A stretch of DNA of 64,000 bases. Origin: an uncultured Acidimicrobiaceae bacterium (GTDB lineage: Bacteria; Actinomycetota; Acidimicrobiia; Acidimicrobiales; Aldehydirespiratoraceae). Positions 1 to 64,000 of this stretch are shown in pieces. The stretch's first letter is position 1; each line of letters opens with the position of its first letter. Location of the stretch: assembly GCA_913041415.1 (NCBI GenBank), contig CAJWHS010000004.1:4417-68416 (forward strand), given 5' to 3'. A program made the translations under genes and the position numbers. The notes beneath the pieces were generated by a model. It was given only the letters and a program-made list of their open reading frames with translations, was not told where the DNA came from and did not search any database.

Positions 1-1
1 T

Positions 2-343
2 GAGATCAATGAACGCCTCGCTGTCTGGACCCGTGATCGCGACAAGAACGCCGCCGCCGCTGGCCTCCAGCAGGCCGGTGTGTCGGCAATGCCCGTCATG
101 GGGCCACTCGATCACCTCGCCGACCCGCATCTCCTGAGCCGAGCAGCATTCGACGAGGTTGAGCATCCCGTCGGCGGCACCGAGCATCACATCGCCAACC
201 CGACCCGCTTTTCGCGCACACCAACCCGCACTGCAGGACCGGCTCCCTGCCTGGGTGCCGACACCCGACGGATCCTCACCGAGTGGCTCGGACTCGACGG
301 CGCCGTGCTGGACCGTTTGGTCGAGACCGACGCCCTCACCTAG
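2..343 (+). CDS. family III CoA-transferase (CaiB/BaiF-like), C-terminal fragment; 5' end outside window
   Basis: Frame open from window edge. Translation ...GLQQAGVSAMPVMGPLDHLADPHLLSRAAFDEVEHPVGG...CLGADTRRILTEWLGL resembles the conserved C-terminal region of CaiB/BaiF proteins. Confidence 0.7.
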   Translation, partial: EINERLAVWTRDRDKNAAAAGLQQAGVSAMPVMGPLDHLADPHLLSRAAFDEVEHPVGGTEHHIANPTRFSRTPTRTAGPAPCLGADTRRILTEWLGLDGAVLDRLVETDALT

Positions 344-354
344 GACCCGATGGC

Positions 355-1989
355 TCAGTCAGCGGCGTGGAGCAGGCCGTAGACCAGAGAATCGACGAGG
401 GCCTGCCATGAGGCCTCGATGATGTTCTCGCTCACCCCGATCGTGGTCCAATCATGGGAACCGTCGGTCGAGTCGAGCAAGACGCGGGTGATCGCGCCGG
501 TGCCCTTGCCCGTGTCGAGAACACGAACCTTGAAGTCGGTGAGGCTGATGCGGTCGAGCGCCGGATAAATGTCGCCGAGCGCGTTGCGCAGGGCGGCGTC
601 GAGCGCGTTGACCGGACCATTGCCTTCACCCACCGCAAGGTGACGGGTGTCGTCAACCCAGACCTTCACGGTGGCCGAGGTCTCGACATCGACCGCGACG
701 TCATTCCAGAGGCGGGCGTTGGTGCCGGACCGGTGATCGGTATCGACCGAGAACGACTCGAGTCGGAAGAACGGCTGCTCCCAGCCGGCAGCGCCACGCA
801 TGAGCAGCTCGAGCGACGCATCAGCCGCCTCGAAGTGGTAGCCCTCGTGCTCAAGCTTCTTGAGCGTGTCGATGACATCGCCGACCGTCTTGCCGTCGAG
901 CTCGATGGCGAGCGCCTCGGCTTTCAACTCGAGCGTCGAACGGCCAGCCATCTCCGACACGAGCACACGGGTGCCGTTGCCGACCGCCTCCGGATCGACG
1001 TGCTCGTAGGCGTCACTCGCCCGGCTCAGCGCCGAGGTGTGCAGACCTGCCTTGTGCGCGAACGCCGTCGAACCCACGTATGGCTGCTGCGGGTCGACCG
1101 AAAAGTTGACGAGCTCGGCCACATGGTGGGCAACCGAAGTGAGGTTAGCGAGACGCCCCTCCGGCAGACACTGGATACCCATCTTGAGTTCGAGGTTGGC
1201 CATGATCGGCACGAGGTCGCAGTTACCGACCCGCTCGCCATAGCCGTTGATCGTGCCCTGAACCTGGGTGGCGCCCGCCCGCACGGCGGCAAGCGCATTG
1301 GCGATGCCGCAGCCCGTGTCGTTGTGGAGATGGATGCCGACCTGGCAGTCGACATGATCGACAACCGCACCGACCGCGGCTTCGACATCAGGTGGGAGGG
1401 ACCCGCCGTTGGTGTCGCAGAGCACAACGGCCTCGGCACCGGCCATAGCCGCCGCTTCGACGACGCAAAGGCTGAACTCGGGATTGCGTTTGTAGCCGTC
1501 GAAGAAGTGTTCAGCATCGAAAAACACTCGCTTGCCCTGGGCGACCAGGTACTCGACCGAATCGGCCACCATCGCCACACCCTCGTCGAGTGTGGTCTTC
1601 AGCGCCTCGGTGACGTGATAGTCCCAGCACTTCCCGACGATGCAGACGACCTCGGTGCCGGCGGCGACGAGGTTCGCCAGGGTCTGATCACTGTTGACCT
1701 TGCCCTTCGCCCGCCGAGTGGAACCAAACGCGACAAAGGTCGACGTCGACAGGTCCAGTTCGGTCTTGGCCCGCTCGAAGAACTCGTCATCCTTCGGGTT
1801 GGCGCCCGGCCAACCACCCTCGATGAACGCGACACCGAGGCGGTCGAGCTGCTCGGCGATGCGCAGCTTGTCGTCGACCGTCAGCGAAATACCCTCCAAC
1901 TGACTTCCGTCGCGGAGGGTCGTGTCGTAGATGTCGACCTGGGTGGGCCAGGACGGATCGTGGACAGCGCTGCGGTCGATGAGGGTCAT
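355..1989 (-). CDS. cimA: (R)-citramalate synthase (LeuA/CimA family, short Geobacter-type form)
   Basis: VDIYDTTLRDGSQLEGISLTVDDKLRIAEQLDRLGVAFIEGGWPGANPKDDEFF, HLHNDTGCGIANALAAV and a C-terminal LeuA-dimer-like region. I trimmed the 576-aa ORF to the internal ATG (MTLIDRS...), which overlaps the ilvE stop as ATGA. Confidence 0.8.
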   Translation of the reverse strand: MTLIDRSAVHDPSWPTQVDIYDTTLRDGSQLEGISLTVDDKLRIAEQLDRLGVAFIEGGWPGANPKDDEFFERAKTELDLSTSTFVAFGSTRRAKGKVNSDQTLANLVAAGTEVVCIVGKCWDYHVTEALKTTLDEGVAMVADSVEYLVAQGKRVFFDAEHFFDGYKRNPEFSLCVVEAAAMAGAEAVVLCDTNGGSLPPDVEAAVGAVVDHVDCQVGIHLHNDTGCGIANALAAVRAGATQVQGTINGYGERVGNCDLVPIMANLELKMGIQCLPEGRLANLTSVAHHVAELVNFSVDPQQPYVGSTAFAHKAGLHTSALSRASDAYEHVDPEAVGNGTRVLVSEMAGRSTLELKAEALAIELDGKTVGDVIDTLKKLEHEGYHFEAADASLELLMRGAAGWEQPFFRLESFSVDTDHRSGTNARLWNDVAVDVETSATVKVWVDDTRHLAVGEGNGPVNALDAALRNALGDIYPALDRISLTDFKVRVLDTGKGTGAITRVLLDSTDGSHDWTTIGVSENIIEASWQALVDSLVYGLLHAAD

Positions 1990-2903
1990 GACGCCAGTTC
2001 GTTCCAGGCCCGATACGTCTCGTTCTTGCCCCGCACGAGATCGGCGTAGGCATCGGCCAGCGCCTTGGTGGCGGGGCCGGGGCACGGCACCGGACGATCG
2101 TCGACGGAGTTGACGGCAGAGACCTCAGCGGCGGTGCCGACGACAAAGATTTCATCGGCGGTGTAGAGATCGCTGCGGGCCAGGTCGCCGACCTGGATAT
2201 CGATGCCGTGATCGGCGGCGAGGGTCATCACGGTGTGCTGGGTGATGCCGGGGAGTGCCCCCGACGAGGTGGGCGGGGTGAGGATGACATCGCCCTTGGC
2301 CACGAAGATGTTCTCGCCCGAGCACTCCGAAACGAGACCGGCTCCGTTGAGCATGATCGCCTCGTCGTAGCCCGCATTGAGGGCTTCCATTTTGGCGAGG
2401 GTGCTGTTGGCGTAGTTGCCGGTGGTCTTTGCGGCCGGCGGCATGATGTTGTGGTCGTGGCGGGTCCACGAGCTGATCTTCATGCGCACACCCTTGGTGA
2501 CGGCGTCGTCGCCCAGGTAGGCACCCCACGGCCACGCTGCGATGGCGATATCGGTCGTGCAGGCGCCGGTGGCGAGCCCCATCTCGCCATAGCCGTAGTA
2601 GGCGATCGGGCGGAGGTAACAGGCGTCGAGTCCGGAGTCAGCGACGACGTCCTTGCAGGCCTGCACGATGGTCGGCACGTCGTATGACATTGGCATGCCG
2701 AGGATCTTCGCCGAGTTGTAGAGGCGCTCGATGTGCTCGGTAAGCCGGAAGATGGCCGGACCTTGATCGGTTTCGTAGGCACGGATGCCTTCGAAGACGC
2801 CGGTGCCGTAATGGAGCGTGTGCGTAAGGACATGGATCTTGGCGTCCTCCCACGGCACCATCTCGCCGTTCATCCAGATGTGGGGCGTCGGGGTGATGGG
2901 CAT
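1986..2903 (-). CDS. ilvE: branched-chain amino acid aminotransferase
   Basis: MPITPTPHIWMNGEMVPWEDAKIHVLTHTLHYGTGVFEGIRAY... is a typical class IV aminotransferase. ATG start with GAAGG 8 nt upstream. Confidence 0.9.
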   Translation of the reverse strand: MPITPTPHIWMNGEMVPWEDAKIHVLTHTLHYGTGVFEGIRAYETDQGPAIFRLTEHIERLYNSAKILGMPMSYDVPTIVQACKDVVADSGLDACYLRPIAYYGYGEMGLATGACTTDIAIAAWPWGAYLGDDAVTKGVRMKISSWTRHDHNIMPPAAKTTGNYANSTLAKMEALNAGYDEAIMLNGAGLVSECSGENIFVAKGDVILTPPTSSGALPGITQHTVMTLAADHGIDIQVGDLARSDLYTADEIFVVGTAAEVSAVNSVDDRPVPCPGPATKALADAYADLVRGKNETYRAWNELAS

Positions 2904-2963
2904 ATCGTTACCTTCGCTGCATTCGCTGAACGCCCAAAGGCGCTCGGTGGTTGATGGTGGGTT

Positions 2964-3950
2964 TCAGAGGCGAGCGACGATCGCGTCGCCGATCTCGCTG
3001 GTGCTTCCGGTCAGAGTTTCGGGCTCGGTAGAGGCGGCACGGATGCGGTCGGCCGCCTCGGACTCGCCGAGGTGGTCCAACATCATCGCACCACTCAGGA
3101 TGGCGGCGATGGGGTTTGCCTTGCCGGTGCCGACGATGTCGGGCGCCGAGCCGTGGACCGGCTCGAACATCGACATGCCGTTCGGGTTCAGGTTTGCGGT
3201 GGGAGCCAGGCCGATACCGCCCGACACCGCACCCCCGAGGTCGGTGAGGATGTCGCCGAACAGGTTGTCGGTGACGATCACGTCGTACCGCTGAGGGTCC
3301 TGCACGAAGTAGATGCAGGCGGCGTCGACATGGTTGTACGCCGTCTCGACCTCGGGGTACTCGGTGGCCACCTCGTTGAAGGTGCGCTCCCAGAGATCAC
3401 CCGAGAAGGTGAGGACGTTGGTCTTGTGCACGAGCGTGACGTGCTTGCTGCGCTTCATCGCGAGGTCGAAGGCGTAGCGGACGCAGCGTTCGACACCCAT
3501 GCGGGTGTTGACCGAACCCTGGGTGGCGATCTCGTGTGGGGTGTTGGCCCGCAGCAGACCACCCTCTCCGGCGTAGGTGCCCTCCGTGTTCTCCCGGATC
3601 ACGACGAAGTCGTGGCTGACCCCTCCGTCGTCGGTGCGCGCACCGAGGAACGGCCGGTAGTTGATGTACAGATCGAGTTCGAAACGCATCTTGAGCAGCA
3701 GGCCTCGCTCGATGAGGCCGGGCGGCACATCGGGGGTGCCGACCGCGCCGGCGTAGAGGGCATCGATCCCGCGCCACTCATCGATGATCTTCTGGGGCAG
3801 AACGGTTCCGTCCTTCAGGTACCGCTCGCCGCCAAGGTCGTAGTCGATGCGCTCGTACTCGATGCCGAGGGCGTCGATGACCTTGAGGCCTTCGGCCACG
3901 ACCTCGGGGCCGATGCCGTCGCCACCCATGATGCCGATGCGGTGCGTCAC
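2964..3950 (-). CDS. leuB: 3-isopropylmalate dehydrogenase
   Basis: RIGIMGGDGIGPEV N-terminus, NLFGDILTDL and GSAPDI motifs. Start placed at GTG 3950 (GGAAGG 7 nt upstream) rather than the TTG at 3971 used by the ORF track. Confidence 0.9.
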   Translation of the reverse strand: MTHRIGIMGGDGIGPEVVAEGLKVIDALGIEYERIDYDLGGERYLKDGTVLPQKIIDEWRGIDALYAGAVGTPDVPPGLIERGLLLKMRFELDLYINYRPFLGARTDDGGVSHDFVVIRENTEGTYAGEGGLLRANTPHEIATQGSVNTRMGVERCVRYAFDLAMKRSKHVTLVHKTNVLTFSGDLWERTFNEVATEYPEVETAYNHVDAACIYFVQDPQRYDVIVTDNLFGDILTDLGGAVSGGIGLAPTANLNPNGMSMFEPVHGSAPDIVGTGKANPIAAILSGAMMLDHLGESEAADRIRAASTEPETLTGSTSEIGDAIVARL

Positions 3951-3969
3951 GTTGGAACCTTCCTGGAAC

Positions 3970-3997
3970 AAGAAAAACCGCCCACCGAAGTGGACGG
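3970..3997 (-). terminator. intrinsic terminator-like hairpin with U-tract, 20 nt upstream of leuB (attenuator terminator)
   Basis: Minus strand CCGUCCAC-UUCG-GUGGGCGG (8 bp including one G-U, UUCG tetraloop) followed directly by UUUUUCUU. No gene ends here on this strand, so it lies in a 5' leader. Confidence 0.7.
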
Positions 3998-4028
3998 CTG
4001 GTGGCGCACGCCGAAAGCCCGACGTGCG

Positions 4029-4064
4029 CTACGAAATGCTGATGATGATCGAGATGGTCATCAT
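4029..4064 (-). CDS. putative Ile-rich leader peptide MMTISIIISIS (11 codons)
   Basis: ATG ATG ACC ATC TCG ATC ATC ATC AGC ATT TCG TAG. Five of 11 codons are Ile, three of them consecutive. The stop codon overlaps the base of a 9-10 bp hairpin (4004-4029). A promoter-like TTGAGT-N17-TAGGCT ends 7 nt before the ATG. Confidence 0.55.
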   Translation of the reverse strand: MMTISIIISIS

Positions 4065-4071
4065 GGCCAGA

Positions 4072-4100
4072 AGCCTACCGGGCGCCCTTCTTGGACTCAA
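4072..4100 (-). promoter_or_regulatory. sigma-A-like promoter for the leader ORF (TTGAGT-N17-TAGGCT), predicted leaderless start at ATG 4064
   Basis: Read directly on the minus strand: -35 TTGAGT (4100-4095), 17-nt spacer, -10 TAGGCT (4077-4072), 7 nt, then ATG. Confidence 0.5.
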
Positions 4101-4167
4101 TCGCCCGTCGACGTGACTCATGGGCTGTGCGGCTGAGCGAACCGACGGGACCGATAGCCTCGTCCAG

Positions 4168-4638
4168 ATGGCAGACGCACAGCAGCTCTCCCAAGCCGCC
4201 TTCGACCGGCTCAAGGCCGAGTACGACGACCTCACCACGCGCGGGCGCATCGACATCGCCCGCAAGATCGAGGCCGCCCGTGAGCTCGGTGATCTCTCCG
4301 AGAACGGCGACTACCACGCCGCCAAGGAGGAGCAGGGCAAGATGGAAGGCCGCATCATGCACCTCGGTCGCATGATCGAGAATGCCGTGATCGTCGAGAC
4401 CGAGGTCGGGGGCGATTCCGTCAAGGCGGGGGCCATCGTCACAATCATCTTCGATGGCGAAGACGACGCGGAGCGATATCTCGTTGGCTCGATCGAGGAA
4501 CAGGTCAAGGACGTCACCGTCGTTTCGCCCGGCTCGCCGATGGGTGCCGCCCTGCTCGGTGCCGCCGTTGGCGATGAGGTCGAGTACGAGGCGCCGACCG
4601 GCGCCGTCTTGAAGGTCAAAGTCCTTGCGATCGCGTAG
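4168..4638 (+). CDS. greA: transcription elongation factor GreA
   Basis: MADAQQLSQAAFDRLKAEYDDLTTRGRIDIARKIEAARELGDLSENGDYHAAKEEQ... is the GreA coiled-coil plus C-terminal domain. Start at internal ATG 4168 with TAGCCT (4155-4160) 7 nt upstream. Confidence 0.9.
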   Translation: MADAQQLSQAAFDRLKAEYDDLTTRGRIDIARKIEAARELGDLSENGDYHAAKEEQGKMEGRIMHLGRMIENAVIVETEVGGDSVKAGAIVTIIFDGEDDAERYLVGSIEEQVKDVTVVSPGSPMGAALLGAAVGDEVEYEAPTGAVLKVKVLAIA

Positions 4639-4737
4639 GTGCCCGTTCTGGAGCCTGCCGGTGCACCAACTGCGCTGCTGCTCCACGACTCGAGAGCGAC
4701 ACTGGTCTCGAACCGCAAGCCCGCTACGGTCCTCGCC

Positions 4738-5238
4738 ATGCGCCTGCGCCTGATTCTCGCTCTAGCCGCACTCGTTGCGGCGTCGTGTGTCGATGACGAC
4801 CCGCTCGATGCGTTCGTTGAGGTCGAGCCCGAGATCGTCATCGAGACCGAAGAACCCGACACCGATGCGCTCGAGGAGGCTGCAGCCGACACCGAATCCG
4901 AGGTGGACGAAGCCGCGCCGATCGAAATCCCCGACGACGCCCTCGACCTCAGCGGTATGGACCAGGTTGCGCTCGACATCCAGGACAACGCGTTCACCCA
5001 GCGGGTCGTGGTCGTGAGTGCCGGAACCGAGATCACCTGGACCAACCAGGGACGAAACGAGCACAACGTCCGGCCCGCCGTCGAAGGGGCGTTCGAACCG
5101 ATCTCGACGCTCGATCTCGCCGAAAAGGGAGACAGCGCCTCGCTCGTCTTCGAGACCCCCGGCGACTTCCCTTACTTCTGCAGCCTCCACGGCACGGCAA
5201 CCAACGGGCAGACAGGCCGCGTGATCGTCGTTTCCTGA
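4738..5238 (+). CDS. cupredoxin (plastocyanin/amicyanin-like) lipoprotein
   Basis: Lipobox LAALVAASC, an acidic linker, then ...GTEITWTNQGRNEHNV...PGDFPYFCSLHGTATNGQTGRVIVV (His / Cys-x2-His type-1 copper pattern). TACGGT lies 7 nt upstream of the ATG. Confidence 0.75.
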   Translation: MRLRLILALAALVAASCVDDDPLDAFVEVEPEIVIETEEPDTDALEEAAADTESEVDEAAPIEIPDDALDLSGMDQVALDIQDNAFTQRVVVVSAGTEITWTNQGRNEHNVRPAVEGAFEPISTLDLAEKGDSASLVFETPGDFPYFCSLHGTATNGQTGRVIVVS

Positions 5239-5307
5239 GTCGCTCGAGTTTCGGGCGCCCAACCATCGGGACTAGGGTCCCGAGCGTCGCTTTTCTGAGG
5301 GGGAATC

Positions 5308-6705
5308 ATGCGTCGCCTGCTAATTCTACTATCCGTCTTCGCGTTAGTTGCGTCCGCCTGCGGTGGAGGTGACGACAGCACCGAAACCACCGCCGGGGAC
5401 ACGCCGACCGAGTCCGATTCGGCAGCAGAGCCCGACGAAGAAACGGCCGAGCCGGAGCCCGAACCCGAAGAAGAGGCCGAGCCAGAGCCCGAGGAGCCCG
5501 CCAACGACAACCCCCTCAATGCGCTCCGGGTGCCACAAGATTTCGCCACCATTCAGGATGCTGTTGATGCCGCTGAACCCGGCGATCTCGTGCTGATTGA
5601 CGAAGGCGTCTACAACGAGTCGGTCGTCGTCGAGACCGACAACATCGTCATTCGCGGTGTCGACCGCCAGACTGTCGTGCTCGATGGCGAGCACTCCGAG
5701 GAGATGGCGAACGGCATCATCGTGTTCTCCAACGGTGTCGCCGTCGAGAACCTCACCGTGAAGAACTACTTCTCGAACGGCGTGTTCTTCACCGGCGACT
5801 ACGACTCGGACTTCATCCTCCGGGGCTACCGGGTGAGCTATGTCAACGCTCTCAACAACCGGGTCTACGGCATCTACGCCTTCAATGCCGAGTACGGCCT
5901 GTTCGACAACACCTACGCCGCCGGACACACCGACTCGGGCTACTACATCGGCCAGTGCCAGCCGTGCAACGCCGTGTTGTCGAACAACCTGTCGGAGTAC
6001 AACACGCTCGCCTACTCGGGCACGAACGCCGGCGGCGACCTCTTCATCGTGAACAACGAGTTCCGGATGAACCGCATCGGGGTCACTCCTAACACGCTCA
6101 ACTCCGAAGAGCTCGCCCCGCAGCGCGGCGCGACCTTCGCCGGCAACTGGATCCACAGCAACGGCAACCCCGAAACCCCCAAGGGAGGCAACACCTGGGA
6201 GCTCGCCTACGGCGTTGGCATGGTGCTACCAGGGGCCAACAACAACCTCGTCAGCCGCAACCTGATCGAGAACAACCTCAACGGCGGCGTTGCGGTCTCG
6301 TTCATGCCCGACGGCGACACGTTCTGGTTGGCCGAGAACAACACGATCACCGACAACGTGTTCCGTGGTAACGGCATTGACGCCGTCATGGTCGACCAGG
6401 GTGGAGGAGAGGGCCTCGGCAACTGCTTCAGCGGCAACACCCTCGACACCTCCCGCCCGGCCGACATCGACACGGTCCTGCCGTGCGACGGGCCCGAGGG
6501 CGACCTCAGCGACATGATCGGCATCGACTTCTTCTCCCCGCCCGGCGCGGACGAAAACGTGCCATACGCCGATGTTGCGTCGCCGGGCGCTGCCGATCAG
6601 CCGTCCATGCCCGACGCGTTGACCGCTCCGGCGTCACCTGCCGACGTCCTGCCCGAGTTCGACGATTTCGATCTGGATGCGATCGCAGTCCCGAGCGGTA
6701 CCTGA
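5308..6705 (+). CDS. right-handed parallel beta-helix repeat lipoprotein (NosD/pectin-lyase-fold-like)
   Basis: Lipobox LVASAC and an acidic EPEPEPEEEAEPEPEEP linker. Then PQDFATIQDAVDAAEPGDLVLIDEGVYNESVVV plus repeated short N/G-rich beta-helix turns. SD GAGGGGGA upstream. Confidence 0.7.
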   Translation: MRRLLILLSVFALVASACGGGDDSTETTAGDTPTESDSAAEPDEETAEPEPEPEEEAEPEPEEPANDNPLNALRVPQDFATIQDAVDAAEPGDLVLIDEGVYNESVVVETDNIVIRGVDRQTVVLDGEHSEEMANGIIVFSNGVAVENLTVKNYFSNGVFFTGDYDSDFILRGYRVSYVNALNNRVYGIYAFNAEYGLFDNTYAAGHTDSGYYIGQCQPCNAVLSNNLSEYNTLAYSGTNAGGDLFIVNNEFRMNRIGVTPNTLNSEELAPQRGATFAGNWIHSNGNPETPKGGNTWELAYGVGMVLPGANNNLVSRNLIENNLNGGVAVSFMPDGDTFWLAENNTITDNVFRGNGIDAVMVDQGGGEGLGNCFSGNTLDTSRPADIDTVLPCDGPEGDLSDMIGIDFFSPPGADENVPYADVASPGAADQPSMPDALTAPASPADVLPEFDDFDLDAIAVPSGT

Positions 6706-8044
6706 ACAACCAACTCGTCGAATCGGCGTCCTGCTCGGCGCCCTCGCCGTCCTCGTGGCGGCGTGTGGCGGCAGCACCGACGCCGATTCCGACGCGCTCG
6801 TCGTTCCGACAACTGCGCCGGACTGGTTGATCGAGCGAGCCGGCGACGCCACGACAACCTTCGAGGTGAGCGAGCGCTCCTACAACCTCTCGGCCCGCAA
6901 CGTCGGTCTTCCCGCACGAATTCGGTTTGCCGACGGCGACGAAGTCTTCGAAGCCTTCTTCGACACCGACACGGGGCTCGGCCCCGATTTCAACGCCAAC
7001 AGTTGCACGTCGTGCCATGTCAACAACGGCCGTCAACAGTTCCCGGTGGAGAGCGGCACCGTGGGTATCGGTCCCGTCATGCACGTGTCCGCTCCGGGCG
7101 CCACCGACGACGAGGCGCCGTTCGACCTACCCGGCTTCGGCACTGGCCTGCAAACCTTCACCGTCGACGGCAGCCAACCCGAAGCCCGGATCGACGTGAC
7201 GTGGGAGACGATCAAGGGGACCTACCCCGACGGCACGCCCTACGACCTCCGTCGACCCGTCGTCTCAGCCGTCGGTCTCGCCCGCGAACTTCCCGCCGAC
7301 GCACAACTCTCGCTCCGCATCCCGCCGCAGGTTGCGGGACCAGGCCTGCTTGAGTACGTGCCGGCGGCAGACATCGTGGCTGCGGCCGATCCCGATGATG
7401 CCGACGGCGACGGCATCTCCGGCGCCGTCAATTATGTCGTCGACGGCCGCATCGGCCGCCACGGCTGGAAGGCTGATACGCCCGATCTTGTCCACCAGTC
7501 GGCCAATGCCCTTGCCGAGGATATCGGTGTTGGTACCTCGCTCATCCCGGTCAACGGCTCGATTGAGTTGTCCGACGAAGAGCTCGCTGATCTCGCGTTC
7601 TACGTCGAGGCCCTTGCGATTCCTGCCGGACGTGACGTCGACGATCTCGACGTCATCCGTGGCGCCAATCTCTTCACTGCAATCGGCTGCGCCGACTGCC
7701 ACACGCCGACACAACGCACCGGCATCACCCAGTACGCCGAACTCAACAACCTTTTGCTCATCCCTTTCACCGACCTGCTGCTCCACGACATGGGACCAGG
7801 TCTCGACGACGGCCGGAGCGTCTACCGTGCGTCAGGTAGCGAGTGGAGAACTGCACCGCTGTGGGGCATCGGCCTGCTTGACACCGTCAACGGCCACGTG
7901 TCGCTGCTGCACGACGGCCGGGCCCGCTCGATCGAAGAGGCGATCCTGTGGCACGGCGGCGAGGCCCAGCACGTCACGGACGCCTTCATGGCGCTCAGCG
8001 CCGAGGATCGAGCTGCGCTGCTTCGATTCGTCGCGAGCCGCTAA
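6677..8044 (+). CDS. di-haem cytochrome c peroxidase-like lipoprotein (DUF1111 family)
   Basis: Lipobox LVAACGG, two CxxCH motifs (CTSCH, CADCH), RTAPLWGIGLL and HDGRARSIEEAILWHGGEA. The only start that retains the signal peptide is ATG 6677, which overlaps the preceding gene by 29 nt. Confidence 0.75.
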   Translation: MRSQSRAVPEQPTRRIGVLLGALAVLVAACGGSTDADSDALVVPTTAPDWLIERAGDATTTFEVSERSYNLSARNVGLPARIRFADGDEVFEAFFDTDTGLGPDFNANSCTSCHVNNGRQQFPVESGTVGIGPVMHVSAPGATDDEAPFDLPGFGTGLQTFTVDGSQPEARIDVTWETIKGTYPDGTPYDLRRPVVSAVGLARELPADAQLSLRIPPQVAGPGLLEYVPAADIVAAADPDDADGDGISGAVNYVVDGRIGRHGWKADTPDLVHQSANALAEDIGVGTSLIPVNGSIELSDEELADLAFYVEALAIPAGRDVDDLDVIRGANLFTAIGCADCHTPTQRTGITQYAELNNLLLIPFTDLLLHDMGPGLDDGRSVYRASGSEWRTAPLWGIGLLDTVNGHVSLLHDGRARSIEEAILWHGGEAQHVTDAFMALSAEDRAALLRFVASR

Positions 8045-8052
8045 GCGGTGCG

Positions 8053-9339
8053 TCAAACACAGCGATCGATTCGGAGCAGATCGCCGATGATCTTCCCGTC
8101 GGCGGCGGCCTCGGCGACCCACCCAGCGATCCCTTCATCGAGTTCGTCGAGATCGCGCGGGGTGTCCATAACGATGTCCCATCGCAGACACTCGCGACCG
8201 CCGGGATCGCGATAGACGGAGAGTGCGTCGCCGCCCCAGCCCGACGCCGTGTCGGGTGTGCCACCGACCGCGAACGTGATCGCTTCGATCAGCGCCTGGC
8301 CACCGCTCCCCTGCCACAGAACCTCGCCGTCGACATCGGGAAACGACACGTCGATGATCGCGGGATCGACGGTCCCCGGTAACTCGATCACCGCCTCGCT
8401 GCTGACAGCCGGATTCGCGACAGCATCGTCGACTGCGGAGATCCCCTCTTCGGCGATACGCCCGTTGAGCCAGGTGTTGCCGTAGTCGTAGACGGCGGTC
8501 TGGTACAGCAGAAAGCCGAAATCGAGCGAGAAGATGTCACCGACTTCGAAGACGGCTTCCTCCGCAGCGAGTTCGGCCTGATCAGCAGCGGAGAGTGAGT
8601 CGCGCCAGAGATCCTCGATCACGGTGGCGCTGCCCTCGACTGCGGCAGTGAACGCCCAGGCGGCGTCGCCGTCGGTACTGAGTTCGGGCCGGTCGAGACC
8701 GAAGTGCTGATCGTCGAAGGCATGGACGAGTTCATGGACGACCGTGGCCTTGGCCAACAGCGTGAGTTCGCCATTCGAGCGGACGAGCAGACGGTCAGAG
8801 GAGGGGAAGTACACGCCGAGCACGCCACCGGAAACGAACACCTCGTACACGTCGAGAAACCCGTCGTCTGGGCCGAAGAAGCCGACCGACCGGGCAAAAG
8901 CAAGACTCGCCGCTGACCCCTCGGGATCGGCGGCCAACTCGGACTCGAGATCGTCGAGCACGATGCGGGTCATCGTGTCGACGTCGACCAGTTCGACATC
9001 CGGGCGGTCAAGAAAGTTGCGCCGTCGGGTCTCCTCGATGAACGCAATCGCTTCGTCGACAAACGCGTCAAGATCGGTCTGCTCATCAGTGGAGGTCTCC
9101 GATGCTCCTGCCTCGACCGAATCGGCAGCTTCGTCGAGGCCCAGGGCCGTCGGGGTTGTGGTCGCGGGCAGTTCAGCGGCCTCGTCGTCATCGAGCAGGC
9201 TGACGACCGCCTGCACGGCGAACGCAAGCACGACCGCCGCGGCGGCGACGAGAACACCGCGCAGGAACCAGAGCGAGAAAGGGCTGACCTCCGCTTCAGC
9301 GGCGGCGGGTTCTGCGCCGGAGTTCGGCCGTTCACTCAC
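8053..9339 (-). CDS. membrane-anchored HExxH metallopeptidase-like protein, function unknown
   Basis: N-terminal TM helix (FSLWFLRGVLVAAAAVVLAFAV), acidic linker and HELVHAFDDQH motif. GTG start overlaps the iclR stop (GTGA). Confidence 0.6.
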   Translation of the reverse strand: MSERPNSGAEPAAAEAEVSPFSLWFLRGVLVAAAAVVLAFAVQAVVSLLDDDEAAELPATTTPTALGLDEAADSVEAGASETSTDEQTDLDAFVDEAIAFIEETRRRNFLDRPDVELVDVDTMTRIVLDDLESELAADPEGSAASLAFARSVGFFGPDDGFLDVYEVFVSGGVLGVYFPSSDRLLVRSNGELTLLAKATVVHELVHAFDDQHFGLDRPELSTDGDAAWAFTAAVEGSATVIEDLWRDSLSAADQAELAAEEAVFEVGDIFSLDFGFLLYQTAVYDYGNTWLNGRIAEEGISAVDDAVANPAVSSEAVIELPGTVDPAIIDVSFPDVDGEVLWQGSGGQALIEAITFAVGGTPDTASGWGGDALSVYRDPGGRECLRWDIVMDTPRDLDELDEGIAGWVAEAAADGKIIGDLLRIDRCV

Positions 9340-9986
9340 CGCAAACCTGCCTCCTGGGCAACCCGACGGGCCGCCTCGACGACCGCCGGACCAAACGCCG
9401 ACCCAGGGTCTCGAGTGAGCCGCTCGATGGGCCCGCTCACGGAGACCGCTGCGACTACCGTCCCGTGGCGGTCGTGCACCGGTGCACTCACCGAAGCAAC
9501 ACCCGCCTCACGTTCTTCGACTGTGGCGACCCACGTCCCATCGTCGGTGCCGAGCAGGACCCGGCCACCCGAGCCCTGATCGAGCGGCAGGATTGCGCCG
9601 GCGGCAACAATCGTGCGCAATCCGTGGGGCGACTGCAGGGAGGCGAGACAGACGCGAGCGTCACCTTGCCGCACGAAAAGCTGCGCGGATTCACCGGTGG
9701 TGTCACGGAGTGCCGAGAGGGCGGGGCGAGCCGCCTCAGCGAGCGGCCACCCAGCGGCAGCGGTCTCACCGAGCGTGATCAGACGGGGGCCGAGCGCGAA
9801 CCGGGCGTCGTGATTTCGGCGCAGCAGGCCGTGGACTTCGAGGGCCGAGGCGAGACGGTGGGCGGTCGCCCGACTCAGGCCGGTGCGCTCGACGAGTTCG
9901 TTGAGCGACGCACCGCCGTTCTCGACCGCACCGAGGACCAAGGCCGCTTTGTCGATGACGCCAACACCGCTTACACTGAATTCCAC
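9336..9986 (-). CDS. IclR-family transcriptional regulator, divergent from leuCD (LtbR-like position)
   Basis: HTH region LNELVERTGLSRATAHRLASALEVHGLL plus an IclR effector domain. Start uncertain. GTG 9986 is preferred because TACGTT lies 7 nt upstream; GTG 10007 is an alternative. Confidence 0.8.
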   Translation of the reverse strand: MEFSVSGVGVIDKAALVLGAVENGGASLNELVERTGLSRATAHRLASALEVHGLLRRNHDARFALGPRLITLGETAAAGWPLAEAARPALSALRDTTGESAQLFVRQGDARVCLASLQSPHGLRTIVAAGAILPLDQGSGGRVLLGTDDGTWVATVEEREAGVASVSAPVHDRHGTVVAAVSVSGPIERLTRDPGSAFGPAVVEAARRVAQEAGLR

Positions 9987-10001
9987 ATTGCAAAACGTAC
10001 T

Positions 10002-10016
10002 TCTCACAATGTGAGA
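10002..10016. promoter_or_regulatory. candidate operator: perfect inverted repeat TCTCAC-AAT-GTGAGA between iclR and leuC
   Basis: Read directly. It lies just upstream of the iclR -10 (9994-9999, minus strand) and about 20 nt before the leuC ATG. Confidence 0.45.
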
Positions 10017-10035
10017 TGCCAACTTGGTGATCACT

Positions 10036-11445
10036 ATGTCGCAACCCCGCACCCTGAGCCAGAAGATCTGGGACCACCACGTCGTCACACCCGGCGTGGG
10101 CGGCGCCCCCGACCTGCTCTACATCGACCTCCACCTCATCCATGAGGTCACCTCGCCGCAGGCCTTCGACGGTCTTCGCCAAAATGGTCGACCGGTCCGC
10201 CGCCCCGATCTCACCGTGGCCACCGAAGACCACAACACACCGACGGAGGATCAGGACAAGCCGATCGCCGATGAGATCAGTGCCTCACAGATCGAGACGC
10301 TCCGCGTCAACACGCAAGAATTCGGCATCGTCCACTACCCGATGGGCCACGAGAACAACGGGATCGTGCACGTCATGGGTCCCGAGCAGGGCCTCACGCA
10401 GCCGGGCATGACCATCGTGTGCGGCGACTCTCACACAGCCACCCACGGCGCCTTCGGATCAATCGCCTTCGGCATCGGTACCAGCGAGGTCGAGCACGTG
10501 CTCGCCACCCAGACGCTGCCCCAGGCCCGACCCGGCACGATGGCGATCACCGTCAACGGCGAACTGCAGGCAGGGGCCACCCCGAAGGACGTGATCCTCC
10601 ACGTCATCGGCGTGATCGGCACCGGCGGCGGCATCGGCAAGATCATCGAGTACCGCGGCGACGTATTCGAGAACATGTCGATGGAAGGCCGCATGACGGT
10701 CTGCAACATGTCGATCGAAGGTGGTGCCAAAGCCGGCCTCATCGCCCCGGACGAGACCACCTTCGAGTACGTGGCGGGCCGCCCCAACTCGCCCGTTGGC
10801 GCCGAACTCGAGGCCGCCATCCAGGACTGGAAAACGCTCACCACCGACGAAGGCGCCGTCTTCGACGAAGAGGTGATCATCGATGCGGCCGACATCGCGC
10901 CTCAAGTCAGCTGGGGAACCAACCCGGCCCAGGTCATGCCGATCGACGGCGTCATTCCCGGCCCCGACGACTTCGACGACCCGAACCTCGCCAACACCGC
11001 CGCTCGTGCCCTCGAGTACATGGATTTCGAGGCCGGCACCCCGATCAAGGACATCAAGGTCGATACCGTCTTCATCGGCAGCTGCACGAACAGCCGCATC
11101 GAGGATCTGCGAGCGGCGGCCGCCGTCGCCAAGGGCCGCAAGGTCGCCGACGGCATGCGCACCCTCGTCGTGCCGGGCTCCGGCCTAGTCAAGCAGCAGG
11201 CCGAGGCCGAGGGCCTGCCGGAGACCTTCCGCGAAGCCGGCTTTGACTGGCGGGAGCCGGGGTGCTCGATGTGCCTCGCCATGAATCCCGACAAGCTCCA
11301 GCCGGGCGAGCGTTGCGCCAGCACCAGCAACCGCAACTTCGAGGGACGTCAGGGCCGAGGAGGCCGCACCCACCTCGTCTCCCCCGCCATCGCCGCCGCC
11401 ACCGCCATCGCCGGGCACTTCGCGTCACCCGACGATTTGGCCTGA
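10036..11445 (+). CDS. leuC: 3-isopropylmalate dehydratase large subunit
   Basis: [17 protein letters not shown]..., GDSHT and [12 protein letters not shown] aconitase-family motifs. Confidence 0.95.
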
Positions 11446-11489
11446 GCACAAGAACACGACAACGAACGCACCATGCCCGGAGCACCAAA

Positions 11490-12083
11490 ATGAAGGCCGT
11501 CCGCATCGTCCAAGGCACCGCCGTGCCCCTCGACCGCACCGACGTCGACACCGATCAGATCATCCCGTCCGACTGGCTCAAGCGCGTCGAGCGCACCGGT
11601 TTCGAGAAGGGTCTCTTCTCGGAGTGGCGCGACGACCGAGACTTCGTGCTCAATCAAGAGCAGTACTCCGGCGCCAACATCCTCATCGGGGGCCTGAACT
11701 TTGGGACCGGTTCGAGCCGTGAACATGCCGTGTGGGCGATTCAGCAGTACGGCTTCGATGCCGTCATCTCACCGCGGTTCGCCGACATTTTCCGCAACAA
11801 CTGCACCAAGAACGGTCTCGTACCAGTGTCGGTTTCCGACGAGGTCAATGAACAGTTGATGCGAGCTGTGGAGGTCGACCCGACACTGGAGATCACGATC
11901 GACGTTGAGCGGCTCACCGTCGAGGCGCCGGCCATCGGGCTGGAGACGACATTCCCGCTGAGCGAGGCGATCCAAGAACGCTTCCTCGAAGGGCTCGATG
12001 ACATCGGACTCACCATGCGGTTAGCCACCGACATCGACGAGTACGAGACCACCCGCAAGCCCTGGATGCCCGCTCAGGCCTGA
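11490..12083 (+). CDS. leuD: 3-isopropylmalate dehydratase small subunit
   Basis: MKAVRIVQGTAVPLDRTDVDTDQIIPSDWLK...GLNFGTGSSREHAVWA. I trimmed the 273-aa ORF to the internal ATG. Confidence 0.95.
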   Translation: MKAVRIVQGTAVPLDRTDVDTDQIIPSDWLKRVERTGFEKGLFSEWRDDRDFVLNQEQYSGANILIGGLNFGTGSSREHAVWAIQQYGFDAVISPRFADIFRNNCTKNGLVPVSVSDEVNEQLMRAVEVDPTLEITIDVERLTVEAPAIGLETTFPLSEAIQERFLEGLDDIGLTMRLATDIDEYETTRKPWMPAQA

Positions 12084-12109
12084 GACCTCTCAGCCGGCCA
12101 GCAACGTGG

Positions 12110-12933
12110 TCAGATGAAGCTCTTCGCCGGTCGAATCACGAGTTCCTCGATGTTGAGGTGAATCGGCTGCGTGATCACGAACTCGACCGTTCGAGCAATC
12201 TCCTCAACATCACCGAAGGTCGTCGACATGTTTGTCGCGAGCTGAGCGAGCATCTCGCGAGATACCCGACCTTCGTCGTCGCGCTCAACGTTCTCGACAC
12301 CGGCCATGCCCGCAATCGTGCCCATCATGTCGTCGCCGACGTTGCGGAGGAAGTTAGTGGCGAAGACGCCAGGCATGATCGACGTGACACGGATCGTGTC
12401 GTCCTCGAGTTCACTTCGCAGGCTTCCGTTGATGCAGTCGACCGCGTGCTTGGTGGCGCCGTACATCCCGGAATCGCGCCGAATCGCCGCAACCGAACTG
12501 ATGTTGATGATGTTGCCCTGCGACTCGGTGGCCCGCATCGCAGCGACCGCGACCTGGCTACCCACGGCGAGGCGAGGACGTTGACGTCGAGCATGACCTT
12601 TCAAACGCCGGGATCGCCCCCGACGAACGATGTGCCGAAATCACGGAAGCCGGCGTTGTTGATCATCACGTCGAGACGACCCGTCTCGACGGCCGCCCGC
12701 TGGATCCAGGCCTGCAAGGCAGCAGCGTCGGTGACATCGAAGATCGCCAGGTCGGCCTTGCCGCCCACTCCCTCGACACATGCCTCAGATTCCTCCATGG
12801 GCGCAGCGTTGCGGCCCATCAGATAGACGGTCGCGCCAAGCGCTCCAAGGTGCTCGACGATCGCGCAGCCCATACCGCTCGACGATCCAGTGATGCAGAC
12901 GGTGCGACCGTGAACGGACAAGCGATCGGACAT
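12110..12933 (-). pseudogene. short-chain dehydrogenase/reductase (SDR) disrupted by an in-frame TGA and a 1-nt frameshift
   Basis: The N-terminal part has TGSSSGMG and NNAG, and the C-terminal part has NISS and YGATKHAV. The first frame reads GGDPGV-TGA(12601-12603)-KVMLDVNVL, with the stop where SDRs usually have Trp. The frame then shifts at about 12560-12578 into ...VGSQVAVAAMRATESQGNIINISS. Confidence 0.7.
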
Positions 12934-13152
12934 CGAACACTCTTTGACACTTACTACGCTAATGGTCAGAGGAGCTTGACATTTAAGCACCGAAGCATCA
13001 ACGGCGTCACCCCGGCGCTCCCCCAGTGGCCAAAGCGCTGATGCCCTGCACGCTCGCATGGGCGGAATCTGAAAAAATGTCACCATTCAGGAACCAGCCC
13101 GCCGATCGGTGCGTCAAAACATCACCAACACCCCTGCGAACCGGAGACGATC

Positions 13153-15489
13153 GTGCGCAGACTTCTGTTTCTCTTCCTCAGCTGCACCCTGCTGGCCACC
13201 GCCTGCAGCGACGACAGCGCCTCAAACGCTGGCGACACCGACCCAGATGCGCCAGTCCAGCGAAACGACGGTGAGGTCGTTCTCGACATCGACGGCGACA
13301 AGGTCGTCTTGACCTCCGGCCTCTCCGGCTTCACCGACTGCGACACCCTGCTCACGCACCTTCGCACCGAGGCGGCCGAGCGGGTCGGCCCGTACGGCTT
13401 CGATTCCGGTGGATGGTCCGGCGGACCAAGCTGGGGTCGCAGCATCGGGGCGCCGTTCGGCGACGACATGGCCGCCGACACGACCGACTTCGCCACCGCC
13501 GAGGAGAGCGCCGGGAGCGTCGCGTTCGACAGCGACGCCTCGGCCGGCCCGACCGAGGGCGTCGACTTCTCCGGCACCAACGTGCAAGAACTCGGTGTCG
13601 ACGAGGCCGACATCGTCAAGACCGACGGCGAACGGGTCTATGTGCTCGCCGCCAAGCAGCTCACCGTGATCGACGCCGAGACCCGCACCGAGCTCTCCTC
13701 GATCGAACTCCCGCAGGCGTACCAGGCCGAAATGTTCCTGACCGGTGACGAGATTCTCGTCATCGGTTCCACCTGGCTCGATCGCGGCTTCGCCACTGAG
13801 GCGGACGAAGACATGGACATCGAGGAGTCCTGGTACGGCACGAGCATCGTTCGCCTAACCCGCATCTCCGTGGCCGGCGCCGACGCCGAGTTGATCGAGT
13901 CGATCGTCATCGAAGGCGACTATGTGTCGGCCCGCTCAGTCGACGGCGTCGCCCGGATCGTGATCCGCAGCAACCCGCAGCAGAACTTCCCCTTCGTGTT
14001 CCCGGCCGGCCCGGCCGGTGAGGACATCGCCACCGAGGCCAACCGGGCCGCTGTGCGCAACTCCGACCTCGACACCTGGCTCCCTGCATGGGGCACCGTC
14101 GACGACTCGGGCGACATCATGAGCCGGGGCATCTTCCCCGACTGCTCGTCGGTGCACGCACCCACCGAGTTCGCCGGCTTCGGTGTGCTCTCGGTCGTGA
14201 GTGTCCCGGTCACCGGCGAGCTCAATGCCACCGAGACGACCAGTGTCCTCGCCCCCGGCAACATCGTCTACGCCTCGACCGACTCGGTCTTCGTCGCCAC
14301 CCAGACGTGGCCCGACATCGCCACCCTCGAAGACGACGCGGACGCGTGGGAGAAGGCCTGGGATGCCCGCCACACCTCGATCCATCGCTTCGCTCTGAGT
14401 GACACCGGCGCCGCCTACACCGCCTCGGGTTCGGTGCCTGGCGATCTGCGCAACCAGTTCTCGCTCAGCGAGCACGAGGGCCACCTCCGGGTCGTCACCA
14501 CGAGTGGCGACACCTGGGATGAGAGCTCCGAGTCATTTGTCCGGGTTCTCCGCGAGACCGACGGCGGACTGGTCGAGGTCGGCAGCGTCGGTGACATGGG
14601 CAACGGCGAGGCGGTCCAGTCGGTCCGCTTCGTCGGCGACGTCGGCTATGTCGTCACCTTCCGCCAAATCGACCCCTTCTACACCCTCGATCTCCGAGAT
14701 CCCGAGAACCCGCGCGTCGTCGGCGAACTCAAGATTCCCGGCTTCTCCAGCTACCTCCACCCGATCGGTGACGGCCGGGTGCTCGGGGTCGGTTCCGATG
14801 CTGATCTTGACGGGCGGGTCACCGGTTCGAAGGTCTCGGTCTTCGACGTGAGCGACCCCGCCGATCCCCAGGAAGTCACCGTCTGGTCCGCCCCGGGTGG
14901 CTGGAACGACATCGGGTGGGAGCACCGCAGCTTCCTGTGGTGGGGTCCCGAGCAGCTCGCCGTAATTCCAGTCAATTTCTGGAACAACGGCGAGAACTGG
15001 GCCGGCGCCGTCGTGTTGAAGGTCGACGGCACTACCATCGAAGAAGTCGGCCGTATCGATCACATCGACGAAGACGACGACCGTGGCCGCACGGAATGCG
15101 ATGTGCTCACCTCCGATGACCTGCCTTCGAACGGCGACGAAGCCTCGTTCGAGACCGAACTCGAGTGGATCCTCACCGACGACTTCCGCATCATTCTCTG
15201 CGAGCCGGGCAAGCCCCTCTCCGTCTCGGGCTTCCAGTGCGACGGGGAGCCCTGGATGCTTGACGAGGCCGAGCGGATCGGCATCGCCATTCCCGACGAC
15301 GCAACCCTCGGTTACTGCTGGCACGACGGCAACCTGGCTCCGGTCATCAGCCGCACGATGGTGATCGACGGAGACGAACTCTGGTCCCTGAGCTCCGAAT
15401 GGGGCTGGAACTCCCCCGAGGCACCGGCAACGCTCCAGGTCAACACCCTCGGTGCGTTCGAGCGCATCGGCCAAGTCCAGATCAGCTGA
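13153..15489 (+). CDS. secreted beta-propeller domain lipoprotein (Beta_propel-like family), function unknown
   Basis: Lipobox LLATAC. VQSVRFVGDVGYVVTFRQIDPFYTLDLRDPENPRVVGELKIPGFSSYLHPIGDGRVLGVG is as I remember the bacterial/archaeal beta-propeller family. GGAGA SD before the GTG. Confidence 0.7.
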   Translation: MRRLLFLFLSCTLLATACSDDSASNAGDTDPDAPVQRNDGEVVLDIDGDKVVLTSGLSGFTDCDTLLTHLRTEAAERVGPYGFDSGGWSGGPSWGRSIGAPFGDDMAADTTDFATAEESAGSVAFDSDASAGPTEGVDFSGTNVQELGVDEADIVKTDGERVYVLAAKQLTVIDAETRTELSSIELPQAYQAEMFLTGDEILVIGSTWLDRGFATEADEDMDIEESWYGTSIVRLTRISVAGADAELIESIVIEGDYVSARSVDGVARIVIRSNPQQNFPFVFPAGPAGEDIATEANRAAVRNSDLDTWLPAWGTVDDSGDIMSRGIFPDCSSVHAPTEFAGFGVLSVVSVPVTGELNATETTSVLAPGNIVYASTDSVFVATQTWPDIATLEDDADAWEKAWDARHTSIHRFALSDTGAAYTASGSVPGDLRNQFSLSEHEGHLRVVTTSGDTWDESSESFVRVLRETDGGLVEVGSVGDMGNGEAVQSVRFVGDVGYVVTFRQIDPFYTLDLRDPENPRVVGELKIPGFSSYLHPIGDGRVLGVGSDADLDGRVTGSKVSVFDVSDPADPQEVTVWSAPGGWNDIGWEHRSFLWWGPEQLAVIPVNFWNNGENWAGAVVLKVDGTTIEEVGRIDHIDEDDDRGRTECDVLTSDDLPSNGDEASFETELEWILTDDFRIILCEPGKPLSVSGFQCDGEPWMLDEAERIGIAIPDDATLGYCWHDGNLAPVISRTMVIDGDELWSLSSEWGWNSPEAPATLQVNTLGAFERIGQVQIS

Positions 15490-15517
15490 CTCCACCGGGA
15501 CGAACGCTGCGCTTCCT

Positions 15518-15548
15518 CGAGGTCAGGTCGGCTGCCGACCCGACCTCG
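15518..15548 (+). terminator. strong GC hairpin downstream of the beta-propeller gene (I-shaped terminator candidate, no U-tract)
   Basis: CGAGGUC-a-GGUCGG-cug-CCGACC-c-GACCUCG, 13 bp with one internal mismatch, 30 nt after the stop and just before the next -10. Confidence 0.4.
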
Positions 15549-15563
15549 GCTACCGTCGAGGCC

Positions 15564-15953
15564 ATGCCGGGATCCCTTCTACGCATCACCCGCCTCGCCG
15601 CACTCGGCGCGCTCGCCTCGCTGATCGTCGGTCTCGTTCGCTCAGCGCGTCGCCAGCCGGCGCCCCCAACGACGGGTGTGGCCAGCTGGGAACCACTCGT
15701 CGAGGAGGCGCCGATCCCGTCTCGGTCGGGCCCGGTGCAGTTCGCTACGACCGGGACCTCCACCGGGCATCCTGGCTGGGTCGAGCCCGATGCCGATGGC
15801 GGCTGTCCCGGTTCACACTCGGTCAAGGGCAACACGCAGAGCAAAATCTTCCACGTCCCCGGTGGCATGTCGTACGAGCGCACCAACGCAGAGCGTTGCT
15901 ACTGCGACGAGGCAGCGGCCGAAGCTGACGGCTACCGCAAGGCGAAGCGCTAG
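15564..15953 (+). CDS. membrane-anchored sunset-domain protein
   Basis: N-terminal TM segment (ITRLAALGALASLIVGLV). C-terminus VKGNTQSKIFHVPGGMSYERTNAERCYCDEAAAEADGYRKAKR. TACCGT lies 7 nt upstream of ATG 15564. Confidence 0.65.
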   Translation: MPGSLLRITRLAALGALASLIVGLVRSARRQPAPPTTGVASWEPLVEEAPIPSRSGPVQFATTGTSTGHPGWVEPDADGGCPGSHSVKGNTQSKIFHVPGGMSYERTNAERCYCDEAAAEADGYRKAKR

Positions 15954-17521
15954 CCGAGACGGATGGCGCGGACGCTCTGGACGCCGTCGACGGCTCGGAT
16001 CGCCTGCTGCACATTGTTGGGTACGAGGCCATCGGTCGAGATGACCATCATCGCCGCGACCCCGTCGGCGTCTTCACCGATGTACATGTTGGAGATGTTG
16101 ACACCGGCGTCGCCGAGCATCGTGCCGACGATGCCAACCATGCCGGGGATGTCGTGGTTGCGCACGATCAACATATCGTCAGAGGGGCGAATGTCGAGCC
16201 GGTGACCATCGACCTCGTTGAGTCGGGGGCTGCCGTCGATCGGTGAGAGCGAGCCGGCGAGCGAGTGGACATCACCGGTAACCCGGATCAGGTTGCTGCG
16301 GCCCTTCTCACCTGGCGTAGTGATCACTCGGACGTCGAGGCTGCGCTGTTCTGCGAGGTGGCCGGCGTTGACGTAACTGACGGGATCGCCGCCGATGTTG
16401 CCGAGCAGCCCCTTGAGAAACGAGAGCTTGGCCAGCGACGGATCCGACTCACCGATCTCACCCTGAAGTTCGAGGTCGATCGTCGCCGGCAGACCCTCTA
16501 CGAGGCCGGCGAACATCGAGCCGAGTTGCTCGCATAACGGCAGGTGCTCCCGAAGCGCACCGCTGGCGGCGCCGGCTTCGACGTTGACAGCGAAGGGAAC
16601 GAAGTCGCCAGCGAGGGCCTTGATGACCTGCTCCGCGATCGTCTCACCGGCCCGATCCTGGGCTTCGCGGGTCGAGGCACCAAGGTGAGGGGTCGTGATG
16701 ATGCCGGGTACACCGATGAGGGGGGACTCGGTGGTGGGTTCGTCTTCGAACACGTCGATGGCAGCACCAGCGATCCGGCCGGAGGCGACCGACTCGGCGA
16801 GCGCGACTTCGTCGATGATGCCGCCGCGAGCGACGTTGACGATCCGGAGATGTGGCTTGGCGAGTCCGAGACGGTCCTTGTTGATCAGCCCGATGGTGTC
16901 TCGTGTCTTCGCAACGTGGAGGGTGAGGAAGTCGGCTCTCGCCATGAGGTCGTCGAGTTCGGCGAACTCGACGTCGAGGTGTTTCGCTACTTCGGCCGGG
17001 ACGAACGGATCGTGCGCAACGATCTTCATGCCGAACGCAGCGGCGCGATGGGCGACGAGACGACCGATGCGACCGAAGCCGACCACACCGAGAGTCTTGT
17101 CTTCGAGTTCGACGCCTTCCCACTTCGAGCGTTCCCAACGGCCGTCGACCAGGGCGCTGTGCGCCTGCGGCACGTTGCGGGCCTGCGCCAGCAGGAGTGC
17201 CATCGTGTGCTCTGCGGCTGAGGTGATGTTCGACTCGGGGGCATTGACCACCATGACGCCGTTGGCGGTGGCGGCGACCGTGTCGACGTTGTCGAGGCCG
17301 ACTCCGGCGCGGCCGACGACAGCCAGCGATGGCCCTGCCGCAGCGATCAGCTCGGCATCGACCTGTGTGGCAGAGCGCACAATGAGGCCCGATGCTCCGG
17401 CGATGGCCTCCCGCAGTTCCTCAGGCGAGAGTCCGGTACGGACATCCACCTCGTGGCCGGCCACCCGCAGGGCGTCCAGCCCGGGATCGGCGATTTTTTC
17501 AGCGACAAGTACGCGATGCAC
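15950..17521 (-). CDS. serA: D-3-phosphoglycerate dehydrogenase (long form with ACT domain)
   Basis: GVVGFGRIGR NAD-binding motif, RGGIIDE, and C-terminal ASB/ACT-like region. GTG start. Confidence 0.9.
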   Translation of the reverse strand: MHRVLVAEKIADPGLDALRVAGHEVDVRTGLSPEELREAIAGASGLIVRSATQVDAELIAAAGPSLAVVGRAGVGLDNVDTVAATANGVMVVNAPESNITSAAEHTMALLLAQARNVPQAHSALVDGRWERSKWEGVELEDKTLGVVGFGRIGRLVAHRAAAFGMKIVAHDPFVPAEVAKHLDVEFAELDDLMARADFLTLHVAKTRDTIGLINKDRLGLAKPHLRIVNVARGGIIDEVALAESVASGRIAGAAIDVFEDEPTTESPLIGVPGIITTPHLGASTREAQDRAGETIAEQVIKALAGDFVPFAVNVEAGAASGALREHLPLCEQLGSMFAGLVEGLPATIDLELQGEIGESDPSLAKLSFLKGLLGNIGGDPVSYVNAGHLAEQRSLDVRVITTPGEKGRSNLIRVTGDVHSLAGSLSPIDGSPRLNEVDGHRLDIRPSDDMLIVRNHDIPGMVGIVGTMLGDAGVNISNMYIGEDADGVAAMMVISTDGLVPNNVQQAIRAVDGVQSVRAIRLG

Positions 17522-17605
17522 CCATTCATCTTGGCGGTTGGCCGTCAGCCAGCCTCCAGATTTCGTGTGAACGCTCTGTGACGCCTTCAGCCAGGGCTTG
17601 ACGAG

Positions 17606-19555
17606 TCATCGACGGATGTCGATAGCTGGAATGTCGCCAGCGGGCATAAAGCCCAGCATTTTGCCGAAGAACACGAGTTCGGCTTCCAGAGCGGTGATCA
17701 CGTTTTCCGCCCTCCGGAATCCGTGCTGTTCTCCCTCGAAGAGCAAGTAGCTGACCGGGATGCCCTGCTGTTCGAGCGCCGCCACGATCATCTCGCTCTG
17801 GTTCGGCGGGACGATGGCGTCCTCGTCGCCCTGGAGCACGATCATCGGCGCGGAGAACTTCTCGACATGGTTGACCGGCGACCGCTCGTCGTAGATCGCC
17901 TTCGCCTCAGGCCAGGGTCCGACCAGGGTGTCGAGGTAGCGAGACTCAAACTTGTGGGTGTCGGACGCAAGCGCCTCGAGATCGGCGACACCGTAGCGAG
18001 AGGCCCCGACAGCGAAGACGTCGTGGAACGCGAGCGCGGACAACACGGTGAACCCGCCTGCGGAACCACCGCGAATCATGAGGCGTTCAGGGTCGACGTC
18101 GCCTCGTTCGGCAAGGTAACGGGCAGCGGCAACACAGTCCTCCACATCGGCGACACCCCAGGAGCCGTTCAGCGCCTGGCGGTACGAGCGGCCGTACCCG
18201 GTCGAGCCGCGATAGTCGACGTCGACGACAGCGATTCCCCTGCTGGTCCAGTAGAGAATGCCGAGCTGAAGTTGCCGGCGGGCCTGGGCGGTCGGGCCGC
18301 CGTGGGCGAGAACCAGCAGCGGCGGCGCCGTTCCGTCCACGCCGACATGATCGGGATTGGTCGGCGGGTAATAGAGGGCATGAGCCACCGCATCGCCGAC
18401 CCCGGTCGGGAAGGTGATCGACTCGGGCTCGATCAGGTAGCCGATGTCGACGGGCAACTCGCGTCCGGCGTGCACGACCTCGCGGGTGACCCTCGGGCCG
18501 TCGAGCACGACCTTGACGACCTGCGATTCGTGGCCGTAACCGGCACCGACATAGACGACGCCGTCGGCGGCAGGCTGCATCGAGGAGACAGTGGCATCAG
18601 GCATCGAGACGGTGCGGCCGTCGATCACCAACTCGTCGCCGGTCGGCAACCCGACCGCAGCGACCGTGTGCTCGGACGTGATCGCCCAGCGCTGCATGCC
18701 GAACACCCAGCTCGGGGTCGGGATCTCGAACGGGCCGACGACCACCGGGGCGAACCCGTTGTCGGCCGATACCGAACCGAGATTCCACCACTCGTGCCGA
18801 TCGGTGCAGGCGTAGAGCGTGCCGTCGGGACCCCAGCCGGGTTCGACCCAGGCTTCGGCACCGTTGCCGAGCTCGAGCTCGACGTCGCCGAGGGAGCCGT
18901 CGGCGAAAGGCGCGACGAGCAGGCTGGTGGCGTCCCACGGCATGTTCGGATGATCCCAGGCGACCCAGACGAGTTGGGTGCCGTCGGGCGACAGCCGTGG
19001 CGACGACACGAAGTCGCTGCCGCTCCACAGTTCGCAGATCTCCATCGACCCATCGGTGGCGATCGCGACAAGATCGTTCGTGGGTTCGCGATCGGAGTGA
19101 TGAAGCTCACGGACGGCGACCACGAAACGACCGGAAGGGTCGACTCGGAGATCGGCGAAACGAAGGCCCCGCGGGATCGCCGGCTCGGGCGTGAGGAACA
19201 TCGGCTCCTCCCCCGGCGCGAGACGACGAAGCCGCTGATCGCTGACGTCGACATAAAACGCGACGCCGTCGTGCACCCACCAGGAACCGCCGCCGTACTC
19301 GTGCACGAGCGTGCGCACATAGGCGTCGGGCGGCGTGATCTCGGCCGTGACCCCGTCTCGCTGACGCATCAGAGCGGTGCGGCCCCCTTCATCGGGACGC
19401 GACTCGGACCACCAGATGTCGTCGGTGCCGTCGGGTCGAGGGTCGACGCAGCACTCGGCAATGCCAAGCGCTCTGCTGACGAGGGACTCGGCGGTGATCG
19501 GCGATGGCCACTCACCGAACGGCGTGACCAACGGCGTCGTGGCGGGTGGAATCAC
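17606..19555 (-). CDS. S9 family serine peptidase (prolyl oligopeptidase/acylaminoacyl-peptidase-like)
   Basis: N-terminal beta-propeller-like region and C-terminal GGSAGGF nucleophile elbow with ...QGDEDAIVP... GTG start overlaps the upstream stop (GTGA). Confidence 0.85.
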
Positions 19556-20748
19556 GACAGGAAGTCGGCGATGCGACCGACACCCTCGCTGAGGTCGTCG
19601 TCGCCGAGGGCAAACGACAAGCGAGCGCCGCCGCCGACCCCGAAGGCCTCGCCCGGAACGATGGCGACCTTGGCCTCCTCAAGCAGGATGTCGGCGAGAT
19701 CGAGGGTGGCGTCGATCCGCCGACCGCCGATCTCATTGCCCAGCAGGGCCGAGAAGTCCGGATAGGCATAGAAGGCGCCCTCAGGCTCGGGGCACAGCAC
19801 CCCCTCAATGCCCGAAAGCAGCGAATGCATCGCGCGACGTCGACGATCGAAGGCCTCCCGCATCTCGTACACGGCGTCGAGCGGGCCGGTGACCGCGGCG
19901 AGCGCAGCGGCCTGGGCGACGTTGGCGACATTGCTGGTCGAGTGCGACTGCAGATTCTGCGCGGCCTTGATCAGGTCAGCGGGACCGATCATCCAGCCGA
20001 CACGCCAACCTGTCATCGCGTAGGTCTTGGCGACGCCGTTCAAGATGATGACCTTGTCGCCGAGCTCGGGGACGAGCGTGGCCATTGAGTAGTGCTCGTT
20101 GTCGCCGTAGACGAGGTGCTCGTAGATCTCGTCGCAGATCACCCAGATGTCGTGCTCGACCGCCCAGCGGCCGATCGCCTCGATCTCGTCTCGGGGGTAG
20201 ATCGCGCCTGTCGGATTCGACGGCGACACGAAGACGAGCGCCTTCGTGTTCTCCGTTCGGGCGGCCTCAAGTTGCTCGACGGTGGCGCGAAAGCCGCCCT
20301 CCGCCGTGGTGATGATCGGGACGGTGACACCACCGGCGAGCGCGACGGGCTCCGGATAGGTGGTCCAGTATGGAGTCGGCAGCAGAACCTCATCGCCGGG
20401 ATTGAGCAACGCCTCGAAGCAGTTGTAGACGGCGTGCTTGCCACCGTTGGTGATCAACACCTGCGATGCCTCACAGGCATAGCCGCTGTCGCGCATGGTC
20501 TTGGCGGCGACCGCCTCCTTGAGTTCAGGGAGACCACCCACGGCGCTGTACTTGTGCATCGCCGGGTCGGCGCAGGCCGCGATGGCGGCATCGACGATGT
20601 GCTGTGGTGTCGCGAAATCAGGCTCGCCGGCACCGAAACCGATGACGTTCTCACCAGCCGCTCGCATGGCCTTGGCCTTGTTCGAGACCGCCAGCGTGGC
20701 CGAGGGGGCGATGGCGCCGACGCGCCGGGAAATCCGATCGAGAGTCAT
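19552..20748 (-). CDS. PLP-dependent aminotransferase, aspartate aminotransferase-like
   Basis: [48 protein letters not shown]... and [17 protein letters not shown] trimmed the 672-aa ORF to ATG 20748, which has TACCCT 7 nt upstream. Confidence 0.9.
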
Positions 20749-20829
20749 GGTCGAAAGGGTACCGAGATCGCTCCGCAGAATTCCGGCGATTGGCGTCCGT
20801 TTTGGCTTCGAAGCTGCCACGCTTTCGGG

Positions 20830-21966
20830 GTGACCGAGTCTCAGAAAACCACGCCTGACATCACCATCCCGACCGACCTCCTTCCGAGCGACGGCCGGTT
20901 CGGTTCCGGCCCCACGAAGGTCCGCTCCGAGTCCCTCGATGCCCTCGCCGCTCGCGCCACCGACTTCATGGGCACCTCGCATCGCAAGATGCCGGTGAAG
21001 CTCGTTGTCGCCGAGATGCGCAACGGCATCGCCGAGTTGCTGCGAGCACCCGACGGGTACGAGATCGTCTGCGGCAATGGCGGCTCCACCGGCTTCTGGG
21101 ATGCGGCCGTCTTCGGATTGATCGACGAGAAGTCGCACCATCTCAGCTTCGGTGAGTTCGGAGGGAAGTTCGCCAAGGCCGTGGCCATGGCCCCTCACCT
21201 GCAGGACCCATCGGTCACCGAGTCGGCAATGGGCACCCGCCCCGATCTCGAGACCGTCGACGGCGTCGACGCCTACGCCTTCACCCATAACGAGACCTCG
21301 ACCGGCGTGATGATGGATCCGGTCCGCGTCGGCGGCGACGGCGACCTCATGCTGGTCGACGCAACGTCGGCGGCCGGCGGCCTGATGTTCGACGCCGACG
21401 CCACCGACGTCTACTACTTCGCCCCCCAGAAGGCGCTCGCCTCCGACGGCGGTTTGTGGATCGCCATGATGTCGCCCGCAGCGATCGAGCGCGTCGAGCG
21501 CATCGCCAACAGCGGCCGCTACATCCCGCCGTCGCTCAACCTCTGGTCGGCGGTCGAGAACTCCCGCCAAGACCAGACCTACAACACGCCGGCGCTCGCC
21601 ACGATCTTCCTCACCGCCCAGACGGTGAACTGGTTCAACGACAACGGCGGTCTGTCCTGGTCGGCCGGTCGCTCGGCCACTTCCGCAGAGATCCTCTACG
21701 GCTGGGCCGATGCGTCCGACGCTGCCTACCCGTTCGTGCAGATCGAGTCCGAGCGTTCGAAGGTCGTCGCCACGATCGACTTCGACGAGGCGATCGACGC
21801 CGACATGCTCGTCGAGGTTCTTCGCAAGAACGGCATCCTTGATGTGGGCGGCTACCGCAAGCTCGGTCGCAATCAGCTCCGCATCGGCATGTTCCCGGCC
21901 ATCGACCCGGCCGACACTGAGGCGCTCACGGCGTGCCTCGACTACTGCATCCAGGCGATGAGCTGA
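20830..21966 (+). CDS. serC: phosphoserine aminotransferase (actinobacterial type)
   Basis: [28 protein letters not shown]...[10 protein letters not shown]...[17 protein letters not shown] trimmed the 624-aa ORF to GTG 20830; the start is uncertain. Confidence 0.85.
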
Positions 21967-22011
21967 TCGATCGGCCGCTCACCCCAGATGGTGGCGGCGA
22001 TCGCAACACCA

Positions 22012-23502
22012 CTAGGGCGTGATGCCGGTGCGGGCCACCGGCGTGGCCACGCCCGACCGCCGCTGCGCCGACACGGCAAGGCTCTCGATCACGACGTTGC
22101 GGAGGTCGCGCGGGTCGATCAGATCGTCGAAGCTCAGCCCATTGGCTGACCGATAGCTGCTCTCGTTCTCGGCCTGGCGCAGTTCGGCTCGTGTCGCCTC
22201 GTCAGCGCCGACCGCATTGCCGGCACCCGACGCACCCATGGCGCCGAGCGTCGCCCCCGGAAAGCCGAAGCTCAGGGTCTGCTCGTCGTAGGGGTTCATC
22301 GCCATCACGCTCGACCCGAAGCCGTACGCCTTCCGGAGCGTGACGTGGACCTTCACCGTCTGAGCCCTGGTCTGGGCGGCGAACATGCGCGCACCGGCCC
22401 GAAGGATTCCGGCCCGCTCCGAGGCCTGACCCGCGAGCACCCCCGGGTTGTCGGCGAGGAAGACGACTGGCAGATGGAAGCTGTCACACACCTGGATGAA
22501 GTGGGCGGCCTTGTCCGCTGCGTCGACATCGATCGATCCGGCGATGACCGACGGCTGGTTGGCGATGATGCCGATGGATTCGCCGCCGATGCGGGCGAGG
22601 GCACACACGATCGATGAACCGAAGTCCGGTTGGACCTGGAAGAACCCGCCACCGTCGACGAGCGCCGAGATGGCGAGCCGCATGTCGTAGGCGGCATTGC
22701 CGTCACGGGGCACGATGTCGAGGAGGTCGTCGAGGCGACGGGGTCCAGTGTCGCCCGTATCGACGCTCGGTGGCCGTTCCCAGGCCGATGAGCCGAAGAA
22801 CGAGAGATACGTGCGGATGTCGTAGAGGAGGGCGATGTCGTCAGCGGCGACGTTGTGCACGACCCCGGAGGCAATCGCGACGCCGGGTCCGCCGAGTTCG
22901 GCCTTGGTGACCTCCTCGCCGAGGGCCGCCTTCACCACCGGCGGCCCTGCAGTGAAGATGGCGGCATCGGGAGTCATGACCGAGAAGTCGCACAGGGGTG
23001 CGGTGATCGCCCCATGACCGGCTGACGAACCCATCACCCCACACACCATCGGCACGAGCCCGGACAGGCTGCCCTGGGTACCGAGGTCGCCAGGGCCTCC
23101 TCCACCCGGATCGCCGGGCATCGGTGGCCGGTGACCGGCGCCCTCGAGGAGCATCACCAACGGGATGCGTTCTCGGCGGGCGATGTCGGCGATGCGCCAG
23201 CGTTTCCGGCTGGCCGCCGGCCCGATCGACCCTCCGAGCGTCGTGAAGTCCTCGGCGCCGACGGCAACCGGGCGGCCATCGATGCGACCAACACCGGCGA
23301 CGAGCGCATCGGCCGGCGCCACCCCGGCGAGGGCGCCGATCTCGGTGAACGAGCCATCGTCGAGCAAGGTCCCGATGCGGCTGCGAGCATCGAGACGGCC
23401 GAGCTCGCGGCGTCGGGCGAGTTTGTCGGCACCCCCCATCGCGTGGGTGGTGGCGCGACGTTTCGCGAGATCGTCGAGTGTCGCGTCCCAGTCCCCCGTC
23501 AT
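22012..23502 (-). CDS. acyl-CoA carboxylase beta subunit (carboxyltransferase)
   Basis: GGADKLARRRELGRLDARSRIGTLLDDGSFTEIG and duplicated crotonase-like CT domains. No biotin carboxylase gene is adjacent. Confidence 0.85.
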   Translation of the reverse strand: MTGDWDATLDDLAKRRATTHAMGGADKLARRRELGRLDARSRIGTLLDDGSFTEIGALAGVAPADALVAGVGRIDGRPVAVGAEDFTTLGGSIGPAASRKRWRIADIARRERIPLVMLLEGAGHRPPMPGDPGGGGPGDLGTQGSLSGLVPMVCGVMGSSAGHGAITAPLCDFSVMTPDAAIFTAGPPVVKAALGEEVTKAELGGPGVAIASGVVHNVAADDIALLYDIRTYLSFFGSSAWERPPSVDTGDTGPRRLDDLLDIVPRDGNAAYDMRLAISALVDGGGFFQVQPDFGSSIVCALARIGGESIGIIANQPSVIAGSIDVDAADKAAHFIQVCDSFHLPVVFLADNPGVLAGQASERAGILRAGARMFAAQTRAQTVKVHVTLRKAYGFGSSVMAMNPYDEQTLSFGFPGATLGAMGASGAGNAVGADEATRAELRQAENESSYRSANGLSFDDLIDPRDLRNVVIESLAVSAQRRSGVATPVARTGITP

Positions 23503-23589
23503 GGCGGCAGAGCCTAGGCGACGGTCAGACGACGACGAAGAACGCCCGTGCGTGCACAGGGGCTGCGAGCGGACGAGATCGCTGCCGTC

Positions 23590-24261
23590 TCAGAGGGAGG
23601 CGCTGCCGTCGCCACGGACCGTGGCGTCGATGACCGCCGCCATCGTTGCGGCGAGTTCGTCAGCCGAGACGCCCCACGACTCGAAGCCCCGACGGTGTGA
23701 GCTGACCTGGGTAAGCATGGTGGTGAGCACGCTCGCAATGCCGCCCGGCGATGCCGATGCGTCGATTGCCCCCACCGCCCGCGCCTCGTGGGCAAGATCC
23801 TTAAGGGCCAGGAACACGCCATTGAACAGCCGGGTGCGGAGCTGACGGAAGCGGTCGTCACCCTCGAGCGCCGCCAGGTCGGCGACGCGGAGGAGTTCCC
23901 CGTGCTCGGCAAAGAAGGCGAGGAATCCCTGCGAAAGTCCGGCTGCGGCATCGCCACTCTCCCACGCCGCATCGGTGACAAGGACTCGGAGCTGGCGGCC
24001 CCCGGCGTCGGTGAGTTCATCGATCAGCGCGAGGACGGCCGCCTCGACGTCAGGGAAGTACTGGTAGAAGGTCGCGGGGCTCGTATCCGCCCGCCGCGAG
24101 ATGTCGACCACGGTGAGATCGCGGTACGGACTGTCGGCGACCGCGGTTCGGGTGGCGGCGAGCAATCGCTGACGGGTCGCCTGACCGCGGCGACCCGCGA
24201 CCCGCCCATCGGCGGCGCGTGGTGCCTCATCGGCGGCGAGTTCAGTTCGCGGATCGCTCAC
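23590..24261 (-). CDS. TetR-family transcriptional regulator
   Basis: ATRQRLLAATRTAVADSPYRDLTVVDISRRADTSPATFYQYFPDVEAAV HTH region. GTG start lies 11 nt after the upstream stop. Confidence 0.85.
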   Translation of the reverse strand: MSDPRTELAADEAPRAADGRVAGRRGQATRQRLLAATRTAVADSPYRDLTVVDISRRADTSPATFYQYFPDVEAAVLALIDELTDAGGRQLRVLVTDAAWESGDAAAGLSQGFLAFFAEHGELLRVADLAALEGDDRFRQLRTRLFNGVFLALKDLAHEARAVGAIDASASPGGIASVLTTMLTQVSSHRRGFESWGVSADELAATMAAVIDATVRGDGSASL

Positions 24262-24272
24262 GGCGAGCGAGG

Positions 24273-25514
24273 CTAGCGCTCGGAGAACTCGGCGCGCAGC
24301 GCTGCCCCGTGAGCGTCGAGCGGCGCGGCCTCGCCGCGGGATCTTGCGACCGTCGGTGAGGCGACGGCGACGCGCTCCCCGCCCAACGCCACCACCCACC
24401 CATCGTCGTCGGGTTCGACAGGTACATCGATCGGACAACGCCGCGCCCACGCGGCGGCGCGACTGAGCGGCACCTCGATCGCCGAAGCCCGCTCGTCGAT
24501 CAGCAGCTCGGCGGCGATCGCTGCGGCTGCCAGGCCCGCCACCGGGTCGGCGATGGCGTCGGCCACGAACATCGGGCCGCCGGGATCATCGATCCAGAGT
24601 CCGCCCGCAACCGCTGCATCGTCGCCGAACCCGATGCGATCAGGGTCGTCGATTCGGCCGTGGCCGGTGATCGACAGCCACGAGGTCGCCGACGCATCGA
24701 CGACGGCGGAGGGATCGAGTCCTAAGGCGGCCATCGCACGCGGCCGGGAGGCTTCGATGACGAGGTCAGCGGCGGCGACCATCCGTCGCAGGAGCGCATG
24801 ATCGGATCGATCAGCGAAATCGATCGTGATCGTCTCCTTGCCAGCGTTGAGGAGATCGAAGAACGCAGCCGGGCCGGATCTGGCCCCGTCGGGCCGGCCC
24901 CGTCCCTCCACCTTGATCACCCGTGCGCCTGCGTCGGCGAGGAACGAACCGGCGAGTGGGCCGGCCCACAGCGACGAAAAATCGAGGACGATGGGCCGGG
25001 CGCGTACCGGTCTCGCAGGGCCTCGGTGGATTTCGTGCCCCGGGGCAGGCGTCTGCGGTCGCTCGTCGGGCCGGGCGATCGCCAGACCGAGCAGACGCCC
25101 GCGTTGTACGAGATCAGCGGCCGATCGACGGCGAAGCTCGCGACGGAGGGCCTCCCAGTCATCGGGGTCGACAGCAGCCTCGACCAGCGCCGGCAAGGCG
25201 GCGACGTCCTCGGGCCGGGGCAGGTTGAGCACCACCCAACCGTCACCGCACCGCTCGAATCGAGCGGCACCACCAACCGAGACGGAACCCCGACGGTGAA
25301 GTCCCGCGAAGGCGGCCCGCTCGGCCAGCAGCGACGGACCGTCGACCGCCACCTCGTGACCGAGCCATTTGGTCATCGCCGCCAGATCCGCCGCCGACGA
25401 CGCGGCTGCGACGACCAGTCCGGCCGGCCGGACCAAGGGAGGACCGTCGATCCGACCGGTCAACGACATCCCGCCGCAGTTGGCCCAGGTCGCCACCTGA
25501 TCAAGCTCCGCCAT
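24273..25514 (-). CDS. family III CoA-transferase with about 165-aa N-terminal extension
   Basis: The LDFSSLWAGPLAGSFLADAGARVIKVEGRGRPDGAR motif is normally at the extreme N-terminus but here begins near residue 170. TAGCGT lies 7 nt upstream of ATG 25514. Confidence 0.75.
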   Translation of the reverse strand: MAELDQVATWANCGGMSLTGRIDGPPLVRPAGLVVAAASSAADLAAMTKWLGHEVAVDGPSLLAERAAFAGLHRRGSVSVGGAARFERCGDGWVVLNLPRPEDVAALPALVEAAVDPDDWEALRRELRRRSAADLVQRGRLLGLAIARPDERPQTPAPGHEIHRGPARPVRARPIVLDFSSLWAGPLAGSFLADAGARVIKVEGRGRPDGARSGPAAFFDLLNAGKETITIDFADRSDHALLRRMVAAADLVIEASRPRAMAALGLDPSAVVDASATSWLSITGHGRIDDPDRIGFGDDAAVAGGLWIDDPGGPMFVADAIADPVAGLAAAAIAAELLIDERASAIEVPLSRAAAWARRCPIDVPVEPDDDGWVVALGGERVAVASPTVARSRGEAAPLDAHGAALRAEFSER

Positions 25515-25611
25515 GGTGCCGACGCTAGCGAAGCCCACACGGACTTTTCGCCCGACCACCTCTCGGGCCAGACTGAGGAACGCCGATCGGCGAACCAAGG
25601 GGGAAACCAAC

Positions 25612-25917
25612 ATGGTCGAGTTGAAGCCAGGTGCACGCTTCCAGAGCACGGCGTGCAGCACCGAGGTGATCGTCGTCAAGGGGGCCGGCGAGGTCGACCT
25701 GACCTGTGGAGGCGCGCCGATGGTCGCGTCGGGCAGCGGTGAGATCAGTGGCAGCCCGTCCGACGACGCCGCCGGTGGTACCCAACTCGGCAAGCGGTAC
25801 GGCAACGCCGACGAGACGATCGAACTGCTGGCCACCAAGGCCGGCGACGGATCGCTGGCAGCCGACGGCGGGGCTCTCGAGATCGCCCAGGCGAAGCCCC
25901 TCCCCGCCTCGGACTGA
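25612..25917 (+). CDS. small hypothetical protein (101 aa) with an internal duplication
   Basis: AAGGGGGA SD and GC3-rich codon usage. The two halves align as G-RF......TEVIVVKGAGEVDLTCGGAPM and GKRY.....ETIELLATKAGDGSLAADGGALE. Confidence 0.55.
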   Translation: MVELKPGARFQSTACSTEVIVVKGAGEVDLTCGGAPMVASGSGEISGSPSDDAAGGTQLGKRYGNADETIELLATKAGDGSLAADGGALEIAQAKPLPASD

Positions 25918-25930
25918 GCCACAACCGCCC

Positions 25931-27454
25931 ATGAACCTGATGATGCTGCTGGAGATGGCGGCGGAAGGGCTCGGCGATCGGGTGGCCGTGGGATCACTCG
26001 ACGACGGGCTCACCTACCGCGAGCTCTACGATCGCGCCCACGGCGCGGCCAACCGCTACCGGGCTGCGGGAGTCGAGTCCGCGGTCGTGTGCGCCGAGTC
26101 GAGCCCGGCGTTGCCGATCGCCTTGTTTGGCTCTGCGTGGGCGGGCATCCCCTATGTGCCCCTCAACTATCGCCTTCCCGCCGACGATCTCCTGGCGCTC
26201 GCCGAGCGGGCCGGTTCAGCCGTCGCCATCGCCGACGAATCCAACCTTGAGCGGCTGGGCGGTCTCCCGGGTGTCTCGTCCGTCTCCGCCGAGGCGTTCA
26301 GCGCCGACCCGGCCGCAGGAACAGACGAACACGCCAGTCCTGGCGACTGGAACATGGACCCCGACGACCTCGCGGTGCTGCTCTTCACCAGCGGCACGAC
26401 GGGCAGCCCGAAGTCCGCTGTGCTGCGCCACAAGCATCTCGTCTCCTACATCCTCGGATCGGTCGAGTTCATGGGCGCCGGCGAGGACGAAGCCACCCTC
26501 GTGAGCGTGCCGCCCTATCACATCGCAGGTGTTGCCTCGATGCTGTCGTCGGTCTACGCCGGCCGTCGGATCGTGCAGCTGCCTCGATTCGATCCTGAGG
26601 TCTGGATCGACACCGTCGAGCGCGAAGGCGTGACCCACGCAATGGTCGTGCCGACCATGCTCACCCGCATCGTCGACGCGCTCGACGCTCGCGGCGGAGC
26701 GCCGATGCTCGGCATCCGAGCACTCTCCTACGGTGGCGGCAAGATGCCCCGACCCGTGATCGAGCGGGCACTCGACCTCTTTCCGATCACCAACTTCGTC
26801 AACGCCTACGGGCTCACGGAGACGTCATCGACCATCTCCCTGCTCGGCCCCGACGATCATCGTGTCGCCCAGTACAGCGACGACCCGATCGAGCAGCAGC
26901 GTCTGGCCAGCGTCGGGCGTCCGCTTCCAGGTGTCGAAGTCCAAGTGCGAGACGACGACGGCGCCGTGCTCGGTCCCGGCGAAGTAGGCGAGATCTTCGT
27001 CCGAGGTGGACAAGTGGCCGGCGAGTATCGCGAGAAGGGGTCGTTGCTCGATGCCGATGGATGGTTCCCGACCCGCGACGGCGGCTTCGTCGACGACGAC
27101 GGCTATCTGTTCATCCAGGGCCGCAACGACGACGTGATCATTCGCGGCGGCGAGAACATGTCGCCGGGCGAGATCGAGGACGTCGCCATCAGCCATCCCG
27201 GCGTGCGCGACGCAGCGGCGATCGGGGTGCCATGCCGAGAATGGGGCGAGAAGGTCGTGTTGCTGATCGTGGCTGATGGCGACGCGCCCGACCCGGACGA
27301 ACTCGATGACCTGATCCGGGAGCGTCTGCGGTCCAGCCGCGTTCCCTCGCACGTCGAGGTGGTCGACGAACTCCCGTACAACGAGACGGGCAAGCTCCTC
27401 CGCCGGGTCCTGCGCGAGCAGTTCGCACATCTCGGCGACGACCCGACGGACTGA
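25931..27454 (+). CDS. AMP-dependent acyl-CoA synthetase/ligase
   Basis: LLFTSGTTGSPK AMP-binding motif, YGLTETS, and IIRGGENMSPGEIE... I trimmed the ORF to the internal ATG (MNLMMLLEMAAEGL). Confidence 0.9.
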   Translation: MNLMMLLEMAAEGLGDRVAVGSLDDGLTYRELYDRAHGAANRYRAAGVESAVVCAESSPALPIALFGSAWAGIPYVPLNYRLPADDLLALAERAGSAVAIADESNLERLGGLPGVSSVSAEAFSADPAAGTDEHASPGDWNMDPDDLAVLLFTSGTTGSPKSAVLRHKHLVSYILGSVEFMGAGEDEATLVSVPPYHIAGVASMLSSVYAGRRIVQLPRFDPEVWIDTVEREGVTHAMVVPTMLTRIVDALDARGGAPMLGIRALSYGGGKMPRPVIERALDLFPITNFVNAYGLTETSSTISLLGPDDHRVAQYSDDPIEQQRLASVGRPLPGVEVQVRDDDGAVLGPGEVGEIFVRGGQVAGEYREKGSLLDADGWFPTRDGGFVDDDGYLFIQGRNDDVIIRGGENMSPGEIEDVAISHPGVRDAAAIGVPCREWGEKVVLLIVADGDAPDPDELDDLIRERLRSSRVPSHVEVVDELPYNETGKLLRRVLREQFAHLGDDPTD

Positions 27455-27456
27455 CG

Positions 27457-28425
27457 ATGACCGATACGCCACGGTGGGATCTCGCCGCGGCGGAGTCCGC
27501 CGTTGCGTCGCTCGATCTCGCTCGCGAGGTCGGTGCGGCGGTGGGCGTACCGGCTGTTGTGCTCGACCCGAGCCCGACGGATCCCGCCGACCGGTGGGAT
27601 GCAGTTCTCGGGCGGCTCGCCCCACTCGCTGTCGTCACGGTCGCCGAGTGGGGTCGTGCCGATGTGATCGGACCGGTCGACGAGCTCGTCGCTGCGATCA
27701 TCGCCCGACCCCAGGCCGCCACCACCACGTCGGTCCACCTTCGCAACCTGCCGGGAGAACCCCTCGCCGCCCTTCACCAGGAATCGCTGGCCTACGCCAC
27801 CCTGCAGGGCGGAGCTGAGCACGCGGCCTGGCTGGCCTCACGGGGGCGACGTACCCGCAACGATGACGCCCCTCGTGTCGCCCTCACCGACGAGCCCAAC
27901 CTCACGATCACGTTGACGCGATCTCGGCTCCACAACCTGCTCGACCGTCGAGGGCGGGACGAGCTCACCGATGCGTTCCGCGCAGCGGCGGTGATCACTC
28001 CGGATCAACCGATCCGGTGGCGGGCCGACGGGCCGTCGTTCTGCGCCGGGGGTGACCCGGCTGAATTCGGCGCGGTCGCCGACCCGGCGACCGCGCACCT
28101 GATCCGGATGGCCTCGTCTCCCGGCCCTGCGGTGCTCGCCGTGGCCGATCGGCTCTCGGTCGACGTTCACGGCGCCTGTGTCGGTGCCGGCATCGAGCTG
28201 GCGGCGATGGCGTCGAGCATCGTGGCCCATCCCGACACCCGGTTCCGTCTGCCCGAGTTGACGATGGGGCTCATGCCTGGCGTCGGTGGCACCTGGAGCA
28301 TCGGTCGCCGCATCGGTCGTCGGCTGCTCCTGCAGTGGCTGCTGCTCGATCTCGAGATCGATGCCGACACGGCGCTCGCCTGGCGTCTCATCGACGGTGT
28401 CGCCGCGAACGACGAGACGGCGTAG
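27457..28425 (+). CDS. enoyl-CoA hydratase/isomerase (crotonase) family protein with N-terminal extension
   Basis: PSFCAGGDPAEF, ACVGAGIELAAMAS and LPELTMGLMPGVGGTW crotonase motifs lie in the C-terminal two thirds. The ATG is 2 nt after the upstream stop. Confidence 0.75.
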   Translation: MTDTPRWDLAAAESAVASLDLAREVGAAVGVPAVVLDPSPTDPADRWDAVLGRLAPLAVVTVAEWGRADVIGPVDELVAAIIARPQAATTTSVHLRNLPGEPLAALHQESLAYATLQGGAEHAAWLASRGRRTRNDDAPRVALTDEPNLTITLTRSRLHNLLDRRGRDELTDAFRAAAVITPDQPIRWRADGPSFCAGGDPAEFGAVADPATAHLIRMASSPGPAVLAVADRLSVDVHGACVGAGIELAAMASSIVAHPDTRFRLPELTMGLMPGVGGTWSIGRRIGRRLLLQWLLLDLEIDADTALAWRLIDGVAANDETA

Positions 28426-28460
28426 CCAGTGAGCAGCGGTGGCGGTGCGCCGTCGGCCCG

Positions 28461-29672
28461 TCAGGGACGCGGCTCTCGGGGCAGGCCCAGCACGCGCTCG
28501 CCGAGCACATTGCGCTGAACCTGGTTGGAGCCGCCATAGATGGTGTGCGCCCGGGTGTACAGGAAGGTTCGCTGGAGCCTGTCGAGCGGATAGTCGGGCC
28601 CGTCGCCGTGCCCGTTGTGGCCGTCGGCGCCCGCAACCATGCCTTCGGCTCCGGCGACGAGCATGGCGAGTTCGCCCATGCGGCGATGCCAGCCCGCCCA
28701 GTAGAGCTTGCCGATCGACGCCTCGGCGCCGGGCACACCGTCGTGGGTGAGGGCGGTGAGCATGCGCAGTTGGTTGAATTTGAGAATTTCGAGGCGGATG
28801 TGGGCCTCGGTGAGTTCCTGTCGCACGACGGGGTCGTCCCAGCGGCCGTTGGCTTTGGCGAGGGCCAGGAGATCCTCGAACTCCTGACGGAACGAGACTT
28901 GCTGACCGAGGGTCGATGCGCCTCGTTCGAACGCAAGCGTTCCCATCGCGACCTTCCAGCCGTTGCCGACACCACCGACGACCATGTCCTCGTCGCACAC
29001 GGCATCAGAGAAGAAGGTCTCGTTGAATTCGGTACCGCCGGTGATCTGCACGATCGGACGGATTTCGATCCCGGGCTGATCCATCGGCATGAGGAGATAG
29101 CTGAGCCCGGCATGGCGTTCGGAGCCCGGCTCGGTGCGGGCGACGACGAAGATCCAGTCGGCGAACTGGGCCAGCGACGTCCAGACCTTCTGCCCGTTCA
29201 CCACCCACTGCCCGTCGACAAGATCGGCGCGGGTCTTCACGTTGGAGAGATCGGAGCCAGCATCGGGTTCGGAGTAGCCCTGGCACCAGAGTTCGTCACC
29301 CGAGAGGATTTTCGGCACGAACCGCTGCTGCTGCGCCTCGGAGCCGAACGCCATCAGGGTCGGACCGAGCAGGGTGACACCCATGTTGGGAATGCGTCCC
29401 GGCGCCTTGGCCTCGACATAGGTGAGATGGAAGACGACCTGTTCGGCGAGCGTGCACTCACGGCCGCCGATCGAGGTGGGAAAGTCGATGCCGAGCCAGC
29501 CACCCGTGGCGAGTTCTTTCTCCCATGCAATCTGAACTTCCGCAGGGATGTCCTCGTGGCCGGTGAGACCCTTGCTGCGGTAGGCCCCGAACTCGCCGGA
29601 GAGGTGCTCCTCCAGCCAGGTGCGGACCTCGTCGCGGAAGTCGTTGAGGGAGTCGTCGAGCTGGACGTCCAT
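28461..29672 (-). CDS. acyl-CoA dehydrogenase
   Basis: MDVQLDDSLNDFRDEVRTWLEEH..., ELWCQGYSEPDAGSDL, and C-terminal IYGGSNQVQRNVLGERVLGLPR. TACGCT lies 8 nt upstream of the ATG. Confidence 0.9.
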   Translation of the reverse strand: MDVQLDDSLNDFRDEVRTWLEEHLSGEFGAYRSKGLTGHEDIPAEVQIAWEKELATGGWLGIDFPTSIGGRECTLAEQVVFHLTYVEAKAPGRIPNMGVTLLGPTLMAFGSEAQQQRFVPKILSGDELWCQGYSEPDAGSDLSNVKTRADLVDGQWVVNGQKVWTSLAQFADWIFVVARTEPGSERHAGLSYLLMPMDQPGIEIRPIVQITGGTEFNETFFSDAVCDEDMVVGGVGNGWKVAMGTLAFERGASTLGQQVSFRQEFEDLLALAKANGRWDDPVVRQELTEAHIRLEILKFNQLRMLTALTHDGVPGAEASIGKLYWAGWHRRMGELAMLVAGAEGMVAGADGHNGHGDGPDYPLDRLQRTFLYTRAHTIYGGSNQVQRNVLGERVLGLPREPRP

Positions 29673-29695
29673 ACCGTGCGAGCGTACAACCCGAC

Positions 29696-29710
29696 CTGAC
29701 GGACCGTCAG
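29696..29710. promoter_or_regulatory. candidate operator: CTGACGG-a-CCGTCAG palindrome in the ACAD / acyl-CoA ligase divergent region
   Basis: Read directly. It is flanked by a further complementary pair CCCGA...TCGGG (29690-29717). Confidence 0.4.
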
Positions 29711-29737
29711 AATCGGGCGCCAAGGTCGTCCTGTGCG

Positions 29738-31438
29738 ATGATCCGAGACATGGCTGAACCGACCATGTCAATCGCTGACGTCGATGCGATGCTCACGGGC
29801 GAAGGGGGCTTCTTCGAGACCGTTCCCGTCATCGTGAACGGCGTCAAGGTGACCACTGCGAAGAACCGCGCACCACACCTGCGCGCCCTGCTCCAGAACT
29901 CCGCGAATCACGGTGGCGACGGCAGCGCCCGCTACTACCTGTTCGACGACGGAACCGAGGCGACCTTTGCCGAGAACATCGCAACTGCGGCATCACTCGC
30001 TGCGGGCCTCGCCGAGCAGTACGACATCGGTCACGGCGACCGCGTCGCCATCCTCGCCGCCAACACCCCCGAGTGGATCCAATCGTTCTGGGCGATCACC
30101 TCGCTCGGTGCCATCGCCGTTGCCACGAACGGATGGTGGACCGAGGACGAGATCCGGTACGGCCTCGAACTCACCACGCCAAAGCTGCTGCTCGCCGATG
30201 CCAAACGGGCCGAACGCATCACCGGCGACCCGGGGGTCCCGCTCGTCATGTTCGAGGAGGACTTCGCCGAACTTCGCGATCACGCGCCAGGAGCCGATCT
30301 GCCCGTCGCCCCGATCGAGGAGGACGACGCCGCCACGATCCTGTTCACCTCCGGCACCACCGGCCGTCCGAAGGGCGCGATCATCACCCACCGGAACTTC
30401 AACGCCTATCTCACGTGCGCGTTCATCCTCGGCGCCCGCGACGCGTTCCGCTTTCCGGCTAATCCTGACGATCCGCCGAAGCCTCCGATGCTGTCGCTGG
30501 CCGCCAGCCCCCTGTTCCACATCTCCGGGCTCCATTCGTGCTGCGTCACGGCCGTGGCCTCGGGCATGGGCCACGTCTGGACCACTGGCCGTTTCGACCC
30601 GGAGAAGGTCCTCCAGCTCACCGAGACGTACAAGATCACCCGCCTCAGCGGCGTCACCACCCAAGTATGGCGGATCATCGAGCACCCGAAGTTCCACGAG
30701 TACGACACGTCGAGCGTGACGGCCATCGGAGGCGGCGGTTCCGTCTGGTCACCGGAACTCCTGCGGGCGTGCCGTGCGGCGCTCCCCCATGCTGAGCGGC
30801 CCGTCGGCGTCGGTTACGGCCTGACTGAGTGCTCGGGTCTCGCCACCTCCGCAAGCGATGACGTGCTGCGAGAGCACCCGGAGTCGGTCGGTGCGGCGAT
30901 CCCGACGTGCGAGCTCGCGATCCATGACGATGACGACAACCCGCTCCCCGACGGTGAGATCGGCAACGTCATGTTGCGCGGTCCGATGATCACACCTGGC
31001 TACTGGGACAACCCGGAGGCGACCGCCGACACAATCCGACCAGGCGGTTGGCTCCGAACCGGCGACTTCGGCCGCATCAAGAACGGGCTGCTCTTCCTTG
31101 CGAGCCGCCGCACCGATCTCATCATCCGAGGTGGCGAGAACATCTATCCAGTCGAGATCGAGAACCGACTCGACGAACACCCGGCCATCCGCGAGGTCGT
31201 CGTGCTCGGGGTCGATCACCGCGAGCTCGGCCAAGAGGTCAAGGCCTACGTCGTGCCCTTCGATGACGCCGACGTCACCGCCGACGAACTCGCTGCGTTC
31301 GTCGGCGAGACCCTTGCTCCCCACAAGGTGCCTTCGCACTGGGAGATCCGCACCGAGCCGCTTCCTCGCAACGCCACCGGCAAGATCCTCAAGCAGGTCG
31401 TTGCCGGCAACGCCGAGAACACCTTCATCGAGGAGTAG
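29738..31438 (+). CDS. AMP-dependent acyl-CoA synthetase/ligase
   Basis: ILFTSGTTGRPKG, GYGLTECS and LIIRGGENIYPVEIE. Start uncertain (ATG 29738, 29750 or 29765). Confidence 0.9.
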   Translation: MIRDMAEPTMSIADVDAMLTGEGGFFETVPVIVNGVKVTTAKNRAPHLRALLQNSANHGGDGSARYYLFDDGTEATFAENIATAASLAAGLAEQYDIGHGDRVAILAANTPEWIQSFWAITSLGAIAVATNGWWTEDEIRYGLELTTPKLLLADAKRAERITGDPGVPLVMFEEDFAELRDHAPGADLPVAPIEEDDAATILFTSGTTGRPKGAIITHRNFNAYLTCAFILGARDAFRFPANPDDPPKPPMLSLAASPLFHISGLHSCCVTAVASGMGHVWTTGRFDPEKVLQLTETYKITRLSGVTTQVWRIIEHPKFHEYDTSSVTAIGGGGSVWSPELLRACRAALPHAERPVGVGYGLTECSGLATSASDDVLREHPESVGAAIPTCELAIHDDDDNPLPDGEIGNVMLRGPMITPGYWDNPEATADTIRPGGWLRTGDFGRIKNGLLFLASRRTDLIIRGGENIYPVEIENRLDEHPAIREVVVLGVDHRELGQEVKAYVVPFDDADVTADELAAFVGETLAPHKVPSHWEIRTEPLPRNATGKILKQVVAGNAENTFIEE

Positions 31439-31446
31439 GGGTCAGG

Positions 31447-32955
31447 GTGCTCACCGAGATCGCCCGCCGCGCCGCGGTCGAGTTCGCCGACACCGCGGCA
31501 TTCGTCACCGAACACGGCTGGTCGATCACCTACGCCCAGCTCGATCGCGCGGCGGACGAGGCCGCAACCGGACTCTTCGACGAGGGGATCCGGCCGGGAT
31601 CAGTCATCGCGCTCGCCACGCCGTCGAACGTCGACTTCGTCGTGCTGTACCTCGCCGCCGCTCGTCTCGGCGCCGTGACCGCAGGTCTCAATCCACGTTT
31701 CACCGGGCCAGAGCTTCGGGCGTGCATCGGCGTGCTCAACGCCGATCTCGTGATCGCCTCGCCGCCCCTCGCAGAGGCGATGGGGCCGATCGACTCGTCA
31801 ATCGCCGTCATCGACGCTGGAGACAGCGCCCGCACCGTGGCGGCCAGATTTCGAGTGCCGAATGCAGCACCGGTACCCGACCTCCCCGACGATCCCGAAC
31901 GTCCGGTGTGCATCTGCTTCACCAGCGGCTCCACTGGTCAGCCACGCGGCGGTTGGTACGCCAACCGCCAATTGCAGGCCATCGCCGATCTCGACACCGG
32001 CGGCGCCTGGGGTGGTGGTGGCCACGGCCTCTCGTCGGTCGCGATGGCCCACGTCGGCTTCATGACCAAGTTGCAGTGGATGCTGGCCAGCGGCCGCACC
32101 ACGCATCTACTCGAGCGTTGGCGAGCCCGCCCGATTCTCGATCTGATCACCCGATACCAGATGCCGGCCGTGACCGGCGTCGCGCCCCAGATCGCCCTCC
32201 TACTCAGCCTGCCCGACATCACCGAGCACGACTTCGATCACGTGAAGGCAATCGTTGTCGGCGGAGCTGCCTCTCCCCCGCCGCTCGTTGAGGAGGCCCG
32301 CCGGGTCTTCGGTGCCCCGTACTCGATTCGCTACAGCTCGACCGAGAGCGGCGGCATCGGGATCGGCACCGCTCTCGACGCCGACGACGACGAGGCGTTG
32401 CACTCGATCGGCCGACCTCGTCCAGGAGTCGACGCCGAAATCCGCGATGAGGACGGTGACCCGCTGCCCGACGGCGAGGTCGGCGAACTCTGGCTCACCT
32501 CGGCGGCAGTGATGTCGGGCTACTGGAACGACCCAACGGGCACTGCGGAAACACTCGTCGACGGCTGGCTCCGCACAGGTGACCTGGCCACTTGCGACAA
32601 CAACGGCATCTTCCGGCTGCGGGGGCGGGTGAAAGAGATGTTCATCCGCGGCGGCTACAACGTCTACCCGATGGAGGTCGAGGGCGTACTGCTCGACCAT
32701 CCGGCCGTGGCCGAAATCGCCGTTGTTCCTCGCCCGGATCCCGTCATGGGAGAGATCGGTGTGGCCCTCGTCGTGCCCGCCGATCCAAGCGCACCACCGA
32801 AGCTCGAGGACCTCCGAGTCCACGGGGAAGCGACACTCGCCCACCACAAACTGCCGGAGGCGATCCGCGTTGTCGCCGAACTCCCCCGAAACGCAAGCGA
32901 CAAGATCGACCGACGCGCACTCGCCTGGGTCGAGGCCGAGCACTCGTCGACCTAA
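31447..32955 (+). CDS. AMP-dependent acyl-CoA synthetase/ligase
   Basis: ICFTSGSTGQPRG, YSSTESGG and FIRGGYNVYPMEVE. GTG start lies 8 nt after the upstream stop. Confidence 0.9.
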   Translation: MLTEIARRAAVEFADTAAFVTEHGWSITYAQLDRAADEAATGLFDEGIRPGSVIALATPSNVDFVVLYLAAARLGAVTAGLNPRFTGPELRACIGVLNADLVIASPPLAEAMGPIDSSIAVIDAGDSARTVAARFRVPNAAPVPDLPDDPERPVCICFTSGSTGQPRGGWYANRQLQAIADLDTGGAWGGGGHGLSSVAMAHVGFMTKLQWMLASGRTTHLLERWRARPILDLITRYQMPAVTGVAPQIALLLSLPDITEHDFDHVKAIVVGGAASPPPLVEEARRVFGAPYSIRYSSTESGGIGIGTALDADDDEALHSIGRPRPGVDAEIRDEDGDPLPDGEVGELWLTSAAVMSGYWNDPTGTAETLVDGWLRTGDLATCDNNGIFRLRGRVKEMFIRGGYNVYPMEVEGVLLDHPAVAEIAVVPRPDPVMGEIGVALVVPADPSAPPKLEDLRVHGEATLAHHKLPEAIRVVAELPRNASDKIDRRALAWVEAEHSST

Positions 32956-33965
32956 CGCCGTCCGCGCCCGCCGCCCTTCTCTCGCCGGGCCCGCTGCTCC
33001 TCCCGCTCCCGGAGATCGTCGAGTTCGTCGACGAGTTCGAGGAAAAGTCGCACCCGCATCGCCGGAAGATCGCCGGTATCGATCGCAGCCTGCACTGCGC
33101 AGCCGGGCTCGCCTCGGTGTGCACAATCTCGGAAACGGCACTGCTCGGCGAGCTCGACGAGGTCTCCGAAGACGAGATCGAGGGCGTGTTCGGCCTCCCA
33201 GAGCCCAAGCGTTCGGATTCCAGGCGTGTCGAGGATCAAGCCGGCGTCGCCGGGAAGACGGATGAGCTCGCGGGCAGTGGTCGTGTGACGCCCTTCGGCA
33301 TCACGCGTCCGTACCTCCCCCACGTCGAGGCGTTCCTCGCCGACGAGCGCGTTCACGATCGATGACTTGCCGACACCGCTCTCACCGACGAGCGCAAGCG
33401 TGCGTTCTGACCCGATTCGGGCAAGGAGTTCGTCGAGTCCCGTGCGATCGACGATGCTCGTGACGATCATCGGGACCGAGCCCGCAACCGCCTCCACAAT
33501 CGAGAAGGCCAGTGTGTCGACATCGGCCTCGTCGGCCTTCGTCAACACGATCAACGGCTCGGCACCACTGTCGATCGCCATCACGAGGAGTCGCTCGAGC
33601 CAACCGGCCTGTACCGGTCGATCGAGCCCAAGAACCGCAGCCACCACGTCGACGTTGCTGGCAAGGACCTGCTCAAGATCCTTCTCCGCCGGATCGCGGC
33701 GGCTCACGGCGGTGCGGCGGGGCAGCACTCGGGCGATCACCGTGCCGAGGCCTTCGGTATCGTCGATCTCAACCCAGTCACCGGTGACCGGCGCAATCTC
33801 TCCCTGCGCCCGCTGCGAGTCCGAGAGCACGCGCACGCGACCATCGGGAGTGATGACGTCGCACTCCCCTCGGTCGACCCGGACCACCCGGGCCTGCCTC
33901 ACCCCGTCTCGCCAGTCGCCCGCGGTAACGCAATCAAGTCCCCAATCGACGAGCGACTCGCTCAA
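32952..33965 (-). CDS. rsgA: ribosome small-subunit-dependent GTPase A
   Basis: VLTKAD, GESGVGKSSIVNAL, and the zinc finger CRFRDCAHRGEPGCAV. TTG start in the ORF track; start uncertain. Confidence 0.9.
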   Translation of the reverse strand: MSESLVDWGLDCVTAGDWRDGVRQARVVRVDRGECDVITPDGRVRVLSDSQRAQGEIAPVTGDWVEIDDTEGLGTVIARVLPRRTAVSRRDPAEKDLEQVLASNVDVVAAVLGLDRPVQAGWLERLLVMAIDSGAEPLIVLTKADEADVDTLAFSIVEAVAGSVPMIVTSIVDRTGLDELLARIGSERTLALVGESGVGKSSIVNALVGEERLDVGEVRTRDAEGRHTTTARELIRLPGDAGLILDTPGIRTLGLWEAEHALDLVFGDLVELAEQCRFRDCAHRGEPGCAVQAAIDTGDLPAMRVRLFLELVDELDDLREREEQRARREKGGGRGRR

Positions 33966-34055
33966 CGGGCGTCATCCTGGCCGTGCACGTCGTCAAGTCT
34001 GCCCTATCGCGCCCTCACGAGAACCATCTCCGCTGCCAAATCGTTCCCTCCGCCT

Positions 34056-35705
34056 GTGCGAGACGGCATGGTGGACATCGTGAGTACTCCGCATCCATCG
34101 CAGTCGGCGCCCTGGTGGACCGGCGCGCTCTCCGGTGTCGCCGCCGCTGCGGTCGCGCTGGCATTCGGCCAGTTCGTCGAGGGCATGTCCGACACGATGC
34201 CGGGTCTCGTGCTCGGGGTCGGTGAGCTCATCATCGACTACACGCCCGGCTGGGCTGCAGAGGAATCGATCGAGAACCTCGGCACCGCCGGCAAGGGCAA
34301 CCTCCTGCTCGGCATCACGATCGTTGCGTTCGTGCTCGCCGGACTCCTCGGCGAGCAGGCGCTCAAGCGCGGCGATCGCTTCGGCGTAGCCGGGTTCCTT
34401 GCCTTCGGCCTCCTCGGCGGATGGGCTGCGGCCCGCAACCCGCAGTCGTCCTTCATCGCCGGCTGGTTCTGGGCCCTCGTCGCTGCCAGCCTCGGCATCG
34501 CCACCCTGCGCATTCTGCTCAAGCAGGCGCGGGCATCAGAAACCGCAACAGCCGATGTCTCCTCGGAGAGCGAGGAGATCGCCGCCAGTCCGCTCGAGCC
34601 ACCGCACAGTCGTCGGGCGTTCATGCGATGGACCGCCAGTGCCGGTGCGGTGGCGCTCACCGGCGTCGGCGTTGGTCGCGCCGCCGACGGCACAGGAGCC
34701 GGCGATCTCGCTCGTCGCGAAATCGTGTTGCCCGACGCAACCGCCGAAACGGCGACAACGATGTTCGCCGACGATGCGACCGGCACCGTCAGCGCCGAAC
34801 CGTTCGACATCCCTGGCTTGTCGAGTTGGATCACTCCCTCGACCGACGATCAGTTCTACCGCATCGACTCCGCCATCTCGTTCCCGCAGATCGACCCGGC
34901 CACGTGGCGACTTTCGTTCACCGGCATGGTCGACAATCCCTACGAGCTCACCTACGACGAGATCCTCGGGATGGATCTCGTCGAACGCACCATCACCCTG
35001 GCGTGCGTCTCCAATCCGATCGGCGGCGAATACGTCGGTAACGCCGTTTGGACCGGCGTTCCCCTCGCCGACCTCCTCGACCGAGCCGGGGTCCAGGAAG
35101 GCGCCACCCAGATCGTGGGTCGTTCCGTCGACGACTTCACCGCCGGCTTCCCGACCGAGACGGCCTATGACGGCCGCAACGCAATGCTGGTCGTGGGGCA
35201 GAATGGCGAACCGCTCCAGGTCCGCCACGGCTTCCCTGCCCGACTCGTCGTCGCCGGCCTCTACGGCTACGTCTCCGCCACGAAGTGGATCGAGGAGATC
35301 AACCTCACCACCTGGGAAGCATTCAACGGATTCTGGATCGATCTCGGCTGGTCCAAAGAAGGCCCAATGAAGACCGCCTCCCGCATCGACGTCCCACCGC
35401 ACCGCAGTCGCATCAACGCTGGAACGACACCCATCGCCGGAGTCGCCTGGTCTCCGGTGCGGGGTATTCAAGCGGTGGAGATCTCGATCGACGAGGGCCC
35501 CTGGCAGGTCTGCGACCTCGCCGTTCCGGGTACTGACGAGTCCTGGGTCCAGTGGAAAGCCGACTGGAACGCGTCGCCGGGGGTCCACCGCATCGACGTT
35601 CGAGCCATCGACAAGCACGGCGATGTCCAGTCGGTCGGCCCAAAGGACATCGCTCCCGACGGCGCAGAGGGCTACCACGCCATCCTCGTCGAGGTCGTCG
35701 CCTGA
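34056..35705 (+). CDS. membrane-bound molybdopterin-dependent oxidoreductase (sulfite-oxidase fold) with four N-terminal TM helices and an internal twin-arginine segment
   Basis: Four hydrophobic helices, then [23 protein letters not shown]. Next a SUOX-like domain (...[28 protein letters not shown]..., [22 protein letters not shown]) and a C-terminal Ig-like domain. Confidence 0.8.
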
Positions 35706-35820
35706 ACGACCCGCCGAAGGGTGCTGCACCACGAGGCGTGAAGCCGGTCTCGCCGAAACCAACTGTTCATCTGAGGATCCACCCAACGCCCTCGTTCTCG
35801 TGCGTACGGTGAGCGGGCAC

Positions 35821-37113
35821 ATGACGAGTTCACGTCGCACCTACGTCCTCGACACATCGGTCCTGCTGAGCGAACCGCAGGCCCTCCGACAGTTCGAGGA
35901 GCACGCCGTAGTTCTTCCTCTGGTCGTGCTGACCGAGCTGGAAGCCAAACGCAACCATCCGGAACTCGGATGGGCCGCACGGACCGCGCTTCGAAGTCTC
36001 GAGGAACTCCGAGAACGACACGCGTCTCTACTCGAGGAGCTGCTGGTCAACGATCACGGCGGCACGATTCGCGTTGAGCTCAACCACACCTCGACCGAGC
36101 CACTGCCCGAAGCGCTGCGATCGGAGGCCAATGACCACCGCATCCTAACCGTTGCGCATAACCTGGCTTGCGAAGGACTCGACGTCACCCTCGTCACCAA
36201 GGACCTGCCACTCCGTCTCAAGGCCGGCGTGGTCGGGCTTAACGCCGCCGAGTACCGCGACACCGAGGTCGCCGACGGCAGCTGGACTGGCTTCACCGAT
36301 CTCGCGGTGGAGAGCGCGGTCGTCGATGAGTTCTTCGACGAAGGCGTGGTCGACCTCTACGAGGCTCGGGGCCTACCGGTCAACACCGGCATCACGTTGG
36401 TCGCCGGCTCGCAGTCGGGCCTCGGCCGCGTGCGAGAGGACAAGCAGATCCATCGCATCCCCGACCGTTCCGTGTTCGACGTCCGGCCCCGCTCTCGGGA
36501 GCAACACATCGCCCTCGACCTGCTCACCGATGACTCGGTCGGCATCGTGTCGCTCGGTGGCCGCGCCGGCACCGGCAAGAGCGTGCTCGCGCTCGCTGCC
36601 GCGCTCGAGGCCGTCCTCGAAAACCGCACCCACTCGAAGGTGATTGTCTTCCGTCCGCTGTACGCGGTCGGCGGCCAAGACATCGGGTACCTCCCCGGCT
36701 CCGAGGCCGAGAAGATGTCTCCGTGGGCTGCAGCGGTCACCGACGCGCTGGAAGCGATCGCCGGGCCAGAGGTTGTCGACGAGATCATCCATCGTGACCT
36801 GCTCGAGATCATGCCGCTGACCCATATCCGGGGACGGTCGATCACCGACGCCTTCATCATCGTCGACGAGGCGCAAAACCTGGAGCGCAGTGTCCTGCTC
36901 ACCGCCCTCACCCGCATCGGCGAGAACTCCAAGGTCGTGCTCACCCACGACGTCGCCCAGCGCGACAACCTCCGTGTCGGCCGCTACGACGGCATCGGCG
37001 CCGTCGTCGATCATCTGCGGGGACATCCGTTGTTCGGCCACATCACCCTGACGCGCAGCGAGCGCAGCCCGGTGGCTGCGCTCGTCGCCGGGTTGCTCGA
37101 CGGACACGGCTGA
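35821..37113 (+). CDS. PhoH2: PIN-domain RNase fused to PhoH-like ATPase
   Basis: [37 protein letters not shown] (PIN). GRAGTGKS Walker A and IIVDEAQN Walker B (PhoH). Confidence 0.85.
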
Positions 37114-37135
37114 GCCGCATCCAAGGCGAGGTGCG

Positions 37136-39274
37136 TCAGTCCTTCATGAGGTAGTCGGCGTCGTCGTCGCCGAGCAGCAGCTCCAGCTCGTCGTCGAGGC
37201 CGGGGTGGCGATCGAGTTCCTCGTCGGCATCGATGATCTCGATCGCGACCTGGCGGGCGGCGGCGACCCACTCTTTGTCCCGACGAAGCGAAGCGAGCTT
37301 GAGATCGTTCCGTCCCTTCTGACGCTCGCCCATGATCGTGCCTTCTCCCCGCAGGTCGAGATCTACTTCAGCAAGCTCGAAACCGTCGGTTGACGCAACG
37401 AGTGCCTCGAGTCGCGCCTCGCCGTCACTGGTCGACGGATCCCCGACGAGGAAGCAGCGGCTCGCATGCTGGCCTCGACCAACTCGACCACGAAGCTGAT
37501 GGAGCTGGGCGATCCCGAACCGATCGGCGTCGAGGATCACCATGACGGTGGCGTTCGGGACGTCGACACCGACCTCGATCACGGTGGTGGCGACGAGCAC
37601 GTCGAGGTCGCCGGCCCGGAAGTCGCCCATGACCAACGCTTTCTCCGCCGCCGTGATCCGACCATGGAGCAGCCCGAGCATCAAGTCCGACAGTTCGCTC
37701 GCCTTGAGTGCGGCGAAGGTGTCCTCGGCGGAACGAACATCAAGCGCCTCGGACTCGTCGATCAATGGGCATACGACATAGGCCTGCCGACCGGAGGCGA
37801 CCTCAGCTCGAACGACATCCCAAACGTCTTCCGCGGCGGCGTCATCACGAGCCCACTCGGTGACGATCGGTGTCCGGCCTGGTGGGAGTTCATCCAGCAC
37901 CGACACGTCGAGATCGCCGTAGACCGTCATCGCCGCAGTACGAGGGATCGGGGTGGCGGTCATGACCAGGACATCTGGCGCGTTGACGGCATTACCTTTT
38001 TCTCGCAGCGCAGCCCGTTGCTCGACACCGAAACGGTGTTGCTCATCGATGACGACGACCCCGAGGGCGGCGTATTCGACCTTTTCCTGGATCAGGGCGT
38101 GCGTGCCGATGGCGATGTCGACCTTGCCGGTGACCAGATCGGCAAGGATCTTCCGCCGCTCACCCGCCGCCACACGGTTCGTGAGCAGCTCGACCCGCAA
38201 CGGGCGCTCACCCATGAGCGTGGTCGGGTCAGGAACCGACAGGTCCCCGAGCATGGCAACGACGCCAGCGAGATGCTGTTCGGCCAGCACCTCGGTGGGC
38301 GCCATCAACGCCCCCTGATACCCACCCTGCACCGCCGTGAGGAGCGCATGCACCGCCACCAGTGTTTTGCCGGAACCAACATCGCCCTGGAGAAGACGAT
38401 GCATGGGCCGGGTGAGTTCGAGATCCGCACCGATCTCGCCAATCGCCCGTCGTTGGGCACTGGTGAGCGGGAACGGCAGCCGTTCGAGGAAGCGGTCGGT
38501 GAGCTCACCGGTAATCCCATGGGCGATACCCGCCGTCTCCCGCTCGATGCGGCGCTTCCGACGGACCAGTTCGAGTTGCACACGCAACAACTCGTCGAAC
38601 ACGAGCCGACGGCGGGCCTCAGCAACCTCGGCCATCGATTCGGGCTGATGAATGCCGAACACGGCGGCGGCGCGATCGACAAAGTCGAAACGGTCGAGCA
38701 CGCCATCGGGAACGGGGTCGTTGAGGCCGCGGGGTCGACATCTGGCGACCGCCTCCTCGACTAATCGGGCGAGGTCCTTGGTGAGGAGACCGGACTTTTC
38801 CGACTGGGGATACACGGCGATGATTCGGCCGGTCTGGTCACCCACGAGGTCGACGATCGGGCCGGTCATCTGACGCTGACCTTGGAACGTGTCGCACTTG
38901 CCGTGGACCAACACGCTCATGCCGGGGGTGAGCTGTTTCTCTCGCCATCGCTGATTGAAAAAGGTCAAGCGGAGCTGATCCCCACCGTCACCGATCACGA
39001 CTTCGGTGAGCGTGCGACGGCCCCGGAGCTGCCGGGTCCGGCTAGAGCGCACCTCACCAACGACCGTCGCCTCCTCGCCGGGTTGGAGATCGCCGATCGA
39101 TGCCTCTCTCGTGCGGTCGAGGTGACGTCGCGGGTAGTGCGTGAGGAGATCGAGGACGGTGCGGATCTCGGAACCGGCGAGAGCGGCATCCTTCTTGTCG
39201 CCGACACCGCGCAGGCGAGAGACAGGGATCTGGTCGAGATCCCGCAGGGTGAGTGGCGGATCGCCCTCTGGCAC
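37136..39274 (-). CDS. recG: ATP-dependent DNA helicase RecG
   Basis: Wedge/OB N-terminus, LLQGDVGSGKT, VIDEQHRFG, and GQLHQLRGRVGRG. Confidence 0.95.
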   Translation of the reverse strand: MPEGDPPLTLRDLDQIPVSRLRGVGDKKDAALAGSEIRTVLDLLTHYPRRHLDRTREASIGDLQPGEEATVVGEVRSSRTRQLRGRRTLTEVVIGDGGDQLRLTFFNQRWREKQLTPGMSVLVHGKCDTFQGQRQMTGPIVDLVGDQTGRIIAVYPQSEKSGLLTKDLARLVEEAVARCRPRGLNDPVPDGVLDRFDFVDRAAAVFGIHQPESMAEVAEARRRLVFDELLRVQLELVRRKRRIERETAGIAHGITGELTDRFLERLPFPLTSAQRRAIGEIGADLELTRPMHRLLQGDVGSGKTLVAVHALLTAVQGGYQGALMAPTEVLAEQHLAGVVAMLGDLSVPDPTTLMGERPLRVELLTNRVAAGERRKILADLVTGKVDIAIGTHALIQEKVEYAALGVVVIDEQHRFGVEQRAALREKGNAVNAPDVLVMTATPIPRTAAMTVYGDLDVSVLDELPPGRTPIVTEWARDDAAAEDVWDVVRAEVASGRQAYVVCPLIDESEALDVRSAEDTFAALKASELSDLMLGLLHGRITAAEKALVMGDFRAGDLDVLVATTVIEVGVDVPNATVMVILDADRFGIAQLHQLRGRVGRGQHASRCFLVGDPSTSDGEARLEALVASTDGFELAEVDLDLRGEGTIMGERQKGRNDLKLASLRRDKEWVAAARQVAIEIIDADEELDRHPGLDDELELLLGDDDADYLMKD

Positions 39275-39293
39275 GCCGTACCCTCCGAGCGGG

Positions 39294-40940
39294 CTACTCG
39301 AGCCCGAAGTAGTAGGGGTAGAGCGGTTGGCCGCCCTCGTGAACCTCGACCTCGACGTCCCCGTGATGCTCTTCAGCCCACGCCTCGATGCGGGCGGTGG
39401 TGTCGTCGTCGGCGCCTTCGCCGGCGATCACAGTGAGCAACTCGTGGTCGCGAGTGATCATGATGTTGAGCAGTTCGATTGCGGCTTCCGCCATGGTCGA
39501 CTGCACTGCGCAGATGCCCTCGCGGCGGATGCCGAGCCAGTCGCCGATGGCAATCGGGCCGGTGTCAGAGGTCGATTCGCGGACCGCTTGCGTGACTTCA
39601 CCAGCGAGCACACCCGATGCCACCTCGGCCATCGAGTCGGCGTTGGCCTCGGCCGTCGACTGCGGGTCGTAGGACATCAGGCTGGCGATGCCTTCGGCGA
39701 TGCCACAGGTCGGCACGACCCGGACGTTACGACTGGACTGGGCGTCGACCTGCTCCGCGACCGGGATGATGTTCTTGTTGTTCGGGAGGATGACGACCTC
39801 GGGTGCCGGAACCGACTCGACCGCCTGCACCAAGTCGGCGGTCGAGGGGTTCATCGACTGGCCACCGGTGACGACCGCGTGCACTCCCATAGACTTCAGG
39901 ATCGATACCACCCCGTCGCCAACCGCGACTGCCACGACGGCGGTGGGGACGGGCGGGCCTGACGGCTCAGGGTCACCGAGTTCACCCTTGACCCAATCCT
40001 CCTCGTGGGCGAGCCCTTCGAGCTCTTCGAGCAGGTCGGCAACTCGGATCTTGTGGGGTCGGCCCACGTCGATGCCACACTCGATTGCGGCGCCGATGTC
40101 GTCGCAATGGATATGGCAGTTGAAGATGCCGTCGCCGCCGACGACCACGATCGAGTCGCCGACCTCGGCCCACGCGGACTTGAAGCTCGGGATCGATTCG
40201 TCGGGCGCGTCAAGCAGGAACATGACCTCGTAGCGCAGGTCAGCAATCGAGGGTTCGTGATCGTCGCCATCGGGACGCTCCATCTCGAACTCCGGAGGCG
40301 CCTGCACATCGGGTTCGGGGAGCGCGCGTTCGTCGACAACATTGAGCGCCGCGTCGAGAAAGAGCAGGAAACCCGAACCGCCAGCGTCGACCACACCGGC
40401 ATCGGCGAGAACCTTGAGCAGGGTCGGTGTGCGCCGCAACGACTCGCCCCCTTCGGAGCGGGCGGCATCGAGGACGCCGACCAAATCAGCACCAGACTCG
40501 GCGGCAGCGACCGCAGCCTCACTCGACTCGCGCACGACGGTGAGGATGGTGCCTTCCACCGGGTTGCCAACAGCGCCGTACGCACCTTCGGCGGCAGCAG
40601 CGAGGGCCGAAGCGAACGCTGCGCCGTCGATCGATGTCGAATCGGCTACGGCGGCGGAGAAGCCGCGGAGGATCTGCGACATGATCACCCCGCTGTTGCC
40701 GCGGGCGCCCATGAGTGAGCCGTGGGCAATCGCCTTGCACGCCGATGCCATGTCGGCGTCGGCGCCGTCAAGCTCGTCAACGACCGAACGCAGGGTGAGC
40801 GACATGTTGGTGCCGGTATCGCCGTCGGGGACGGGGTACACGTTGAGGTTGTTCACCGCCTCGCGGTGGTCGACGAGCGCGTCGCGAAAGACGGTGACGA
40901 CCTGGCGGAGTGCAGCGGCATCGAGGACGTTCAGAGGCAC
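39294..40940 (-). CDS. yloV: DAK2 domain fusion protein YloV
   Basis: N-terminal Dak2-like region (VPDGDTGTNMSLTL, RGNSGVI) plus a DegV-like C-terminal half. Conserved position upstream of recG. TACGAT lies 8 nt upstream of the GTG. Confidence 0.85.
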   Translation of the reverse strand: MPLNVLDAAALRQVVTVFRDALVDHREAVNNLNVYPVPDGDTGTNMSLTLRSVVDELDGADADMASACKAIAHGSLMGARGNSGVIMSQILRGFSAAVADSTSIDGAAFASALAAAAEGAYGAVGNPVEGTILTVVRESSEAAVAAAESGADLVGVLDAARSEGGESLRRTPTLLKVLADAGVVDAGGSGFLLFLDAALNVVDERALPEPDVQAPPEFEMERPDGDDHEPSIADLRYEVMFLLDAPDESIPSFKSAWAEVGDSIVVVGGDGIFNCHIHCDDIGAAIECGIDVGRPHKIRVADLLEELEGLAHEEDWVKGELGDPEPSGPPVPTAVVAVAVGDGVVSILKSMGVHAVVTGGQSMNPSTADLVQAVESVPAPEVVILPNNKNIIPVAEQVDAQSSRNVRVVPTCGIAEGIASLMSYDPQSTAEANADSMAEVASGVLAGEVTQAVRESTSDTGPIAIGDWLGIRREGICAVQSTMAEAAIELLNIMITRDHELLTVIAGEGADDDTTARIEAWAEEHHGDVEVEVHEGGQPLYPYYFGLE

Positions 40941-41002
40941 GGCTTCGGATCGTACAAGGCCGACGTCGCCGGGGGGACCTTGACCGGGGTACGCTTCGCG
41001 CC

Positions 41003-41239
41003 ATGCAGGGTGTGATCAAGAGCTACGACCCCGGTACCGGCGACGGGGTGCTGATTGACGAGACCGACCTTCGTGAGATCGATATCGCCGAGAACGCCCT
41101 TGAGGGATCACTCTTCCGGATGCTGCGTCAGGGCCAGCGGGTGAACTTCGAACTCGACGACGCTGGCCGGGCCACGTCGCTCATGATCGGATCCGAGGCC
41201 GACATGGAGACGCCCGACCTCTCCGAGTACGACCTCTGA
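41003..41239 (+). CDS. small cold-shock-domain-like (OB-fold-like) protein lacking RNP aromatic motifs
   Basis: MQGVIKSYDPGTGDGVLIDETDLREIDIAENALEGSLFRMLRQGQRVNFELDD follows CSD spacing (G.IK.Y....G.G.I ... L..GQ.V.F) but has no FGFI/FVHF. TACGCT lies 7 nt upstream of the ATG. Confidence 0.55.
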   Translation: MQGVIKSYDPGTGDGVLIDETDLREIDIAENALEGSLFRMLRQGQRVNFELDDAGRATSLMIGSEADMETPDLSEYDL

Positions 41240-41476
41240 TCAGAGGTTGACGATCGGGCAGAGCAGGGTGCGCTCGACACCCTCGATCTTGCCGATGGCG
41301 TTCACCACCACCCCACCGAGAACGTCCATGTCGGTGGCCCTCGCCCGGGCAATCACGTCGTAGGGCCCCATGGCGACCTCTGCGGTGATGACTTGTGGCA
41401 GTGCGCCGGTTTCGCGGGCGACATCGGCGGCCGCGCCGACGGCAGCCTGGATCAAGATGTAGGCAGTGACAGCCAC
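41240..41476 (-). CDS. stand-alone Lrp/AsnC ligand-binding (RAM) domain protein
   Basis: 78 aa. AVTAYILIQAAVGAAADVARETGALPQVITAEVAMGPYDVIARARATDMDVLGGVV is a typical AsnC-type beta-alpha-beta-beta-alpha-beta domain without an HTH. GAAGAGG SD. Confidence 0.7.
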   Translation of the reverse strand: MAVTAYILIQAAVGAAADVARETGALPQVITAEVAMGPYDVIARARATDMDVLGGVVVNAIGKIEGVERTLLCPIVNL

Positions 41477-41596
41477 GACAGACCTCTTCTAGGTTGCGCT
41501 GGACGGCCGTTCGACAGACCATCGCGGAGAACGATACGTCCAATCGCGATTCGTGCACCGCTCTGGCTGGGTTAGCCCGTGCCAACGTTCTACGAT

Positions 41597-41618
41597 AAGT
41601 GAAACCTGTCTTTCACTT
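41597..41618. promoter_or_regulatory. inverted repeat AAGTGAAA-N6-TTTCACTT upstream of pckA (operator or 5'-UTR hairpin)
   Basis: Read directly. It follows TACGAT (41591-41596) immediately and lies about 65 nt before the pckA ATG. Confidence 0.4.
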
Positions 41619-41682
41619 GTCCACCTCGCGTGAGGCTTGCGGTGAACGACAAGGAACGCACTTCGCGAGCGGGGAGCTCCCC

Positions 41683-43347
41683 ATGACCATGACCGCCGAC
41701 ATCGCCACCCAGCTGGAGACCACCTTCGGTCTCGCGGGCGTCGAACTCCGCTACGGACTCAGCCAGGACGAACTGTTCCACGAGGCCATCGCTCACGACC
41801 GAGGCCGAATCGAGGTCGGCGGGCCCGACGACGCCCAGAAAGCCTTCGCCACCTCGCTCGGAGTCGACGGACCACTCGTCTACTTCTCCGACCCCGAGTG
41901 CACCGGCCGTCCAGTTAAGGACACCTTCTGTGTCGACCGACCCGGCACGACCGGCCGAGTCTGGTGGAAGAACGGCTTCGCCAAATTCGACGCCGCCGAC
42001 TTCGACGCCTTACTCCACCGAGTCATCGACCACCTCAACGAACGACAGCGCCACCTGTACGTCGCCGACGTCTTCTGCGGCTGGGATCCGACCTTCGCCG
42101 AGCCGTACCGATTCGTCGGCGAGTTCGCGACCCACGCCTACTTCTGCAACATCATGTTCCCGAAGGCCGTGCGTGAGGACAGCGACCGCGCCAAAGCCGG
42201 CTGGACTCTCATCAACGTGCCATCGTTCGAGTGCGTGCCCGAACGCGACGGCACCCGCAGCAACCGCGCCGTGATCATCGACATGGAGAACCGGGTGGGT
42301 CTCGTCCTCGGCCCGGCCGACTACTGCGGCGTGAACAAGAAGACCATGTTCACGATCATGAACTTCGTGCTGCCCGAGAAGGGCCAGCTCTCCATGCACT
42401 GCTCCGCCAACGTCGGGGATCGCGGCGACACCGCCATCCTCTTCGGGCTCTCCGGCACGGGCAAGACCACGCTGTCCGCCGACCCCGATCGGGAACTCAT
42501 CGGCGACGACGAGCACGTGTGGACCAACGCCGGCATCTCGAACTTCGAAGACGGCTGCTACGCCAAGCTCATTGATCTCGACAAGAGCGCCGAACCAGTG
42601 ATCGCCGCCGCCATGTCGATGAAGGGAACCCTGATCGAGAACGTACCCGCCCTACCCGGAAGGGCGATCGCCGACACCGATCCTCAGGAATTCGACCTCA
42701 CCGACGGCTCCATCACCGAGAACACCCGGTTCGCGTACCCGCTCGATACGAACCCGAACGTCCGTGAGGGAGCGGCCGGCCCGCACCCCGAGACGATCGT
42801 GCTGCTCACCGCCGATGCGTTCGGCGTGCTACCGCCTGTTTCGATCCTCGACGGCAACGAGACGATGTATCACTTCGTGATGGGCTTCACGTCCAAGCTC
42901 GCCGGCACCGAGGTCGGTGTCACCGAGCCCGAGCCGTCGTTTTCGTCGTGCTTCGGAGCGGCGTTCATGTCCCAGAAGCCCGCCGTCTATGCCGAGTTGC
43001 TCGCCAAGCGCATGGCCGAGAACAACACCCGGTGCATCATGCTCAACACGGGCTGGACCGGCGGCCCCTACGGCAAGGGTGAGCGCATGTCGTTGAAGGA
43101 CACCCGCGCCCTCCTGGATGCCGCGCTCGCCGGCGAATTCGACGGTGCCGATCTGCAGACCGAGCCGACGCTCGGCGTGAAGATGCCGATCACCTGCGCA
43201 ACGGTCGACGACACGATCCTCAACCCGCGGGATACGTGGGAAGATCCCGATGCCTACGACGAAGCTGCCGCTCGCCTTCGGGAGATGTTCCGTGAGAACT
43301 TCGCCAGGCAGAATTACGCCGAACTGGGGATCCAGCCGGCGATGTGA
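41683..43347 (+). CDS. pckA: phosphoenolpyruvate carboxykinase (ATP)
   Basis: GLSGTGKTTLSADP kinase-1a motif, IGDDEHVW, and NTGWTGGPYGKGERM. I trimmed the ORF to the ATG preceded by GGGGAG. Confidence 0.95.
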   Translation: MTMTADIATQLETTFGLAGVELRYGLSQDELFHEAIAHDRGRIEVGGPDDAQKAFATSLGVDGPLVYFSDPECTGRPVKDTFCVDRPGTTGRVWWKNGFAKFDAADFDALLHRVIDHLNERQRHLYVADVFCGWDPTFAEPYRFVGEFATHAYFCNIMFPKAVREDSDRAKAGWTLINVPSFECVPERDGTRSNRAVIIDMENRVGLVLGPADYCGVNKKTMFTIMNFVLPEKGQLSMHCSANVGDRGDTAILFGLSGTGKTTLSADPDRELIGDDEHVWTNAGISNFEDGCYAKLIDLDKSAEPVIAAAMSMKGTLIENVPALPGRAIADTDPQEFDLTDGSITENTRFAYPLDTNPNVREGAAGPHPETIVLLTADAFGVLPPVSILDGNETMYHFVMGFTSKLAGTEVGVTEPEPSFSSCFGAAFMSQKPAVYAELLAKRMAENNTRCIMLNTGWTGGPYGKGERMSLKDTRALLDAALAGEFDGADLQTEPTLGVKMPITCATVDDTILNPRDTWEDPDAYDEAAARLREMFRENFARQNYAELGIQPAM

Positions 43348-43360
43348 CCGGCGGCCGGGT

Positions 43361-43750
43361 TCACGCCGGGAACCACAGCACGAGGTAGGCGGCCCGGATA
43401 CCGAGCCCCATCAGCCACAAGCTGCCGAGACCGTACAGCAGGTAGGGACGGTCCTGCATGTAGCTGCGGTACGAGAAGATCATGCCGCACGACATGAACG
43501 CGACAAGCCCGTAGAGCAGGGGTTCGCCCGGTTCGATCGTGTCCTGCGCCTGAGCAGCCGCTGCGAAAACGACATGGGCGGCGATCACCGCTTGTGCGCT
43601 TCCGACGGCGTACCACAGCGACCGACGGCGAAGCCGTGCCTCGAGATGGGCGAGAAGCGCCCAGACCGCCACCAAACCGTTCGCAATGATCCAAGGCCAG
43701 ATCGAGACCTTGTACAGGTCGAGCATCACCGCATCCATCCCATCGATCAC
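43361..43750 (-). CDS. small integral membrane protein (4 predicted TM helices), function unknown
   Basis: Hydrophobic segments WPWIIANGLVAVWALLA, AVGSAQAVIAAHVVFAAAA, LLYGLVAFMSCGMIF and LLYGLGSLWLMGLGI. Last gene of the mcr / PIG-L string. Confidence 0.6.
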   Translation of the reverse strand: MIDGMDAVMLDLYKVSIWPWIIANGLVAVWALLAHLEARLRRRSLWYAVGSAQAVIAAHVVFAAAAQAQDTIEPGEPLLYGLVAFMSCGMIFSYRSYMQDRPYLLYGLGSLWLMGLGIRAAYLVLWFPA

Positions 43751-43759
43751 GGCATCGGG

Positions 43760-44587
43760 TCAGTCGAGCACGGCGTAGATGTCGTCGAGGTAGGGCTCAC
43801 CCTGCTGCGACGAGCCGAAGTGCACGTACCACTCCTGCCCGAACGCCACGGCAAAAGCATCGTCGGGCAACTTGAGAAAGATGGAGTCCTCGGTGATCTG
43901 AGACGCATGGGCGGCCATCGCCGCCTTCTTCTCGGCAACGACTCCGGTGACGTCGACTGCGTGGGTGATGTCGGCGGCCGGAGTGCCGAGATCCTGCTCA
44001 AGGAATTCGTTGCGCTCGGCATCGAGTTCATCAGCCGACAGATCGGCGTCCTCTGACATCTCGGCCCAGGCCGGATCCTCACCGAACGACTTCATCTGCT
44101 CGCGATTCATCGTCGACTCGAACACATGGGGCGTACTGGCGAGATCCGCAGCCCGCTTGCCGACTCGGTGAACCTGGATGTGATCGGGGTGGTTGTAGCC
44201 ACCGATCGGGTCGTAGATCGTGACGATATCCGCCTGCTCTTCGCGAAGGATCCGGGCGAGTCGCTCGGCCGCCTCCTCGACATCGGCCTGCCAGAAGCAG
44301 TCGGGATCGTCGTTGGTCGGGGTGTTCTCCATCCCGGAGTCCTTGTAGCCGAGAAACTCGAGCCGGCTGACCAAAAGCGCGTCGGCGGCTGCCACCAACT
44401 CACGTGCTCGGACATCAGCGAGGGTCTCGCCCTCGGGAATCATGTCGGGATCGGCCTCGCCCACGGAGCCGTCGGTAGCGCACACCAGCACGATCCGATG
44501 CCCGCGTCGGGCACCGATCACCATCGTGCCGCCGGTAGCAATCGCCTCGTCGTCGGGGTGGGCGTGAAAGAAGACCGCAGTCGCCAT
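43760..44587 (-). CDS. PIG-L/LmbE family deacetylase
   Basis: VFFHAHPDDEAIATGG and YNHPDHIQVH zinc-binding motifs. The ATG directly abuts the upstream stop. Confidence 0.85.
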   Translation of the reverse strand: MATAVFFHAHPDDEAIATGGTMVIGARRGHRIVLVCATDGSVGEADPDMIPEGETLADVRARELVAAADALLVSRLEFLGYKDSGMENTPTNDDPDCFWQADVEEAAERLARILREEQADIVTIYDPIGGYNHPDHIQVHRVGKRAADLASTPHVFESTMNREQMKSFGEDPAWAEMSEDADLSADELDAERNEFLEQDLGTPAADITHAVDVTGVVAEKKAAMAAHASQITEDSIFLKLPDDAFAVAFGQEWYVHFGSSQQGEPYLDDIYAVLD

Positions 44588-45730
44588 CTACGCGACGCTA
44601 CCGGCCTCGCGCAGCGCCGCGATCTCCTCAGCGGAGTACCCCAGATCGGCAAGCAGTTCATCGGTGTGCTGGCCGGCGTGAGCGGGCGGACGTTGAATCT
44701 CGGAGTCGGTGCGAGAGAAGCGAGGCGCCGGCCGTGGCTGTGTCACACCGTTGCGCTCGACGAATGTGTGCCGGGCAATGTTGTGCGGGTGCTGCGGGGC
44801 CTCCGACATCGACAACACCGGGGCAAAGCAGATGTCGGTGTGCTCCATGATCTCGCACCACTCGTCGCGGGTCTTCTCTTTGAAACGCGCCGTGAGTTCG
44901 GCCTTGAGGTCAGGCCATGCGGAGCGGCTCATCTGCTGATCCCAGACGGGGTCGGTGAGCCCCATCTTCTCCCGCAAGACTGTGTAGAACTGTGGCTCGA
45001 TCGAGCCGATCGAAACGAAGTTGCCGTCGGCACACTCGTAGACGTCGTAGAAGTGGGCGCCCGTGTCGAGCAGGTTGGTGCCGCGCTCGTCATTCCAGAT
45101 ACCCATCGCCCGAAAGCCGTGGAAGAAGGTCATCAGCGACGCGGCACCGTCGACCATCGCGGCATCGACGACTTGGCCCTCGCCCGATGATCGGGCTTCA
45201 AGGATCGCGCACACCATGCCGAAGGCGAGGTACATGCCGCCACCGCCGAAGTCGCCGACGAGGTTGAGCGGCGGAACCGGGGCCTCGCCCTGCCGGCCCA
45301 TCGACTCGAGGGCGCCTGCGAGGGCGATGTAGTTGATGTCATGGCCGGCGGCCTGCGCATACGGGCCTTCCTGGCCCCAGCCGGTCATCCGGCCGTAGAC
45401 GAGGCAAGGGTTTCGCGCAAGGCAGTCGTCGGGGCCGACACCGAGACGCTCGGTGACCCCAGGCCGGAAGCCCTCGATCAGGCCGTCGGCGGACTCGACG
45501 AGCCTCATCACGGTCTCGATGCCCTCGGAGGACTTCATGTCGACGCCGATCGAGCGACGGCCGCGCAACATGACGTCGGCCGGGGGCACATCGGGATCAC
45601 CGCCTCGAACGGCAGAGGATCGCTCGACGCGGATCACGTCAGCGCCCATGTCGGCCAGCATCATGGCGCAGAACGGGCCAGGGCCGATGCCCGCCAACTC
45701 GATGATGCGTACTCCGGAAAGGGGTCCCAT
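44588..45730 (-). CDS. family III CoA-transferase, alpha-methylacyl-CoA racemase-like
   Basis: MGPLSGVRIIELAGIGPGPFCAMMLADMGADVIRVER... and GHDINYIALAGAL. GGAGGA SD with TAGGGT further upstream. Confidence 0.85.
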   Translation of the reverse strand: MGPLSGVRIIELAGIGPGPFCAMMLADMGADVIRVERSSAVRGGDPDVPPADVMLRGRRSIGVDMKSSEGIETVMRLVESADGLIEGFRPGVTERLGVGPDDCLARNPCLVYGRMTGWGQEGPYAQAAGHDINYIALAGALESMGRQGEAPVPPLNLVGDFGGGGMYLAFGMVCAILEARSSGEGQVVDAAMVDGAASLMTFFHGFRAMGIWNDERGTNLLDTGAHFYDVYECADGNFVSIGSIEPQFYTVLREKMGLTDPVWDQQMSRSAWPDLKAELTARFKEKTRDEWCEIMEHTDICFAPVLSMSEAPQHPHNIARHTFVERNGVTQPRPAPRFSRTDSEIQRPPAHAGQHTDELLADLGYSAEEIAALREAGSVA

Positions 45731-45800
45731 GGCGTCCTCCGTCAGGCTGCGAACGGTCGGGACCCTAGCCCTCCCGTCCGACGCCAGGCGAAGCCGTCGG

Positions 45801-46631
45801 TCAACCCTCGAAGGTACGGGCGGTGAGGACGGTCATCGCCTCCACCAGCGGCGGCCAGACCTGATACACGAAGTCATGGGACATGCCCTCGATCTCGAGG
45901 AACTCCGCACCGGGGATCAGTTCTGCAGTGCGTCGGCCGTGCTCGATCGATAGGAGCGTATCGTTCTCACCGTGGACGATCAGCGCCGGAACGTCGAGCG
46001 CTCGCAAGCCGTCGACCCGGCTCGGGCTGCGCAGCGCAGCCTCGAGTTGCCGCATGCCGCCGCCGGGTACGAACGCCCGATGGTGAAGTTCGGTGAAGAA
46101 CACCCGGAGTTGGTCGACGTCGTGCCACTCGGGGTTGGCCCAGAGCTTGCGAGCGGCCGTATCGGCTTCGATCTGCTCCGCCGTCGTTTCCTTCGACGGT
46201 GCCGTCAGCGCAGCGAGGACCTCGTCGGACGCAACCGGCAGGTCAGGCTCACCGGTGGTGGAGGCGAGCGAAACGAGCGCCCGCACCCGCTTAGGGTGAT
46301 CGACCGCGAGCTGCTGGGCGATCATGCCGCCAAGTGACAGACCGAGCACAACAGCGGTGTCGACACCGACGTCGTCGAGTACAGCGACGACGTCGCCGGC
46401 CATGTCGGAGAGCGTGTACTCGTCGTGGTCTGCGGTGATCGACGACAAACCGGCATCACGGTTGTCCATCCGGATCACGAAGAAACCTCGGTCGACGAGA
46501 GCCATGCAGAACTCCTCGGGATAGATGAGAAGCTGGTATCCCATGCCAGGCAGACAGACGACGACGGGATCGTCCTGGATTCCGAACGCTTCGTAGTACA
46601 ACTCGATCGCATCGTTCATCACCGCGGGCAT
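45801..46631 (-). CDS. alpha/beta hydrolase
   Basis: GLSLGGMIAQ nucleophile elbow and a C-terminal ...GMSHDF... His. TAGTGT lies 6 nt upstream of the ATG. Confidence 0.8.
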   Translation of the reverse strand: MPAVMNDAIELYYEAFGIQDDPVVVCLPGMGYQLLIYPEEFCMALVDRGFFVIRMDNRDAGLSSITADHDEYTLSDMAGDVVAVLDDVGVDTAVVLGLSLGGMIAQQLAVDHPKRVRALVSLASTTGEPDLPVASDEVLAALTAPSKETTAEQIEADTAARKLWANPEWHDVDQLRVFFTELHHRAFVPGGGMRQLEAALRSPSRVDGLRALDVPALIVHGENDTLLSIEHGRRTAELIPGAEFLEIEGMSHDFVYQVWPPLVEAMTVLTARTFEG

Positions 46632-46637
46632 GGACCC

Positions 46638-46647
46638 ACACTAGGTT
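46638..46647. promoter_or_regulatory. two overlapping divergent -10 hexamers (minus TAGTGT 46643-46638, plus TAGGTT 46642-46647) sharing a CTAG core
   Basis: Read directly. The start codons of the two divergent genes (46631 and 46655) are only 23 nt apart. Confidence 0.45.
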
Positions 46648-46654
46648 GCGACCC

Positions 46655-47080
46655 ATGAAGATCTGTGACCGGAAGTTCGCCAAGCTCACGACCGATGAGC
46701 TGCATGACATTCTGAAGCTCCGCATCGACGTGTTCGTCGCTGAGCAGGCGTGTGCGTACCCCGAACTCGACGGCCGCGACACCGAGCCCGGCACCCGTCA
46801 CGTGTGGATGGCTGACGACATCGGTGTGGTCGCCTATGTGCGGGTGCTCCAAGACGACGACGCAATTCGGATCTGCCGAGTCGCCACCCGGGAAGACGCT
46901 CGATCAGGGGGGCTCGCCGGCGCCCTGATCGAGCACGCCCTCGACTCGACCGACGGGCCATGGGTGCTCGATGCCCAGAGCTATCTGGCCGGCTGGTGCC
47001 GCGAGCGAGGGTTCGAGGACGACGGCGAGGAATTCATCGAGTACGGCATCGCCCACATACCGATGCTTCGGGAGTCCTGA
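46655..47080 (+). CDS. GNAT family N-acetyltransferase (ElaA-like)
   Basis: MKICDRKFAKLTTDELHDILKLRIDVFVAEQACAYPELDGRD resembles the ElaA N-terminus. RSGGLAGALIEHAL is the acetyl-CoA loop. Start moved from TTG 46646 to ATG 46655. Confidence 0.8.
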   Translation: MKICDRKFAKLTTDELHDILKLRIDVFVAEQACAYPELDGRDTEPGTRHVWMADDIGVVAYVRVLQDDDAIRICRVATREDARSGGLAGALIEHALDSTDGPWVLDAQSYLAGWCRERGFEDDGEEFIEYGIAHIPMLRES

Positions 47081-47083
47081 GCG

Positions 47084-48028
47084 TCAGTCGAAGCGGATCA
47101 CTCGCTCAGGGTCGATTCGTAGCCGCACAGTCGACCCGACCGCCGGGGCCGCTGGGAGGACGAACCGCAGACCGGCGCCATCGGCTGTGCGCAGACGGAC
47201 GTCGTGGCCAACCCCGCGAAAGTGCACCCGGTCAACCGTCGCCTCGACATCCCCCATCGGGTCGATGACCGCAGCGTCCGAGCGCCAAACCTCGATCCCT
47301 GCAGGGCCCTCGATGACGTTGGTGTGCCCGAGTATCCGAGCGACGACGAGCGACCGAGGTGCGGCCCAGACCTCCGCAGGACGATCGGTCTGGTGCAGTC
47401 GGCCATCGTGCATGACACCGACACGATCCCCGAGGGCGAACGCCTCGTCGTGATCGTGAGTGACATGGATCGCGGCAGTGCCGGTCGCTTCGAGAACCCC
47501 GGGCAGTTCGTCGATTAGCCGATCGCGAAGATGACGGTCAAGCGATCCGAGCGGTTCGTCGAGCAGCAGCACCCGGGGCGCCGGAGCGAGCGCCCGAGCG
47601 AGCGCAACACGCTGCGCCTCGCCGCCCGAGAGTGTCGTCACCGCTCGCCGTTCATAGCCGGCGAGACCAACCAACTCGAGGAGTTCGCCCACGCGCTCCC
47701 GACGGGCGACCGGGGCGACCTCGTTCATACGAAGCCCGAACTCGACATTCCTGCCGACATCGCGGTGCGGGAAAAGGGCATGGTCCTGGAACATCAGACC
47801 AAACGGACGGGCCTCGGGTGCGGCAGCGCTGATGTCATCACCGTCGAGTGAGATCGTGCCCGTCACCAACGGCTCGAGTCCGGCGATAGCGCGCAATAGC
47901 GTGCTCTTGCCGCATCCACTTGGTCCGACCAACGCAAGCATCTCTCCGGCAGCAAGATCGAGATCGGTGTCCGCCACAGCGCGCAGATCGCCGAAACGCA
48001 CCTCCACTCCGCGTAGCGCCAACATCAC
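47084..48028 (-). CDS. ABC transporter ATP-binding protein with C-terminal TOBE-like domain (thiamine uptake by context)
   Basis: GPSGCGKST Walker A, LSGGEAQRVALARAL signature, LLLDEP Walker B. 4-nt overlap with the permease gene. Confidence 0.85.
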   Translation of the reverse strand: MMLALRGVEVRFGDLRAVADTDLDLAAGEMLALVGPSGCGKSTLLRAIAGLEPLVTGTISLDGDDISAAAPEARPFGLMFQDHALFPHRDVGRNVEFGLRMNEVAPVARRERVGELLELVGLAGYERRAVTTLSGGEAQRVALARALAPAPRVLLLDEPLGSLDRHLRDRLIDELPGVLEATGTAAIHVTHDHDEAFALGDRVGVMHDGRLHQTDRPAEVWAAPRSLVVARILGHTNVIEGPAGIEVWRSDAAVIDPMGDVEATVDRVHFRGVGHDVRLRTADGAGLRFVLPAAPAVGSTVRLRIDPERVIRFD

Positions 48029-49638
48029 AACACCCCCTCGTCATCTCTGCGGCCCGATTCGATCACGAGCACCGCAGTCGCCACCAGCACCATGAGGACG
48101 ACCGAAAGGGCCATCGCCTGCCCCCGAAGCAGGTCACCGGGCGTCGTCAGCAGCCGGAAAAGCGCAATCGGCGCGGTAAGATTCTCCGGACGTCGGGGCA
48201 AAAAGGACGTCGCGCCGAACTCACCAAGCGAGACCGCGAAGGCGAACCCGGCGCCCACAAGCAAGCCTCGCATCCCGATGGGCACATCGATTTCGCGACG
48301 AGCTCGGACCGGTGACGCACCCAGCACCGCTGCCGCCTCGTGGAGCGCTGGGTCGATCGACCGCAACACGGGCACCATCGTGCGGACAACGAACGGCACC
48401 CCGACAAGGGCATGGGCGATCGGAATGATCCACCAATTCGTGCGGAGGTCGAGCGGTGGTTCGTTGAGGGCGATGAGCATGCCGAAACCGATCGTTACCG
48501 CCGACGTACCGAGCGGAAGCGTGAGACCGAGATCGAAGATCCGAGCGATACCTCGGCGGCCGTGCACGACCACCAGCGAGGCCAGAAGCCCGACGAGCAC
48601 AGCGAGCGCAGTAGCCGCAACAGCGAAGACGACCGAGTTCCACAGCGCCGTGGTGGCAGGTGCTGGCAGCTGCCGCGCCCGCTCCCCCAGAGCTTCGTAG
48701 TGGTCGAAGGCGTAGCCCCCACCCGTCGAGAACGACCGCTCGACCAGCACGCCGATCGGTCCGCCAAGCAACACCAGGCCGATGATGAGGTTGCCCCAGC
48801 ACCAGGCGGGAGTTGCGGGACGACGACTCGACCGGGCGCCCCGACCGACGATCGGGCGATGACGCTCCAGGCGGGTTGAGAGAATGACGAGGGCCAGAAC
48901 GGCGAGGAGTTGCAGAGCGGCAAGCGCGGCGGCGGTCTCGAGGTCGACGCGGGTGACCGCCTGTCGATAGATCTCGGTCTCGATCGTTGCCCGCCGAGGC
49001 CCACCGAGGATCAGCACCACACCGAACGACGTGAACGAGAACAAAAAGACGATCGCCGCAGCAGAGGTGACGGCGGGCTGAAGCCGAGGCAACGTGACCT
49101 CCCGGAAGGTCTGCCACGAATTCGCTCCGAGCACACGGGCCGCCTCCTCCACGCGTTGATCGAGGCCGGCCCAGTAGGAACCCACCGCCCGGACGACGAC
49201 CGCATAGTTGAAGAACACGTGGGCGATCAGGACCGCCCAGACGGTGTGACGAAGCCGAAACGCGCCGTCGTCAAGTCCGGCAACTGCGAACACCTCGGTG
49301 AACGCACCAGCGACGACGACCGTCGGCAGCACGAACGGCACGGTCACGAGCGCCCGAATAAGTCGCTGACGTCGCGCCGACAACCGTGCGACGACCGATG
49401 CAGCGGGGATGCCGACGGCGAGCGTGAGCAAGGTGCTCGCAATCGCCTGCCAGATCGTGAACCAGGCGATGTCGCGTTGACGAGACGACGCAGCCAGATT
49501 GAGAAAGATCTCACCTCCCCCACCGCCGAGGCCACGCCACAGGATCGTGGCGATCGGGTAGAGGAAAAACGCAACGATGAATGCGGCAGGGACGACCACC
49601 AGCACCCCACGAGTGCTGAGGCCGAACAGTCGGTTCAT
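48025..49638 (-). CDS. ABC transporter permease with duplicated permease domain (ThiP-like)
   Basis: About 537 aa, 12 predicted TM segments in two homologous halves. I trimmed the ORF to ATG 49638 (MNRLFGLS...). Confidence 0.8.
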   Translation of the reverse strand: MNRLFGLSTRGVLVVVPAAFIVAFFLYPIATILWRGLGGGGGEIFLNLAASSRQRDIAWFTIWQAIASTLLTLAVGIPAASVVARLSARRQRLIRALVTVPFVLPTVVVAGAFTEVFAVAGLDDGAFRLRHTVWAVLIAHVFFNYAVVVRAVGSYWAGLDQRVEEAARVLGANSWQTFREVTLPRLQPAVTSAAAIVFLFSFTSFGVVLILGGPRRATIETEIYRQAVTRVDLETAAALAALQLLAVLALVILSTRLERHRPIVGRGARSSRRPATPAWCWGNLIIGLVLLGGPIGVLVERSFSTGGGYAFDHYEALGERARQLPAPATTALWNSVVFAVAATALAVLVGLLASLVVVHGRRGIARIFDLGLTLPLGTSAVTIGFGMLIALNEPPLDLRTNWWIIPIAHALVGVPFVVRTMVPVLRSIDPALHEAAAVLGASPVRARREIDVPIGMRGLLVGAGFAFAVSLGEFGATSFLPRRPENLTAPIALFRLLTTPGDLLRGQAMALSVVLMVLVATAVLVIESGRRDDEGVL

Positions 49639-49663
49639 CGCACGCTGCTCCGGATCCGTGCTC

Positions 49664-50704
49664 TCAGCCCAGGACGATCTCGACCCAACGCTCAACCCAT
49701 GCGTCACGGTTCGCTTCGATGACGGCCGGTTCAATGGTCTGCGGATCGTCGGCAATCTCGACGAACTCGACGAACCCGGCCGGCAACGCTGCGGCCTCGA
49801 GTGCCGGGAAGACGAACATGTTGAGTGGCACGTCCTCCTGGAACATCGGGGTTAACATGAAGTCGATGAGCGCTTCCGCCTCAGCGCGGTGCTCGGTGCC
49901 AGCGAGAATGCCGGCGAACTCGATCTGACGGAAGCAGGAGTCGAGCAGCACACCGGTCGGTGCCGTGTCGACCGGCGGGTCGGCAAAGATGACCTCGGCA
50001 GGCGGGCTCGACGCATACGAGACGACGATCGATCGGTCACCGCCACCGGCGGTGAACTCGCCGTAATAGGCGTCGGACCACCCGGCGGTGACACTGACGC
50101 CGTTGGCAACAAGGTCGGCCCAGTACTGCTCCCAGTCGTCGGTGCCATTGACGGTGGCGAGCAGGAAGGCGAGCCCGGGAGAGGACGACTCGGGCGACAT
50201 CACGACGAATTGGTCTGCGTAGATCGGATCAGTCAAATCCTCGAGCGTGGTTGGCGCCTCAGCCCCCTCGGGTAGGGCGTCGATCCAATAGTTGACGCAG
50301 ACGTCGCCGAAGTCGATCGGCGTGACGCGGTGCTGGTTGTCGATGCGCAGCTCGGGGGATACACCGTCGAGATTGCCCGACTCGTAGACCTCGAACAGTT
50401 CGGCGTCGAGCCCCCGCTGCAGGAAGGTGTTGTCGATGCCGAACATGACGTCGGCGAGGGGCGTGTCCCTGGTCAGGATCGCCTCGCTCACCATCGCGCC
50501 AGCGTCACCACCCTGCAGCAACTCGACGGAAATCCCCGTCTCGGCGGTGAACGCCTCAAGCACGGTGTCACTGACGACGAAGGAGTCGTGGGTCATCAAC
50601 GTCACCGACCCGCCATCGGACAGCTCGGACTCGACGCTGTCGTCATCGCCGCACGCCGAAGCGAGCAGGCCAAAAGTGAGCAGGACCATCAGTGTTTTCT
50701 TCAT
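49664..50704 (-). CDS. ABC substrate-binding lipoprotein (thiamine-binding ThiB/TbpA-like by riboswitch context)
   Basis: MKKTLMVLLTFGLLASACGDDD lipobox and a periplasmic-binding-protein fold pattern. Sits directly downstream of the TPP riboswitch. Confidence 0.8.
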   Translation of the reverse strand: MKKTLMVLLTFGLLASACGDDDSVESELSDGGSVTLMTHDSFVVSDTVLEAFTAETGISVELLQGGDAGAMVSEAILTRDTPLADVMFGIDNTFLQRGLDAELFEVYESGNLDGVSPELRIDNQHRVTPIDFGDVCVNYWIDALPEGAEAPTTLEDLTDPIYADQFVVMSPESSSPGLAFLLATVNGTDDWEQYWADLVANGVSVTAGWSDAYYGEFTAGGGDRSIVVSYASSPPAEVIFADPPVDTAPTGVLLDSCFRQIEFAGILAGTEHRAEAEALIDFMLTPMFQEDVPLNMFVFPALEAAALPAGFVEFVEIADDPQTIEPAVIEANRDAWVERWVEIVLG

Positions 50705-50707
50705 GAC

Positions 50708-50800
50708 TTCCTCCGCCGGCATTACCCGGATCAGGTTCGGTCGGGTCGTCGACGGCTGTGGTCGACCTCTCAGCCCGGCTCCCCGAGCTCCCCGGTTGGT
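50708..50800 (-). promoter_or_regulatory. TPP (thiamine pyrophosphate) riboswitch, THI-box
   Basis: Minus strand: GGGGAGCUCGGGGAGCCGGGCUGAGAGGUCGACCACAGCCGUCGACGACCCGACCGAACCUGAUCCGGGUAAUGCCGGCGGAGGAAGUC-AUG. It contains the invariant CUGAGA, ACCUGAUC and UAAUGCC.GCG elements. The SD (GGAGGAAG) abuts the 3' end of the aptamer. Confidence 0.9.
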
Positions 50801-50871
50801 TGTGATGAAAGCGTAACCGACGGCGACGGCGCCAAGCCCCTTCAGGCCACACGTTTGCCGTTTGACGCGGC

Positions 50872-51648
50872 TCAACGACCCTTGAAGTGGGGATCTCGCT
50901 TCTCTACGAAAGCTGTCATCGCTTCGACCGTGTCGGCGGTCGTGAACTGGTACGCCTGGCCCATGCCCTCGGCCTCCAGCGCCTCTTCAAGGGTCGAGGT
51001 GAACGACTGGTTGAGCAGCTTCTTGCTGGTGGCGAGCGCGATCGGCGGCCCGGCCTTGAGCTTTGAGACAAACTCTTCGACGACGGTGTCGAGCTCGCTG
51101 TGCGGCACGACCCGGTTGACGAGGCCCATCTCCTGGGCGCGGTCTGCGTCGAGAATGTCGGCCAGCAGCACGAGTTCCTTCGCCTTCTGCATTCCGACGA
51201 TTCTTGGGAGGATGAATGACCCGCCGAAGTCAATGTTGAGCCCACGGCGAGCGAAGATCTCGCTGAACCGGCTTCGATCCGAGGCGAGCACAAAGTCGCA
51301 GGCGAGCGCCATGTTGAGACCTGCGCCGGCGGCGACACCATCGACCCGGGCGATTGTCGGCTTCGGCAGGGTGTGAAGTGTCTGGCAGGCTCGGCCGACC
51401 GATCGCATCCCGTCGAGCGGATGGCCTTCCCGATCCCGGGGATCGCCGCCCACATCGGCGCCAGAGCAGAAGTCCTCACCGGCGCCGGTGATGACGAGCA
51501 CCCGGACCGAGTCGTCCCGTGCAACTTCGTCGAACAGGTCGTGCAGACCCGCCCAACCGGGTGCGGTGACTGCGTTGCGTACCTCGGGTCGATCGATCGT
51601 GATCGTGGCGACGCCGTCGGAGCGTTCGAGATTGAGGTACTCGACCAT
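50872..51648 (-). CDS. enoyl-CoA hydratase/isomerase
   Basis: VATITIDRPEVRNAV, FCSGADVGG, and ARVDGVAAGAGLNMALACDF. I trimmed the ORF to ATG 51648. Confidence 0.9.
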   Translation of the reverse strand: MVEYLNLERSDGVATITIDRPEVRNAVTAPGWAGLHDLFDEVARDDSVRVLVITGAGEDFCSGADVGGDPRDREGHPLDGMRSVGRACQTLHTLPKPTIARVDGVAAGAGLNMALACDFVLASDRSRFSEIFARRGLNIDFGGSFILPRIVGMQKAKELVLLADILDADRAQEMGLVNRVVPHSELDTVVEEFVSKLKAGPPIALATSKKLLNQSFTSTLEEALEAEGMGQAYQFTTADTVEAMTAFVEKRDPHFKGR

Positions 51649-51688
51649 CAGGCGTTTCCGGTTGCCGGATATCGGGACGATGCCGACA

Positions 51689-52561
51689 TCAGCCTTCGGC
51701 TCCCATGTCGGCGGCGAGGTAGAACGCAGCATCGATCGACTCCTTCGGACCGAGGACGTTCATTGCGATTTCGTCGACGCCGGCGGCGGCGTACTCCTCG
51801 AGACCGGCCCGCACCGTGTCGGGATCACCGGCGAGCAGCATGTCCTCGGGCCCCGCCATGCCTTCGCGGTCCAGCATCGCCCGGTACGACGGCAGCTGCC
51901 CGTAGATCTTCAGGGCCTCGGCTGTGGTGGCCCGAGCAGACTCGACATTGTCGGTGATCCACACGGGCACGCCGGCGGCGATCGCGCCCGGCCCGATACC
52001 CGGCCGGATGTGAGACGCGATGGTCTTCGGCCCCGTCATCCAGGTGATTGTGCCACCCGTGCGTTCACCGGCAAGCGCAAGCATCTTCGGGCCCATCGCA
52101 GCGAGCATGACCTCGGGGGCGGAGCCGGGGATGTTGATCTGGGTGTGGTGGGTGACGAACTCACCCGTGGTCGACACTCGCTGCTCGTTCAAAAGCGGGA
52201 GCAGGGCGTCGAGGTACTCGACCATGTGGGTGTAGGGCTTGCGCCACTCGATGCCGTACTGCATCTCCATCGCCGGCTGGTGGCTGGCACCGAGACCGAG
52301 ACAGAACCGACCGCCGGTGGCCTGGTTGATCGTTCGGGACTGGGCGGCGAGTGTCTCAGCGAAGGTGGTCTGCATCGCGACGACCGACGTGCCGAGCCCG
52401 ATATCGGGCACCTCACGACCGACGATGGCCAACGTCACCATCGGATCGGCGTTGAACACCTGGGGGTTCCAGTAACGGTGCAGGCCGGCGGCTCGAGCCC
52501 GCTCGGCAGTCTCGAGGGCAGCGTCGATCTCCGACGGAGAATCGAACCAACTGATCTTCAC
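51689..52561 (-). CDS. LLM-class (luciferase-like) flavin/F420-dependent oxidoreductase
   Basis: ...LGTSVVAMQTTFAETLAAQSRTINQATGGRFCLGLGASHQP... TIM-barrel LLM pattern. GTG 52561 has AGGAG upstream. Confidence 0.8.
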   Translation of the reverse strand: MKISWFDSPSEIDAALETAERARAAGLHRYWNPQVFNADPMVTLAIVGREVPDIGLGTSVVAMQTTFAETLAAQSRTINQATGGRFCLGLGASHQPAMEMQYGIEWRKPYTHMVEYLDALLPLLNEQRVSTTGEFVTHHTQINIPGSAPEVMLAAMGPKMLALAGERTGGTITWMTGPKTIASHIRPGIGPGAIAAGVPVWITDNVESARATTAEALKIYGQLPSYRAMLDREGMAGPEDMLLAGDPDTVRAGLEEYAAAGVDEIAMNVLGPKESIDAAFYLAADMGAEG

Positions 52562-52574
52562 GGCGAACTCCTGT

Positions 52575-53222
52575 TCACATTCGGTCGAGAAGTTCGCGCT
52601 TCTTGGCTTCGAACTCCTCATCGGTCACCACGCCCCGACGGCGTAGTCGGTCGAGCTTTTCGATCTGTTCCGGGATCGACAACTGTGGTTCAGCGGGCGT
52701 TGCGGGAGCAGCTTCGGCCGCCGCCTGGCCGAGACGGCGGAGCCGACGATCCTCGAGGCCTTCGACCTGGCGGTAGATCTCGTTCTGCACGAGGTTCGGC
52801 ATTCGGATGTCGGTGAACTCCTGGCGTCCGCCCTCACCGGCGGACTCGATGCCCAGGTCACCCGCACCGATGATCCGCTCGAAGATCGACTGTTTGAAGA
52901 ACACCGTGTTGATCCGGTCGAGCGGGATCTCGATACCCTCCTTCGAGAACACACCTTTGCGGGACACGAGCCGCTCGTTTGTGACAACGAAATTGGTGGT
53001 CGTCCACTGCAGGTACGTGAATCCGAAGAAGCCAAGTCCCCCGAGGAAGAGGAGCAAAATCGCCCAGTCGAATGGGCCCCACCAACTCATCCGTAGGGCA
53101 GCGAGCGCGACGATAGTCACCACAGCGAGCAACGCACCGGCTGGCGCGAGACACCACCAATGCGGGCGAAGATCAAGGACGAGGTCTTCGTCCTCGGTCA
53201 ACAGGTGGGTGGGGAACGGCAC
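52575..53222 (-). CDS. membrane bPH (YdbS/YdbT-like PH) domain protein with C-terminal SHOCT domain
   Basis: Two TM helices, then FVVTNERLVSRKGVFSKEGIEIPLDRINTVFFKQSIFERIIGAGDL. C-terminus IPEQIEKLDRLRRRGVVTDEEFEAKKRELL. Confidence 0.75.
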   Translation of the reverse strand: MPFPTHLLTEDEDLVLDLRPHWWCLAPAGALLAVVTIVALAALRMSWWGPFDWAILLLFLGGLGFFGFTYLQWTTTNFVVTNERLVSRKGVFSKEGIEIPLDRINTVFFKQSIFERIIGAGDLGIESAGEGGRQEFTDIRMPNLVQNEIYRQVEGLEDRRLRRLGQAAAEAAPATPAEPQLSIPEQIEKLDRLRRRGVVTDEEFEAKKRELLDRM

Positions 53223-53231
53223 GGGCCGACA

Positions 53232-54461
53232 CTAACCCGCCGTCGCCGCAGAGGCCTCCGCTGTGTCGGTCGGGAGCGGGGGCAGTCGAAGAGTCAACAG
53301 CCAGGTGAGCGCTGCGAACGCGGCCGAACCCCACATCGCAAGTTCGAGCCCACCCCCGAGATAGAGCACCCCGCTGAGCAGAGTGCCGACGAGTCGGCCG
53401 GAGGCGTTGGCCGAGTAGTAGAAGCCGACATCCATGCTGACCTCGTCGTCGCCTGCGTAGGCGAGGATCAGATACGAGTGGAGGCTCGAGTTCAGCGCGA
53501 ACACGATCCCGAAGACGATCAGCCCGCCCAGTACTGCGACCTCGCGCAGGTCACCGATCGTCACGCCGATCGCGATGAGGGCCGACACCACCCCGAGGAC
53601 GAAGGCCCATGCACGAGCCGCCGCAATCTCGTCGATCTCGCCCCGAACACGCAGAACCTGCGGAGCGACCGATTGGACGACGCCGTAGCCGATCACCCAC
53701 GCCGCGAGGAAGGCGCCCGTGGCCGTGAACGACCAGCCGAGTATCTCGTCGAGGAAGACGGGAAGCGCAACGACGAACCAGATGTCTCGGGAGGAGAAGA
53801 GGAAGAAGCGAGCAGCCGAGAGTCGGTTGACGGCCTCGGATTTCGACAAGATCGATCGCAGCGGCGGCTTCTTCGTGGATCTGCCGATGTCCTCGTTCAG
53901 CAGGACCGTCACGGCAACGAGCGCAACGGCGATGCCACCCGCCATGGCGAAGAGCGTCGTGTCGTAGCCCAGCCAGGCGAGGAGCGCCGCACCGAGAAAG
54001 AAGCCGACCCCCTTCAGCGCATTTTTGGATCCGGTCAGCACGGCGACGAGTCGGAACAGAGCGTTGTCACCATCACCGGCGACATACTTCACCGCACTCT
54101 TCGAGCTCATCTTGGTGAGGTCTTTGGCGACACCCGACAGCGCCTGGGCACCCATGACGTACGCCACCGACACCCATTCGACCCAGTCGGGTGAGTGCAG
54201 GGCGAGAATCACCAGAGCGACGATCTGAAGCAAGAGCCCGGCGAGCAGGGTTTGGTTGAGTCCTCGCCGGGCACCAACCCACCCGCCGAGCAGGTTGGTG
54301 ATGATTCCCATGAATTCGTAGAGCAGGAAGAGGAAGGCGAGCGACACCGGCGAATACCCGAGGTCGTGGAAGTGGAGCAGCACCAGCAGGCGCAGGGCTC
54401 CGTCGGTGATCGTGAACGCCCAGTAGCCCGCGGTGACAAGGGCGTAGTTGCGCAACTGCAC
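53232..54461 (-). CDS. arsJ: organoarsenical efflux MFS transporter ArsJ
   Basis: MQLRNYALVTAGYWAFTITDGALRLLVLLHFHDLGYSPVSLAFLFLLYEFMGIITNLLGGW matches the ArsJ N-terminus as I recall it. It lies immediately downstream of a GAPDH gene. Confidence 0.75.
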   Translation of the reverse strand: MQLRNYALVTAGYWAFTITDGALRLLVLLHFHDLGYSPVSLAFLFLLYEFMGIITNLLGGWVGARRGLNQTLLAGLLLQIVALVILALHSPDWVEWVSVAYVMGAQALSGVAKDLTKMSSKSAVKYVAGDGDNALFRLVAVLTGSKNALKGVGFFLGAALLAWLGYDTTLFAMAGGIAVALVAVTVLLNEDIGRSTKKPPLRSILSKSEAVNRLSAARFFLFSSRDIWFVVALPVFLDEILGWSFTATGAFLAAWVIGYGVVQSVAPQVLRVRGEIDEIAAARAWAFVLGVVSALIAIGVTIGDLREVAVLGGLIVFGIVFALNSSLHSYLILAYAGDDEVSMDVGFYYSANASGRLVGTLLSGVLYLGGGLELAMWGSAAFAALTWLLTLRLPPLPTDTAEASAATAG

Positions 54462-54470
54462 GACGGGTTC

Positions 54471-55481
54471 CTAGAGCTCCGCAGCGACCCTTGCGGCCAG
54501 GTCGGCCATCCGGAACGCATAGCCGTACTCGTTGTCGTACCAGGTGAGGATTTTCACCATCCGGTTGTCGATCACCATCGTCGAGGGCCCGTCGACAACG
54601 CCCGACCGGGTGTCGTTCACGAAGTCGGCTGACACAAGGGGACGCTCCTCGAACCCGAGGATCCCGGCGAGCTCACCGTTGGCTGAGGTCCGGAGCGCGT
54701 CGTTCACCTCGTCGACGGTGACATCGCGCTCGAGGGTGAACACTGCGTCGGTGAGCGATGCGTTGAGCAACGGCAACCGGACGGCCAGACCGTTGAGCTT
54801 TCCCTGCAGCTCGGGGTAGATCATCGTGATCGCCGTGGCCGAGCCCGTGGTGGTTGGGATCAGTGAGTTGAGCGCCGACCGGGCCCGTCGAAGGTCCTTG
54901 TGCGGGGCGTCGACTATCACCTGCGTGTTGGTGACGTCGTGAATCGTGGTGATGACACCCCGTTCGATACCGAACGTCTCGTGTACCACCTTCACCACCG
55001 GAGCGAGCGAGTTCGTCGTGCACGACGCCGCCGTGAGGATGTCGTGCTCAGCGGGCTCATAGTCGGCGTCGTTGCAGCCGACGACGATGTTGGGCACGCC
55101 CGGGCTCTTGACGGGCGCAGCGACCAGGACCTTGCGGGCGCCGTTGTCGAGATGGGGCGTGAGGGTCTCGGTGGTCGTGAACGCGCCGCTGGCCTCCATC
55201 ACGAGGTCGACACCCAGATCAGCCCACGGGATGTTCCCGGGTTCGTCGTGGGTGCTGGTCGTGACCCGTTGACCATCTACGAGGATCGTGTCGCCGTCGA
55301 CCCTGACCTCGCCGGCATAGCGGCCGTGGACCGTGTCGAACTCGAGGAGGTGCGCTGCGGTGGCGGCGTCGGCCTTCAGGTCGTTGACGTGGGCGAGTTC
55401 GATGCCGTCATGACCGGCGATGCCCCGGACAGCGAGTCGCCCGATGCGCCCGAAGCCGTTGATACCGATGCGAGTGGTCAT
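54471..55481 (-). CDS. gap: type I glyceraldehyde-3-phosphate dehydrogenase (ArsJ-associated)
   Basis: MTTRIGINGFGRIGR, ASCTTNSLAP catalytic Cys, and WYDNEYGY. GGGAG SD. Confidence 0.9.
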   Translation of the reverse strand: MTTRIGINGFGRIGRLAVRGIAGHDGIELAHVNDLKADAATAAHLLEFDTVHGRYAGEVRVDGDTILVDGQRVTTSTHDEPGNIPWADLGVDLVMEASGAFTTTETLTPHLDNGARKVLVAAPVKSPGVPNIVVGCNDADYEPAEHDILTAASCTTNSLAPVVKVVHETFGIERGVITTIHDVTNTQVIVDAPHKDLRRARSALNSLIPTTTGSATAITMIYPELQGKLNGLAVRLPLLNASLTDAVFTLERDVTVDEVNDALRTSANGELAGILGFEERPLVSADFVNDTRSGVVDGPSTMVIDNRMVKILTWYDNEYGYAFRMADLAARVAAEL

Positions 55482-55621
55482 GGTCGAACTCCCAGAGGAC
55501 GTGTCAAGGATGACGCTAGCGAATCCGCCTCACCGGACTCGGTAGCGATCACCCGAAATCCTGGTGAACCCCAGGCGTCGGTATCGGTCACCGTCCCGGT
55601 CGGTGGCGGCGGGGACGTCGA

Positions 55622-55966
55622 TCATCCCCAGCCCCATTCGTGGAGCTTGTCGTCATCGATACCAAAGTGATGGGCGATCTCGTGCACGACGGTGACCATC
55701 ACCTCCTCGACGAGTTCGTCCTCGTCGCGAGCGAACTCGCAGAGGGGAAGCCGGTAGAGCGTGATGACGTCGGGCATGGCCATGCCGCCGTAGTCGCCGC
55801 GTTCGGTGAGCGGTACCCCTTCGTACAGTCCCAGCAGATCCTCGGTCGGGTGCCGGTCCGCGACAACCACGGCGACATTGTCCATCAGACGCATGAGTTG
55901 AGGTGGCATCTCGTCGAGCGCGGCGGCGACCAGTCGTTCGAACTGATGACGCGGGATCGCCTCCAT
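55622..55966 (-). CDS. small zinc metallopeptidase-family protein (DUF1025-like)
   Basis: VVHEIAHHFGIDDDKLHEWGW C-terminus. TAGGTT lies 6 nt upstream of the ATG. Confidence 0.7.
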   Translation of the reverse strand: MEAIPRHQFERLVAAALDEMPPQLMRLMDNVAVVVADRHPTEDLLGLYEGVPLTERGDYGGMAMPDVITLYRLPLCEFARDEDELVEEVMVTVVHEIAHHFGIDDDKLHEWGWG

Positions 55967-56033
55967 GGGCGAAACCTACCGGCGTCCCCGGGTTCCCGGA
56001 GAGCGTGTCGGCTCGAGTCGGTAGGGTCACATT

Positions 56034-57995
56034 GTGGCTGAACGCCTCTCCTACGCCGACGTCTTGCTCGAGGACCTCACCCCCGAGCAGCGCGACGCGG
56101 TCATAACCTCGGCGACACCGCTGTGCATCGTGGCCGGCGCCGGGTCCGGCAAGACCCGCGTCCTCACTCGCCGGATCGCGTGGCAGGCGGCCACCGGCAC
56201 CATCGATCCCCGTCGGGTTCTCGCCGTCACCTTCACTCGGCGCGCCGCCGGCGAACTCCGACGCCGCACCCGTGCCCTCGGCCTCCGCGACGATGTCGCG
56301 GCCGGCACGTTCCACTCGATCGCCCTGGCAATCCTGCGAAACCACTGGAGGGACTCCGGCCGACGGGCTCCCGAGTTGCTCGAGCGACGAATGTCGTTCC
56401 TCGCCCGGCAACACCGCAACCTCGACCGCGCCTCGATTGCCGACATCGACGGTGAGATCGGGTGGGCCCGTGCCCGGCTCGTCACGCCCGATCAGTACGC
56501 CGACGAGGCCAAGGCTGCACGACGGCGGCCCGGGCGAAGCCTGCCCTTCGTGGCCGACATCTACGAGCAGTACGAAGAGGCCAAGCGCAAGCGGAAGCTC
56601 GTCGACTTCGACGACCTCCTTGCGCTCTGCCACGCCACCATGACCCAGGACACCCGCTTCGCCGAGGCCCAACGGTGGCGTCATCGCCACGTCCTCGTCG
56701 ACGAGTTCCAGGACGTCAACCCACTCCAATTCGCGCTCCTGCAGAGCTGGCTCGGACCCGAATCGTCGCTCGTGGTCGTCGGCGACCCGAACCAGGCGAT
56801 CTACGGCTGGAACGGAGCCGAACCCGAGCTCCTCGACGAGATCGGCGACCATCTCCCCAACTGTGCCGTGATCCACCTCCGCACCAACTTCCGCTCGACC
56901 CCCGAGATCCTCACCGCCGCCGCTCGAGTGCTCGACATTGAGCCCCAGCCGGCCGCCCGTCCCTCAGGCGACGAACCCAGCGTCCGTCGCCTCAATGCCG
57001 ACGGCGAAGCGGTCGCCATCGCCCGCTCGGTGCGGGGTCGTCACAAGCCTGGCGCGCCGTGGCGGCACCAGGCCGTACTCGCTCGTACCAACGCGCAGCT
57101 CCCAGCGGTCCGCAATGCCCTTGAGCGTGCAGGCATCCCCGTTCGTTCCCGTGGCGACGGAGCGCTGCTGCGGCGACCTGAAGTGATGGAACTCATCGAC
57201 ACCTGGCAGGGCTATCAGCCGTTGTCCGATGTCTTGGCCGACGCCACCGCCGAGCTCCCTGACTCGCTCGACGATGCCCACCTGAGTGAAGAACGGCGGG
57301 CGATGCTCCAGGCATTCCTTGACGTTGCCCGCGGGCACCTCGAACTCGAACGCCGCGCCACCGTCGACGACTTCCTTTCTTCGCTTCGCACCGACGATCG
57401 TGTCTCCGCCGTCACCGATGGTGTCGAGCTCGGCACCTTCCATTCGGCCAAAGGCCTCGAATGGCCAATCGTGCACCTCATCGGCATTGAGGACGGTTAC
57501 GTCCCGATCGGATTCGCCCAGAGCGCCGACGCCCGCGCTGAAGAGCGGCGCCTCCTCTACGTCGCCGCCACTCGCGCCGAGCGCGAGCTCCATATCTCCT
57601 GGAGTGACGCACGCGTGATCGGTGACCAACTCGTCGAACGCGAACCGTCGCCGTGGATCGAGGCGTTCCACGGCGAGCCCGATCCTCTCCCCGACGAGCG
57701 CCCATCGATCGCGAACCTGCGGGCGAAGATCGCTGCCGTCCCCGAGGTCGATCTCACGGTCACCGATCAGCACGAACGCGAGATCGTGCGTGATCAGCTG
57801 CTCATCTGGCGCGAAGACTGGGCCGAGAAGGCACACGTCTCCCCCACTGCCGTGCTCTCGGATCGCGCCGTCGAGGCCCTCTCGATCGAGCGACCATGTC
57901 GGATGGACGAACTCGCCGACATCGAGGGCATCGGCCAAAGCAAAGCCCGCCGCTTCGGCCTCAAGCTGCTCGAGCTCACCTGCCTCGACGAGTAA
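56034..57995 (+). CDS. UvrD/Rep-family ATP-dependent DNA helicase with C-terminal HRDC domain (UvrD2-like)
   Basis: AGAGSGKT Walker A, VDEFQD, GDPNQAIYGWNGA, TFHSAKGLEWP and LLYVAATRAE. C-terminal HRDC-like LSDRAVEALSIERPCRMDELADIEGIGQSKARRFG. TAGGGT lies 6 nt upstream of the GTG. Confidence 0.85.
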   Translation: MAERLSYADVLLEDLTPEQRDAVITSATPLCIVAGAGSGKTRVLTRRIAWQAATGTIDPRRVLAVTFTRRAAGELRRRTRALGLRDDVAAGTFHSIALAILRNHWRDSGRRAPELLERRMSFLARQHRNLDRASIADIDGEIGWARARLVTPDQYADEAKAARRRPGRSLPFVADIYEQYEEAKRKRKLVDFDDLLALCHATMTQDTRFAEAQRWRHRHVLVDEFQDVNPLQFALLQSWLGPESSLVVVGDPNQAIYGWNGAEPELLDEIGDHLPNCAVIHLRTNFRSTPEILTAAARVLDIEPQPAARPSGDEPSVRRLNADGEAVAIARSVRGRHKPGAPWRHQAVLARTNAQLPAVRNALERAGIPVRSRGDGALLRRPEVMELIDTWQGYQPLSDVLADATAELPDSLDDAHLSEERRAMLQAFLDVARGHLELERRATVDDFLSSLRTDDRVSAVTDGVELGTFHSAKGLEWPIVHLIGIEDGYVPIGFAQSADARAEERRLLYVAATRAERELHISWSDARVIGDQLVEREPSPWIEAFHGEPDPLPDERPSIANLRAKIAAVPEVDLTVTDQHEREIVRDQLLIWREDWAEKAHVSPTAVLSDRAVEALSIERPCRMDELADIEGIGQSKARRFGLKLLELTCLDE

Positions 57996-58010
57996 CCACC
58001 CGGGCGAGGG

Positions 58011-60182
58011 TCACTCGCCCGTCGACGGATCCTTCGGCCGTGGCTGGGCGACCACAACGACCGTGGCGTCGGAACGTTCGAGTACCGCCTCGACCGTGTG
58101 CCCGATGAAGGGTCGGCCGTCGACGTTACGGAGCTGGGCGCCAAGCACCACAAGATCGGCCTGCTCGGTGCGGGCCGCATCGACAAGTGCCTCTCCCGCC
58201 GACGTGCCTTCGCGAAGGATCTCTCGCGGGCTGATCCCCGCTTCGTGGGCCTGCTCGACGGCCCGAGCCATCATCGACTCCGCTGCGGCGATCGCCGGAT
58301 CGTCGACAGCGGTGCCACGCCGGGCAAAGATCCGCGGCAGCTGATTGACCCGGTTGACAACGTGCGTGAGCAGGACTTCCGTGCCGAGCTGGGCCGAAAT
58401 CGCGAACGCGACCTCCTGTGCGGAGCGTGACGAAGGTGTACCCGTGACGGGAACGATGGCGCGGGAGAACGCCGGTGGGAGTGGCCGATCAAGCCCCCGG
58501 GCCCGACGCACAATCACGACCGGAGTCACGGCGTTGAGCAGCAGTTCGTCGACCATCGGCGAGTAGAGGACGCCCTCATGCCGCTCGGCCACGCCCACGA
58601 CCACCACGCCATAGCCGAGGTTGGACTCGGACACGATCGATGCGGCGACATCGCGCCCGCTGCCGATCGACACACCGTTTGCGCGGTTGTGATCGACCTC
58701 GCGCTCGTCGAGCACGGCCTCAAGGACGCTGATGTCAGCATCCACATCACCGACGGTGAGAATCGTTGAGGGTGCCTCCTTTGGCCACGCGAACTGAGCG
58801 AGCTGGGCGGCGGCGATCGAGGCGGGCTGCCCCTTCGACGGCAGCAAGATCCGCTGCGAGGTGACGACCAGGTTCTTGGCCAAGGCCTCCTCGCGGTCGA
58901 GTCGCTCCTGTTCCTTGTCGGTGCCGCGCCAATCGCGCACGACGATACGCAGGCTGACGGCGGCAAAAATCGAGGTGATCAGGGGAACGATCACGATCAC
59001 CGTGTAGGCGGTCTCGGTGAACACACCAAGCGAGAGTCCGACCGAGGCGATCACGATCTCGAGAGCGCCTCGGGCATTGAGCCCAGCACCCAGGGCGGTG
59101 GCCGCACGGTTCGACTGGCCGGCGAGCTTGGCGCCAACGAACGCGCCGACGAACTTGGCGACGATCGCCACGGCCACCACGACTCCGGCCCAGGCGATCG
59201 CATCGTCCTGGCCGAGCAGACCGAGGTCGACCCGCAAACCAGCGGTGGCGAAGAACACCGGGGCGAGGAATGTATTGGTGACCGATTCGAGATGGTCGAG
59301 CACCTCTCGCTGCTGGAACCGCGACCGGTGCAACACGACACCGGCGACAAAGGCACCGAGTACCGCTTCGATCCCGAGGGCCTGCGTGGCGACGCCGTAG
59401 ATCAGCATGGTCATGACAACGACCGTCATGGCGCCGGCGACGTCGGGACCGTCGCGACGCACCCACCGCAACGACCGGTCGACCACGCGCTGACCAACGG
59501 TCATGGCGAGCGCAAGAAAGATTGCCAGGCCACCAACGGTGCGGACGATGCCAGAGGCTGAGACCTCCCCGGACGTCGCAAAGCCGGTGAAGACCGCGAG
59601 CATGATCCACCCGACGACATCGTTGGCCATGCCGGCGGCAACCGTGATCTGGCCGAAGTCGCGACGCATCAAACCAAGCTCGCTGAGGATTTTGGCGATC
59701 ACCGCAAGCGCAGAGACGGCTAGGGAAGCGGCGACGAACAGGGCGAAGACGGTGCGATCGCTCTCGGCACCGATGAACGATTCGGGAAGAACGCCACCAA
59801 CGACGAGGCCTCCGATCAACGGCACGACCAAGCTGAAGCCGGTCACGAGTGCTGCGGCCCCCCCGAGGCGCCGGATCAGACCGAGATCGGTTTCGAAGCC
59901 CGCCGTGACGAGCAGGAACGCAACCCCAAGCCAGCTCACGGCGAAGAGTGCCCCAGAGCTGATCTCGTGCTCGGGCAGGAACCATTCGAAGCCATCAGGC
60001 CAAAGCCGACCAAAGATCGACGGCCCCAAGATCACGCCCGCGCCAAGCTGGCCGATCACGGAGGGCAGATTGAGACGCCGCATCAACGCCCCGCAGAAAC
60101 GGGCGGCTGCAACCAAGACGAGGAGTTGGGTCCAGAAGACCAGCAACTCGTGTTCGTCGAGCGGCGTCAGGGCGAACTGCAA
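58011..60182 (-). CDS. CPA2-family cation:proton antiporter fused to tandem universal stress protein domains
   Basis: About 400-aa polytopic Kef/NapA-like domain, then two Usp-like halves (...LLPSKGQPAS... and ...IVPVTGTPSSRSAQEVA...DLVVLGA). TTG start lies 3 nt after the xthA stop. Confidence 0.8.
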   Translation of the reverse strand: MQFALTPLDEHELLVFWTQLLVLVAAARFCGALMRRLNLPSVIGQLGAGVILGPSIFGRLWPDGFEWFLPEHEISSGALFAVSWLGVAFLLVTAGFETDLGLIRRLGGAAALVTGFSLVVPLIGGLVVGGVLPESFIGAESDRTVFALFVAASLAVSALAVIAKILSELGLMRRDFGQITVAAGMANDVVGWIMLAVFTGFATSGEVSASGIVRTVGGLAIFLALAMTVGQRVVDRSLRWVRRDGPDVAGAMTVVVMTMLIYGVATQALGIEAVLGAFVAGVVLHRSRFQQREVLDHLESVTNTFLAPVFFATAGLRVDLGLLGQDDAIAWAGVVVAVAIVAKFVGAFVGAKLAGQSNRAATALGAGLNARGALEIVIASVGLSLGVFTETAYTVIVIVPLITSIFAAVSLRIVVRDWRGTDKEQERLDREEALAKNLVVTSQRILLPSKGQPASIAAAQLAQFAWPKEAPSTILTVGDVDADISVLEAVLDEREVDHNRANGVSIGSGRDVAASIVSESNLGYGVVVVGVAERHEGVLYSPMVDELLLNAVTPVVIVRRARGLDRPLPPAFSRAIVPVTGTPSSRSAQEVAFAISAQLGTEVLLTHVVNRVNQLPRIFARRGTAVDDPAIAAAESMMARAVEQAHEAGISPREILREGTSAGEALVDAARTEQADLVVLGAQLRNVDGRPFIGHTVEAVLERSDATVVVVAQPRPKDPSTGE

Positions 60183-60185
60183 GCG

Positions 60186-60968
60186 TCAGCGTTCCACGTC
60201 GATGAAGACCGGCGCGTGGTCCGAGGGCGGATCGTCCTTGGGGCCCTTGCGTTCGTTGCGGTCGATCAGCGCGAGCTTCGTCGCATCGGTGACCGAGCGG
60301 GAGGTCATCAGCAGATCGATGCGCAGCCCCATCTTCTTGTAGAAGCTGCCGCCCCGATAGTCCCACCAGGAATACAGACGTTCCTCGGGGTGGTGTTCAC
60401 GGAAGACGTCGACGAGCCCCCACTGCTCGAGGGCGGCGAGACGATCTCGTTCGGCCTGGCTGGTATGAGTCGCCGTCTCGAACTTCTTCGGGTCCCAGCA
60501 GTCGATGTCGGCCGGGCAGATGTTGTAATCACCCACGACGACGACGTCGTCACCCGGATCGCACTGCCCGTCGAGATCGCCGACGAGACGATCGAGCCAG
60601 CGCAGCTTGTACTGGTAATGCTCATGGTCGAGCGACCGGCCGTTGGGCACGTAGCAGGACGCGATCCGCACACCGTCGCAGGTCGCCCACGCGATGCGAG
60701 CGTCCTGGTCGAGCTCGCCGCCGTCGCCGAAACCGGCGACCGGATTCTCGAGTCCGACCTTCGACAGGATCGCCACCCCATTCCACCGGCCCTCACCGTG
60801 ATGGAGGGTTTCGTACCCCAATGACTGGAAGGCCATCGCAGGGAAGGCATCGTCAGCGAGCTTGGTCTCCTGCAGGCACAAAACGTCGGGTTCGAAGGTC
60901 TCGAGCCAACGTTCGACGCGGGAGAGGCGGGCGTTGAGCGAGTTGACATTCCAGGTCGCGATCCGCAC
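60186..60968 (-). CDS. xthA: exodeoxyribonuclease III
   Basis: VRIATWNVNSLNARLSRVERWLETFEPDVLCLQETK, and C-terminal PSDHAPV. I trimmed the 456-aa ORF. GTG 60968 (TATGGT 7 nt upstream) is preferred; ATG 60980 is possible. Confidence 0.9.
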   Translation of the reverse strand: MRIATWNVNSLNARLSRVERWLETFEPDVLCLQETKLADDAFPAMAFQSLGYETLHHGEGRWNGVAILSKVGLENPVAGFGDGGELDQDARIAWATCDGVRIASCYVPNGRSLDHEHYQYKLRWLDRLVGDLDGQCDPGDDVVVVGDYNICPADIDCWDPKKFETATHTSQAERDRLAALEQWGLVDVFREHHPEERLYSWWDYRGGSFYKKMGLRIDLLMTSRSVTDATKLALIDRNERKGPKDDPPSDHAPVFIDVER

Positions 60969-60975
60969 GAGCGGG

Positions 60976-61000
60976 ACCATACAGCACGCCGCCGTATGCT
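60976..61000. promoter_or_regulatory. back-to-back divergent -10 elements for xthA (minus TATGGT, 60981-60976) and kgd (plus TATGCT, 60995-61000)
   Basis: Read directly. Each hexamer is exactly 7 nt from a GTG start (60968 and 61008). Confidence 0.45.
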
Positions 61001-61007
61001 GGTTCTC

Positions 61008-64000
61008 GTGAGCACCACGGACCCCCTCGATCTCGGCCCGAATGCCTGGATGGCCGACGAAATGCGATCCCGATGGAAGGCAGACCCGGCATCGGTCGAC
61101 CCGGCATGGCGGGTGATCTTCGAGGCCGAACCCGCCGCCGGTGCCAGCAAGACCAACGGAGCTACTGCAGCCACGACACCGATCGAAGTGCCCTCCGTCG
61201 ACGTCACACCGACCACCGCTTCGCCGGCTCCCTCTGCCCAGCCGTCTGCGCCTGTTAAGCCCGAGGTGAAGCTCCCGACCCCGATGCAACATGACGACAA
61301 CGGAGCCCCCGCGCCGGCGAGCCAGCCGGCGCCGGCCTCCGCGAATGCCGGGGAGCGCGAGGCCGACCCCGACGCCCCAGTCCAGCAACCGCTGCGAGGC
61401 GCATCGGCCCGCATCGTCACCAACATGGAAGCGTCGCTTGAGGTACCCACGGCGACGAGCTTTCGTCAGGTGCCGGCGAAGCTGCTCGAGGTCAACCGCA
61501 AGATCATCAATGGTCATCTCGGCCGCAAACTCAGCGGCAAGGTCAGCTTCACCCATCTGATCGGCTACGCCGTCGTGCGCGCGATCGCCGACTCAATGCC
61601 GGCGATGAACAACGTTTACACCACCGATGACAATGGCAAGCCGGTCCTCGTGAAGAACTCCAACGTGGGGCTCGGCATCGCCATCGACCTCGAGAAGGCC
61701 GATGGCAGCCGCACCCTCATGGTCCCGAGTATCAAGGCGGCCGACACGCTCGACTTCCAGCAGTTCGTTGACGCCTACCAGGACCTGATCGTGAAGGCCC
61801 GTGACGGCAAACTCGGCGTTGACGACTTCGCCGGCACGACCGTCAGTCTCACCAACCCCGGCACGATCGGCACCCTGCAGTCGGTGCCGCGCCTGATGCC
61901 GGGCCAAGGCCTGATCGTCGGTGTGGGCTCGATCGCGTTCCCCACCGAGTTCCAGGCCGCCGACCCGTCGAAGCTCGCCGAGCTTGGCGTGTCGAAGGTC
62001 ATCACCGTTAGCTCGACCTATGACCACCGGGTCATTCAGGGTGCCGAGTCCGGCATGTTCTTGAAGAAGGTCCACGAACTCCTCCTCGGCGAAGATGACT
62101 TCTACGTCGACGTCTTCCGTTCGCTTGACGTGCCGTACGAAGCAGTCAAGTGGCGTCGCGATGTCAACCCGCTCGACCGCGAGACCGGCCTGCTCGAGAA
62201 GCAGGCCAAGGTCAACCAGTTGATCAACATGCACCGCGTGCGCGGCCACCTCATCGCGGATCTCGATCCGTTGCAGGTGAAAGAGCCCAAGATGCACCCT
62301 GAGCTCGACCCTGCGACCTACGGGCTCACCATCTGGGATCTCGATCGCGAGTTCCTCACCGGCTCCGACTCCGGCATCTATGCCCAGGTCGGCGGCCAGA
62401 GCCGCATGCCACTCGGCGATTTGCTCGGTGTGCTTCGCGACGCGTACTGCCGCACCGTCGGTGTGGAGTACATGCACATCCAGGATCCGGTCGAGAAGCG
62501 CTGGGTGCAGGAGCAACTCGAGGGGGCCGACCGCTCCATCGAACCAGACGAACAACGCCACATCCTCGGACGGCTCAACGCAGCTGAGGCGCTGGAGACC
62601 TTTCTCGGAACGAAGTACGTCGGCCAGAAGCGCTTCGGTATCGAAGGCGCCGAATCCACGATCCCTTTGGTCGACGCCCTGCTCGGCGCGGCAGCCGACG
62701 CTGGCATGGCCGAGGCCGTGATCGGCATGGCCCACCGCGGCCGCCTCAACGTGCTCGTCAACATCGTCGGCAAGGACTACGGCTCGTTGTTCAACGAGTT
62801 TGAGGGTGGCGACGTCGGCTCCATGACCATGGGTTCGGGCGACGTGAAGTACCACCTCGGCCAGACCGGAACGTTCGTCTCGCGAAATGGCAACGAGCTT
62901 TCGCTCGAACTGGCCGCGAACCCGTCGCATCTCGAGGCGGTCAACCCGGTGGTGCTCGGCATGGTCCGGGCCCGGATGGACGAGATCCGTCGGGACAGCA
63001 CCGAGTTCGAGGCCTATCCGGTCCTGCCGCTGCTGCTGCACGGCGACGCAGCGTTCGCCGGTCAAGGTGTCGTCGCCGAGACCCTCAACCTGTCGCAGAT
63101 CCGCGGGTATCGAGTCGGCGGCTGCGTACACGTCGTGATCAACAACCAGGTCGGCTTCACCACGTCGCCAGCTGCGGCCCGTTCGTCGGAGTACTCCACT
63201 GACGTGGCCAAGATGATCCAGGCCCCGATCTTCCATGTGAACGGCGACGACCCAGAAGCGTGTGTTCGAGTCGCCCGACTGGCGTTCGAGTACCGCCAGA
63301 GGTTCAACAAGGACGTCGTGATCGACATGATCTGCTACCGACGTCAAGGCCACAACGAAGGCGACGACCCCAGCTACACGCTCCCCGAGATGTATCGCCG
63401 GATCGACGAACGACCCTCGGTCCGGGAGTTGTACACCACGTCGCTCGTGAAGCGTGGGGCCTTCACCCCCGATGATGAAGAGGCGGCGCTCGACGACTTC
63501 CGCACCCGACTGCAGTCGGCACTCGACGAGACCCGGGAAGTCCGAAACGAGGGAGGTGTCGCTCAGCGGCCGATCAAGAGCAGCGGGGTGCGGCCGCATC
63601 TGCGCACGTCGATCAACCAGGCGACGGTCGACGAGGTCTACGAAATCCTCACCACCACCCCCGAGGGCTTCACAATGCATCCAAAGCTCGCCCAACAATT
63701 CGCGACCCGCCACAAGATGTTTGAGGGTGGTGAGATCGACTGGGCGCTCGGCGAGGCGATGGCCTACGGCAGTCTTCTCGTCGAGGGCACCTCGGTGCGC
63801 CTCTCGGGCCAGGACTCGCGTCGCGGCACGTTCAGCCATCGACACGCAACCCTCGTCGATTTCGAGACCAGTGCCGAACACACCCCGCTCAAGGAACTGG
63901 GCGAGGGCCACGACTCGAACTTCTGGGTGTACGACTCATTGTTGAGCGAATACGCCGTCCTCGGCTTCGAGTACGGCTATTCGATCGCCAACCCGAAGGC
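61008..64000 (+). CDS. kgd: multifunctional 2-oxoglutarate decarboxylase/dehydrogenase E1 with N-terminal E2-like acyltransferase domain (Kgd/OdhA type); 3' end outside window
   Basis: Not in the ORF track because no stop falls inside the window. My hand translation of the frame (codon starts divisible by 3) gave four segments. They are GPNAWMADEMRSRWKADPASVDPAW; a Pro/Ala-rich linker; EASLEVPTATSFRQVPAKLLEVNRKIINGHL...TNPGTIGTLQSVPRL; and AYCRTVGVEYMHIQDP...FWVYDSLLSEYAVLGFEYGYS. Confidence 0.9.
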   Translation, partial: MSTTDPLDLGPNAWMADEMRSRWKADPASVDPAWRVIFEAEPAAGASKTNGATAATTPIEVPSVDVTPTTASPAPSAQPSAPVKPEVKLPTPMQHDDNGAPAPASQPAPASANAGEREADPDAPVQQPLRGASARIVTNMEASLEVPTATSFRQVPAKLLEVNRKIINGHLGRKLSGKVSFTHLIGYAVVRAIADSMPAMNNVYTTDDNGKPVLVKNSNVGLGIAIDLEKADGSRTLMVPSIKAADTLDFQQFVDAYQDLIVKARDGKLGVDDFAGTTVSLTNPGTIGTLQSVPRLMPGQGLIVGVGSIAFPTEFQAADPSKLAELGVSKVITVSSTYDHRVIQGAESGMFLKKVHELLLGEDDFYVDVFRSLDVPYEAVKWRRDVNPLDRETGLLEKQAKVNQLINMHRVRGHLIADLDPLQVKEPKMHPELDPATYGLTIWDLDREFLTGSDSGIYAQVGGQSRMPLGDLLGVLRDAYCRTVGVEYMHIQDPVEKRWVQEQLEGADRSIEPDEQRHILGRLNAAEALETFLGTKYVGQKRFGIEGAESTIPLVDALLGAAADAGMAEAVIGMAHRGRLNVLVNIVGKDYGSLFNEFEGGDVGSMTMGSGDVKYHLGQTGTFVSRNGNELSLELAANPSHLEAVNPVVLGMVRARMDEIRRDSTEFEAYPVLPLLLHGDAAFAGQGVVAETLNLSQIRGYRVGGCVHVVINNQVGFTTSPAAARSSEYSTDVAKMIQAPIFHVNGDDPEACVRVARLAFEYRQRFNKDVVIDMICYRRQGHNEGDDPSYTLPEMYRRIDERPSVRELYTTSLVKRGAFTPDDEEAALDDFRTRLQSALDETREVRNEGGVAQRPIKSSGVRPHLRTSINQATVDEVYEILTTTPEGFTMHPKLAQQFATRHKMFEGGEIDWALGEAMAYGSLLVEGTSVRLSGQDSRRGTFSHRHATLVDFETSAEHTPLKELGEGHDSNFWVYDSLLSEYAVLGFEYGYSIANPK

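Follow-up and report, generated by a model that had tools for sequence, protein, structure and literature searches.

A candidate isoleucine/valine-responsive leader-peptide attenuator upstream of leuB-ilvE-cimA in Acidimicrobiia

Elements made of a leader peptide plus a terminator have been described upstream of ilvB in actinobacteria (PMC1262725). In the attenuator of Mycobacterium tuberculosis ilvB1NC, the upstream open reading frame (uORF) lies within a 166-nt leader and carries the residues LVVI just before its stop codon, with the rare codon GUA (PMC13236596), and a three-hairpin attenuator, or ilvB-II motif, is present at ilvBNC of Corynebacterium glutamicum (PMC11857589; PMC10272879). 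The rare control codons GUA and CUU are also named for the ilvB attenuators of these two species (PMC13236596; PMC11857589). The polycysteine small ORFs (sORFs) of mycobacteria are translational and terminator-free, and their Cys codons pair with the next Shine-Dalgarno (SD) sequence (bioRxiv 10.1101/834739; PMC4633059). In the literature, no attenuator of leuB or cimA and no leader from the Acidimicrobiia was found; an Ile/Val leader-peptide attenuator before leuB-ilvE-cimA, or before cimA, is previously undescribed.

The locus considered here belongs to an uncultured Acidimicrobiaceae bacterium and lies in a stretch of 64,000 nt, which is referred to as the window. A preliminary description, made from the sequence alone, had proposed an isoleucine attenuator between the divergent gene greA and leuB. 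When the minus strand was read, every feature named in it, that is the promoter, the leader ORF, the two hairpins and the SD sequence and GTG of leuB, was found where it had been placed. The features are as follows.

4100-4095, minus strand: -35-like box TTGAGT of the putative leader promoter (read in the sequence; TTGAC-type boxes occur family-wide)
4077-4072, minus strand: -10-like box TAGGCT, of the TANNNT type (read in the sequence; family promoter search)
4064-4029, minus strand: leader ORF MMTISIIISIS plus TAG, 11 codons (stop codon at 4031-4029)
4037-4035, minus strand: candidate sensor codon Ile(-2), the rare ATT (family conservation; codon counts)
4029-4004, minus strand: HP1, GC-rich hairpin of 11 bp (RNAfold, RNAalifold, compensatory changes)
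4003-4000, minus strand: short spacer from HP1 to T, rich in pyrimidines (spacing count over 156 copies)
3999-3976, minus strand: T, predicted intrinsic-terminator hairpin AGCCGUCCAC-UUCG-GUGGGCGGUU (RNAfold, terminator scan)
3977-3967, minus strand: U-rich tail UUUUUCUUGUU, its first two U's paired within T
3963-3958, minus strand: SD sequence GGAAGG, preceding the leuB GTG at 3950
3950 (GTG) to 2964, minus strand: leuB, first gene of the putatively regulated operon (NF002898, 468 bits)
2903-1986, minus strand: ilvE, class I branched-chain aminotransferase, second gene (NF005146, 413 bits)
1989-355, minus strand: cimA, citramalate synthase, last gene of the operon (TIGR00977, 664 bits)
from 4168, plus strand: greA, divergent (flanking-gene annotation)

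On the minus strand, 17 nt separate TTGAGT from TAGGCT and 7 nt separate TAGGCT from the ATG at 4064. The leader ORF reads ATG ATG ACC ATC TCG ATC ATC ATC AGC ATT TCG TAG, and its Ile codons are located at 4055-4053, at 4049-4041 (three ATC) and at 4037-4035 (ATT, position -2 with respect to the stop). HP1 is formed by the arm 4029-4019 paired with the arm 4014-4004 around the loop 4018-4015; it opens with the G of the TAG stop codon, as had been pointed out, and is 11 bp long rather than the 9-10 bp originally given. In T, the segment 3999-3990 pairs with 3985-3976, which corresponds to the core CCGUCCAC-UUCG-GUGGGCGG plus two outer pairs. Folding of the leader with RNAfold gives exactly HP1 and T (-46.8 kcal/mol, z = -3.6), and one of 200 shuffles folds as well. 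T is called by a terminator scan and, in a stricter scan, is among just four hairpin-plus-T-run sites in the 64 kb; its motif is unique there, with none expected. No other copy and no similar leader, for instance before leuC, was found in the window, where leuCD are paired instead with a divergent IclR-type regulator. A check of the flanking genes confirmed the original remark that no gene ends on the minus strand between greA and leuB. Within the operon the ATG of cimA overlaps the stop codon of ilvE (ATGA).

The module recurs in relatives. A covariance model recovers a single copy in each of 57 leuB loci out of 80 from related Acidimicrobiia, the full-length matches (58, scoring 46-88 bits) being single in each locus and on the leuB strand every time. 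At least 120 further copies were found on metagenome contigs by means of an unbiased nucleotide pattern that left the peptide unspecified, and the first gene downstream on these contigs is leuB in 113 of 113 cases. More than 170 copies are in hand, of which 156 non-redundant ones form the pooled set for the counts of residues, codons and spacing; one carrier, Actinospongicola halichondriae Hal317 (NZ_CP171622.1), is cultured and has the element at 3908-3987 of locus L058. The uniqueness of the T motif and the recurrence of the module in both collections speak strongly against chance as the source of the element. Six genomes (loci L010, L013, L028, L033, L036 and L045) carry cimA apart from leuB-ilvE and have the element directly before cimA, and T is kept together with the ORF in all copies, including this variant. 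On such genomic evidence the candidate attenuator tracks citramalate synthase across genomes, in agreement with the early suggestion that an Ile leader would fit an operon ending in this enzyme. The leuB-(ilvE)-cimA operon is without the element in 15 related loci, which indicates that it is dispensable in some lineages. An Rfam scan of positions 3700-4400 at a permissive E-value returned matches at chance level only, those to amino-acid leaders and the T-box included (the best reached 9.6-19.4 bits, where the gathering scores are 35-153, and no E-value was below 0.3).

The layout throughout the family consists of a promoter, a predicted leaderless ORF of 10-16 codons, HP1, a spacer of 2-5 nt, the GC-rich T and a U-rich tail. 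The small Ile-rich ORF had been put forward as a leader, and its behaviour in the family bears this out: the reading frame is kept, and the Ile/Val run is the sole conserved part of a peptide whose N-terminal part and length are variable. The ORFs end in [V/I][I/V][I/V]-Ile-x-stop, with Ile at -2 in 99% of the 156 non-redundant copies and in 119 of the 120 metagenome copies found by the pattern. Together, Ile and Val account for 83% of residues at positions -5 to -2 vs 9% at -8 to -6 (156 copies, kinship ignored); Leu is at 1.4%. The choice of codon is also biased. In the genome set ATT represents 40 of the 48 Ile codons at -2 (83%) vs 8.9% in leuB of the same loci, an excess with a binomial p of about 1e-34 when phylogenetic kinship is ignored; the pooled set has 111 ATT and 43 ATC at this position (ATT 71%), and GTA, another rare codon, is frequent at -5.

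The promoter was evaluated by a family-wide search with a shuffle control; a scan of the E. coli type gave no sites, its consensus being too strict for TANNNT-type actinobacterial promoters. In the family, TTGAC-type boxes at 16-19 nt upstream of a -10-like hexamer are far more frequent than in the shuffle control, and a promoter score of at least 7 is reached by 48% of the elements vs 0.9% of the shuffles. In 54 elements, 5-10 nt lie between the end of the hexamer and the in-frame start downstream of it, and just 4 of 52 have an SD-like tetramer ahead of the leader ORF. A -10 hexamer in the place of an SD sequence is the criterion used for leaderless genes (PMC4633059), and the placement of the predicted promoter implies a leaderless or near-leaderless transcript, starting at or next to the ATG.

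Both hairpins are supported by the comparison of relatives. HP1 begins within the stop codon, at its last base, in 155 of the 156 copies, shows compensatory changes in eight of nine pairs and is recovered independently by RNAalifold, which likewise supports T. Paired cells amount to 95.5% in the alignment vs 34-53% in slid controls, and the mean dG is -18 kcal/mol for HP1 and -17 kcal/mol for T. The stem of T, near-invariant in sequence at its base (CCGUCC/GGGCGG), comprises four invariant pairs, a U.G wobble retained in 41 of 47 and two outer pairs that covary strongly, and its loop ranges from 3 to 9 nt. A T-rich tail after T is conserved, with U-tracts that are frequently imperfect. HP1 and T have no nucleotides in common, and both are present in every MFE structure and ensemble. 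The gap between them is 2-5 unpaired nt in 146 of the 156 copies and the distance from the stop codon to T is confined to 25-32 nt; the distance from T to the following gene is free (22-181 nt). The Ile run, the overlap of stop codon and HP1, and T are conserved together, with covariation in both hairpins; as regards T and its U-rich tail, the agreement of RNAfold with the terminator scan and the covariation in the family sustain their initial assignment as a putative terminator.

On this comparative basis, the element is very probably an Ile/Val-responsive leader-peptide attenuator. It would control read-through from the leaderless promoter into leuB-ilvE-cimA, that is, into the citramalate (pyruvate) route to isoleucine. 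The best explanation overall, to which we give moderate confidence, would be a ribosome-mediated transcription attenuator that senses charged tRNA-Ile, together with tRNA-Val, through a switch between two states like the one proposed for M. tuberculosis ilvB1. A ribosome awaiting Ile-tRNA or Val-tRNA at the codons up to -2 would have its mRNA entry site short of the base of HP1, so that HP1 would stay folded and RNA polymerase would read through T. With a good supply the ribosome would advance two codons to the stop and unzip HP1, T would work, and the transcript would end at about 3967-3970. Position -2 would be the last codon where a waiting ribosome tolerates a folded HP1, which would explain both the invariance of this position and the slow decoding there. 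Moreover, Ile and Val are enriched at -5 to -3, where classical logic predicts their avoidance, and this favours the two-state model. Whether its logic, in which folded HP1 means read-through, is correct in direction and mechanism appears finely balanced, with a slight lean towards doubt.

The consequence of the zero overlap between HP1 and T is that folded HP1 would have to act on T by proximity and not by base-pair competition. That HP1 may be a ribosome-gated antiterminator of this sort, suppressing T by proximity alone, is a tentative proposal that we consider rather unlikely; searches of the literature on hairpins next to terminators returned nothing relevant and no precedent for a non-overlapping antiterminator hairpin. 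Such an action could be exerted in three ways: HP1 might sterically keep the lower T stem from closing in the RNA exit channel, given the gap of 2-5 nt, it might hold the stalled ribosome no more than a helix-width from the base of the terminator, as a tether, or it might remain docked on the polymerase, like put RNA. Two codons further on, HP1 would be unzipped, the tether would be more than 10 nt longer and T would fire.

The effect of the ribosome was modelled by a partition-function test on the 156 elements, with the ribosome placed from -5 to the stop and two footprints (12 nt and 15 nt downstream). With the 12-nt footprint, HP1 keeps 10.1 of its 10.3 pairs when the A site is at -5, so that stalls at -5 to -3 keep 8.5-10.1 pairs, and 8.5, 4.6, 0.7 and 0 pairs are left at -3, -2, -1 and the stop, respectively. 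With the 15-nt footprint the melting profile comes one codon earlier and HP1 is largely melted in the -2 state, the boundary of melting being uncertain by 3-5 nt, so that HP1 at -2 could be intact or half-melted. Masking of the ribosome-covered nucleotides revealed no thermodynamic antiterminator, as T forms at all ribosome positions with a mean pair probability of 0.86-0.98; RNA secondary structure alone thus predicts constitutive termination. A kinetic antiterminator, in which the 3' arm of HP1 pairs with the 5' arm of T before the 3' arm of T exists, was no better than shuffles (this 2:3 pairing has -5.7 kcal/mol vs -6.0 with shuffled upstream sequence, and T has -17), and a structure-agnostic, all-against-all analysis of column covariation detected the two known helices only and no alternative helix. 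The preliminary description had reported no convincing antiterminator by eye, and partition function, kinetic test and covariation likewise disclose none. The alternative pairing that it did mention, CGCCACC with GGUGG, can be formed in the window but lacks conservation and does not compete. Like a related one, in which the 3' end of HP1 and the spacer pair with GGGCG of T, it occurs in some members in an inconsistent register. Both were rejected as antiterminators because they would still leave a hairpin adjoining the U-tract.

These results bear directly on the classical three-pairing attenuator, with HP1 as the 1:2 anti-antiterminator and T as 3:4, an explanation that is unlikely yet keeps a modest share of probability. 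According to it, a ribosome stalled at Ile(-2) would cover the 5' arm of HP1, and the GGYG... 3' arm together with CGUC... of T would form a transient 2:3 pairing; if no stall took place, the ribosome would reach the stop and depart, and 1:2 and 3:4 would form. A recurrent GGCG:CGUC pairing of 4-6 bp can be drawn (-6.7 kcal/mol in the window), the pairing probability of T dips only with the 5' arm of HP1 masked while its 3' arm is free (mean 0.86, below 0.5 in 16 of 156), and a 15-nt downstream footprint puts precisely this masked state at A site -2. However, the 2:3 pairing is no stronger than that of the shuffles and is without covariation support, and the HP1 3' arm, whose start is 14 nt or more beyond the stop, is out of reach of a ribosome at the stop codon. 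Furthermore, the 5' arm follows the stop, so a ribosome stalled at -5 to -3 would not disturb HP1 and termination would result; Ile/Val codons at those positions, although strongly enriched, would then be counter-productive. The preliminary description spoke of the 'classical ribosome-mediated attenuation layout', and this is not supported, since region 1 lies after the stop, HP1 and T overlap by zero nucleotides and an antiterminator was not found; that interpretation is partly supported overall, with a core for which the comparative evidence is strong.

There is a small chance that T is a constitutive leaky terminator and that the uORF and HP1 serve some other purpose, for instance a pause hairpin synchronising the first ribosome with RNA polymerase, or a stalled ribosome or 5' hairpin by which the stability of the read-through mRNA would be altered, with Ile acting post-transcriptionally or having no effect. 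The prediction of T in every ribosome state would suit this explanation, imperfect U-tracts such as CUUUCUCG suggest partial termination, and leaderless Cys uORFs of mycobacteria work without a terminator (bioRxiv 10.1101/834739). It leaves unexplained, however, the fixed HP1-T spacing and stop-to-T distance, as well as the joint retention of T and the ORF in every copy, those before detached cimA among them. The U-rich tail can pair with the SD sequence in the window only (-6.4 kcal/mol), and the free distance between T and the gene argues against control via the translation of leuB.

It is very improbable that the inverted repeats are protein-binding sites, either a DNA operator or the target of an RNA-binding regulator, or that the locus gives rise to a functional sRNA or micro-protein, in either case without sensing an amino acid. 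The near-invariance of the T stem base goes beyond the needs of a plain terminator, and attenuator RNAs and peptides with functions in trans are known, as in peTrpL/rnTrpL (PMC7298713), but the peptide is conserved in the Ile/Val run only, with rare codons, and the linkage to cimA operons is strict. In addition, the variable loop of T, from 3 to 9 nt, and the retention of G.U pairs and compensatory changes point to an RNA rather than a DNA operator, and an operator for a dimeric regulator was rejected on these grounds. Hungry-codon frameshifting or UAG read-through, by which the ribosome would translate across HP1 and T and physically prevent the terminator, is scarcely credible: the 5 nt between the A-site codon AUU(-2) and the hairpin resemble the arrangement of frameshift stimulators, and neither alternative frame meets a stop before the end of T in the window, where a TGA that overlaps the GTG of leuB closes the +1 frame and the leader ORF shares its frame with leuB. 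Of 40 loci, however, 38 leave the +1 frame open across T, 36 the -1 frame and 37 the 0 frame; each is broken in some members and no frame is specifically kept open, the frame of leuB relative to the leader is random, and a slippery motif is absent.

The element adds a well-defined candidate class of regulatory RNA to the Acidimicrobiia, abundant and little-cultured actinobacteria of marine, freshwater and soil habitats whose gene regulation is almost undescribed. It would also provide independent genomic evidence that its carriers make isoleucine via citramalate synthase and regulate this route by the charging of Ile-tRNA. With a candidate sensor codon that is single, rare and invariant, a hairpin fused to the stop codon and, after another 2-5 nt, a terminator that shares no nucleotides with this hairpin, it may offer a natural test case for ribosome control of an intrinsic terminator without an overlapping antiterminator, a question that work on the ilvB leaders of actinobacteria also left open in 2005 (PMC1262725). 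For mutations of HP1, the two leading models predict opposite outcomes. If true, the action of HP1 by proximity would represent a mechanical coupling of translation to intrinsic termination rather than base-pair competition.

Like the enterobacterial attenuators of trp, his, leu, thr, ilvGMEDA and ilvBN, the element combines a leader rich in end-product codons with a predicted intrinsic terminator, a GC-rich hairpin and U-tract before the first gene, and its candidate sensor codons are rare, as are those of the E. coli leu leader. Unlike those systems, it has no mutually exclusive 2:3 antiterminator, its region 1 comes after the stop with the regulatory codons neither in nor next to it, its mRNA is predicted to be leaderless, and a single invariant sensor position stands at a fixed distance from the hairpin. 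The put RNA of phage HK022 is a processive antiterminator that acts in cis on RNA polymerase through two specific stem-loops, with no overlap with the terminator. If HP1 acts by proximity, the two would be alike in having a stable stem-loop just upstream of a terminator with no shared nucleotides; unlike put, HP1 would be gated by the ribosome, and its binding to the polymerase is hypothetical. The mycobacterial polycysteine sORFs, also from Actinomycetota, are short leaderless ORFs that form the first cistron of a biosynthetic operon and have their sensor codons at the C-terminal end (bioRxiv 10.1101/834739; PMC4633059), a layout that is predicted for the element too. Here, however, the sensor codons do not pair with a downstream SD sequence, a terminator with its U-tail has been retained in the family, and the next gene may begin anywhere from 22 to 181 nt after T.

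With the ilvBNC attenuator of C. glutamicum the element shares a leader peptide, rare control codons (CUU and GUA in that species) and very stable hairpins. The overlap of terminator and antiterminator in C. glutamicum is minimal, a boundary GCC trinucleotide for which the antiterminator still competes, and an anti-antiterminator is present, whereas in the element no nucleotides overlap and support extends to two helices only; the Rfam scan of 3700-4400 disclosed no relationship at the family or sequence level. As for M. tuberculosis ilvB1NC, the hairpin after its stop codon serves as an antiterminator, which has nucleotides in common with the terminator and is mutually exclusive with it, while HP1 and T share none. 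Moreover, the target is leuB-ilvE-cimA or cimA and not ilvB(N)C, the transcript is predicted to be leaderless, Leu codons are absent (1.4%) and the lineage, Acidimicrobiia, is outside those of both PMC13236596 and PMC1262725. The two systems, both from Actinomycetota, are nevertheless alike in a short uORF rich in branched-chain amino acids with rare control codons just before its stop, in a hairpin directly 3' of the stop that is predicted to be occluded by the terminating and not by the stalled ribosome (12-nt footprint), and in a Rho-independent terminator with U-tract before the first biosynthetic gene.

On the minus strand of the window, the region ahead of leuB-ilvE-cimA holds a short leader ORF, a hairpin that starts in the leader stop codon (HP1), a putative intrinsic-terminator hairpin (T) and a U-rich tail. 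Judged from its conservation, this element is very probably a real, conserved leader-peptide attenuator sensing Ile and Val.

Features of the element and its surroundings in the window
ATG 4168, plus strand: greA, divergent from leuB
4100-4095, minus strand: -35-like box TTGAGT, 17 nt from the -10-like box
4077-4072, minus strand: -10-like box TAGGCT, 7 nt before the leader ATG
4064-4029, minus strand: leader ORF ATG ATG ACC ATC TCG ATC ATC ATC AGC ATT TCG TAG (MMTISIIISIS)
4029-4019 paired with 4014-4004, minus strand: HP1, 11 bp, its first base being the G of TAG
Between HP1 and T, minus strand: spacer of 4 unpaired bases
3999-3990 paired with 3985-3976, minus strand: hairpin T, core CCGUCCAC-UUCG-GUGGGCGG
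After T, minus strand: tail UUUUUCUUGUU
3963-3958, minus strand: leuB SD, GGAAGG
GTG 3950, minus strand: leuB

The features seen in the preliminary description proved right in every detail: HP1 and T are the exact RNAfold output for the window (-46.8 kcal/mol, z = -3.6), T is picked up by the terminator scan, and leuB, class-I ilvE and cimA are borne out as the operon genes, the last with a TIGR00977 match of 664 bits (cutoff 450). Sites with a hairpin plus a T-run are rare, a stricter scan giving 4 in 64 kb at a window GC of 65.7%. The cimA gene spans 355-1989, and not from the GTG at 2085 given by the ORF finder, because the ilvE stop and the cimA start overlap as ATGA (1989-1986, minus strand), which suggests ilvE-cimA translational coupling. 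The U-rich tail can pair with the leuB SD region (3958-3977; UUUCUUG:CAGGAAG, about -6.4 kcal/mol) and might thereby hide the SD of read-through transcripts in the window; this pairing requires a gap of 22-36 nt between T and leuB and is not a conserved feature (gap range 22-181 nt). Two plus-strand genes downstream of greA are unrelated to the element: that at 5308-6705 encodes a NosD-like protein of parallel beta-helix type, and that at 6677-8044 a 455-aa protein that weakly matches cytochrome-c-like sequences.

The window is assigned to a marine Acidimicrobiia genome on the strength of 98% LeuB identity to a MAG and of TARA contigs. Upstream of leuB, many of 80 related loci have a short ORF ending in an Ile/Val run, one residue and the stop, followed by a GC hairpin from the stop codon, a near-invariant second hairpin and a T-rich tail. 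In an alignment of 47 such sequences, 95.5% of cells in both helices pair, versus 34-53% in controls with the partners shifted by 1-3 columns, and RNAalifold independently gives the identical two helices. Compensatory changes are found in 8 of the 9 HP1 pairs; in T, four pairs are invariant, a U.G wobble is present in 41/47 and the outer pairs covary strongly. With the covariance model made from this alignment, 58 full-length copies scored 46-88 bits: one in the window and one in each of 57 of the 80 loci. Furthermore, a metagenome pattern comprising only TAG, the HP1 base and T, with peptide and neighbouring genes left free, matched at least 120 contigs. Among the 120 contigs listed, the unconstrained codon -2 (counted back from the stop) is Ile in 119, preceded by V/I/A-rich residues; leuB is the next gene in all 113 with enough downstream sequence, ilvE and cimA come after it on contigs that extend far enough, and greA lies divergently upstream.

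The MAGs behind L018, L027, L023 and L036, with titles among them such as 'Bifidobacterium breve', 'uncultured Pirellulaceae' and 'Ferrithrix thermotolerans DSM 19514 isolate MH-09jul19-56', encode LeuB 70-73% identical to that of the window; L018, L027 and L036 show Acidimicrobiia-type greA/leuB-ilvE-cimA synteny and L023 leuB only. The four bins look taxonomically mislabelled.

The leader peptides are mostly 10-13 residues long with an unconserved N-terminal part. Over 156 pooled non-redundant copies, Ile and Val make up 83% of residues at -5 to -2 versus 9% at -8 to -6, with Leu at 1.4%.

Last leader codons: residues in 156 copies, and HP1 pairs left with the A site at that codon (computed, out of an expected 10.3; 12-nt footprint)
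-5: V 59%, I 20%; 10.1 pairs
-4: I 55%, V 28%; 10.1 pairs
-3: I 54%, V 19%; 8.5 pairs
-2: I 99%; 4.6 pairs
-1: variable (R, P, S, Q); 0.7 pairs
Stop: 0 pairs

At -2, 40 of the 48 Ile codons in the genome set are the rare ATT, compared with 13/65 at -3 to -5 and 8.9% of Ile codons in leuB of the same loci, all figures ignoring phylogenetic kinship. Conservation confined to the sensor-codon run, together with the slow-codon preference, is the mark of a regulatory leader rather than of a functional peptide. Among Val codons, the rare GTA is common at -5 (9/40), with further instances at -4 and -3 (e.g., L004, L014, L020, L022, L037); GUA is a named control codon in the attenuators of Mycobacterium tuberculosis ilvB1 (PMC13236596) and Corynebacterium glutamicum ilvBNC (PMC11857589).

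Across the family, 5-10 nt separate the end of the -10-like hexamer from the inferred in-frame ATG/GTG, and TTGAC-type -35 boxes stand 16-19 nt farther upstream; a combined promoter score of at least 7 is reached by 48% of elements versus 0.9% of shuffled controls, and an SD-like tetramer precedes the leader start in only 4/52. In mycobacterial leaderless genes, the hallmark is a -10 hexamer, not an SD, directly before RTG (PMC4633059). We infer that the leader transcript is leaderless.

The element is best described as a putative attenuator of the citramalate-synthase unit, because it accompanies cimA. Of the 51 copies upstream of leuB, every one on a sufficiently long contig precedes an operon that ends in cimA, and loci with leuB but no nearby cimA showed no element. 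Moreover, six genomes have cimA at a separate place from leuB-ilvE: there, leuB lacks the element, and a variant copy lies directly before cimA (L010:7628-7700, L013:7664-7737, L028:8180-8254, L033:8286-8358, L036:6128-6203, L045:8530-8601), with peptides ending ...IIIIP or ...IIIIR, T in the form GCCGCCC-loop-GGGCGGC, and a TIGR00977 gene (673 bits) behind it. This role fits the codon content, Ile plus Val and not Leu. No element was found in 15 loci with a leuB-(ilvE)-cimA operon (L008, L012, L015, L017, L019, L024, L027, L031, L034, L035, L038, L039, L053, L056, L061); some lineages have lost it or never acquired it. The greA-leuB spacer is about 40-60 nt in several element-free loci (e.g., L008, L012, L035). 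In the window, leuC (10024-11445, plus strand; NF004016, 770 bits), with leuD presumably behind it (region 9336-12083), has no leader peptide; a divergent IclR-type regulator (minus strand, 9336 to about 9968) is separated from it by a short spacer with the inverted repeat CACATTG...CAATGTG (about 9985-10013), a layout resembling the LtbR/NdgR arrangement of other actinobacteria.

As regards the switch, HP1 starts inside the stop codon in 155/156 copies, the HP1-T gap is 2-5 unpaired nt in 146/156, and the helices never share nucleotides; stop-to-T distances stay within 25-32 nt, those from T to the gene being free (22-181 nt). Work on the ribosomal helicase indicates that base pairs can stand to about +11 from the P site. 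If so, HP1 is fully intact at -2, which would thus be the last codon where a waiting ribosome allows folded HP1, and the stop codon would be placed for HP1 unzipping by the terminating ribosome. A ribosome stalled at the regulatory codons would then leave HP1 folded and permit read-through, and one at the stop codon would mask HP1 and cause termination at T. The data tentatively favour this two-state direction, at somewhat below even chance, because HP1 geometry and the Ile/Val enrichment at -5 to -3 speak against the classical 1:2/2:3/3:4 scheme. In that scheme, stalls at -5 to -3 keep 1:2 and terminate, which would make Ile/Val codons at these positions a disadvantage, whereas they are enriched several-fold; the classical layout claimed in the preliminary description fails on the overlapping antiterminator and on regulatory codons within region 1. 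A transient antiterminator, formed by the freed HP1 3' arm and the T 5' arm while the 3' arm of T is still to come, averages -5.7 kcal/mol versus -6.0 in shuffled sequences, far weaker than T (-17 kcal/mol). With the ribosome modelled at every codon from -5 to the stop (downstream footprints of 12 or 15 nt), no ribosome-gated loss of T was found, its mean pair probability staying at 0.86-0.98, and an all-against-all covariation scan of the alignment gave no third helix. A DNA operator is contradicted by the variable T loop length and G.U-preserving variation. Frameshifting or read-through is unsupported, since none of the three frames stands out: each is open through T in a similar number of loci (36-38/40) and interrupted in some members.

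Under the two-state reading, folded HP1 would act on T by proximity, whether by hindering it sterically within the exit channel, by keeping the stalled ribosome on a very short tether or by lasting contact with the polymerase. That this coupling is a new, non-base-pairing mechanism is conceivable but rather unlikely; no precedent for a hairpin acting on a non-overlapping neighbour terminator was found in the searched literature. The elemental pause consensus has G at -10, a pyrimidine at -1 and G at +1. The T 5' arm opens with an invariant CCG, and a conserved GCGC stands at the HP1 3' end, about 9-10 nt upstream (window 3996-4005; alignment columns 44-56); together they resemble this consensus, and HP1 might also be a pause hairpin holding the polymerase until the ribosome arrives.

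No Rfam family matches the element, and the searched literature does not mention a leuB or cimA attenuator or an Acidimicrobiia leader; the 2005 survey of actinobacterial attenuators covers only ilvB, leuA, trp, cys and ileS elements (PMC1262725). The element would be a variant of leader-peptide attenuators without counterpart in either source. It would work like the known ones, but lacks two defining features of the classical family, an overlapping antiterminator and regulatory codons within region 1, and differs from the actinobacterial ilvB two-hairpin type in having no mutual exclusion, one defining feature of that type. Two-state logic with a post-stop hairpin was proposed for M. tuberculosis ilvB1, whose hairpin overlaps the terminator (PMC13236596), whereas HP1 does not overlap T; in C. 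glutamicum the overlap is minimal (PMC11857589), and here it is zero.
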